A DNA stretch of 39,314 nt from a virus (Duplodnaviria; Caudoviricetes). The notes under the pieces were generated by a model. The model saw only the letters and a program-made list of their open reading frames with translations, ran no database searches and had not been told where the DNA came from. Made by a program: the position numbers and the translations under genes. Shown here one piece after another: positions 1 to 39,314 of the stretch. Numbering within the stretch: position 1 is the first letter of the stretch; every line of letters starts with the position of its first letter. The stretch covers positions 1-39,314 of IMG/VR virus record IMGVR_UViG_3300035670_000569, one strand, 5' to 3'.

Positions 1-96
1 CAGCGTCAACGGCTTCCTCGCCAATCAGCGGATCGCTTGCCAGCACAGCGGCGCGGCGGGCTTCTTCCTCGGCGGCCTTGCGGGCCTTCTCAGCGG
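1..96. repeat. Terminal direct repeat (left copy), circular-assembly overlap
   Basis: 1-96 is identical to 39219-39314, and a minus-strand ORF reads in frame across the junction. Confidence 0.95.
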
Positions 97-418
97 CTTC
101 AGCGGCAAGGCGCTTCTGTTCGTTGATGTGGTCCATAAGGGCTTTCGAGAGGGGCGCAGGCGCAGCGTCAGCGGCCTCCTTCAGCGGCTTGTATGTGGCA
201 TCGATCGCGCGGCCTGCCTCAAGGTGCGGGCGCTTTTCTTCGTCGCGCTTGGCGTCGATGTCCTTGGCCAGCTTCTTTGCAAGCCCGATAAGGTCGCGGG
301 CCTCGCCAGCGTTGGCATCGGTGATGGCCGGGAAGGACGCAATGCGCTCTTTGAGGCTGGCGATTTCGTCCGCAAACAGTTCGGCAGCAGACGGCGGATT
401 GTTGTGAAGGTTATCCAT
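1..418 (-). CDS. 5' part of an origin-spanning coiled-coil protein (MDNLHNNPPSAAELF...), typical neighbour of phage annealase genes
   Basis: Translated by hand: ATG at 418 overlaps the annealase stop, RBS GAGGA, frame open to base 1 and continuing into the 38950-39264 ORF. Confidence 0.8.
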   Translation of the reverse strand, partial: MDNLHNNPPSAAELFADEIASLKERIASFPAITDANAGEARDLIGLAKKLAKDIDAKRDEEKRPHLEAGRAIDATYKPLKEAADAAPAPLSKALMDHINEQKRLAAEAAEKARKAAEEEARRAAVLASDPLIGEEAVDA

Positions 419-1160
419 TGGCTTGTTCCTCGGCGATTTCGTTGTCCAGGTGGGCGTTCAATTCTTTCTTGTATTCCTCGCGGATTTCCGCTGCCCAATC
501 TGGTGGCAATTTCTTGATGGCATCAGCAAAAGCGATGCCCCATTGCCGAAGGTCGTTGCTTGACCGTTTCGACCGCAGGCCCTTTTGCAGCGTCTCGAAA
601 AGATCGCGGCTGTTTGCTTTCGTGCCCGAATTGGCAGGCGCTTCCTTGGCTGGCTCGTCAGCTTCCTCGGCTTCCGGCTCGGCGTGAAGGTCGCCCTTGT
701 GCCACAGGTCCAGAGCTGCACCGAAGCGCATGGCGGCATTGCGGAGTGCGTCACCGATAGCCTCTTTGACAGCGTTGCCGCCGGTCTTGCCATCAGCGTC
801 ACCGTACCCGTTGCGGGTCACGCCGCACACGGTCAGCCTGATCCACAATCCGCCATTGCGGTCCATGAGGGGCAAGCCATCGGCTGATATGGCAAAGGGT
901 TCCCATGTCCAAGCCGGATCGCAATCAAGCAGGCGGTCCGTCAGGGCGGCGTGGCCCACATAGTCAAGGTGAACCGCATTCTTGTGATGCGTGCCGCCGC
1001 ATACGTCGCAGTTCCAGACGACTTTGCTACGGTCAGATTTGCGTTCATCGATCTGCGCCCGGCTTTCCTTGGGCAGCTTGGAAATCTGGTTATCGGGGAA
1101 CGGCGCGCGCAATAGCGCAAGGCCCGTAGGCTTCTCAGCCGGTTTTGTTTCCTTGGTCAT
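411..1160 (-). CDS. Rad52/Rad22-family (Sak-like) single-strand annealing protein
   Basis: LDYVGHAALTDRL...GYGDA...KEAIGDALRNAAMRFG motifs; RBS AAGGAGG before ATG 1160 (MTKETK); CxxC insert. Confidence 0.8.
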   Translation of the reverse strand: MTKETKPAEKPTGLALLRAPFPDNQISKLPKESRAQIDERKSDRSKVVWNCDVCGGTHHKNAVHLDYVGHAALTDRLLDCDPAWTWEPFAISADGLPLMDRNGGLWIRLTVCGVTRNGYGDADGKTGGNAVKEAIGDALRNAAMRFGAALDLWHKGDLHAEPEAEEADEPAKEAPANSGTKANSRDLFETLQKGLRSKRSSNDLRQWGIAFADAIKKLPPDWAAEIREEYKKELNAHLDNEIAEEQANG

Positions 1161-1278
1161 GTAGTGCCTCCTTGGTGTGGCAACACGTTGCCACGCCATC
1201 GCGCACAATGCAACACGCTATTTATGCGTTTTGCAAAAATCCTCTTGCGGCGGACGATTGCTTGTGTATTGTGGGCGC
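1161..1278. promoter_or_regulatory. Divergent control region 1 with operator-like palindromes
   Basis: GTGGCAAC-AC-GTTGCCAC (1177-1194), TTTTGCAAAA (1229-1238); TTGCGG-N16-TATTGT ends 6 nt before ATG 1279, suggesting a leaderless mRNA. Confidence 0.55.
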
Positions 1279-1488
1279 ATGAAAAACGTTCCTGATTTGA
1301 TTGAAGCGCTTGGCGGGTCTACGCGGCTCGCGGGCAATCTCAACCTGCCGATTGCAACGGTTGGCGCATGGAAAGCGAGGGGCAGCATTCCCGCCCGTTA
1401 CTATCCGTCAATCGTTCGCATAGCGGCAAAGCAAAAGGTGAAAGGCGTGTCTCTTGAAAGCCTTATCGCAATGCAGGTGAGCGCATGA
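1279..1488 (+). CDS. Cro-like HTH regulator
   Basis: 69 aa, LIEALGGSTRLA...TVGAWKARGSIPARY; first gene of the rightward operon. Confidence 0.8.
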   Translation: MKNVPDLIEALGGSTRLAGNLNLPIATVGAWKARGSIPARYYPSIVRIAAKQKVKGVSLESLIAMQVSA

Positions 1489-1835
1489 CTGACCAGCTCT
1501 CCCTCCTAGACTATCAGCCCGTCCCCAAGGCCCGCCGCGACGGCCCCGCCACACAGAAGCGCGCTGCCATCCAAGCTGCCCGCTGGTGTAGTCCGCAATG
1601 TGACGCCATCCTGAAAGCCATCTGCGCTGCCCCTGACGGCCTTATCCGTGCCCAGATCATAGACCGCACGGGGATCAAGGAAAGTTCAGCCTGTGCCCGT
1701 CTTCGTGACATGGTGGACGGCGAAATCCTGGTTGTCCGTGGCGAGCGGCTGGGACCCTACGGGACTGAACAGCAAGTGTATCACGCGACCGAGAAGGGCA
1801 AGGCTCGGTCGGAAGTGTTGGGGTGGCATCCATGA
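1485..1835 (+). CDS. Winged-helix DNA-binding protein
   Basis: GLIRAQIIDRTGIKESSACARLRDMVDGEIL...VYHATEKG; ATGA coupling. Confidence 0.65.
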   Translation: MTDQLSLLDYQPVPKARRDGPATQKRAAIQAARWCSPQCDAILKAICAAPDGLIRAQIIDRTGIKESSACARLRDMVDGEILVVRGERLGPYGTEQQVYHATEKGKARSEVLGWHP

Positions 1836-1999
1836 CCCGCCGAAAGCAAATCCCACCCCGCACCCTAGCCTACCTACAGCGCGTATTAGAAAACCCGCCG
1901 CCAAACGTCTGGCGCACACTAAAAGCCCTTAGTAACTTGCCGTTCGCGGTCGCTGCGCTGGAATCGTATGTGAATGGGCTGGACAAAACGACAAAGTAA
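1832..1999 (+). CDS. Hypothetical 55-aa protein (MTRRKQIPPR...)
   Basis: Translated by hand; ATGA overlap with the upstream stop; below the ORF-track cutoff. Confidence 0.5.
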   Translation: MTRRKQIPPRTLAYLQRVLENPPPNVWRTLKALSNLPFAVAALESYVNGLDKTTK

Positions 2000-2003
2000 C
2001 GTC

Positions 2004-2118
2004 ACAAATAAGTGAGGCGGCCCGCTGACCACGGAACCGCCTCGACATAATCGCCAAACTTCTGAGGAGATGCGACCATGCAAGACAACCAAATACCGTC
2101 AATCCGTCCGGGTTTCAA
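2004..2118 (-). ncRNA. Putative cis-antisense RNA unit (promoter, ~75-nt RNA, terminator) over the RBS of the 2078 leader ORF
   Basis: Minus strand TTGAAA(2118-2113)-N17-TATTTG; hairpin GAGGCGG...CCGCCTC (2014-2043) followed by ACTTATTT. Confidence 0.45.
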
Positions 2119-2146
2119 GCCCGCCACGCTTTCGGCTTACACGTAA
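2078..2146 (+). CDS. 22-aa leader peptide MQDNQIPSIRPGFKPATLSAYT
   Basis: Strong RBS GAGGAG at 2064-2069. Confidence 0.45.
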   Translation: MQDNQIPSIRPGFKPATLSAYT

Positions 2147-2163
2147 TTTGTGGAGCCGGGCTG

Positions 2164-2484
2164 ATGACATCGACACGCGAAGTTCCCCTATACACCGCCG
2201 GTCAATACCTGCGCCTTGACCACAACAGCGCAGACCGGCTGGAATGCCTGCTGTTCAATGCGGACCACGGTTCCCGGCAGGACGTTCACCGCTTTACCCT
2301 GTGCTTCGAGCGCGCCTCTGACGGCGTGTTCTACATGCCCGGCTCCTATTGGGTGGCCGAGTTTGAAAAGCGGATTGGCAGGCTTCTCAAAGCCTCTGAA
2401 ATCCGCCTTGCGACCGGCAACCAGGGTGCCGCCTCCCAACATGACAGAGATTGCGGGTTTGCGCCCGTGAAGGAGAAACGATGA
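2164..2484 (+). CDS. Hypothetical protein
   Basis: GGAG RBS; ATGA-coupled to the initiator gene. Confidence 0.6.
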   Translation: MTSTREVPLYTAGQYLRLDHNSADRLECLLFNADHGSRQDVHRFTLCFERASDGVFYMPGSYWVAEFEKRIGRLLKASEIRLATGNQGAASQHDRDCGFAPVKEKR

Positions 2485-3362
2485 GCCAGTCACGCCTGTG
2501 CATCATACCATCAGAAGCCGTCAGCGACACGCGCCTGACGCATGTTCAGCTTCGCGTCCTGCTGGCGATCGGCAGCTTTACCGGCAAGGACAAGGCCGCT
2601 TTTCCGAAGCAAAAGACGCTTGCGGAGATGCTTGGCTTGACCCGCGAGACAGTCAACCGCGCCATCGCGGCGTTGAAGCGGTTTGGATACATCGAGGTCG
2701 AACACCAGCACCGGGAAGACGGCGGCCAGCGGGAAAGTCTGTATTGGGTCAAACTGGACCCTATCGGACAAGCCCCCTGTGACGAGCCAGTCACACCCCC
2801 AGTGACGCATTCCGATCACACCCCCCGTGACGTGCAGGGATCACACCTAAGAACGTTCCATAAGAACGATACAGTAGAAGCTGACGCTTCTACTGTGCCC
2901 ACGCTGTTTGAAACCCCCGCTGAAAGAAAATCGACGGGAAGGGTTAGGGGTAGCGCCCGATCCGTGCAGATTCCCGCCAACTGGACCCCCAACCTGACCG
3001 TGATGGCCTATGCCAGCAAGAACGGCCTGACCCGAGAGGAAATCAACCATGAAGCCGATCAGTTCCGCCATGATGCCGCTGCTGCAGGAAAAAAGTTCAA
3101 GGATTGGGATGCCGCTTTCCGAAAGTGGATTGGAAACACGGTCAAGTGGCGCGCTGAGCGTGCAGCCAACTCGGCTGCTAGAGCGAAGCCCGGCGGACAA
3201 TCTCGCGGCGGCGGTATCTTCGCTGCAGGAGTACGGGCTGTCAGTGAAGCACGAGGCTACGGGCAGCCGGTTCGTGACGAAGATGATCGGAGACGTGGAA
3301 ACGACGACATGGGAGCCGGTCATGACATTGACGGTGAGTTCTTCCGGATCACTGGGACGTGA
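2481..3362 (+). CDS. Replication initiator (lambda O-like: N-terminal wHTH, C-terminal DnaT-like domain)
   Basis: AFPKQKTLAEMLGLTRETVNRAIAALKRFGYI HTH; IPANWTP...KDWDAAFRKW; internal iterons; RBS AAGGAG, ATG 2481. Confidence 0.85.
   Translation: MSQSRLCIIPSEAVSDTRLTHVQLRVLLAIGSFTGKDKAAFPKQKTLAEMLGLTRETVNRAIAALKRFGYIEVEHQHREDGGQRESLYWVKLDPIGQAPCDEPVTPPVTHSDHTPRDVQGSHLRTFHKNDTVEADASTVPTLFETPAERKSTGRVRGSARSVQIPANWTPNLTVMAYASKNGLTREEINHEADQFRHDAAAAGKKFKDWDAAFRKWIGNTVKWRAERAANSAARAKPGGQSRGGGIFAAGVRAVSEARGYGQPVRDEDDRRRGNDDMGAGHDIDGEFFRITGT
2773..2868. repeat. Iteron array, probable replication origin
   Basis: Three tandem 23-25 bp units CCCCC(N)GTGACG-N5-7-(G/A)TCACA followed by TAAGAACG twice (2848, 2861), in the initiator linker region. 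Confidence 0.75.
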
Positions 3363-3687
3363 GCCCATCCGGCTGATCCTCGATGCCCTGCAAGCCCCTG
3401 CTCCTGCCGACAAGATCACCGAATGGCTGACAATCTGCGCCGGTCTGACACTGGCGACCCGCGACGACGACCCGGCAGGCAACGTCCGCCTGAAAGCCTA
3501 CACGGCCAAGCTGGCAGAGTTTCCGGGCGACGTTGTTCGCAAGGTGCTGAGCGACTGGCCAAGCAAGAGCAAATGGTTCCCGGCATGGGCTGAATTGCAG
3601 GTCCAGCTTCACAACGAAATGAGCGTTCGCCTGTCGCTGATCCATCAGGCCCGCCGCCACCTAAACCGTTCAACAACAGGAGACTAA
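3322..3687 (+). CDS. Putative helicase loader/replication partner (lambda P position)
   Basis: YTAKLAEFPGDVV...SKWFPAWAEL; follows the initiator; start uncertain (frame open from 3049). Confidence 0.55.
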   Translation: MTLTVSSSGSLGREPIRLILDALQAPAPADKITEWLTICAGLTLATRDDDPAGNVRLKAYTAKLAEFPGDVVRKVLSDWPSKSKWFPAWAELQVQLHNEMSVRLSLIHQARRHLNRSTTGD

Positions 3688-3689
3688 CC

Positions 3690-4061
3690 GTGACCGAAGG
3701 GCTGACTAAATTCGGACCCCCCGCTGAAAGCCATATCCAAATGGTGATGCAGGAATACAACCTCACCCGCTCGGAGCTGACGGGGCCAAGCAAGGAACAC
3801 CGCTTAATGCCAGCTCGCCGCGATCTGTTTATGCGCCTGCTGTGTACTCCGTGGAAATGGGTAAACGGCGAGCCTGTGTATCGCTCACTTCCGAAAGCGT
3901 CTCGCTATGTGGGCGACCGTGATCATACCACGGGCCTTTCAAGCATCAGGGCTTACGGCGTGGAGTTCCTAGACCTGCCTTGGAAGTCCAGCGTGGCCGA
4001 AATTCGCGTTGCTTACATCGCCAAATCCCAGCAAGCTGAAGGCATGGAGATTGCAGCGTGA
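3690..4061 (+). CDS. Stand-alone DnaA domain IV-like HTH protein
   Basis: SLPKASRYVGDRDHTTG resembles the DnaA signature SLPxIGxxFGxRDHTTV; RBS AGGAG. Confidence 0.8.
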   Translation: MTEGLTKFGPPAESHIQMVMQEYNLTRSELTGPSKEHRLMPARRDLFMRLLCTPWKWVNGEPVYRSLPKASRYVGDRDHTTGLSSIRAYGVEFLDLPWKSSVAEIRVAYIAKSQQAEGMEIAA

Positions 4062-4297
4062 CCGAGGAAGAAGCGAGGACGAAATGGTGTCCGTTTGCCC
4101 GCACGATGGGCATTGACGGCGATGTCATCATGCCAGCGGCAAACCGCGTGTTCATGTTTACTGGCGCCAACAAGCTGACCTTTCCACATCCTGAGATGTG
4201 CGCCTGCCTTGCTTCCAAATGCATGGTTTGGCGTTGGGATTATGACGAATACGGCGATGCAACTGAAGGCTTCTGCGGCCTAGCGGGGCGCCCATGA
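4058..4297 (+). CDS. Cys-rich hypothetical phage protein
   Basis: KWCPFAR...CLASKCMVWRW...GFCGLAG; GTGA coupling. Confidence 0.7.
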   Translation: MTEEEARTKWCPFARTMGIDGDVIMPAANRVFMFTGANKLTFPHPEMCACLASKCMVWRWDYDEYGDATEGFCGLAGRP

Positions 4298-4356
4298 TCC
4301 CCCTTATCCTCCTGATCCAACTTATTGGCGTCGTCGCTTGGGCAGGTGCGGAATGA
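4294..4356 (+). CDS. 20-aa hydrophobic microprotein MIPLILLIQLIGVVAWAGAE
   Basis: ATGA overlaps at both ends and exactly fills the gap. Confidence 0.5.
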   Translation: MIPLILLIQLIGVVAWAGAE

Positions 4357-4970
4357 ACCCCGCTGCTAATTACATTATCGGCTCCTGCCGTCCGTGGAAA
4401 TACGGCTACATCCGCCGCGAGTACACCCGCAGCCGTGAAGACGGCCACGGGGAATACCTCGTCTGCGCCATCCACGGCCTGCGCGCAATCGAAGGCGAAA
4501 GCCTCTGGTTCCAGTGCATGATCATGGAAGGCAAGGGCACAGGCGCCGGGTTCATGGCCCCGATTGAAGCGTTCTGCCATCGCATTCCTGACGAACCCCG
4601 CGTTAAGGGCGAGCCGGTGGACATGAACATGATCCAGCCTTGGGACACGTTCAGCAGCAGCTTTGGCGTTCACGAGTTTGAGTTTCACCGGCACATGCGC
4701 GCCGTGATCCTGCCAGCCCGCATGGATGCAACCTATTGGTTCACCATCGACTTTGCCGAAAGCAGCCTTGCGGAAAACGCAGACCAGCACAAGCACCTGC
4801 ACTTGTTCGAGCTGGCAGACGGCAACATAGGCGCGTTTCCCAACAATCGCGTGCTGTGGAATGACCCCGCGTTCTGCAAGCCAACTGAAGAGCGCCCCGA
4901 TTTCACAAGCCTTTGGGGCGAGTTCCGCTCTGAAGGCGTCCTGCCTGTTGGAAGTGGAAACCCGTGGTGA
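4353..4970 (+). CDS. Conserved phage hypothetical protein
   Basis: YIRREY...GHGEY...QPWD...HKHLH...GNIGAFPNNRVLW, recalled from aquatic phage genomes; function unknown. Confidence 0.7.
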   Translation: MNPAANYIIGSCRPWKYGYIRREYTRSREDGHGEYLVCAIHGLRAIEGESLWFQCMIMEGKGTGAGFMAPIEAFCHRIPDEPRVKGEPVDMNMIQPWDTFSSSFGVHEFEFHRHMRAVILPARMDATYWFTIDFAESSLAENADQHKHLHLFELADGNIGAFPNNRVLWNDPAFCKPTEERPDFTSLWGEFRSEGVLPVGSGNPW

Positions 4971-5146
4971 GACCCCACAGCTTCCGCTGCCAGTTTGGCG
5001 TCCATCGCTACGACGAGCGCGATGAGTTCGGCCGCACATGGTGTTCCCGCTGCGGCGAACGCCAGCCCCGCCGCTTCGCCCAGATTCAAACTGCTGAACA
5101 ACAGGGCCGGGAACTGAACCGGCCAAAGACACGGGGTCAACGCTAA
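4964..5146 (+). CDS. Small Zn-finger-like protein
   Basis: C-x3-H...CSRCG; overlaps both neighbours. Confidence 0.55.
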   Translation: MVRPHSFRCQFGVHRYDERDEFGRTWCSRCGERQPRRFAQIQTAEQQGRELNRPKTRGQR

Positions 5147-5649
5147 TGCTATACGCCTTCACCGCAGCCCACCCGCTCAAAGCCGCTGCCGAGCTTCGTG
5201 AGGCGGGCTATGACGCTTTCTGCCTGATGATGATCGACAGGCGCCGCAAGGCCCGGATCACCAAGGGCAAGACCGGCCAGCCCGTGTTGGCCCTGCCGGG
5301 ATATTGCTTCTCGCATGACCCCGACCCGTGGACCGTATCCAGAATGCGCCACGTTCGCGCAGCAGTGGCCTTCTGTGGCCGCTGGCAGGGCATACCGCCC
5401 AAAGAGGCTCAATGGCTTCTGCGGCCTCCGCAGGGCATTTTCCACGATACCGACATCCCGCGCTATGCCAACCGCCCCGCGCCGCCGCCTGTCAAGGTTG
5501 GCGACCGCGTGACGCTGACGATGGCCTGCGAGCGTCTGGAAGCGCCTGTGCTGGCTGTCGATGGCGAGAACCTGCTGTTGCAGATCAGGCTTTTGGGCCG
5601 CGACACGATCCGTGTACCGCTTGCCATGATTGAAAGCGTAGCCGCTTGA
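5146..5649 (+). CDS. NusG-family (NGN+KOW) late antiterminator
   Basis: ALPGYCF (NGN PGY motif), VKVGDRVTL (KOW), LLGRDTIRVPL; last gene before the late operon. Confidence 0.8.
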   Translation: MLYAFTAAHPLKAAAELREAGYDAFCLMMIDRRRKARITKGKTGQPVLALPGYCFSHDPDPWTVSRMRHVRAAVAFCGRWQGIPPKEAQWLLRPPQGIFHDTDIPRYANRPAPPPVKVGDRVTLTMACERLEAPVLAVDGENLLLQIRLLGRDTIRVPLAMIESVAA

Positions 5650-5883
5650 CGTGCAATGCGAACCCCTGCAAAACGTACAGGCTTCGCGTTGATCAGTCGG
5701 CAGTCACAGGACCGAGCCGCTAACGTGATCCAAGGGGGCCGGGCTAACCGCGACGCCCCCATGTGCAAAGCATTGCTTGAAACACGCAGCGCGACAGTGA
5801 GCCGGGCCCCGGACCACCCCAGATGCTCCCCTGACCCCAAGCCGGGCAACCCGGCTCTCTCCCGCGCTGACCGGAGAACCCCC
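5646..5883 (+). promoter_or_regulatory. Putative late promoter and structured leader
   Basis: TTGACG at 5646; ~230 nt probably non-coding with several GC-rich stems; RBS GGAG before ATG 5884. Confidence 0.5.
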
Positions 5884-6231
5884 ATGACAGACCGCTACAC
5901 CGAACTGGTACGGCAGGCGTATGAGGCGCAGCAAGCCCGTGAAGGCGAGCGCTATCAATCGCTCACCTCCGACCTTGCCCAGATTGACGCCGATCTGGAA
6001 GCGCTCGCTGCTAAGCGTGAACAGGCCGTTGCTGCCCTTGAAAGCATGGATGACGCCGTTGAAGCCGCCAAGGAAGCGCTTGTCACGTATTTCAGCGGCG
6101 AGGCTGACGACGACATGTTCGAGCCGGTAAAGCCTGACGTGTCGCAGTATCTCGACCCGTGGGCAGATCATCCGTCCAGCGATGAGTTCTCCACCCCCCG
6201 CGCTAACGGCGCTTATGCCGAAGCTGACTAA
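5884..6231 (+). CDS. Acidic coiled-coil hypothetical protein
   Basis: MTDRYTELVRQ..., RBS GGAG. Confidence 0.65.
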   Translation: MTDRYTELVRQAYEAQQAREGERYQSLTSDLAQIDADLEALAAKREQAVAALESMDDAVEAAKEALVTYFSGEADDDMFEPVKPDVSQYLDPWADHPSSDEFSTPRANGAYAEAD

Positions 6232-6251
6232 CCCCACGAAAGGGCTGACCC

Positions 6252-6443
6252 ATGAAGAACATCGACCTGCCTACCATCGGCAACGCCCTTGCTGGCCTCG
6301 CCCTTGCGTTCCTGGTGGACAACGTCGCCCTTGACGGCGCTGTCACGAAAGCCCTGCCTGAAGGCTTCGTTGCCCTTGTCGGCTTCGTGATCTTTGCAGG
6401 CGCCACGTATTACGGCTATCGCGCGGCCAAGCGTTCCAACTGA
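6252..6443 (+). CDS. Small two-TM membrane protein (possibly holin-like)
   Basis: Two hydrophobic segments and a basic C-terminus. Confidence 0.6.
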   Translation: MKNIDLPTIGNALAGLALAFLVDNVALDGAVTKALPEGFVALVGFVIFAGATYYGYRAAKRSN

Positions 6444-6523
6444 TGCTGTTCGCAGCCGCCATCCTGCTTTGCCTTGGGCTTGGCCTTGCTGTTGCCATTG
6501 GCCGTATTGGATGGCGTGACTGA
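6443..6523 (+). CDS. 26-aa hydrophobic microprotein MLFAAAILLCLGLGLAVAIGRIGWRD
   Basis: TGATG coupling at both ends. Confidence 0.5.
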   Translation: MLFAAAILLCLGLGLAVAIGRIGWRD

Positions 6524-8205
6524 TGGCCGTTGTACGCTCTCCCGTGCGGTCTGTGGTGCGCTCGCCTGTAAGGGGGGTGTTTGGGAGTGACGCCGGATCG
6601 CTTTTTGACTTCTACGTGGACAGCGTAAACGGCTCTGACAGCAATGATGGCCTGACGGCTGCGGCGGCGTTCCAGTCGATCGAGGCTGCTTACACAGCAA
6701 GCGAGAGCGGGGATGTCATAGCTTTGAAGGCTGGCCAATATCATTTGCGCAGAACTAACGTATCGTTGGCAGACCGCAGTTTTGGCAAATATGGCTCAGG
6801 CGATGATCCGATCATTGACGCTCGGCAACATTTGCAGGCCGCGACGTGGACCAATACGAGCGGAAATGTCTGGCAGACAGATGTCACACTTGGTCAAACT
6901 TCTGTCGCGGGCGGCACAGGCTCGAACACTTTTAATCCAGGCATGTGGTTTAATGAGCTGTTCCTTGACTGGAAGGTTGGCGGTGCCGACATCGCTGCCA
7001 ACATTTCGGCAGTAGAGGCTGCGGTGGGATCGTTTACCATTCACCGGACGGGCCAAACGCAGCAAGACCCCCGCGTATCCGGGCAGGCGGGAACGGCGTT
7101 TACGGTCTATGTTCATTTGCCGGACAGTTCAGACCCGAACGGGCAAGATGTGAGCGTGACCAGCTATCAAGCGGTCTGCAACCTGCAAGGTGGCACGCTA
7201 ACAAACATTGTTTTCAAGGGCGGTCACGGCAAGGATCATGTTGGAATAGTTTCTTATTCTGGTGACCTGCCGACCTTTGTTAATTGCTCGTCCATCGACT
7301 TTGGCGAGCATGGCTGGGTTGGGCCTGCCAATGTGGTCGGAACCTGGTTTGCTCGCGGCAAGGCCCGTCCCGGTGTTTCTGGGGCAACATTGGGCCGCAA
7401 CGGCGGCGCTGCATTCAACGCTTTCACCAATGTTTACCGTGACACGCTCGACTTGAGCATTGAGAATATCGACGCGGCGGATTGTGCTATTGCTTTCTAC
7501 GGCCACGGAAGCGGCAATCGTGGCTATCGTGACATTACAATCGGCACGCTGACTGTAGATAATTGCACCAAGATCGCGGTGATGAATCCCGTTCCTACGA
7601 CGCTGCTTTCCATGTGCAACGGCACTGTTGCGATTGGCGATATTCAGGCAACTGATGTTGACCGCGCGTTTGAGGTGGACGGCGTTTGGACGGTCGGCGC
7701 TGGCAATATCAGCTTTGCCGTAACCCCACTGTCTACCAACACCGAGGACCTTGCTGTTTTTGTTGGCAATGAGCCAACGCTGACCATGACGGGAGTGACG
7801 TGGGACTTCAACATGACCGGCAGCGCTGGCTTTGCCCGTAATCTGTCCGACCGGAACACCAGTTCTTCGTTCACCGATCCGGTGCTGATACTGGACGGAT
7901 GCACAGACGCATCAGCGGCAGGCATTCAGGGCCGCCTGCGCCGGGGCGGCACGGCTAACATCTTCTCCAAGATTGCGCTTACTGTTTCGGGCGGATCGTT
8001 AATTGGCGACATCCTTGATCAAGCTACGGGCACCAATTATCCGGTCGAGCTGACAGTCGAGGCTGGTTGCACATTTGGCATGGGCGACAGAACAGGCCCT
8101 GCGATTGAGGCGGCCCTTACTGCCGCCAGCATCCCGTACACGATCAGCAACGATACCACTATCGTGAACCGCGCCGGAACGGTTCTCAGCTCTCCGGGAT
8201 GGTAG
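6523..8205 (+). CDS. Beta-helix (pectin-lyase-like) spike/fibre protein
   Basis: FYVDSVNGSDSNDGLT...FQSI...GDVIALKAG, G/T/N-rich; N-terminal VVRSPVR duplication. Confidence 0.65.
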   Translation: MAVVRSPVRSVVRSPVRGVFGSDAGSLFDFYVDSVNGSDSNDGLTAAAAFQSIEAAYTASESGDVIALKAGQYHLRRTNVSLADRSFGKYGSGDDPIIDARQHLQAATWTNTSGNVWQTDVTLGQTSVAGGTGSNTFNPGMWFNELFLDWKVGGADIAANISAVEAAVGSFTIHRTGQTQQDPRVSGQAGTAFTVYVHLPDSSDPNGQDVSVTSYQAVCNLQGGTLTNIVFKGGHGKDHVGIVSYSGDLPTFVNCSSIDFGEHGWVGPANVVGTWFARGKARPGVSGATLGRNGGAAFNAFTNVYRDTLDLSIENIDAADCAIAFYGHGSGNRGYRDITIGTLTVDNCTKIAVMNPVPTTLLSMCNGTVAIGDIQATDVDRAFEVDGVWTVGAGNISFAVTPLSTNTEDLAVFVGNEPTLTMTGVTWDFNMTGSAGFARNLSDRNTSSSFTDPVLILDGCTDASAAGIQGRLRRGGTANIFSKIALTVSGGSLIGDILDQATGTNYPVELTVEAGCTFGMGDRTGPAIEAALTAASIPYTISNDTTIVNRAGTVLSSPGW

Positions 8206-8285
8206 GCCCGGTCTACCGCCACGAGCTTTACCATGTGCAGCAGGATGCGCGCGGTGAGGCGATGAACCATAGAGGATGGCAATAA

Positions 8286-8564
8286 ATGGCCCAATCTGTC
8301 ACCCTAGACGCCAATGACGAAACCAACCCCGCAAGCGGCACGTTTGTGGTCCCTCGCGGCCAGACAGCCAGCTACTCGGTAGACATCACCGGCACCATCA
8401 CGGTCACGCTACAGCGCCGTATTGGTGGTACTGCGTGGATCGATGTAGAAACCGGCTACACGGCAGACACCACAAAGCAGATCGAAGCCCCCGGCGAATA
8501 TCGCCTGATAGCCTCTGGAACTTCTGGAGGCTCTGCCGTCACCATCCTGGCGCTAGACGTATGA
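8286..8564 (+). CDS. Small beta-rich virion protein (possible spike base/decoration)
   Basis: GTITVTLQRRIGGTAWIDV; RBS GAGGA. Confidence 0.55.
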   Translation: MAQSVTLDANDETNPASGTFVVPRGQTASYSVDITGTITVTLQRRIGGTAWIDVETGYTADTTKQIEAPGEYRLIASGTSGGSAVTILALDV

Positions 8565-9109
8565 CCGACCGCCTCGTCAAAGTGTTGCAACAGCTTTTGG
8601 CTTACGACCCCGAAACGGGAAAACTATTCTGGAAGGCAAGGCCAACCGAGATGTTCCCTTCGGCAAAAGACGCAAAAACGTGGAATACCACATGGGCAAA
8701 CCGTGAGGCGTTTACTGCGGTACACCATAACGGCTATTTTGTAGGCGCTGTGTTTGCTAAAAATTATAGAGCGCACCGTGTAATTTGGGCAATGCATTAT
8801 GGCGAATGGCCAAAGGGACAAATAGACCACATCAACGGTGACAAGCGAGATAATCGCCTTGGCAATTTACGTTGTGTCACGCACCAAGAAAACGGAAAAA
8901 ATCAAAAACGCAGGTCAACAAACACCAGCGGGGCGACCGGGGTTGATTATGTTGCGCGGTTAAGAAAGTGGCGAGCCCAAATAAAAGATGGAAAAAAAGC
9001 CGTTCACCTTGGTGTTTTTCCAACGTTTGAAGAGGCACTAAGCGTCCGAAAGGCTTGGGAAGCAAAACTGTCTTACCACGCAAATCACGGGCGGGTTTGC
9101 AATGACTGA
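8561..9109 (+). CDS. HNH homing endonuclease with C-terminal AP2-like domain
   Basis: YDPETG, RAHRVIW, IDHINGDKRDNRLGNL, NTSGATGV, KWRAQI, HLGVF; AT-richer than its flanks. Confidence 0.9.
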   Translation: MTDRLVKVLQQLLAYDPETGKLFWKARPTEMFPSAKDAKTWNTTWANREAFTAVHHNGYFVGAVFAKNYRAHRVIWAMHYGEWPKGQIDHINGDKRDNRLGNLRCVTHQENGKNQKRRSTNTSGATGVDYVARLRKWRAQIKDGKKAVHLGVFPTFEEALSVRKAWEAKLSYHANHGRVCND

Positions 9110-9464
9110 CCGGCTGATCAAGGTTTTGCAACAATCAAAGACGATCCTGCGGGGCCTCAAGCCTCGCGGTAACGCCATCGTGGCCACACAGGACGAAAAC
9201 GAAACGCTTGACTACAGCGTCAACTGGTCCGGCTGGCTTGGCACAGACACCATTGCAAGCGTCTCCAACGTCGTCACTGGCCTCACAATCTCCAACGCCA
9301 GCAACACAACGACAACCGCCACGTTCCGCCTCTCTGGAAGCATCTCCGGCTGGCTAGAGCACCGCATCACCACAGCAGGCGGGCGCACCAAGGAGCTGCT
9401 GATCCTGCTGGAGGTGTCTGGGTATCCTGTCAGTTCGGATTATGGGCTGCGCATCCGCGCTTAG
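9102..9464 (+). CDS. Virion fibre-adaptor-like protein
   Basis: LDYSVNWSGWLGTDTIAS...RITTAGGRT. Confidence 0.6.
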   Translation: MTDRLIKVLQQSKTILRGLKPRGNAIVATQDENETLDYSVNWSGWLGTDTIASVSNVVTGLTISNASNTTTTATFRLSGSISGWLEHRITTAGGRTKELLILLEVSGYPVSSDYGLRIRA

Positions 9465-9561
9465 GTTGGCGCAAACAATGCCTTGGTGTGGTCGAAACCC
9501 GCCAAAACAGTGCCCTAGGGTAGAAACACTATGATTGATAGCAAAAAACCAGTGTGCGACC

Positions 9562-9906
9562 GTGCCTAGAGGTGGACCGCGCCCGAACTCAGGCCGCCCC
9601 AAAGGCGCCAAGACCAAGCTGACTGAACAGGCGATCCTGAAAGCAGGCGAGGGCCTTTTGCCTCTCGACTACATGCTGAGCCTGCTACGCGACGAAAGCC
9701 TAGACACAGCCCAGCGGTTTGAAGCGGCAAAGGCAGCGGCGCCTTACGTCCATGCCCGCCTGAGCCAAGTAGACAGCACGGTGACCCATAAGCGTGATGT
9801 TGCAGAACTTACAACGGCAGAACTCGACGAACTTCTCGCGGCTGAACTTGCTTCAGGAAAAGCGCGCACGTCTCGCGGCCACAGAGACGCTGGCGGCGTT
9901 CACTGA
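9562..9906 (+). CDS. terS: Terminase small subunit
   Basis: RGGPRPNSGRPKG, PLDYML, AAKAAAPYVHARL; directly upstream of terL; start GTG 9562 or TTG 9535. Confidence 0.75.
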   Translation: MPRGGPRPNSGRPKGAKTKLTEQAILKAGEGLLPLDYMLSLLRDESLDTAQRFEAAKAAAPYVHARLSQVDSTVTHKRDVAELTTAELDELLAAELASGKARTSRGHRDAGGVH

Positions 9907-11260
9907 ATACACCTTCCCGCAGTACAGGACGGCAGAGCATCACCGGCTGATCTGCGAGAAGCTGGAAGCGGTAGAGCGGGGCGAGATTGATCGCCTGATG
10001 ATCTTCATGCCGCCGAGGCACGGCAAGTCAGAGCTGGCAAGCAAGAGGTTCCCGGCCTGGTATCTGGGGCGCAACCCGCAGAAGCAGGTCATCACCGCAA
10101 GCTATAACAGCGATTTGGCTGGGGATTTCGGGCGGCAGGTCAGGAACATCGTCCGCGAGCAGCGGTTCCGCAACGTGTTCCCGAGCGTCACGCTGGCAGA
10201 GGACAGCCAAGCGGCAAACCGCTGGAACACGAGTGCAGGCGGATCGTATGTGGCGGCGGGTGTCGGCACGGCAGTTACGGGACGCGGCGCGCATCTGTTG
10301 TTGATCGATGACCCGGTGAAGGACCGCGAGGAAGCGGAAAGCGAAACCCGGCGAGAGACGGTCTACAACTGGTATTCCTCGACGGCCTACACCCGTTTGA
10401 TGCCGGGCGGCGCGGTCATCCTGATCCAGACACGCTGGCATGAAGATGACCTTGCGGGCCGCTTGTTAGAGGCAGAGGCCAAAGGTGGGGACAAGTGGGA
10501 GAAGCTGATCCTGCCAGCCATCCTGAGCAATGGGCAAGCGCTCTGGCCTGAATGGTATCCGATTGACGCGCTGAACCGCACCAAGGCCGCCATTGGCCCC
10601 CGTGACTGGTCGGCGCTCTACCAACAGCAACCCGCGCCTGATGACGGCACGTTCTTCCTGAAAGCCTGGTTCAAGCGCCACGAAAGCCCGCCTGAGCGCT
10701 GCCACGTCTACATGACCAGCGACTATGCGGTGACTGAGGGTGACGGCGATTACACAGAGCACGCCATCTGGGGCATTGATGGCACTGGCCGGATTTTCCA
10801 ACTTGACTGGTGGCACGGTCAGACCGCTTCCGACGAATGGATCGAACAGAAGCTGCACATGATCCGCAAGTGGAAGCCTATCTGTGCGTTTGGCGAAGCG
10901 GGTGTGATCCAGAAGGCCATCGAGCCGATGCTGAAGCGCCGGATGACCGAGACGGCCACCCGCTGCCGGATGGAATGGCTGCCAAGCATTCATGACAAGG
11001 CGACCCGTGCCCGTGCGTTCCAGAGCCGGGCTGCAATGGGCGAGGTTTCGCTACTGGATGACGAGAGGGGAGAGCGCGTGTTGAAACAGTTGTTAGCCTT
11101 CCCAGCCGGTAAGCACGACGACGCTGTGGACGTGTGTTCGATGATGGGCCTTGCGCTGGACATGGCGCATCCGGCCATCGTGCCGCTGGCCACGCCCAAG
11201 CCGCAAGCGTTTGGCGATTACCGGGCCGGTGCGCCTGCGGGGGATAGTTGGCGGGTATGA
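9794..11260 (+). CDS. terL: Terminase large subunit
   Basis: Walker A MPPRHGKS, Walker B LLLIDDP, QTRWHEDDL, nuclease SDYA and HDDAVD; start uncertain. Confidence 0.95.
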   Translation: MMLQNLQRQNSTNFSRLNLLQEKRARLAATETLAAFTEYTFPQYRTAEHHRLICEKLEAVERGEIDRLMIFMPPRHGKSELASKRFPAWYLGRNPQKQVITASYNSDLAGDFGRQVRNIVREQRFRNVFPSVTLAEDSQAANRWNTSAGGSYVAAGVGTAVTGRGAHLLLIDDPVKDREEAESETRRETVYNWYSSTAYTRLMPGGAVILIQTRWHEDDLAGRLLEAEAKGGDKWEKLILPAILSNGQALWPEWYPIDALNRTKAAIGPRDWSALYQQQPAPDDGTFFLKAWFKRHESPPERCHVYMTSDYAVTEGDGDYTEHAIWGIDGTGRIFQLDWWHGQTASDEWIEQKLHMIRKWKPICAFGEAGVIQKAIEPMLKRRMTETATRCRMEWLPSIHDKATRARAFQSRAAMGEVSLLDDERGERVLKQLLAFPAGKHDDAVDVCSMMGLALDMAHPAIVPLATPKPQAFGDYRAGAPAGDSWRV

Positions 11261-13347
11261 TTGCGGGCAAGCCTCAGACAGAGAAGTACGGCGGCCAGAC
11301 CGACGGCACGAACGTTGAGTTCGCCGGGAAGGACATTGCGACCTACAAGAAGTGGGTGCGCCAAGCCGAGGACGCACACAACGAGGCGCGCAAGCTGTCT
11401 CACCGAGACCGCGACTGGTACGACAACTACAACGACACGCAATGGGATGAGCGCGAAAAGCAAATCCTGATCCGTCGCGGCCAGCCGATTGTCACCATGA
11501 ACCGCATCAAGCGCAAGGTGAACTTCCTGTGCGGCATTGAGCAGAAGGCACGCTCTGACCCTAAAGCCTTTGCCCGCAAGCCGGGGAATGAGGAACAGGC
11601 CCAGGTTGCGACGGATGTTCTGGACTACATCGAGAACACGATCCGGTTCGACAAGATCGCCTCGTCATCGTTTAAGTGCCTTGCCATTGAAGGCATAGCC
11701 GCGATCGACATCTGTTACGAGGAAGGCGAAGGCGCGTTTGGCATTGTCGGCAAGGAAATCGACTTTGACCAGTTCTTCTACGACCCGCGCAGCAGACGGG
11801 CGGACTTCTCAGACGCCCGGTATCTGGGGTACCACAACTGGTACGACCTTGAAGACGCAATGGCGCTGTTCCCGGACAACCCGGATGCCGAGGCTGCGCT
11901 TAAAGGCTCTCTGACCGGCGATACGACTGACGAGGGATACGACGACAAGCCCCGGTTCCGCTGGGGCGATGAAGACCGGCAACGTGTTCGTGTGGCGTGT
12001 ATCTACTGGCGCGCACCGAATGGCGTCTGGAACTATGCGTATTTCTCCGGCGGCGGTGTGCTGGACGAGGGGGAAAGCAGGTATGTCGATGACAAGGGCG
12101 TGCCCACGTGCCCCATCATTGCAGCGTCCGCCTATGTGACCCGCGAGAATGAACGTTACGGTGTTGTCCGGGACATGATCGGGCCTCAGTCCGAGATGAA
12201 TTACCGCCGGTCGATGTCGCTGTTTCTGATCAAGAACCGGCGCATCTGGTCGAAGGCTGGCATCTTCCCGCCGGACACAAACCCAAAGGAAGAAGTCGCA
12301 CGGGCTGACGCGCACCTGATTGCCAATGGTGAGCTGGGTACGGACTGGGGGTTCATTGAGAGCCAGGCCGAGGTTGCCCAGAACTTTGAGCTGCTTCAGG
12401 ACGCCAAGAACGAAATCGACGCACAGGGTCCGAATGCTGGATTGCAGGGCCGGGGTGTTGAAGGCCAGTCAGGCCGGGCCATCCTTGCCCAGCAAAACGC
12501 TGGATTGGCTGAAGAAAACACGCTGTACGATACGCACAACGATTGGAAGCTGAGAGTTTACAGGGCATTCTGGGCACGGGCGAAGCAATTCTGGACTGAG
12601 CCTATGTTCCTCCGCATCAGCGATGACGAGGCACCGGAAGGCGCACGGTTCACGCCGGTCAACCAACCGATGATGCCGGGGCAAATGCCACAAGGCCAGC
12701 CCATGCCGCCGCAAGCCCCACCGATGGGCGGTGTTCCGGGAATGGGAATGCCGGGCCAGAAGCCCCCGCAAATGCCCCAGATGCCGCCCCAGATGGGCAA
12801 CGTCATGCCAATGGGCATGGGTACGCCTCCGATGGGTCCGCCCCCTGTGCAGAACGCACTCGCTGAAATGGATGTGGACATCATCATCGAAGCCGCGCCG
12901 GACATGATCACGCTGCAACATGAGCAGTTTGAGCAATTGACCGCGATGGTACAGGCCGGGGTTCCGATCCCGCCGGACGTGCTGATTGAAGCCAGCCAGC
13001 TCCGCAACAAAAAGCAGCTTGCCGAGAAGATGGACGCAGGAATGCAGCTCCAGCAGGCCCAGCAGCAATTGCAGGAAATGCAGAAGCAGCTCCAGCAGGC
13101 GCAGGCCGAATTGCAGAAGGCGCAGATGCCGAAGCCGGAGACGATCAATCCGCTGGACATGGCGAAAGCGCAGGACATGGCCCGCAAGGCAGACCGCGAC
13201 GACGCGCTGGCACAGGCCACAATCCGCGACACAGACGCAGGTATTGCCCTGAAGGCCGCGCAGGCCACGCAGGCGCAGGCCAGTGCTTACAAATCGGTAG
13301 AGGATGCCAACCGTCCTCTGCCCACACCGACTAAGCCGAAAGGCTGA
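11257..13347 (+). CDS. P22-like portal protein
   Basis: YNDTQW, NRIKRKV, YGVVRDMIGPQSEMNYRRS, QSGRAILAQQ; Q-rich C-terminal coiled coil; follows terL. Confidence 0.9.
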   Translation: MIAGKPQTEKYGGQTDGTNVEFAGKDIATYKKWVRQAEDAHNEARKLSHRDRDWYDNYNDTQWDEREKQILIRRGQPIVTMNRIKRKVNFLCGIEQKARSDPKAFARKPGNEEQAQVATDVLDYIENTIRFDKIASSSFKCLAIEGIAAIDICYEEGEGAFGIVGKEIDFDQFFYDPRSRRADFSDARYLGYHNWYDLEDAMALFPDNPDAEAALKGSLTGDTTDEGYDDKPRFRWGDEDRQRVRVACIYWRAPNGVWNYAYFSGGGVLDEGESRYVDDKGVPTCPIIAASAYVTRENERYGVVRDMIGPQSEMNYRRSMSLFLIKNRRIWSKAGIFPPDTNPKEEVARADAHLIANGELGTDWGFIESQAEVAQNFELLQDAKNEIDAQGPNAGLQGRGVEGQSGRAILAQQNAGLAEENTLYDTHNDWKLRVYRAFWARAKQFWTEPMFLRISDDEAPEGARFTPVNQPMMPGQMPQGQPMPPQAPPMGGVPGMGMPGQKPPQMPQMPPQMGNVMPMGMGTPPMGPPPVQNALAEMDVDIIIEAAPDMITLQHEQFEQLTAMVQAGVPIPPDVLIEASQLRNKKQLAEKMDAGMQLQQAQQQLQEMQKQLQQAQAELQKAQMPKPETINPLDMAKAQDMARKADRDDALAQATIRDTDAGIALKAAQATQAQASAYKSVEDANRPLPTPTKPKG

Positions 13348-13350
13348 GAC

Positions 13351-13396
13351 CCGCCGCCGGGGATCGGGCGTATCAGGCCGCCGCTGTTACGGGCGT
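13351..13396 (+). promoter_or_regulatory. Duplicated hairpin motif in the scaffold leader
   Basis: CCGCCGC-N5-7-CGGGCGT twice (13351-13371, 13378-13396) immediately before RBS GGAG. Confidence 0.5.
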
Positions 13397-13402
13397 TTGG
13401 AG

Positions 13403-14197
13403 ATGATGATGAGTGGAGAGAAAGACTTTCTTGACGAGTTTGCCGAGCAGGATGCTGCCCTTGAACCCGTGCAACAGACCATTGACCGCGTGGAACCCGC
13501 TACAGGCGGACCAGAACGCGGACCCGATGGGAAGTTCGTGCGGAGGGAAGCAGCCGAAAAAGCGACGCAAGCCGAAACGGGCGCAAAAGAAGCTGCCGGA
13601 ATGCAGCAGATCACCGAGCCGCCGTCGGATGATGAAGAAGGTGCACAAGTCCCTCTGTCGGTTGTCAAAGCCCTCCGCAAGGAACTCCAGGAGCTAAAAC
13701 GCTCTCAGGGACAGGCAACCCAAACGCAACCCAAGGCGCCGGAGTTTACCGGGCCACAGGTAGCATTCGAACAGGACCCGCGTTCTTACCTCGAACAGAC
13801 GTTGCACGCCCAGAAGATGCAGATGAGCATGTTCATGGCCAGCCAGCAGAATGACGAGGCAACCGTTCGTGAAGCATGGTCAGCCTTTGACGAAGCCTGC
13901 CGGAATGACCCGGCAACTTCGGCTTACAGCTACACGCTTCTCCAGCATCCCCACCCGATGGGCGAGCTGGTGAAATGGTACAAGCGCGAACAGCAATTGC
14001 AGATGCTCAACGAGGCAGGGTCACTTGAGGCCCTCATTGAACAGCGTCTTCAAGCCATGCAAGGCGGGCAAGCCCCGCAGGTCCAGACGCAGGGAAGGCC
14101 AAACGTCCCGCCATCACTGGCAGGAACAGGCAAGCCCCGCACATCAGATGCAACCGGTGAACCCGCAGACGGCTTCGACGTCCTTTTCAAACGCTAA
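13403..14197 (+). CDS. Scaffolding protein
   Basis: Acidic, RGPDGKF, QVPLSVV, PPSLA; lies between portal and capsid genes. Confidence 0.8.
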   Translation: MMMSGEKDFLDEFAEQDAALEPVQQTIDRVEPATGGPERGPDGKFVRREAAEKATQAETGAKEAAGMQQITEPPSDDEEGAQVPLSVVKALRKELQELKRSQGQATQTQPKAPEFTGPQVAFEQDPRSYLEQTLHAQKMQMSMFMASQQNDEATVREAWSAFDEACRNDPATSAYSYTLLQHPHPMGELVKWYKREQQLQMLNEAGSLEALIEQRLQAMQGGQAPQVQTQGRPNVPPSLAGTGKPRTSDATGEPADGFDVLFKR

Positions 14198-14219
14198 CAA
14201 CCCCTGAAAGGACAAGGCT

Positions 14220-15335
14220 ATGGCCTATACGACCCCGGCAACGGGCAACATTCTGAAGAAATGGGAAACCGACTATTTTGCGGAATACGTCCGCGAGAGT
14301 GGGTTTAATCCCTACATGGGCTCTGGCACGAACTCCCCGTTCGTTGTCAAGAAACAGCTCATCCAGGGCGGTCAGGTTATCACTGTTCCGCTCGTCTCGG
14401 CGCTGACCGGTTCCAACGTTGGCACCGGCACGCTGGTTGGTAACGAGGAAAGCCTTGGCAACTACTCGTACGACCTCAAGCCCTACTGGCATCGTTATGC
14501 CGTGGCCATCAAGAAGTCTGACGAGCAGAACTCGGTCATCGACCTCCTGAACGCCTCGCGTGACATGCTCAAGGTCCGCGATATGGACGACATGCGTGAC
14601 AGCATTATCAATGCGCTCTCGTCTGTTGTTGAGGCTTCCAGCTCCTATACCGATGCTCCCGGCCACTCAAAAGAAGTCTTCTTCTCCGAGGCAACCACGG
14701 CGCAGAAGAACACGTGGGCAGCTGCAAACGAGTACCGGATCCTGTTCGGTAACAGCGAGGCGAACTACAACGCCACGTTCGGCACGGCGGCTGCAAACGT
14801 TGACACCACCAGCGATAAGTTCTCGGTGACGTCGATTGCCCTGCTCAAGCGCATGGCAAAACGCCGGTTCCGCACTGCCAAGGGTGACGCGATCGATCTC
14901 CCGTCGATCCGCCCAATCCGTACCGGTTCGCAGGGCCGTGAGTTCTTCGTGTGCTTTGCCGGTCCTGAAACGTTTGCTGACCTCAAGCTCGACATGCGTA
15001 CCATCAACCTCGATGGTCGCCCGCGCGATGTGGAAAGCAATCCCATCTTCCAAGATGGCGACCTGATTGTTGACGGCGTTGTGGTCCGGGAAATCCCCGA
15101 GATTGGCAACGTTGGCACGATTGGTGCGGCTTCGGCCACAGTGTACCCGGTCTACTTCACAGGCGCTCAGGCGCTTGGCATTGCGTGGGGTCAGACGACC
15201 CGTGCCACGCAGCGCAAAGAAGACGACTTCGGGTTCGTCAAGGGCGTTGGCGTCGAGAGCCTCTGGAGCGCAGAGAAACTGCGTTACAACGGCATCGACC
15301 ATGGCATGATCACCGGCTTCTTTGCCGCAACCTGA
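14220..15335 (+). CDS. Major capsid protein (N4-gp56/DUF4043 type)
   Basis: FNPYMG, LVGNEESL, NPIFQDGDLIVDGVVVREIP, GAQALGIAWG. Confidence 0.9.
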   Translation: MAYTTPATGNILKKWETDYFAEYVRESGFNPYMGSGTNSPFVVKKQLIQGGQVITVPLVSALTGSNVGTGTLVGNEESLGNYSYDLKPYWHRYAVAIKKSDEQNSVIDLLNASRDMLKVRDMDDMRDSIINALSSVVEASSSYTDAPGHSKEVFFSEATTAQKNTWAAANEYRILFGNSEANYNATFGTAAANVDTTSDKFSVTSIALLKRMAKRRFRTAKGDAIDLPSIRPIRTGSQGREFFVCFAGPETFADLKLDMRTINLDGRPRDVESNPIFQDGDLIVDGVVVREIPEIGNVGTIGAASATVYPVYFTGAQALGIAWGQTTRATQRKEDDFGFVKGVGVESLWSAEKLRYNGIDHGMITGFFAAT

Positions 15336-15357
15336 TAGCATAGAGAGGAACTGAACC

Positions 15358-15738
15358 ATGGGTTCTCAAGCACGTGTGTATCACACGAACCAAATCCACT
15401 ATCTCCGCAAGGACATCACCTATCTGGACACGGGTGTCAAAACCGTTGGCGTTCTTCCGGCTGGGGCAATCGTTGTGCAGGCTGGCGTCATTGTCTCGAC
15501 GGCATGGAACTCCGGCACGTCGGATGTTTTGGACATCGGCACGTCTGGCGATGGCGACGGGTTCGCAACGGACCTTTCGCTCCGCACGATTGGCAATATC
15601 GTCTGGGACGAACTGGCCACGTCGAACGACCTGTACAGCGCGTCTGAAGTGACGATCACCTGTGAGGCTGCTTCGACGGGCACAGCGGCGACTGCCGGTG
15701 TGGGCCATGTCTATGTCGGCTATATCCCGGCAGCGTGA
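15358..15738 (+). CDS. Capsid decoration/cement protein
   Basis: LPAGAIV...AWNSGTSDVLDIG beta-rich protein immediately after the capsid gene; RBS GAGG. Confidence 0.65.
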   Translation: MGSQARVYHTNQIHYLRKDITYLDTGVKTVGVLPAGAIVVQAGVIVSTAWNSGTSDVLDIGTSGDGDGFATDLSLRTIGNIVWDELATSNDLYSASEVTITCEAASTGTAATAGVGHVYVGYIPAA

Positions 15739-16448
15739 TGACAGACCGTCCTATCCGCCTTGCCGTGCTTACGCCTTCCCTTACGGGGCAGGTACATATT
15801 GAGCACGGCGAGGCGATTGCGGACCTGAGAGTGCAATGCCTCAAACGGGGCATTGCATTCCGCAGGTTCTACAACAAAGGTTCGTCCGTCCTGTGCAAGA
15901 ACCGCAACGTGCTGGCACAGTGCGCGGTGGATTTTGGGGCGGACTGGGTGCTCTGGGTCGATGATGACATTGCGTTCAAGGCCGAGGACGTGTTCCGGCT
16001 GATGGACAGAGGGAAAGACATTATCGGGGCTTGCCCGCAACGCCGGACGCACAAATGGGGCGAAGGCGGTACGGTCGCGTTCGATGGTGTGCCGAAGCGT
16101 GGCCCTGACGGCTTGGTAGCAGCGGACAAGATGCCGACTGCGTTCCTGCTGGTTCGGGGTAGCGTGTTCACGGACCTTGCTGCTTCTGGCCTTGCACCTG
16201 AATACAAGACCCGTGACGGAGCATCTGGTGAACTCACGATGCGGAAGTGGTTCTGGTTTGACGTAGACGCCGAAGGCTATGACGTTGGCGAGGACTATTA
16301 CTTCTGCAACCAGGCCAGAAAGCTCGACTATGAATGCTGGTGTGAACCTGACGTGAGGCTGTCTCACTTTGAAGGCCTTGTGGAGCACACGCTGAGCCTT
16401 GCAGACATCATGCAGGCGATGGAGATGGCAGATGGCAACGCAAGCTGA
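15735..16448 (+). CDS. GT-A fold (GT2-like) glycosyltransferase
   Basis: RNVLA, WVLWVDDDIAF (DxD), GEDYYFC, LSHFEG. Confidence 0.75.
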   Translation: MMTDRPIRLAVLTPSLTGQVHIEHGEAIADLRVQCLKRGIAFRRFYNKGSSVLCKNRNVLAQCAVDFGADWVLWVDDDIAFKAEDVFRLMDRGKDIIGACPQRRTHKWGEGGTVAFDGVPKRGPDGLVAADKMPTAFLLVRGSVFTDLAASGLAPEYKTRDGASGELTMRKWFWFDVDAEGYDVGEDYYFCNQARKLDYECWCEPDVRLSHFEGLVEHTLSLADIMQAMEMADGNAS

Positions 16449-16776
16449 CCTTGTCGCCCGTGTCCTGAAGGAACTTTACGTTCTGGAAGGCGGGGCAACC
16501 CCGAACGCAACGGACGACGCAACCGTCGATGAAGGCATTGCGGAAGTTCATGCAGAATTGCAGGAACGCCGGATTGCGTATTGGGAACTTACGGACATTC
16601 CCGAGGCAGTCATGCGGGGATTGACCCTGATGGTAGCCGGGAATGTAGGGCGCAGGTTTGTGCCAGACATGAGCGTCGGTGAATGCGAGCAGATGCGGGA
16701 ACTGGGCATGAGACGTATCCGCGAGGTGATCGCGATGCAGCAAGACCATCAGCCCGTTCCGCAGAATTACTTTTGA
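16432..16776 (+). CDS. Head-tail adaptor (P22 gp4-like)
   Basis: MATQADLVARVLKEL; helical ~114 aa; gene position. Confidence 0.65.
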   Translation: MATQADLVARVLKELYVLEGGATPNATDDATVDEGIAEVHAELQERRIAYWELTDIPEAVMRGLTLMVAGNVGRRFVPDMSVGECEQMRELGMRRIREVIAMQQDHQPVPQNYF

Positions 16777-16784
16777 GGTGAGAC

Positions 16785-17153
16785 ATGGCAATCCTTCGAT
16801 ACAACGGGCCTTGGGACAATCGGGAACTATGGGGCATGAACTTCCCCCGTGGGCAAACGGTCGAAACCAATGACCCGGACCTGATTGCAAAGGCTCTGAG
16901 ACTGGATGGGTTTGAGCGTCTGGACGTGGAGCCGGTGCAGAACCCCGAGCCAGAAGATTACCCGGCTTCCCCGGAGCCTGTAGCTTTTGACGAGCTTAAA
17001 ATCCCGGTGGTGGGTGCGAGGCTTCTTCCTGACGGCTGGGAGAAGATGCATTGGAAGCAGCGTGTCAAGCTGGCCAAGGAACTGACCGGCAAGGACTGCG
17101 CCAACGGGTCTGAAGCAGATCAGGCGCTCCGCGAGGCGCTGGAGCCGCAGTAA
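16785..17153 (+). CDS. Hypothetical protein in the head-tail module
   Basis: RBS GAGGTG; coupled to the next gene. Confidence 0.65.
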   Translation: MAILRYNGPWDNRELWGMNFPRGQTVETNDPDLIAKALRLDGFERLDVEPVQNPEPEDYPASPEPVAFDELKIPVVGARLLPDGWEKMHWKQRVKLAKELTGKDCANGSEADQALREALEPQ

Positions 17154-18592
17154 TGCCCGAAGCCGCGATTGCCTCCTCGCACTTCGAGCCCGACGGGTAC
17201 GGGGACGCGCGGAAGTTCGTCATCAACTATTACGTTGAGCCGAACGGCGGCGACCCGCAAAGGCCGGTGAGGCACGTCAACACGCCCGGCAGCCGGATTG
17301 TTGATAATGGCAGCGTGCTGACCACAAGTGTGCGCGGGCTGTTCCAAGCAGACGGGTTTGAGAGTGGTAAAATCGTTGTGCCTGATGGGACGACGGTTAG
17401 GCTCTATGATGTGAGTTCTAACACATGGAGCGCCCTGACCGGGACCATGACAGGTACGGATAGGGTCAAGGCTGTGTTCGGGGAAGTCCAGGCGGGATTC
17501 CTTAGCGGAGGCAACCTCTTCCAGTCTGGCGGCGCCAGTGTTGCGGCGCTGTCAGACGCGGATTGGGCAACCTTGCTGAGCGATGCAGGCGAGACGGCTT
17601 ACACGTCGATTGCCACGATGGGGCAGCGGCTCCTTGCAAGCTATGGAAGCCGGTTTGCGTTCTCCACAACCTTGCAGTTCAACACGACGACGACGCTGAG
17701 CTATTACACGGCGGAGTATGCCCCTGACGGGATTGTTGGCCTTGCGGTGATTTCCAACACGCTGATTGTGTTCGGTACGCAGACGATCCAGCCTTGGGTC
17801 GAGACGGGCGATAATGACGACCCGTTTTCCCCGATTGTAGGGCAGGAAATCGACCGAGGCGCGGCGTGCCGGGACAGCATCGTCAAGCTGGATAACACGC
17901 TGTTTTTCATTGGCGATGACCTGAGCGTCTACCGGCTGGCAGGGCTTACGCCTCAGTTGCTAAATGCAAATGATCCGTGGGTGAGCAGATACCTTGCCAC
18001 TGTCGATCGATCCGACATCGTATGCAGTGCCATCGAGACAGAGGCGCACAAATTCTACGTGATCCGCACGCCGAACAAGTGCATCGTCTATGACGTGGCG
18101 ACGCAGACATGGCACCTTCGCCAGACTTATGGATCCGAGACTTGGGAATGGGTGTTTCAGGTGACTGTGGATGGCCAGCAATTTGCAGCGCCGGAAGGCC
18201 GCACGCTGGTGGAACTGAGCCGGTCCTACAAGTCTGACCGGATGCCGGATGCGTCCACGTTCGGGACGGAGATTGTGCGGTATTTCTCGGCACATCTGCC
18301 GGTCAACATGGGCAACCAGCCTTTGGGACAAGTCCGTGTTGAAGGCACTAAAGGTATCGGCCTTGTAAGTGGGCAGGGATCAAATCCGCTGCTCTCGATG
18401 GCCATAAGCCGGGACAAGGGCAACACGTTCGGGGCGTACCGGGATCGATCACTAGGGGCCATTGGGGAATATGATGCGCAGACATCGTGGGAGCAAAACG
18501 GGCGCGCAAAGCCTGAGCAGACTGTTTTGCTGTTCCGCCTAAGTGATCCGGTGGGGTTCTTACCTAGCCGTGTGCCAGTGGGTGAACGCTGA
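17153..18592 (+). CDS. P22 gp10-like head-closure/tail hub protein
   Basis: TPGS, VRGL, TAEYAPDGIV, VYDVATQTWH, SRDKGNTF, SLGAIGEY, SDPV. Confidence 0.85.
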   Translation: MPEAAIASSHFEPDGYGDARKFVINYYVEPNGGDPQRPVRHVNTPGSRIVDNGSVLTTSVRGLFQADGFESGKIVVPDGTTVRLYDVSSNTWSALTGTMTGTDRVKAVFGEVQAGFLSGGNLFQSGGASVAALSDADWATLLSDAGETAYTSIATMGQRLLASYGSRFAFSTTLQFNTTTTLSYYTAEYAPDGIVGLAVISNTLIVFGTQTIQPWVETGDNDDPFSPIVGQEIDRGAACRDSIVKLDNTLFFIGDDLSVYRLAGLTPQLLNANDPWVSRYLATVDRSDIVCSAIETEAHKFYVIRTPNKCIVYDVATQTWHLRQTYGSETWEWVFQVTVDGQQFAAPEGRTLVELSRSYKSDRMPDASTFGTEIVRYFSAHLPVNMGNQPLGQVRVEGTKGIGLVSGQGSNPLLSMAISRDKGNTFGAYRDRSLGAIGEYDAQTSWEQNGRAKPEQTVLLFRLSDPVGFLPSRVPVGER

Positions 18593-18765
18593 TGAGAAAC
18601 GACCAGCTGGCAGCGGCACGCAGGGTGCAGAACAGGTATCCAGATGTGGCCTTCCGTGCGGTGCCTACGGGGATAGAGGTTCGGGGCGTGCTTGTGCCCA
18701 TCACGGACAACATGAGCCCGGAAGAAGTCCGGCAGGCCTTGGTTATCGAGGTGCTTAATGGCTAG
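18592..18765 (+). CDS. Hypothetical 57-aa protein (MRNDQLAAARR...)
   Basis: Translated by hand; TGATG coupling upstream, overlaps the next start. Confidence 0.55.
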   Translation: MRNDQLAAARRVQNRYPDVAFRAVPTGIEVRGVLVPITDNMSPEEVRQALVIEVLNG

Positions 18766-19342
18766 CCGCGTTATCCCGAAGCAGTTTGTGGACCCCGCCA
18801 CAGGTCAGTTGACCTTTGATGCCGTCCGTTATCTCAACGACTTGGACAACGGCGCAAGCGATAGCATCCGGTCTGTGGGTACGATCCTTTCCGGGGTGAA
18901 CCAGACACAGCAGGCCATTATAGCTGGGACGCAGCCGCTTGCAGATGTGCTCATCACTGGCTTGGGGTCAGTTACCAGCGGCCTTGAAAGCGCCGAAGCG
19001 AACGTATCTGCCGCAGCGGTCGCCGCTTCAGCAGGCGCGCTAACAGCATCTGCAAGCCCCGCAAGCCTCTACAGCGAAAACGTAGGGTCCGGCACAATTA
19101 CCACGGGCACGGTGACGATTACCCCAGTTGGGGGCACAGGGCCTTACACATACGCATGGCTCTACAAGTCCGGGTACGCGAGCTTCACAATATCCAGCGC
19201 GACAGCGGCGGCGGTAGACTTCACTTCTGCAAGCCTGATTCCCGGCCAGACCAGAAACGGCGTGTGGACTTGCACAGTAACAGACAGCGCCGCTGCAACG
19301 TTCGCAGTTGACGTGGCAATTACGGTCGTTGCGACCGAGTAG
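18758..19342 (+). CDS. Tail needle (gp26-position) protein with Ig-like C-terminal domain
   Basis: FVDPATGQLT N-terminus; GGTGPYTYAW...CTVTDS. Confidence 0.6.
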   Translation: MASRVIPKQFVDPATGQLTFDAVRYLNDLDNGASDSIRSVGTILSGVNQTQQAIIAGTQPLADVLITGLGSVTSGLESAEANVSAAAVAASAGALTASASPASLYSENVGSGTITTGTVTITPVGGTGPYTYAWLYKSGYASFTISSATAAAVDFTSASLIPGQTRNGVWTCTVTDSAAATFAVDVAITVVATE

Positions 19343-19351
19343 GAGTTAGAG

Positions 19352-20383
19352 ATGGCGTTTTGGCTTCCAGCGGCAATTATCGGGTCCAGCTTGCTAGGCG
19401 CGGGCGCGTCCATATCCAGCGGTAACAAGGCCGCCAAGGCGCAGGAAGAAGCGGCGCGTCAGGCAGCTGCCACGCAAAACCAACAGTTTGAACGTTCGCT
19501 TCAGCTACAGGCACCGTTCCAGCAAGCCGGACTTAATGCCCTTGCCATGCAAGGCAGTTTGCTGGGCAATTCCAACCTTGTGCCCCAATCTGCAATCCAG
19601 CAGTCACAGGAAGCGTTCGCTGATCCGAATGCCAAATGGCAGGCCTACACGCAGCAATACAAGCCGGAGATTGACGCGTTCTATGCCAAGAACGCCAAGA
19701 CGTTTGACCGGCTAGGCCGCGATCCTATCCGGGCGGCAGAACATTATTACAACACGGTCGGCGCCATGAAGGGCCATCAGTTGCCCACCAGCACGGGATC
19801 GGCCCCGACATCCGGCACGGGAGCGCCTGGAGCGGTCAGCGTCGGCGGCGGCGCCATGATGCCCGGCGGTGATGGCTCCCAGATGGTGCAAGGCGGGTCA
19901 ACGGGGATTGGCGTCGGCACAGGTGTTGATCAGGCCTATAACACGTTCCTTGATAGCGGATTTGGCCGGTCTGCGCTGGAGACAACGAACGCCGATTACA
20001 GCCAGCTTGTCGGTGCGTTCGGTGCGGGCGGCAAGTCCATGTCAGGATCGGCTATCGGCGCCCTGAATGACCGCAACCGGCGCAACACGGCGGGAGCGTT
20101 TGGGAACTATTACAATGCGTTGTCAGGGATTTCGGGAACGGGCGCACAGATTGGAAGTCAGCAGGCAAGCCAAGCCAACCAGCTCGGCGCCAACCTTGCC
20201 AACACGCAACTTCAGCAAGGCAATGCACGCGCATCCAGCTACATGAACACGGGCAACGCGATCCAAGGCGGCTTGCAGAACGTGGGCAATGCGCTGGCTT
20301 ATGGGATGGGCTCGGGTTGGTTTAGCAAAGGCGGCAGGCCTTACGTTCCAAACGGCACGACTGACATGAGAGGGTACGGCTGA
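19352..20383 (+). CDS. DNA ejection/pilot protein (gp7-like)
   Basis: AAIIGSSLLGAGAS...AAKAQ, APFQQAG, QGNARASSY; G/A/Q/N-rich. Confidence 0.75.
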   Translation: MAFWLPAAIIGSSLLGAGASISSGNKAAKAQEEAARQAAATQNQQFERSLQLQAPFQQAGLNALAMQGSLLGNSNLVPQSAIQQSQEAFADPNAKWQAYTQQYKPEIDAFYAKNAKTFDRLGRDPIRAAEHYYNTVGAMKGHQLPTSTGSAPTSGTGAPGAVSVGGGAMMPGGDGSQMVQGGSTGIGVGTGVDQAYNTFLDSGFGRSALETTNADYSQLVGAFGAGGKSMSGSAIGALNDRNRRNTAGAFGNYYNALSGISGTGAQIGSQQASQANQLGANLANTQLQQGNARASSYMNTGNAIQGGLQNVGNALAYGMGSGWFSKGGRPYVPNGTTDMRGYG

Positions 20384-20384
20384 A

Positions 20385-21710
20385 ATGTATAACGCTCTCC
20401 AGACCATTCAGGCGTTTGAGGCTGGCCAAGGCCAGCGGAAAGAACGCGAGCGCGAAGCCGCCATGAAGCAGTTCGGCAACGCGCTGGCCAATAACGACTA
20501 TGGCGGCGCGGCTAAGCTCGGGTTCCAGATTTCGCCTGAGTTGGGAATGCAGGCGCAGCAATATGGCGACAGCCGCAACGCGCTGGCAACCCGCAGGACC
20601 ATTGGCAAGCAACTCGGCGCGGGTGATTACAAAGGCGGCATGTCTACAGCCTTCGCTGAGGGTGAGCTTGACATGGGCACCCAAATCCAAAGCATGATGC
20701 AAAACATGGAGCAGGGCGACCGCGAAAAGTTTGCCTATTCCATTCAGGAAACGGCAGCCGTGGCAGGCTCTCTCTTGTCGTATGCCACACCGGAAGAACG
20801 CAAACAGGCGCTTATGAGTGACCCTCAGCTTCAGAAGCGCCTAGAGATGGCGGGCATTCCACTTGATCAGGCGCTAAATGCCCCGATGGACAATGCCAGC
20901 CTTGAAGGCCAGATGAAAATGGGATTTACCGCCGCGCAGATCATGGAAATGCGCCGCGCAGACGCCGCTGCCGAAACGGATCAAGAGCGCTTTGACCTTG
21001 GGTATGGCCTTGATTTGCGCCGTGTGCAGCTTGCGGAAAAAGAAGCCGCAGATGCAGCAGAGGCTCGCAGGCTTGAGGCGGAAGCGCTTGCGGCGGCAGG
21101 ACCGGAAATCAACGTTGACGACGAAGCCTCCTTCCGCCGCGAATACAACTCGATCACCAGCGGGTTCCGCGACGTGCAAGCCTCTTATGGACGCATCAAA
21201 GCGACGGACGCAACCACGCCAGCCGGTCAGCTTTCACTCGTGTACCAATACATGAAGATGCTGGACCCAGGTTCGACCGTTATGCAGGGCGAACAAGCAT
21301 CAGCTGCAAACGCGGCGGGCGTGCCTGAAAAGACGCGCAACCTTTACAACTCTATCATTGAAGGCAAGCCGCTGTCTGGTAAGCAAGTCGCAGATTTCAC
21401 GCGGCAGGCTGACCTCTTGTATAATCGCTCTCTGGAAGATTACGACAAGGCACGCATCACGTATGAGGGCATTGCCAACCAATACGGCTTTGACCCGCGC
21501 CGCACGGTTCCAGATTACGCTACGGGCAGGCCAACGGGTGAAGTGTTCCGAGGCGGCGCCGTCAACCGCATTCCACAGGGCGCGGTTCAAGAACTTATGA
21601 GCGATCCAAGCCCTGAAAAAATGCGGTTCTTTGATGAATATTATGGGCCGGGTCAAGCGCAGAAAATTATCCAACAGCAAGGCCTTGCGCCTAGCCGTAT
21701 TACGTTCTGA
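20385..21710 (+). CDS. DNA ejection protein (gp20 position)
   Basis: Helical A/Q/E-rich; LVYQYMKMLDPGSTVMQGE. Confidence 0.7.
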   Translation: MYNALQTIQAFEAGQGQRKEREREAAMKQFGNALANNDYGGAAKLGFQISPELGMQAQQYGDSRNALATRRTIGKQLGAGDYKGGMSTAFAEGELDMGTQIQSMMQNMEQGDREKFAYSIQETAAVAGSLLSYATPEERKQALMSDPQLQKRLEMAGIPLDQALNAPMDNASLEGQMKMGFTAAQIMEMRRADAAAETDQERFDLGYGLDLRRVQLAEKEAADAAEARRLEAEALAAAGPEINVDDEASFRREYNSITSGFRDVQASYGRIKATDATTPAGQLSLVYQYMKMLDPGSTVMQGEQASAANAAGVPEKTRNLYNSIIEGKPLSGKQVADFTRQADLLYNRSLEDYDKARITYEGIANQYGFDPRRTVPDYATGRPTGEVFRGGAVNRIPQGAVQELMSDPSPEKMRFFDEYYGPGQAQKIIQQQGLAPSRITF

Positions 21711-21718
21711 GGGCGCAG

Positions 21719-24700
21719 ATGTCTGAAAACCCTTTTGCAAAGTACGGTTCGCCGCAGAGCGGTTCCGGCAACCCTTTCGCAAAATATGGCCCGCCCCCCG
21801 GCGCGGATGAAGACATTATTGAACAGTACACTCAGGACATCCAGCGCCGTCTTCAAGGCGGCGCCTATGACCGCGCCGTGGCATCCCGTCTGCAAGACCC
21901 TGCCACGCTTCGCCGCATGGCCGAGATTGAAGCAGAGCGCAATGGCTATCAACCGCCAAAACAAGACGACAAGATGGGCCGTCTGGCAACGTTTGCCACG
22001 GCCTACGGCCAAGGCGGTACGTTCGGGTTCGGTGAGGAAATCTCCGGTGCGGCTGACTTCGTTGGCGGCACCGCAATGGGCCTTGTGCGGGGTGAAGGGC
22101 TTGGCGCGATCGAATCCGGCAAGCAGGCGTATTCTGAACGGGTCGCCAAAGACCGCGCCGTTATCAACAAGGCGAAGGCTGACAATCCTTACACCTACAT
22201 CGCAGGCGAGCTGACCGGCGGTGTGGTGACGACCGCGCCGCTGCCGGTTGGCCTGACTGGCGCGGGTGCTCGCACAACGGCCCAAGTTGGCCTTCAGGCC
22301 AGCGCCAAGGGCGACAAGCTGGCAAAACTGGCTCAGGCATCCACGGGCGCCCGCCAAGCCAGACTGGCTGCAAAATCCGCAGCCCTGAAAGCCAAAGCCG
22401 CAAAGCTGGCCCTTCCGGCGCAGACGATAGGTCAGGCTGTGTCCCGAGCTGGCGGACGGGTTGCGGAGGCGACCGGCAAGGGAATGGGCTACGGCGCAGG
22501 TTATGGTGGCCTGTATGCGGCAGGTACGGCAGAGGGCGGTATCCCCGAGCGTCTGGACGAAGCGGCACAAGGCGCAGCATTCGGTGCAGCGGTGGGCGGT
22601 GTTCTTAGCCCGGCGGCGCAATTTGTTGTGGCCCCGATTGTCGGCAAGGCTGGCTACAGCCTGTTTACCAATGCTGAGAACAAAGCGCTGGACATGATCC
22701 TGACCCGCGCTGAGCGGTCTGGCACGTCGTTGCAAAAGGTGCGGGATGACTTCGACCGCTGGCAGAAGTCTGGCGAAGTTCCCGAGACGCTGGCAGAATT
22801 GATGGGTCCGAACGAGCGCAGCTTGCTTTCGGCAATGATTACGGTGAACCGCGAAAGCCGGGAGCAAGCGGCTAATGTGTTCGTCAACCGTGGCCGGGGC
22901 GAGGTGGATTGGCTGGAAGATGCGTTTGCGCGTAGCTTCGGAGCACGGCGCGGTGACTATGCCAAGGCGCAGTCAGAAGCAGCAAGAGCGCGCGTAGAAG
23001 ACCCGGAACCGCTTTATGCAGCCGCGCACTACGGTAAGAACAAAACCCTCAAACCGCTTGACCCGCAAAAGCAGGCCAGCCTTAATAATATCCTTGCCGA
23101 TGAGGATGATGTTGGCCGGATCATCAAGGATGCCGCTTCGGACTTGAACCGCATGGGCCACAAAGCGGCACGCGATGAAGTCCGCATGTATGGCGAGGCA
23201 CTTCAGGCCGCCAGACGCGGTGAGCGGGTGCAAATCCCCAACCTGTCTGTTCAGGCTGCGGACTATATTGAACGCGCCATTAACCAAAGCTACAAGGCTG
23301 TTGGCGGCGGTTCTGGCGAAATCTCGGGGAGCATTGCGGGCTGGCGTGCGCTTCGCAACAACGTGCGCGCAATTATCGACGATACGGGCATCGGTGACGC
23401 GCGAGCGACTGCCGCTGAACGCATCCGGCGCGGCGAACTGCTGAAGGAAGGCTTAGACATTATGAAGCCTTCCGTCGATGTGGACGACGTGAACCGCATC
23501 ATGCAAGGCATTCCAGACGCCAACATTCCCGCCGCATCAGATGAGGGTCGCAGGGCTTATGGCGTCGGTGCTGCCCGAGCCATTGCCAACGAACTTCGCA
23601 ACGCGCCGAACATGGGCGGCTTTGCAGATGCGACCCGCAAGGTTGCCCGCACGCCCGCGCTCCGTGACAAGCTGGAAGCTGCGCGCCCGAAGGTGCTTGT
23701 CACTGATCCGCAAATCCTGGCCATCCGCGCCCGCCTTGCGGCAGGAAGGAAGCTGACCAAAAAGCAACAGGCCCGAGTTGATAAGCTGGGGCCGCAGTTT
23801 GCTGAAAAGATTGGCTCGGTTCAAACCAAGGCCAACGCTGCCTTGGATGAAGCCATTGAACGCGCCTCCAATCGCGCTCAGTTTGGCGTGGACATGGTGG
23901 GCAACAGCAAGACCGCGTTCCGTCAAGGTGACGTGACCGATGCGCTGGCTGATGATGGCATCTCCGCACAGATCGGGCAAAGCGTCTCTGACCTGTTGGC
24001 AGGCGGCCCGGCAATGGCAGCAAGCCAAGTGGCGCAACGCTTTGGCCGCGACATTGGCCGCGCCATCAGCCAGCCGCGCATCCTTCGCCCGAACATCAAC
24101 CGCGCCGCGACTGACATCCTGCTTTCGACCGGCGACCAGATTCCGGCGCAAATTGCTAGACTGGCAGCGCGTGCTGCGTCTCGCAAAATGGGCCGCATCA
24201 CGTCGCGCGGATTGCCTCCGCCTGTCGGCGGCGTTCCCCCCACCGCACCGGGCACGCCCCCACGCGGCACACCCCCCTCCGGCTCTCCCACCCCATCCCC
24301 CAACGCTCTCGCCCCGCAAGGGCCGATCCGGGCGGCTGGGTTTGGGGGCTTTGGCGGGAAGAAGCCGCCCGCTGAGCGCACGCAAGACACGATTAGCCGC
24401 GAGATCAAGGACATCGAGAAAAAGCTACGCCGCAAAGGCTACACGCTGAACGAGGCTGAAACGCTGGCCGAGGAAGGCACGCTGCCGCCCGAGCTTCGCG
24501 GACTGATGATCCAATACGGCGACCTTGTGCGTGAAAGTGGACGGATGCAGGGCGCCGCACTTCGCGCCAAGGGCGGCGTAGAAACTGATCCCGAATACCT
24601 TCGCGCCGAAAGCGAAATGAACAAGGCGATGGATGACGTTGCCAACGCTGAATATGAAATTGCTCGCGAACTGAGAGAGCGGGGCCTCAAATGGGAAGGC

Positions 24701-26278
24701 GATGACGCCGACTTCATGGGCGTCGTTGACCAGCTTCGCCGCGAAGGAAGGCTGAGCAATTACCTTGCGTCCCGCGTGGAAGATTTGCGCGGTGCGTCTA
24801 CGCGCATGTTTGACGCTGAAGCCAAGATGAAAGCGCGGGTGCAAGCATTTGCGCCAAAGTCTCAGGGCGCTGGCGCTTTGCGAGGCGACCTCGGCAACGC
24901 CCTAGCAGGCGCAGGCCTTGGCGCAGCAGGCCCGGCAGACAGCAACGAGGAACGGCTTCGGAACATTGGGATTGGTTTCGGTGTTGGCCTCGGTGCGCGC
25001 CGGTTCGGCAAGGCGTTTGGTGCCGAGGCGGATGATGTGGCGACGGCTGGGATGCCCCGCACGCCGCAGCAAGCCGCCAAGTTCGAGACCCCCGGAAGCC
25101 CTGAATGGGAAGCCGCGAAAGCCAAGGGCCTTGATATGTCCCAAGCGGGCCGGATGGCGCGGGCGAAGGAGATGGGGTTCGATACGGATACGGTGCTGTA
25201 TCATGGGACGCCAGACCGCCGCCCGATTGATGCTGAGGGCTTCAAGACGGCGCGCGAGCGCAATCAAGAGTTCCTGACGCCAGAGGCTCGCAGCGGTGAA
25301 AAGGGGCCTTACTGGTTCACCGAAAACCGCAAGAAAGCGCAGTCCTACGCTGACGATTCGAGAGCGTTTGATAGCCAAAACGCCGAACCGGCAGTATTGC
25401 AAGTTTTCTTGCGGAAGCCAAGCAATCCGCTTATAATCGACGCTGGCGGAACGGTGTTTTCTGACATTCCGCGCGATAGGGTTCTTGCGGCTCTTTCGCC
25501 CGAAGCGCTGGCAAAAATTCCGCAGAATTGGCGCAGGCCGGGCGGTGACAGTTTCCGAAGCGACGACATCGTAAAGATTGCCAGAGACGCAGGCTTCGAC
25601 GGCATTCAGATTCGGAACGTCATTGATGATTACTCTGGCCAAGGGCGTCCGGGCACCACTTACGCGACGTTCGACCCCTCAAACATCCGCTCCGTAAACG
25701 CCGCCTTTGATCCAGACAAGGCCGCATCCCCCATCCTCACGGCTGGCGTAGGAGGCAAACGCCCGCCCTCAAAAAGCGAGCTTCGCAACGCGCTTTCTGG
25801 TACACTCCAGCAGCCAGCAACCCCGCTTGGAAAAGGAGCAACAAACATGATGGGTTCTATGGAGCCTCGCCCGCCAAACGCCCCGCCAACACAACGCTCG
25901 CCACTGCTTCCCGACGATATGTCTATGGAACGCGCAGGCGCCTTGCTTCGTGAAACGCCGCCGGAAAACTGGCCAGAATGGGCATGGAAGTACGAGAGCG
26001 AAACTGTCAGGGCGCTCCTGAAGCAAAAAGCAACGCCGCAGGAAATCAAAGCCAAGACGGGCCGGACAGTTGTCAAGGGCATCGGGTCGAACAGCCCGCC
26101 TATCGTATTCCCGCCTGGAATTGACGAAACGCGCGCCGCCCAGATGATCATGGAAGTCCCAGACGGTAACATGATGCCGGAACGCTGGATGGATGATTAC
26201 ATGCGGACGCGAGACGACTTGATGCGTATCCGCTGGAACCGCCTTCAGGCAATGAGAAGCAAGCAACCCAAACCATAG
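21719..26278 (+). CDS. Large ejection/polyvalent protein (gp16 position) with ART-PolyVal-like domain
   Basis: NPFAKYG twice, QGGTFGFGEEI; YHGT...YWFT...AGFDGI...FDPSNIRS at ~25120-25720. Confidence 0.8.
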   Translation: MSENPFAKYGSPQSGSGNPFAKYGPPPGADEDIIEQYTQDIQRRLQGGAYDRAVASRLQDPATLRRMAEIEAERNGYQPPKQDDKMGRLATFATAYGQGGTFGFGEEISGAADFVGGTAMGLVRGEGLGAIESGKQAYSERVAKDRAVINKAKADNPYTYIAGELTGGVVTTAPLPVGLTGAGARTTAQVGLQASAKGDKLAKLAQASTGARQARLAAKSAALKAKAAKLALPAQTIGQAVSRAGGRVAEATGKGMGYGAGYGGLYAAGTAEGGIPERLDEAAQGAAFGAAVGGVLSPAAQFVVAPIVGKAGYSLFTNAENKALDMILTRAERSGTSLQKVRDDFDRWQKSGEVPETLAELMGPNERSLLSAMITVNRESREQAANVFVNRGRGEVDWLEDAFARSFGARRGDYAKAQSEAARARVEDPEPLYAAAHYGKNKTLKPLDPQKQASLNNILADEDDVGRIIKDAASDLNRMGHKAARDEVRMYGEALQAARRGERVQIPNLSVQAADYIERAINQSYKAVGGGSGEISGSIAGWRALRNNVRAIIDDTGIGDARATAAERIRRGELLKEGLDIMKPSVDVDDVNRIMQGIPDANIPAASDEGRRAYGVGAARAIANELRNAPNMGGFADATRKVARTPALRDKLEAARPKVLVTDPQILAIRARLAAGRKLTKKQQARVDKLGPQFAEKIGSVQTKANAALDEAIERASNRAQFGVDMVGNSKTAFRQGDVTDALADDGISAQIGQSVSDLLAGGPAMAASQVAQRFGRDIGRAISQPRILRPNINRAATDILLSTGDQIPAQIARLAARAASRKMGRITSRGLPPPVGGVPPTAPGTPPRGTPPSGSPTPSPNALAPQGPIRAAGFGGFGGKKPPAERTQDTISREIKDIEKKLRRKGYTLNEAETLAEEGTLPPELRGLMIQYGDLVRESGRMQGAALRAKGGVETDPEYLRAESEMNKAMDDVANAEYEIARELRERGLKWEGDDADFMGVVDQLRREGRLSNYLASRVEDLRGASTRMFDAEAKMKARVQAFAPKSQGAGALRGDLGNALAGAGLGAAGPADSNEERLRNIGIGFGVGLGARRFGKAFGAEADDVATAGMPRTPQQAAKFETPGSPEWEAAKAKGLDMSQAGRMARAKEMGFDTDTVLYHGTPDRRPIDAEGFKTARERNQEFLTPEARSGEKGPYWFTENRKKAQSYADDSRAFDSQNAEPAVLQVFLRKPSNPLIIDAGGTVFSDIPRDRVLAALSPEALAKIPQNWRRPGGDSFRSDDIVKIARDAGFDGIQIRNVIDDYSGQGRPGTTYATFDPSNIRSVNAAFDPDKAASPILTAGVGGKRPPSKSELRNALSGTLQQPATPLGKGATNMMGSMEPRPPNAPPTQRSPLLPDDMSMERAGALLRETPPENWPEWAWKYESETVRALLKQKATPQEIKAKTGRTVVKGIGSNSPPIVFPPGIDETRAAQMIMEVPDGNMMPERWMDDYMRTRDDLMRIRWNRLQAMRSKQPKP

Positions 26279-26291
26279 ACAGGAAGCCATC

Positions 26292-26486
26292 ATGGAAGAA
26301 GAAATCATTGCCGCACTTGAAGCCCTTATGCAAGCCGCAGGCCCCGAATGGACGCTTGAGTTCCTTAACGCTGGCCTTGCTGAAGCCGGACAGGGCGGCC
26401 AAATGCCCCCCGAGCCTGAAATGATGTCCCCCGGCGGTCCTTCTGCGATGCCTCCAATGGGCAAACGCAACGCGCTCGCGCAATAG
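26292..26486 (+). CDS. Small acidic M/P-rich protein
   Basis: RBS AGGA; ends in RNALAQ. Confidence 0.65.
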   Translation: MEEEIIAALEALMQAAGPEWTLEFLNAGLAEAGQGGQMPPEPEMMSPGGPSAMPPMGKRNALAQ

Positions 26487-26524
26487 CGCAAATCACTATA
26501 CGCAGACAGAAACAGGGGCTTTAG

Positions 26525-28312
26525 ATGGCTTTAGGTGTTCCGTTCGGTTGGCAGGTAGAAAGCGCGTCTGGTGTTCCTGTCAGCGGCGCCAAGATTGCTT
26601 TCAAGAAAGCAGGCACGGCCACGAACCGCAGTCCGTTCACGGACAAGAACCTGACGGTTCCGGCATCCAATCCCGTCATTGCGGATGCGGCTGGCTGGTT
26701 TAATGTATATCTCGATCCGTCACTTGACTATGACATCACGGTCAAGTCCGCCGACGAAAGCATCACCTATCAAAGCCTGACCTATTCAGGGCCGGGCGGC
26801 GATAGTGTGTCAGCAGGCCGCTACGCCGCAGCAGAATACGACATTGTCGCAGACGGCACAACCGAAACCCACGTAGAACTTCAAGCTGCAATTGATGCGA
26901 TCTGGGAAACGGGCGGCGGTATACTTGAGCTTCCCGAAGGCATCATGGTGCTGGGTGCTGCGGTCTATGTCTGGCAGAACGTGTTTCTTGAGGGCGTCGG
27001 GGCCGGGTATAACAACCTTTATTCGTCCACGGATTTCGCTGTGTACGGCTCGGCCTTCAAGGCAAAGGCTGGGCTAAATGCGGACATGCTCACGTTTCGA
27101 TACCGGGCGCGCTCCGGTGAATCGACCCCGGCTGCACCCGATGATGTGCGTCATCAAGGCGGTATGTCAAAGGTCATTGTCTGGGGCAACAGGTCAAGCG
27201 ACCAAAGCCCACTTGTGCGGGACACGAACACGTCTGGGCATGGCATTGTCATTGAGGGTTGCTCCAACGTTGAACTAGATGAAGTGATTGCGGTGCGCTG
27301 CGCCGAAGACGGCGTGGTAGTCAGGTCGTATGATTACGGCGCAGGCGCAATCAGCCCGAACAATATGGTCTGGGGCGATGTCCGCGCTCTGGGCAATTAC
27401 GATGAAGGCTTTGTTCTCGCGGGCGGCGATCAGCAGTTCGGCACGCTGACGGCGGGTTACAATGGCGGGGATGGCATCCAGTCAAGCTGCGCCAACACGT
27501 CTCTCAGCCGGTGCTTTGCATGGAACAACCGGGGGGCGGGCGTTCGCCAGCAGGGCGGGAATTATTCGACCTATAACCAGGTCCACGCTTACGACAACTA
27601 CCTGTCCGGGTTCATCAACTCGTCGTCTGAAGGCACGGTCATCAATTCGTTCATGTTCCTGCGCAATGGCTGGGACACTGGACAGACGGCGGCGAACCGT
27701 GCGGGTATCCTGCTTGGATCGGGCTCGCTTAATGTCGTCATCGGCAATGGCGTGTCAGGGGATGACGGCCTGTATGGTGGGCCTTACCAGCAATACGGCC
27801 TCAGCTCGTCCGATGCGGCAAACACGCTGACCCTTGGCGGCATCCGCTATGATGGCAACGTCACCGGCACCACAACGGGCCTGACGGCTGCGAACGTCCG
27901 CCTGCACGCAGACACGTCCACGAACCGTTACCTGCACCCCGGCTTCGTTGCCGAGGGCGCCATCGATATGGACGGCAAGAACGTCTTTGACATCCTCTGG
28001 CTTGGTTCCGGCGCCGATACGGCAGCAACATTCAGCACGGGCGTTCTGACGGTCCCTTCAACGACATGCAGTTATAATACGACCGCAGACAACACGGCGA
28101 CCGACATCACCCCGGCTGTAACCGCCCCGGAATATGCGTGGCTCCTGCTTCGCAACGGCACGGCAGCCAACACGCTGACCCTCACGCACAATACGGCGAA
28201 GATCAGGTGCCCGAATGCGTCTAACGTTTCGATTGGACCTTACGAAGCCGTGATCCTGCGCGCGGTGAACTCTACCAACACAATCTGGCAAGTCTACGCG
28301 GCAGCGGTTTAG
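26525..28312 (+). CDS. Tailspike with virion-attachment N-terminus and right-handed beta-helix
   Basis: FTDKNLT...NPVIADAAG; ADGTTE...LQAAID...GGILELPEG; repeated N-x-G-x-G rungs. Confidence 0.85.
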   Translation: MALGVPFGWQVESASGVPVSGAKIAFKKAGTATNRSPFTDKNLTVPASNPVIADAAGWFNVYLDPSLDYDITVKSADESITYQSLTYSGPGGDSVSAGRYAAAEYDIVADGTTETHVELQAAIDAIWETGGGILELPEGIMVLGAAVYVWQNVFLEGVGAGYNNLYSSTDFAVYGSAFKAKAGLNADMLTFRYRARSGESTPAAPDDVRHQGGMSKVIVWGNRSSDQSPLVRDTNTSGHGIVIEGCSNVELDEVIAVRCAEDGVVVRSYDYGAGAISPNNMVWGDVRALGNYDEGFVLAGGDQQFGTLTAGYNGGDGIQSSCANTSLSRCFAWNNRGAGVRQQGGNYSTYNQVHAYDNYLSGFINSSSEGTVINSFMFLRNGWDTGQTAANRAGILLGSGSLNVVIGNGVSGDDGLYGGPYQQYGLSSSDAANTLTLGGIRYDGNVTGTTTGLTAANVRLHADTSTNRYLHPGFVAEGAIDMDGKNVFDILWLGSGADTAATFSTGVLTVPSTTCSYNTTADNTATDITPAVTAPEYAWLLLRNGTAANTLTLTHNTAKIRCPNASNVSIGPYEAVILRAVNSTNTIWQVYAAAV

Positions 28313-28321
28313 GAGGCTGAC

Positions 28322-28864
28322 ATGCAAAGGGAAGTTATCTGCCAAGGCCGCCCGGCTGTCCTGACATGGGTTCGGGCTACACCGTTCGGTGAGCAGGAAA
28401 TGCGGATCGACTGGCCGGATGGTACGCACAGGGACGATCTTCTGACAAAGCCGCAAGGCGTGCCGGATGAAGAATGGTTCCGGTCGATTGTTGCCGATGA
28501 CATGCCTGCGCTCACAGCCTGCGACGGCCAGACCGAAAAGCGCTACCGTGTACGGATTGCAGAACTGGAGGCCCGCGTGACGAAACTGGAAGCCCTTTTG
28601 CTTGCGCCGCCGGAGCAGATAAAAATCCCTGATTTTCTGATCGGGCCAGATGAAGTCCCGTCAGAGCTTTCTGACCTGATCGAATACGCTGACACGCCCG
28701 CCGAGACTAACGAAAAGCTGCTCGTCCGCCTGCGTGAAGTGCTGGGCCTGATTGGCTTGGCAGAAGATGCAGGCGGGCGGGCCGCTCCCGAACTTTACCG
28801 GCGCAAGGACCGGCTAGAGAGCGGGATACGGTGGAACCGTGGCCGCATGGCCGAAACGATCTGA
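28322..28864 (+). CDS. Hypothetical protein after the tailspike
   Basis: RBS AGGAGG; short coiled coil RIAELEARVTKLE. Confidence 0.65.
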   Translation: MQREVICQGRPAVLTWVRATPFGEQEMRIDWPDGTHRDDLLTKPQGVPDEEWFRSIVADDMPALTACDGQTEKRYRVRIAELEARVTKLEALLLAPPEQIKIPDFLIGPDEVPSELSDLIEYADTPAETNEKLLVRLREVLGLIGLAEDAGGRAAPELYRRKDRLESGIRWNRGRMAETI

Positions 28865-28883
28865 CTAAAGACTGGGGCTGGGA

Positions 28884-29237
28884 ATGGCAGATGATTATCA
28901 CCGCGTCTTCATGCGGATTGATGGCGAGGAGAAACCCGTCATGGTGTCCACAACGGACTTGAAGATTGGCCTTCAGTCTATGTGGCTGTCCGATATGGAT
29001 AAAGGCTGGACCCTTCTCGAAAGCCGTTTGCCTGACGTGATGACTAAGGCAATGAAGGCCTACGAGGCCGAAAAAGAAGAAGCAGAACGCAAGTTGAAAG
29101 AAAAGCTGGGCGTGACGACTGCAAACCCACTGAAAGCCTTCATCGGGCGCAATTGGGGATGGGTCGCCGCCATAGTCATTCTCGTGATTGTCTTACGGCC
29201 TGAGCTGGCCGGGCACGCGATCTCTTTCCTGTTCTAG
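28884..29237 (+). CDS. C-terminally anchored membrane protein (holin candidate)
   Basis: One hydrophobic segment WGWVAAIVILVIVL; near the endolysin. Confidence 0.55.
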   Translation: MADDYHRVFMRIDGEEKPVMVSTTDLKIGLQSMWLSDMDKGWTLLESRLPDVMTKAMKAYEAEKEEAERKLKEKLGVTTANPLKAFIGRNWGWVAAIVILVIVLRPELAGHAISFLF

Positions 29238-29246
29238 GGGCTGACA

Positions 29247-30626
29247 ATGACAAAGCAAGACTTCACCGGCGCCCTGTTATGGGTGCGGGACCAGTTACCC
29301 GCGCGCATCGCTACGTTCTGGATGATCGCCGCATTCTACGCGCTGGGGTTCGGCCTTGTGCTGGCATTCCTCCAGATTGACGCAGAGTTCTCCAGGCCCC
29401 TTGCGGGCGGTGTGGTGCCACCGGAAGTCACGCAGCACCTTGCATGGGCTGTACGGGCGTTCTCCGTCATCGTGGGCATGGCGGCGATGTATTGCCACGT
29501 CAACGAGATGACACGGTTCCGCAATTTGCTCGCATGGATGGGCGGGATTGCAGCGGTGCTGCTGTTCCTCCACGCGCTCGGGATTTCCGCCAAGATCATG
29601 GAAGGCCAGTATGGGCGGGCCGCTGCGATTGGGCAGATTGAAACCGCAACGACGGACACGAGCGCTACGCAGGTTGCCATCCTGCAAGCCCAAATCGAGG
29701 GTATCCGCGCTGACCGTGACGGGCAGGTCACCCGCCTGCAAAATAGCATCAACGGTATCGTCAATGACGGGCTGAACAATGACCATCTGGCTGATGCGTA
29801 CCGCGCTGACCAGATCGCCGCCGAGAACGATGCCCGCGAGCGTATCAGGCCACTCGAAGACCAGATCACGGCACTGACAACCGCTGCCGGTGCAACCGTG
29901 GTTGAAGCGACCGAGGCAAAAACCAAGGTCGATAGCTTCAACCCGCTGTTTACGTTCATGGCCCGCGTTGCAAGCTGGACCTGGAACCCCGCCGTGATGC
30001 CGTCCGAGACGCTACAGTTCGGCATGGGCTTCGGGTTCCTGACGCTGTTCTTCGGGTTTGGCGAAGTGCTCATGATGGCGTGTTTCACGATTGCCTACGG
30101 GATGCAGATTGTGGTGGCGCGGCGCCGGGAGACGGCTGTCCAGCCGCTTGATGAAACCGCAGGCCCGGCCCCCGAGGGCTTCACCGACATGCGGTTCACC
30201 AATGAGGAATGGGCCGAGTACCAGCGCGCGATGGAAGTGCATCGCAACATCCAGACCGGCGCAAAGAAGGGCGCCCGGACAAGGCGGCAGGGCAACAAGA
30301 TCGAAGCCGGGGACGAATACTACCGGGACAAAATCGCGGGCTGGATGGTCGCCCACAATCAAGGCGTTCCGACTGTCACGATTGCGAACGGCTCGGGGCT
30401 GACGGTTGCCCAGATGCGGATGACATACGGGCCGCACATGACCCCCGAGGAACATGACGCGCTGTTCTTCACGAGTGAGGCGCCCGCGCCAGAGCCGGAA
30501 CCGGAGCCAGAACCAGAAACTCCGGCTACGGATGAACTGGACATTCCGCCTGAACCACTTGAGTATCCTGTGGCGCCCTACGAGCCGCCTGCAAACGACA
30601 AACCAGACGACAAGGAAGCTGCGTGA
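29247..30626 (+). CDS. Multi-pass membrane protein with coiled coil and P/E-rich tail
   Basis: About 3 N-terminal TM segments, heptad region, one further TM, then PEPEPEPE. Confidence 0.7.
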   Translation: MTKQDFTGALLWVRDQLPARIATFWMIAAFYALGFGLVLAFLQIDAEFSRPLAGGVVPPEVTQHLAWAVRAFSVIVGMAAMYCHVNEMTRFRNLLAWMGGIAAVLLFLHALGISAKIMEGQYGRAAAIGQIETATTDTSATQVAILQAQIEGIRADRDGQVTRLQNSINGIVNDGLNNDHLADAYRADQIAAENDARERIRPLEDQITALTTAAGATVVEATEAKTKVDSFNPLFTFMARVASWTWNPAVMPSETLQFGMGFGFLTLFFGFGEVLMMACFTIAYGMQIVVARRRETAVQPLDETAGPAPEGFTDMRFTNEEWAEYQRAMEVHRNIQTGAKKGARTRRQGNKIEAGDEYYRDKIAGWMVAHNQGVPTVTIANGSGLTVAQMRMTYGPHMTPEEHDALFFTSEAPAPEPEPEPEPETPATDELDIPPEPLEYPVAPYEPPANDKPDDKEAA

Positions 30627-31678
30627 TGGCCAAGACATTCAAGACTGATGCAGCAGGCAAAGCGCTCATCAAAGAGTTCGAGAAGTGCGAGCTGGAAACC
30701 TACTTCGACGCCACGTCTGGCAACCCCGTCATTGGATGGGGTCAGGAAAACTGGCTGTTCCCGAACACGCCCGGCGCGATCCGCGTTGTTCCCGGTCTGA
30801 AGATCACTCAGCAGCAGGCGGATGATGCGTTCGAGTTCTTCATCCACAACGTCACAGACCCGCTTGTCTGGAAGCACTTCAATTGCGAGACGCAAAGCGA
30901 ACACAACGCTTGTGCAGCATGGGTGTACAACATCAGGACTTCCAAACTGGAGCGCGGCGAATACAGCCTGCCCGGCATCTTCAACAAGCGGCCCCGCGAT
31001 CCGCAGGAAATCGTTGACTGGTGGATTAAGTACCGCAACCCGAAAACCAACACGGAGCAGGGCCTTTATCGCAGGCGCCTTGCCGAGCTGTCCCACATGG
31101 ACAGCGCGCCGCACAAGTTTGCGTGGATGGCCAAGCTGCGCCGTGCTGGCGAGCCCGGTAACAGGTTTGGCGGTCCTATCGTGGAAATGACTGACGCCAA
31201 CTACATCCTTGACCTCGCCCGCGCTGCCAAACCCATCGCCAGCCTTCCCGATCCGCCAAAGCCTGCGAAGCCGGTTGTCCCGGTCAAGGTCGAACCGTTG
31301 CCAGAGGTAAAACCCGAGCCCCAGGTTGGCACAAAACCCATCAGCCCCAAAACCGTCAAGCCCGAGGACGTGCCCTATAAGATCGACCCGAACGCTGGCC
31401 TTAAGCCGCTGGAAGAAAGCGAGCGCGCCATTGGGTACTTCTGGCAGAACCTCGCCCGCCTGTTCCTTCGCCTGACCGGCCTTGGCACGTTCGGCACGGC
31501 TGCGGCAGGTGTTGCCAATGTTGTCCAGTCCGATGCGGTGCTCGGCTCGGCTTTGCTGGACCTGACCATTCCGTTGCTGGTGTTTCTCACCGGCATCGTG
31601 ATTGCGTTCGTGGCCAAGCAATACGGCGACTGGAGACGCAAGCGGGGCGAGGAATCGGCATCGCAGGGGATGTACTGA
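30626..31678 (+). CDS. Endolysin, GH24 lysozyme with Pro-rich linker and C-terminal hydrophobic helices
   Basis: LIKEFEKCELETYFD...IGWG, ITQQQAD, GLYRRRLAE. Confidence 0.85.
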   Translation: MAKTFKTDAAGKALIKEFEKCELETYFDATSGNPVIGWGQENWLFPNTPGAIRVVPGLKITQQQADDAFEFFIHNVTDPLVWKHFNCETQSEHNACAAWVYNIRTSKLERGEYSLPGIFNKRPRDPQEIVDWWIKYRNPKTNTEQGLYRRRLAELSHMDSAPHKFAWMAKLRRAGEPGNRFGGPIVEMTDANYILDLARAAKPIASLPDPPKPAKPVVPVKVEPLPEVKPEPQVGTKPISPKTVKPEDVPYKIDPNAGLKPLEESERAIGYFWQNLARLFLRLTGLGTFGTAAAGVANVVQSDAVLGSALLDLTIPLLVFLTGIVIAFVAKQYGDWRRKRGEESASQGMY

Positions 31679-31995
31679 TGCCGTTCATGTTCGCCTTTTT
31701 CGATTTCGCAGAACGCGCTGGCAAAGCCATCTGGGCCAATCCGGTTACACGCTGGATTGCCATCATACTGACCGGCGCTTTCATTCATCGCATTTGGCTT
31801 GCCATGCGTGACCGGAAATTCAAACGCGAGGCGCGCATTGAAGTGCGCGAGGAAATCACCCAGCAAATCGAGGAACAGACCAATGAACGTGTGGAAGACG
31901 CCCGCGAGGCTGCTAAGTCTACTGACGATCTTAACGCTGAGCAGTTGCGCCAGCTCCGCGCCCGCGATCCAAACAACCGAAGCCGCCTGCCGTGA
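31678..31995 (+). CDS. Inner-membrane spanin (Rz-like)
   Basis: N-terminal TM then coiled coil; follows the endolysin. Confidence 0.7.
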   Translation: MPFMFAFFDFAERAGKAIWANPVTRWIAIILTGAFIHRIWLAMRDRKFKREARIEVREEITQQIEEQTNERVEDAREAAKSTDDLNAEQLRQLRARDPNNRSRLP

Positions 31996-32137
31996 CTGGA
32001 AGCCGATCACGTATTCCTATTGCGTGGCCGATAGCTGCACGGCTGAAGACCCGCTGAACCTTTACGACACAGAGGAAACCGTTCGGCAGATCGAGCGGGT
32101 CAACCTGTATTTCGGTGCCCTATGCCAACAAAAATAA
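31883..32137 (+). CDS. Outer-membrane spanin lipoprotein (Rz1-like)
   Basis: MNVWKTPARLLSLLTILTLSSC lipobox; overlaps the Rz-like gene in another frame; ACRDWKPITYS. Confidence 0.75.
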   Translation: MNVWKTPARLLSLLTILTLSSCASSAPAIQTTEAACRDWKPITYSYCVADSCTAEDPLNLYDTEETVRQIERVNLYFGALCQQK

Positions 32138-32511
32138 CCCGCTCCTCGCGCTACGCACCGAAGCCGCCACACAAGCCGGTCTTCCCCGTCCGAAAGCCTG
32201 CGCTTGTAAAAGCGTCAGACGAAGCCCTAGCGCCGATCAATGCCGGGAAGGTCAAGGCGCACTATGTCGGCAAGGTGGGCTTCCACGGCGTAATCTGGCT
32301 GCAATACGTGGCCTTCGGTGCGCTGCTTCTGACAGCCCTTGTGGCGGGGTTCTATGTTCACCGGACGCTTGCGCTTGCTGAGGTTGGCGCCGTCACATGC
32401 TCGGCTGAAAATAGCTATATGTGGACCATGCCAACGCCGGATAGTGACGTGCCCGTGTTGAATAGTGCAGTAATGAACGCTTGTGCTAAGGCTTACAGGC
32501 CGTTTGAGTAA
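32122..32511 (+). CDS. Hypothetical single-TM protein
   Basis: Basic N-terminus, TM YVAFGALLLTALVAGFYV. Confidence 0.55.
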   Translation: MPTKITRSSRYAPKPPHKPVFPVRKPALVKASDEALAPINAGKVKAHYVGKVGFHGVIWLQYVAFGALLLTALVAGFYVHRTLALAEVGAVTCSAENSYMWTMPTPDSDVPVLNSAVMNACAKAYRPFE

Positions 32512-32514
32512 CCG

Positions 32515-33066
32515 TTACTCATCCCTGCCATGATGCTTTGAAAAACCATTTCTGGCGGCTGCCCTCTGTCTTACGGCTGCCGCTTCTTCTACTGTCGCAA
32601 ACAAACCTAGATAAACTTCTTTCCCATTCACTTTAACGCGAGCCCTCCACATCTTTGTTTGAGAGTGCCAGCCGACTCCAGCAACTCCGCTGATGTTGTC
32701 GCTTCGGCGTTTTGTGTTTTTGCTGTTTTCTTGATGCGACGCCTCCTGCAAGTTGCTAAGTCTCGTGTCGCTTTTGTTTCCCGTGATGTAATCCATCTCA
32801 TCGGCTGGCCATACGCCGTGCACAATAGCCCAAATGATTTTGTGTGCCCTATACGGATGATCCAAAATTGATGAAACTTTGTATCCGTAGGGGTCCGTTC
32901 TTGTGAATGCTTCTCTGTTTGCGTACTTGGTATTCCACGTTTTGCAGTGTCGCTCACTTGAAAACATGCTAACCGGCCTTTCGCGCCAAAACAGCTTTCC
33001 CGTCTCCGGCTCATACCGCAGCAATTGACGCAGCAGTTCGGGCGATGGTATTTCACGATCAGACAT
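32515..33066 (-). CDS. HNH-AP2 endonuclease homologue with substituted active site
   Basis: YEPETGKLFW, RAHKIIW, MDYITGNKSDTRLSNL in place of IDHINGDKRDNRLGNL, AP2-like WRARV...YLGLF; RBS GGAG. Confidence 0.85.
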   Translation of the reverse strand: MSDREIPSPELLRQLLRYEPETGKLFWRERPVSMFSSERHCKTWNTKYANREAFTRTDPYGYKVSSILDHPYRAHKIIWAIVHGVWPADEMDYITGNKSDTRLSNLQEASHQENSKNTKRRSDNISGVAGVGWHSQTKMWRARVKVNGKEVYLGLFATVEEAAAVRQRAAARNGFSKHHGRDE

Positions 33067-33127
33067 TGGCGGCTCCATCCGTCGGTGTGGGCGGGTAAGC
33101 GTTGACGCGCTTCCCGCCCTTTTCTTT
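33025..33127 (+). ncRNA. Putative cis-antisense RNA unit over the HNH start codon and RBS
   Basis: TTGACG(33025)-N18-TATTTC inside the HNH 5' end, followed by the terminator at 33089-33127. Confidence 0.45.
33089..33127 (+). terminator. Rho-independent terminator
   Basis: GGGCGGG-T-AAGCG-loop-CGCTT-CCCGCCC then TTTTCTTT. Confidence 0.75.
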
Positions 33128-33135
33128 ACCAGAAC

Positions 33136-33708
33136 CTACACAACCCGCAACCCTGATCGGCTCTCTGCATACTGCTCCCGCCGCTTTGCGTTGATCTGCT
33201 CACGGGCATAAGCGGCAGCTTGGTCAAGCCGTTCCTGCCGTGCGTCAATCAGCTCGCGGATTTCCCGGCTGGCAGCGTAGAGCCCGCCCCTGACCATGAA
33301 CATTGAAAGCTGGAACAATCCCGCCCCAATGGCCAGCATCCAGATAGCAGGCGGTTCCTGACCCATCATCTTAATGATGTAATGCGCCGCATGGACCTGC
33401 AACGCACCGTCAATGATCATCGTCATCAGCACGATGAACATGATGACCGATTGCGCTGTTCCGCCTTCGATAGCCTCCCCGTGTGCCCGTGCAAGGCTAA
33501 TCGGTGTCATGGCCATCAGGAACGCAAACGCCCCTGCCAGGATCGTGAACGTCCAGCGGATTGCCTCAAGGTCGGTTTTGAGATCGATCCAGACGTGATA
33601 GGATAGCGCAACTGTAGAGATCAGGCCAGATACCACAGTTGCAGCGAACGTGACGATGTGGCCTTCCTGGAAGTGATGCACCTTTGCGGGCACCTTGGAT
33701 TTTTGCAT
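33136..33708 (-). CDS. Four-TM membrane protein with C-terminal coiled coil
   Basis: MQKSKVPAK..., RBS AGGAG. Confidence 0.7.
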   Translation of the reverse strand: MQKSKVPAKVHHFQEGHIVTFAATVVSGLISTVALSYHVWIDLKTDLEAIRWTFTILAGAFAFLMAMTPISLARAHGEAIEGGTAQSVIMFIVLMTMIIDGALQVHAAHYIIKMMGQEPPAIWMLAIGAGLFQLSMFMVRGGLYAASREIRELIDARQERLDQAAAYAREQINAKRREQYAESRSGLRVV

Positions 33709-33754
33709 GTGTCTCTCCTGTAAGCAAAGGAAAGGCGTCCTGCCGTATTTTTGA

Positions 33755-33767
33755 CGCACGTCTTGCG
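33755..33767. promoter_or_regulatory. Operator-like dyad CGCACGTCTTGCG
   Basis: Identical copy at 36527-36539; both lie upstream of leftward genes. Confidence 0.55.
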
Positions 33768-33808
33768 CATCATGGCTGAGTGGATGCCGCCAGCCCCGGC
33801 TGAAGCTG

Positions 33809-33850
33809 AAAGCCCGCTGCATTGGCCATAGGGCCGCGTAGCGGGCTTTT
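33809..33850. terminator. Probable bidirectional terminator
   Basis: AAAGCCCGCTGC...GTAGCGGGCTTTT next to the stop at 33852. Confidence 0.65.
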
Positions 33851-33851
33851 G

Positions 33852-34010
33852 CTATTTGAGGCGGTCTTGCAGGACGCGAAGCACGCGAAGGGCAAGCCAT
33901 CGACGGTCTGGGCATTCACAAGCCGCAATTTCCTTGCAAGCCTGTTTGACGGCAGTGGCGTACTGGTTGCGCTCGCGGCGTTTGATTTGGGTGGTGAGGT
34001 CATATGTCAT
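33852..34010 (-). CDS. Hypothetical 52-aa protein (MTYDLTTQIKRRERN...)
   Basis: Translated by hand; RBS AGGAG; terminator immediately after the stop. Confidence 0.6.
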   Translation of the reverse strand: MTYDLTTQIKRRERNQYATAVKQACKEIAACECPDRRWLALRVLRVLQDRLK

Positions 34011-34053
34011 GCCGTTCTCCTGTCGTTGGCAGGATCAGAATGGCACAGGATGG

Positions 34054-34377
34054 TTAAGGCTTCCCCAACACGTCAGGCGCGCTATCAAGAGCAGTTTGCA
34101 CTTCCCCAGAAGCAAACTGCGTAAACCGAATGTGCCAGTTTGATACGTCGTCTGGAACGATTTTCAGACCCTCTGCATCCATCCACTGGCGCAGGGCGAG
34201 GATGGCGGCGTGTGCGAGGTCCAGCGTGTGCTGAACGGTTGGCGCGTAGTCAGCCTCGATTTCCTTCAGGCGTTCCCATGTGAGCCGCTTGAACGGATCG
34301 ACATCGGACTCAATGTCCTCAAGGTATCCTTGCTTATCCCAAATCGCCTTGGCGACATTCTCCCTCAACCCGCTCAT
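34054..34377 (-). CDS. Hypothetical early protein
   Basis: ATGA-coupled member of the leftward operon. Confidence 0.65.
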   Translation of the reverse strand: MSGLRENVAKAIWDKQGYLEDIESDVDPFKRLTWERLKEIEADYAPTVQHTLDLAHAAILALRQWMDAEGLKIVPDDVSNWHIRFTQFASGEVQTALDSAPDVLGKP

Positions 34378-34685
34378 CCCTGCTGCTCCTTCGCGCGGGA
34401 GAGGAGGGTGGAGAGAACTTCACAATAGATGGCGCGCATAATCTGCGTTACTTCATTGCCGGGGCCACCACTGTCGCAAAAGTGTCCGGCGCGAGCCATT
34501 CGGTAAACGTCAGCATCGCTCGCATGTTCTTTAGCGATAACACTAAGGTAAGTGAGAATAGCGGCTTTGGCCAATTTTAGAGCCGAGCTTTCAGGAAAAA
34601 TAGACGCACCAATAAGCGTTTCTCCTTCGCGGGTAACAAGCATTGCCTCCGCCGCCGCTTCAATCGCGCTCTGTTTCGTGCTCAT
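34374..34685 (-). CDS. Hypothetical early protein
   Basis: ATGA-coupled; IEAAAEAM...LAKAAI. Confidence 0.65.
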   Translation of the reverse strand: MSTKQSAIEAAAEAMLVTREGETLIGASIFPESSALKLAKAAILTYLSVIAKEHASDADVYRMARAGHFCDSGGPGNEVTQIMRAIYCEVLSTLLSRAKEQQG

Positions 34686-35503
34686 GTGGCATCCTTTGCG
34701 AGAGCTGCGGCGAGGCGGTCAAGGTCGCGTCGTGTGTCGGCAAGCCAGCCCGTTTTCGGAACTTCGGGCATACCGTGGTGATGCAAGGCGCAGGCTTCGC
34801 TATTCTGCTGAAGCAAGGCCATGCTTGTCCGCGCTGCTGCCGCCGCGTCCCTCACATCCGCCAGCTCCGCCTTCGCAGCGTGAAGTTTTGCCGCGTTGTT
34901 GACAGCGATTTCTGTCATCTCTCCGCGCTTCGCCCGTTCTTCCGCCAGCTCCGCACGGGCGGCGTCTAGGAGGCGGAGGAGGGTGCCAACATGGTCGTGA
35001 CCTTCGCCTGCATAGCCGTAACGGAACGGCTCCGGGTTATTATGCCAGCGCCGTATCGCTTCCACCTCGTCAGCAGACGGAACGTCCGGGGCGGGGAGGG
35101 AGAGGGCGGCAGACACAGGAAGCGCCCGCAGGCAATCATGCACCGCCTCGTGAAGAACGCCGCCGTCCTGAATGCCCTTCATTGCCAGCGCTGGATCGTC
35201 CATGCTGGCAATGCCAAACATCTGCGCGTGGAGGCCGTTCAGGCGAGACGCCAGAGCGCGCCAGTCGGTTGGCGCATCAGCTTGCGATGGTGCCGACAGC
35301 AAAGCCTCGACAGCCTTCTCTACGGCCTCAAGACACTGAGCGACCGATTCCCGCCCGCTTTCCATCGGGCCATATGCTCCGTGGTCACGGATGTTCCATG
35401 CAATCATTCCGAGGAGACCCATCGGTTTTCCGTTGATGCGGTAGCAGCCGAGAATGTCGGCCTTCTGCAACGCCTCGCGCACCTGGTTGATCGTGTCTGT
35501 CAT
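34682..35503 (-). CDS. Mosaic hypothetical early protein
   Basis: ATGA-coupled; coiled-coil C-terminus. Confidence 0.65.
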   Translation of the reverse strand: MTDTINQVREALQKADILGCYRINGKPMGLLGMIAWNIRDHGAYGPMESGRESVAQCLEAVEKAVEALLSAPSQADAPTDWRALASRLNGLHAQMFGIASMDDPALAMKGIQDGGVLHEAVHDCLRALPVSAALSLPAPDVPSADEVEAIRRWHNNPEPFRYGYAGEGHDHVGTLLRLLDAARAELAEERAKRGEMTEIAVNNAAKLHAAKAELADVRDAAAAARTSMALLQQNSEACALHHHGMPEVPKTGWLADTRRDLDRLAAALAKDAT

Positions 35504-35904
35504 GTTGTCGGTCCTTTCAGGGCGAGGCGCAAATCATAGGCGAGCGCATGTTGGTGTTCCGAGCAGCCAGTCATCTCGACACCATCTTCGTCTGCTTCGT
35601 CTTTCAGATAGTTCTCGTAATAGACGCGCGCCGCTGTCTCGATGCGCTCCAACTCCCGCACCCTCGCCACCAGCTCAGGCAGCGCGTTGATCGCGGCGAC
35701 GATAAGGGCGGCGTTGGCTTCGTAGTTGGGAACCATCAGCGGCTTAACGCTTGCGTACTGAGCGGGCTCCCCCATCAAGCAAACATCGATCGGTGCGCCG
35801 TATGGCTTCGATTTGTGCGTTATGCCTATGCCGTCAATTTCCCACGGCCCCGGCGTCGCCGCCTTGAGCAGCCGTTCCAGTTCTTCCAGCTTGTCAGCGT
35901 CCAT
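35500..35904 (-). CDS. Ead/Ea22-like protein
   Basis: LEELERLLKAATPGPW...NAALIVAAINALPELVARVRELE. Confidence 0.7.
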   Translation of the reverse strand: MDADKLEELERLLKAATPGPWEIDGIGITHKSKPYGAPIDVCLMGEPAQYASVKPLMVPNYEANAALIVAAINALPELVARVRELERIETAARVYYENYLKDEADEDGVEMTGCSEHQHALAYDLRLALKGPTT

Positions 35905-36046
35905 CGTTTTCGTCCTCCACTTCCTTCGCTCTCTCGATCGCCCGCAGGCACTCGTCGCTCATCTCCACGCACCGCGCCTCGATGGGGCGAAGCTCGCGCA
36001 GCAGGGCTTCCAGGCGCTCGCGTTCGTGGTGTTGAATGATGGTCAT
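35894..36046 (-). CDS. Hypothetical 50-aa protein (MTIIQHHERERLEALL...)
   Basis: Translated by hand; GAGGT RBS, ATGA coupling. Confidence 0.55.
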   Translation of the reverse strand: MTIIQHHERERLEALLRELRPIEARCVEMSDECLRAIERAKEVEDENDGR

Positions 36047-36216
36047 ACCTCAATCCCCGCGCTTTCAAGCAAAGCCTCAACAGCCTCGCCCGGTGTATCC
36101 CCGCCGCCGATTGGCGACTCGGGGCCGTCATAAGATTCAAACGTTGCAATCCAGCGCCAGCCTAGAGGCTCGGGCTTGCCGGTGTGCTGTAGGCGGATGT
36201 CTTCTATGCGGGTCAC
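36043..36216 (-). CDS. Hypothetical protein (WIATFESYDG...PIGGGDTPGEAV)
   Basis: GTGA coupling with the upstream gene; GGAGG RBS. Confidence 0.6.
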   Translation of the reverse strand: MTRIEDIRLQHTGKPEPLGWRWIATFESYDGPESPIGGGDTPGEAVEALLESAGIEV

Positions 36217-36497
36217 GCCTTCCTCCACGCGCAGAACACCGCCCAAGTCGCGCGGCCGGCATCATCGAGCCAGCTCTCGTCAAGCTGATCGTGAGGCCAG
36301 CCGTATTCCTCAAACGCGGCCTCGATCATGTACACCGCCGCAACCGGCAGGGCGTCGCAGGCGAGCTGGAGGGCTTTGGCTTGTGCGAGGGTGAAAATCT
36401 CGTTGCAGGCTTTCGCTGCCATGCGGGCGGCGTAGCCCTCAAGGATGCAAGCGTCTTCGTATTCTTGTTCGCTGGAAAAGCCTAATTGATATGACAT
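36213..36497 (-). CDS. Hypothetical protein, first gene of the leftward operon
   Basis: RBS GGGAG before ATG 36497 (MSYQLGF). Confidence 0.65.
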   Translation of the reverse strand: MSYQLGFSSEQEYEDACILEGYAARMAAKACNEIFTLAQAKALQLACDALPVAAVYMIEAAFEEYGWPHDQLDESWLDDAGRATWAVFCAWRKA

Positions 36498-36600
36498 GGT
36501 GTCTCCCGTTTTGATAGACAGACCTTCGCACGTCTTGCGAAACACGTCAACGGCTATTTTCGCATTTGACGCAAACGAAAATCGTGTTACACATCAGGCC
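36498..36600. promoter_or_regulatory. Divergent control region 2
   Basis: Back-to-back TTGACG hexamers (36550-36545 minus, 36566-36571 plus); dyad TTCGCACGTCTTGCGAA (36525-36541). Confidence 0.6.
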
Positions 36601-36801
36601 ATGAAACACATGACCCTTTCCGAATGGTGCGCCCGCGACGGTCGCCACCTGTCTGAAATCGCCGCCGCATTTGGCATTTCCCTCAGCCAGCTTTATCGTT
36701 TGCTGTCAGGTGAGGGAACCCGGCCAGCTACGGCAAAACGCATTCAAACGGCCACAGGCGGCAAAGTCCGCGCGGCTACGTTATTGGGGGTGGAGGTATG
36801 A
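36601..36801 (+). CDS. Second Cro/XRE-like HTH regulator
   Basis: MTLSEW...LSEIAAAFGISLSQLYRLLSG...AKRIQTATGGKV. Confidence 0.8.
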   Translation: MKHMTLSEWCARDGRHLSEIAAAFGISLSQLYRLLSGEGTRPATAKRIQTATGGKVRAATLLGVEV

Positions 36802-37004
36802 GCCAGTTTTACCTTTCCAAAGGCGGAAATTTTACTTGGTCTGATGCGGAGCCTATGGGGGTTTTCGATTTGCCGGGGCCGGTTAAATCGTTTGCTCAAT
36901 TTGAAGGCCGCATTTGGGTGTTGATAGACTATCAGCGTCCCGTATGGCAATTCTGGCGTAAGCAAGGGCTGCATTGGTTTGAAATTACGGCGCTTGTCCC
37001 ATGA
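36798..37004 (+). CDS. Hypothetical protein
   Basis: GGAGGT RBS, ATGA coupling. Confidence 0.6.
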   Translation: MSQFYLSKGGNFTWSDAEPMGVFDLPGPVKSFAQFEGRIWVLIDYQRPVWQFWRKQGLHWFEITALVP

Positions 37005-37138
37005 CCCGCACCTCCGGCCCCTACCGCCGCAAGCCAAAACCAGAGCAAAGCGCTGGATGGGTATTTGTTGCGGTGATGCTTTTGGTTTGGACCGCTGGAG
37101 TTGTTACAGGCATGTCAATTGCCGGAATGGCACAATGA
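37001..37138 (+). CDS. 45-aa single-TM microprotein (MTRTSGPYRRKPK...)
   Basis: Translated by hand; ATGA coupling at both ends. Confidence 0.55.
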   Translation: MTRTSGPYRRKPKPEQSAGWVFVAVMLLVWTAGVVTGMSIAGMAQ

Positions 37139-37251
37139 CCCGCCGCGCCCGCCATATCCCCTCCCGACTTTTCAAGCTGGCATGGTTCCCGCTTGCGGTT
37201 CTGCCGTGGGTGATTGTGGTGGTTGTTGTTAAGGATGCTTTTGGTGGGTAG
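37135..37251 (+). CDS. 38-aa single-TM microprotein (MTRRARHIPSRLFKLAWFPLAVLPWVIVVVVV...)
   Basis: ATGA coupling; hydrophobic core. Confidence 0.55.
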   Translation: MTRRARHIPSRLFKLAWFPLAVLPWVIVVVVVKDAFGG

Positions 37252-37858
37252 GGTTTTGGTTGCCTGTGAATACTCTGGCCGCGTCCGCGATGCGTTTATC
37301 CGCGCCGGGCATGACGCCTGGTCCTGCGATCTGCTGCCGAGCGAGGCTAACCCGCGCCGTCACATCCAAGGCGACGTGCGGCATTTCCTGACCGGCATGG
37401 CCAAGCCTTGGGATTTGCTGATTGCTCACCCTCCCTGCACCCACCTTGCCGTGTCCGGCGCCCGTTGGTTCCACGAGAAGCGGGCAGAGCAGGCAGAGGC
37501 TCTCGCGTTTGTGCGCCTGCTGCTGGATGCGCCTATCCCCCGCATCGCCTTGGAAAACCCCGTTTCGATTATTTCGACTGCGATCCGCAAGCCGACGCAG
37601 ACCATCCAGCCCTGGCAGTTCGGCCACGGCGAAACCAAGGCTACCTGCCTCTGGCTGAAAAACCTGCCGCCTCTGACGCCCACAAACATCGTGGAGGGCA
37701 GGGAAGCCCGCGTTCACCGGATGCCGCCCGGCCCTGACCGCTGGAAAGAGCGCTCGCGCACATTCGAGGGCGTGGCCGCTGCTATGGCAGCCCAGTGGAG
37801 TCCGCTGCTGTCGATGCCCGCTGATCTGTTCAGCACACAGGAAACCGCCAATGGATAA
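37244..37858 (+). CDS. Short phage C5 DNA cytosine methyltransferase-like protein
   Basis: VLVACEYSG, WSCDL, GDV, DLLIAHPPC (PC motif), ALENPV, QPWQFGH. Confidence 0.8.
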   Translation: MGRVLVACEYSGRVRDAFIRAGHDAWSCDLLPSEANPRRHIQGDVRHFLTGMAKPWDLLIAHPPCTHLAVSGARWFHEKRAEQAEALAFVRLLLDAPIPRIALENPVSIISTAIRKPTQTIQPWQFGHGETKATCLWLKNLPPLTPTNIVEGREARVHRMPPGPDRWKERSRTFEGVAAAMAAQWSPLLSMPADLFSTQETANG

Positions 37859-37931
37859 CCTAGACCGCCCATTCCAAATCCTGGCCATCGCCTGCATCAT
37901 TTGTCTGGCGGTGATTTGCCTCGCCAGTTGA
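37851..37931 (+). CDS. 26-aa Cys-rich hydrophobic microprotein MDNLDRPFQILAIACIICLAVICLAS
   Basis: Start overlaps the methyltransferase stop; RBS AGGA. Confidence 0.5.
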   Translation: MDNLDRPFQILAIACIICLAVICLAS

Positions 37932-38292
37932 TAGAACCGTCAAAGCGTCTTGACCCTTGAAAGCCCTTACTTGCTATCGGCTTATACGTCCCGGCTGCTT
38001 TCGCTCTGGCACGTCTGGCCTGTTGTCCGCTCCGCCCGCCCGCGCGATCCGCTTTTGCAGCGTCACGGGCTTCCTGTATGCCCTTCTCGCGGTTGCATGG
38101 CTCACACAACAAGCGGCAATTTGACAGCGTGGATTCGCCGCCAATCGAGACTGGCTTGCAATGGTCGAAGTGCTTTCCGACGCGGTCGCAATCTGGCGCC
38201 TCGCACATGCCCGCGCTGCGCTTCAGCACTTCAGCCTTGATGGCTTTGCTGAAGGGCTTACGGGTGGGGATGTGGTCAGGGCGGCGGGTCAT
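37897..38292 (-). CDS. Zn-binding HNH endonuclease
   Basis: CEAPDC, FDHCKP, GGESTLSNCRLLCEPCNREK. Confidence 0.85.
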   Translation of the reverse strand: MTRRPDHIPTRKPFSKAIKAEVLKRSAGMCEAPDCDRVGKHFDHCKPVSIGGESTLSNCRLLCEPCNREKGIQEARDAAKADRAGGRSGQQARRARAKAAGTYKPIASKGFQGSRRFDGSINWRGKSPPDK

Positions 38293-38579
38293 TTTGCGCC
38301 GCTTAGCGCTCTGCCGTAAAGACGGTAAACCGCCGCTTTTATGTGGCGAATGTCCGCCTTGCTGTGAAGGCTTGCAATTGCTGACGCGCGCGTTTCTGTT
38401 GCCTGCATGTACAGCGTGACACAATACGACATATCGACACCAACGGACGTTCGCTCGTCTATTTTAAGCGCGTCTCCTAACACTCCGACGAATTGAGCAT
38501 CCTTGAGCATGTCGATTCTGAGCGCTATGACTTTTGCCAGCTCAGATGGCTTACCGAAAAACATCACACTTTCTCCCAC
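38289..38579 (-). CDS. Hypothetical protein
   Basis: Fills the gap between ninB and the HNH gene, overlapping both. Confidence 0.55.
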   Translation of the reverse strand: MGESVMFFGKPSELAKVIALRIDMLKDAQFVGVLGDALKIDERTSVGVDMSYCVTLYMQATETRASAIASLHSKADIRHIKAAVYRLYGRALSGAK

Positions 38580-38950
38580 AATTCAACACCGCGCTCGGCG
38601 GCAAATGCCTCTATCAATTCCATCAGGTCAGACATCTCCGCCTTTGACAGCTTCGATGACGACCGGCCAAGCTGGACAAACCCGTTCCCGTGTATGTTTG
38701 GCACAAGGCGAAGCTCCTGGTTTAGCCCCGCCATCATCACCAGCTTCCAGTCATCTGGCGACAGCTTTTGACCATGCCAGCGAAGGCTTACGGAAAGCTG
38801 TGTCAGCATGTGCCACATGCGGTCATTCTGATCCCGTGACCGCTTCGGTTCCTTAATCTCCACCCTCCACCCCAAGGGAACCTTGGCCAGCCATTCGGCT
38901 ACCAAGGCCCTGTCTTTTTCGTTGTAGAGAGTGCGTAGGTAGCGGGACAT
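38564..38950 (-). CDS. ninB: NinB-family recombination protein
   Basis: KRSRDQNDRMW, WHGQKLSPDDWK, SSSKLSKAEMSDLMELIEAFAAERGV. Confidence 0.85.
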   Translation of the reverse strand: MSRYLRTLYNEKDRALVAEWLAKVPLGWRVEIKEPKRSRDQNDRMWHMLTQLSVSLRWHGQKLSPDDWKLVMMAGLNQELRLVPNIHGNGFVQLGRSSSKLSKAEMSDLMELIEAFAAERGVELWEKV

Positions 38951-39314
38951 TAGCGCAGGCTTTCAATCGTCTCGACTTCCACGCCGGGGATCGTGATCGA
39001 ACCCTTGGCAGCGCGGATCGCGGCATTGGCCAGTTTCTCGGCAGCGGCTTGCACGTCCGGGTGATGGCCGTAGTGAAGCACAAGGGCGGCGTAGTCGATG
39101 ACCTTGGCGCGGTATGACTTAACCACACCTGCCGCACGGAACCCCTCAGAGCCTTTCACGGTTGCAGCAACCTTGACAGATGCGGCGGCGACTTCGGCGC
39201 GCTGCTCTGCCAGCTTGGCAGCGTCAACGGCTTCCTCGCCAATCAGCGGATCGCTTGCCAGCACAGCGGCGCGGCGGGCTTCTTCCTCGGCGGCCTTGCG
39301 GGCCTTCTCAGCGG
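38950..39314 (-). CDS. 3' part of the origin-spanning protein that starts at 418
   Basis: Same frame across the repeat; ends ...IPGVEVETIESLR; TAATG-coupled to ninB. Confidence 0.8.
   Translation of the reverse strand, partial: AEKARKAAEEEARRAAVLASDPLIGEEAVDAAKLAEQRAEVAAASVKVAATVKGSEGFRAAGVVKSYRAKVIDYAALVLHYGHHPDVQAAAEKLANAAIRAAKGSITIPGVEVETIESLR
39219..39314. repeat. Terminal direct repeat (right copy)
   Basis: Identical to 1-96. Confidence 0.95.

Follow-up and report, generated by a model that had tools for sequence, protein, structure and literature searches.

A phage HNH endonuclease gene begins with the first 11 codons of the Gp77-family gene that follows it

The window, by which we mean the whole 39,314-bp stretch of DNA that was analyzed, is a complete phage record with direct terminal repeats at its ends. 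The locus studied here runs from a 92-amino-acid (aa) gene through a 182-aa HNH endonuclease gene and a 120-aa Gp77-family gene (gp77) to the gene for the small terminase, and Pfam identified terminase, a P22-like portal, and capsid downstream of it (Table 1). The ATG of the HNH gene overlaps the stop codon of the 92-aa gene (ATGA, 8561 to 8564), and the HNH stop codon (9107 to 9109) falls within codons 2 and 3 of the second copy of the gp77 start. Both starts are thus coupled to a preceding stop, as had been noted from the sequence before this analysis. A scan of the plus strand for promoters and terminators detected none. Elsewhere in the window, a 1,519-aa protein of the virion region (21719 to 26278) carries an ART-PolyVal-like domain that scores 30.9 bits against a Pfam cutoff of 31.2.

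Table 1. Coordinates of the features at the HNH/gp77 locus
Feature	Position	Strand	Remarks
Upstream 92-aa gene, no assigned function	8286..8564	+	Flanks the insertion on the left; its stop and the HNH start share ATGA
First copy of gp77 codons 1 to 11, which is the HNH N terminus	8561..8593	+	Likely the resident start (profile switch, allele identity)
182-aa HNH endonuclease (HNH_3, phrog_99, weak AP2 domain)	8561..9109	+	Conserved motif residues present
541-bp cassette: HNH body plus second copy of codons 1 to 11	8594..9134	+	Missing from empty alleles
Second copy of gp77 codons 1 to 11; restores the gene; codons 2 and 3 give the HNH stop	9102..9134	+	
120-aa Gp77-family protein, predicted fiber-tail adaptor	9102..9464	+	PF23148, Foldseek

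The product of the downstream gene matches PF23148 with 51.9 bits (cutoff, 27). Its best Foldseek match is the fiber-tail adaptor of phage GP4 (8jou_B; E = 3.1e-5, rmsd 1.9), and we predict that it serves as a tail-fiber adaptor. In the AlphaFold model of Gp77, residues 4 to 8 form a strand (mean pLDDT of 91). The subfamily to which this protein belongs has a conserved N-terminal extension of ~28 residues (9102 to 9190 in the window) that lies outside PF23148, contains predicted strands, and is missing from shorter homologues.

The nuclease was identified by its HNH_3 domain (Pfam, 82.4 bits against a cutoff of 24.8) and by a phrog_99 match over residues 6 to 181 (E = 2.8e-61). It retains D89, H90, N98, N102, and N111, which are invariant or nearly so across 108 sequences. 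The label "HNH-AP2" given to it in the sequence-only reading stands for the HNH_3 part; the AP2 part is weak, at 18.2 bits under a Pfam cutoff of 33.3. The closest solved structure is that of I-HmuI (PDB 1u3e; sequence E = 2.2e-5, Foldseek E = 4.8e-3), an intron-encoded nickase, whose match to the window HNH covers only residues 53 to 134. AP2 structures come next among the Foldseek matches (E = 0.12 to 0.15, probability of 0.99 to 1.0). The AlphaFold model of the nuclease has a mean pLDDT of 96, with residues 3 to 12 helical in a prediction that leans on an alignment dominated by native HNH leaders. The family consensus at positions 9 to 13 is L-R-Q/K/E-L-L, which the hybrid L-Q-Q-L-L of the window protein fits, so in the model the captured residues may replace the native first helix. 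A second phrog_99 HNH-AP2 gene lies on the minus strand of the window (32515 to 33066). It has kept a native leader, and its start is preceded by a purine-rich stretch. Its conserved D-H and D-N-R positions read D-Y and D-T-R, and this copy is therefore likely inactive.

Recomputed alignment of the two starts bore out the reported match between MTDRLVKVLQQ and MTDRLIKVLQQ: 26 of 33 bases and 10 of 11 residues are identical between 8561 to 8593 and 9102 to 9134, and six of the seven base differences are synonymous, the other being the V/I change. The likeness ends at codon 11 and does not extend farther upstream. The HNH body is also AT-richer than its surroundings, as claimed earlier: its GC content is 48% (GC3, 45%), whereas both the downstream gene (GC3, 74%) and the window as a whole stand at 59%. 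The next-best 33-mer match in the window scores 22/33 against the first copy and lies at 5884 to 5916, in a third gene with the same first four residues; it is probably a chance match, and we rejected it as part of the element.

Chance or convergent N termini, or an assembly artifact, could in principle give such a repeat, and we regard both as very improbable. The match is short, and both protein families favor L at position 9 and Q at position 11. Against chance, when HNH/next-gene pairs were permuted, no more than 1 of the 10,100 attained the peptide prefix score of 46 seen between the HNH protein and its next gene, and two independent proteins share the same start (see below). Against an artifact, a misjoin would not produce seven base differences, and both copies are spanned with no mismatch by single contigs from run X1 (958 bp) and run X2 (1,038 bp), these runs possibly being the window's own source.

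The 11 residues are of host type. This kind of N terminus occurs in 67 of 86 Gp77 homologues and in 2 of 119 HNH homologues, P0090 and P0091, which are 75% and 68% identical to the window HNH. Among HNH homologues, only these two also share its C-terminal residues, those encoded in the overlap with the gp77 start, their genomic context being read from protein termini rather than seen as DNA. Scored against a gp77 profile and an HNH profile, residues 2 to 11 of the window HNH give 34 and 0.9 bits, respectively, and from residue 12 on the HNH profile is the better fit; across all three nucleases the gp77 scores range from 34 to 37 bits and the HNH scores are ~0, with the flip at 11/12. These counts, the profile flip, and the native leader on the second HNH of the window together indicate that the nuclease carries host sequence, in agreement with the in-frame capture of a host start proposed earlier. 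We found no HNH at an unrelated locus that begins MTDRLxKVLQQ. Apart from the query, a protein search with residues 1 to 40 found just two ordinary HNHs; it missed P0090 and P0091 and was therefore insensitive.

The captured residues themselves vary. The four positions that differ among the three HNH N termini all hold residues frequent in gp77 proteins (rough chance probability of 0.001), and residues 2 to 11 of P0090 are identical to those of 7 of 67 gp77 proteins. Together, these observations suggest that the first copy is renewed from recipient alleles. We rejected the GTG/V start of P0090 as evidence, since its cluster mates are written with M.

Alleles without the nuclease read straight through. 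An HNH gene lay directly upstream of gp77 in none of 42 distinct junctions from viral and metagenome contigs. The window's own upstream gene was present at eight of these junctions, as five close homologues and three more distant ones. In the five close cases (L013, L015, L016, L019, and L185; 86 to 93% identity), it runs directly into gp77. A contig from a run of another study (X6) joins 8572 to 9117, skipping 544 bases and inserting 3, for a net loss of 541 bp. This figure equals the offset between the two starts (9102 − 8561) and gives the cassette its size, its limits being defined only to within the 11 codons, since the precise crossover point among them cannot be fixed. The upstream gene thus passes straight into gp77 in HNH-less relatives, the outcome that the sequence-only reading had proposed to look for, and in the window the second copy restores the host gene. 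Filled and empty alleles both exist, and presence of the nuclease at this conserved site is optional. The X6 contig and the orthologues refute a chance or artifactual origin of the repeat. The 541 bp consist entirely of coding sequence, which makes splicing unnecessary, and Pfam found no intein domain at the locus.

Because HNH-less relatives read straight through, the element likely spreads, like similar elements in yeast, by cutting the uninterrupted gene. We propose that the HNH gene is a homing cassette lodged in gp77 after codon 11, whose nuclease would nick or cut the start region of uninterrupted alleles and so spread the cassette; from the sequence comparisons, we give this reading a probability of roughly 0.7.

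Searches for further filled alleles returned little. A 3′-junction pattern gave two unrelated matches and no further filled allele in viral contigs, a 5′-junction pattern gave no match in metagenome contigs, and runs X1 to X4 contained no empty-allele joint. Cultured phages held no close gp77 relative (2 records, 35% identity). In one contig (L178, 160 to 710), a different HNH gene lies between gp77 and the small terminase gene, overlapping both at its ends, with no duplicated start. The rarity of filled alleles (none at the 42 junctions; start-bearing nucleases in three protein clusters of 1, 1, and 3 members) and the degenerate appearance of the other HNH-AP2 gene in the window would fit an insertion that the phage tolerates and that is passed on passively or moved by general recombination, its nuclease no longer driving spread. 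We consider this improbable, because the motif residues and both overlaps are retained in three proteins that are 25 to 32% diverged and because the AT-rich composition marks a foreign origin.

We then compared the two copies with the starts of empty alleles. The alleles closest over codons 12 to 110 (L001, L007, and L012; 267 to 270 of 297 bases) match the first copy at 30 of 33 bases and the second at 25 of 33; against them the second copy is the outlier (P = 0.008 to 0.015) and the lowest-identity block of the gp77 gene. L006 and L014 (255/297) point the other way, with the first copy as outlier (P = 0.001 and 0.036, respectively); L013 favors neither copy. Empty contigs in runs X6 and X7 resemble the first copy at codons 1 to 4 and the second from codon 6 on, a mosaic pattern that crossovers within the duplicated stretch would give. 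Polarity at the gp77 locus is therefore mixed: which copy appears to have arrived with the element differs with the allele used for comparison.

The second copy had been described as recoded. The seven differences are real, yet they fall within natural allelic variation: among 17 empty alleles, the median pair identity over the first 33 bases is 24/33, and no more than 26 bases are shared in 85% of pairs. With 85% of pairs at least as different as the two copies, we rejected deliberate recoding as a demonstrated fact. The second copy is better read as a foreign allele, apparently one of the natural variants of a different lineage, because its differences lie within ordinary allelic variation. 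One of its codons is needed at the locus, since ACT at codon 2 forms part of the HNH stop.

The earlier proposal to scan for HNH N termini that match the next open reading frame (ORF) was carried out, and the layout recurs, including at two portal genes. The screen for such start capture began with 160 distinct HNH ORFs from HNH loci and gp77 loci, which gave 150 at 85% identity. Another 49 were dropped because they had no start candidate or because no ORF of at least 50 aa followed at −20 to +40 bases, which left 101 loci, the window included; 803 HNH matches from cultured phages lay outside the screen. A prefix score of ≥25 against the own next gene was found at 4 of the 101 loci (3 of 100 without the window), with 0.01 expected, and a score of ≥18 was found at 7, with 0.47 expected. 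Apart from the window, two of these loci, L082 and L299, were compared with empty alleles.

At L082 (2477 to 3072), in the order terminase, HNH, portal, the nuclease has captured 13 codons of the portal gene. Empty alleles (L397 and L398) match the nuclease copy at 38 of 39 bases and the restored copy at 22 of 39. An HNH lies upstream of the portal gene in 2 of 61 portal loci, one of which is L082 itself. At L299 (917 to 1551), about 17 codons of a different portal gene are captured. The closest four of its 14 HNH-less relatives (L381 to L384) match the nuclease copy at 45 to 46 of 51 bases and the restored copy at 35 to 36 of 51. One of the four is identical over 51 upstream bases, and three have other upstream sequence. 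At both loci, comparison with empty alleles makes it clear that the resident start sits on the nuclease and that the working start is foreign.

Weaker candidates were seen at L058 (2501 to 3070, portal), L306 (helicase-like), L096, L310, L287, and L280 (primase-like, together one clade), and two other genes (L055 and L266; L301). The 7-residue match at L306 may be convergent with native HNH leaders. At L430 (459 to 971), an HNH sharing 38% identity with the L082 enzyme ends about 30 bases before a related portal gene.

The polarity results bear on a further explanation, in which an ordinary intergenic homing endonuclease gained the gp77 start once by microhomology recombination, the first copy having since become a permanent piece of the nuclease, the downstream start being the resident one, and the cut site lying elsewhere. 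Mixed polarity at the gp77 locus would fit such a one-off gain, as would the natural microhomology offered by HNH leaders (L-R-Q-L-L at positions 9 to 13; an M-x-D-R start in 3 of 117). Free-standing endonucleases of T4 are described as cutting hundreds to thousands of bases from their own genes (PMC2988022), so the target of the nuclease need not be the gp77 junction. We nevertheless hold this explanation to be unlikely: the three HNH N termini vary like gp77 alleles, unlike HNH leaders, and at L082 and L299 the copy on the nuclease is clearly resident. A one-off microhomology gain may instead account for the origin of the cassette and not for its present mode of action.

As a homing cassette, the element would operate as follows. 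After terminating on the upstream gene, ribosomes would reinitiate at 8561 to produce the nuclease, and a second restart at 9102, within the HNH stop, would yield whole Gp77 without splicing. During coinfection, the nuclease would introduce a nick or a cut around codons 1 to 12 of an empty allele, and the two start copies would act as homology on both sides in repair. The recipient's start would thereby become the nuclease N terminus, while the donor's foreign start would pass to the restored gene. The left neighbor of gp77 is variable (16 upstream groups among 35 alleles), and because the start copies would supply both homology arms, homing is proposed to be independent of it. The filled allele would resist the nuclease, we propose, for two reasons: the insertion splits the site, and the copy that restores the gene is a different allele. 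The captured residues would substitute for the first helix of the nuclease, which may restrict where insertions survive. A 33-bp homology arm is short, and this calls for caution about the homing reading.

The strategy of replacing a gene end is already known outside phages. WHO elements replace the 3′ end of the yeast gene FBA1, and the displaced fragment, which is unexpressed, is the proposed second homology arm (PMC7282813). As at the phage locus, the endonuclease gene has the restored host gene on one side and a displaced piece of that gene on the other, splicing is not involved (PMC7282813; bioRxiv 10.64898/2026.08.13.744650), and resistance is proposed to come from allelic differences. 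Peculiar to WHO are a LAGLIDADG nuclease with a zinc finger, related to HO, the 3′ half of a nuclear gene, separate transcription, and occurrence in clusters. The phage nuclease, in contrast, has HNH_3 only; its element replaces the first 11 codons of a PF23148 gene, at the 5′ end, and translation of the displaced piece supplies the nuclease N terminus. Cleavage has been shown for WHO and is putative for the phage HNH, which is known here from its sequence.

Mitochondrial mORFs bring in foreign C termini, at atp6 in Allomyces and at atp6, atp9, cox2, and nad3 in Glomus (PMC3630166). They resemble the phage element in carrying in a foreign gene end, with the native end closer to relatives, as at L082 and L299, and differ from it in being C-terminal, LAGLIDADG or GIY-YIG, and organellar (PMC3630166). 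One survey also mentions a free GIY gene duplicated together with the atp9 N terminus (PMC7487136), so 5′ cases in fungi have had some mention before. At the phage locus, two diverged copies of one host gene end flank the nuclease and the host frame is whole without splicing, which is the gene-end-replacement design. By analogy, the element would work like WHO and the mORFs, mirrored to the 5′ end, but it belongs to neither family.

Among phage systems, the free-standing homing endonucleases (mob/seg of T4, mobE of Aeh1) share with it the enzyme class, a promoterless cassette, start/stop overlaps, and core-gene neighbors (PMC2988022). They are described as intergenic with distant cut sites, whereas here residues 1 to 11 of the HNH are gp77 derived and the host gene is interrupted. 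Hidden HNH insertions of the ShiLan type, in actinophage methylases, are likewise splicing free and lie within a phage gene; there, however, the host frame stays open through the insert with the HNH out of frame (PMC11855218), whereas the HNH studied here shares the frame of the host start, and the host gene begins again behind it. HNH-AP2 genes of phages have been described (PMC2248197, PMC10448857), and passages of these two accounts describe no captured or duplicated host start; PMC2988022 nowhere speaks of duplication. We found no published description of start capture in phages in a literature coverage that lacked most subscription journals.

If the cassette reading is right, the shared peptide indicates the likely target of a free-standing HNH from its sequence alone, and since it marks the likely target, specificity becomes directly testable. 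There is also a warning for annotation: the N termini of start-capturing HNHs are host sequence. More tentatively, at odds that we put a little short of even, start capture may be a third in-gene lifestyle beside introns and inteins, repeatedly evolved by phage HNH-AP2 nucleases. The displaced codons would then serve as homology arm, translation start, and first helix, renewed at each homing and folding as a strand in Gp77 and a helix in the nuclease. It would occupy at least about 3% of such loci, portal genes included, and would reshuffle the N termini of virion proteins between lineages. One source assigns WHO to a third class of homing elements and calls that class rare (bioRxiv 10.64898/2026.08.13.744650). 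A 5′ mirror of it in phages, with an unrelated nuclease family and at several genes among 101 loci, would, if true, make the design convergent and common.
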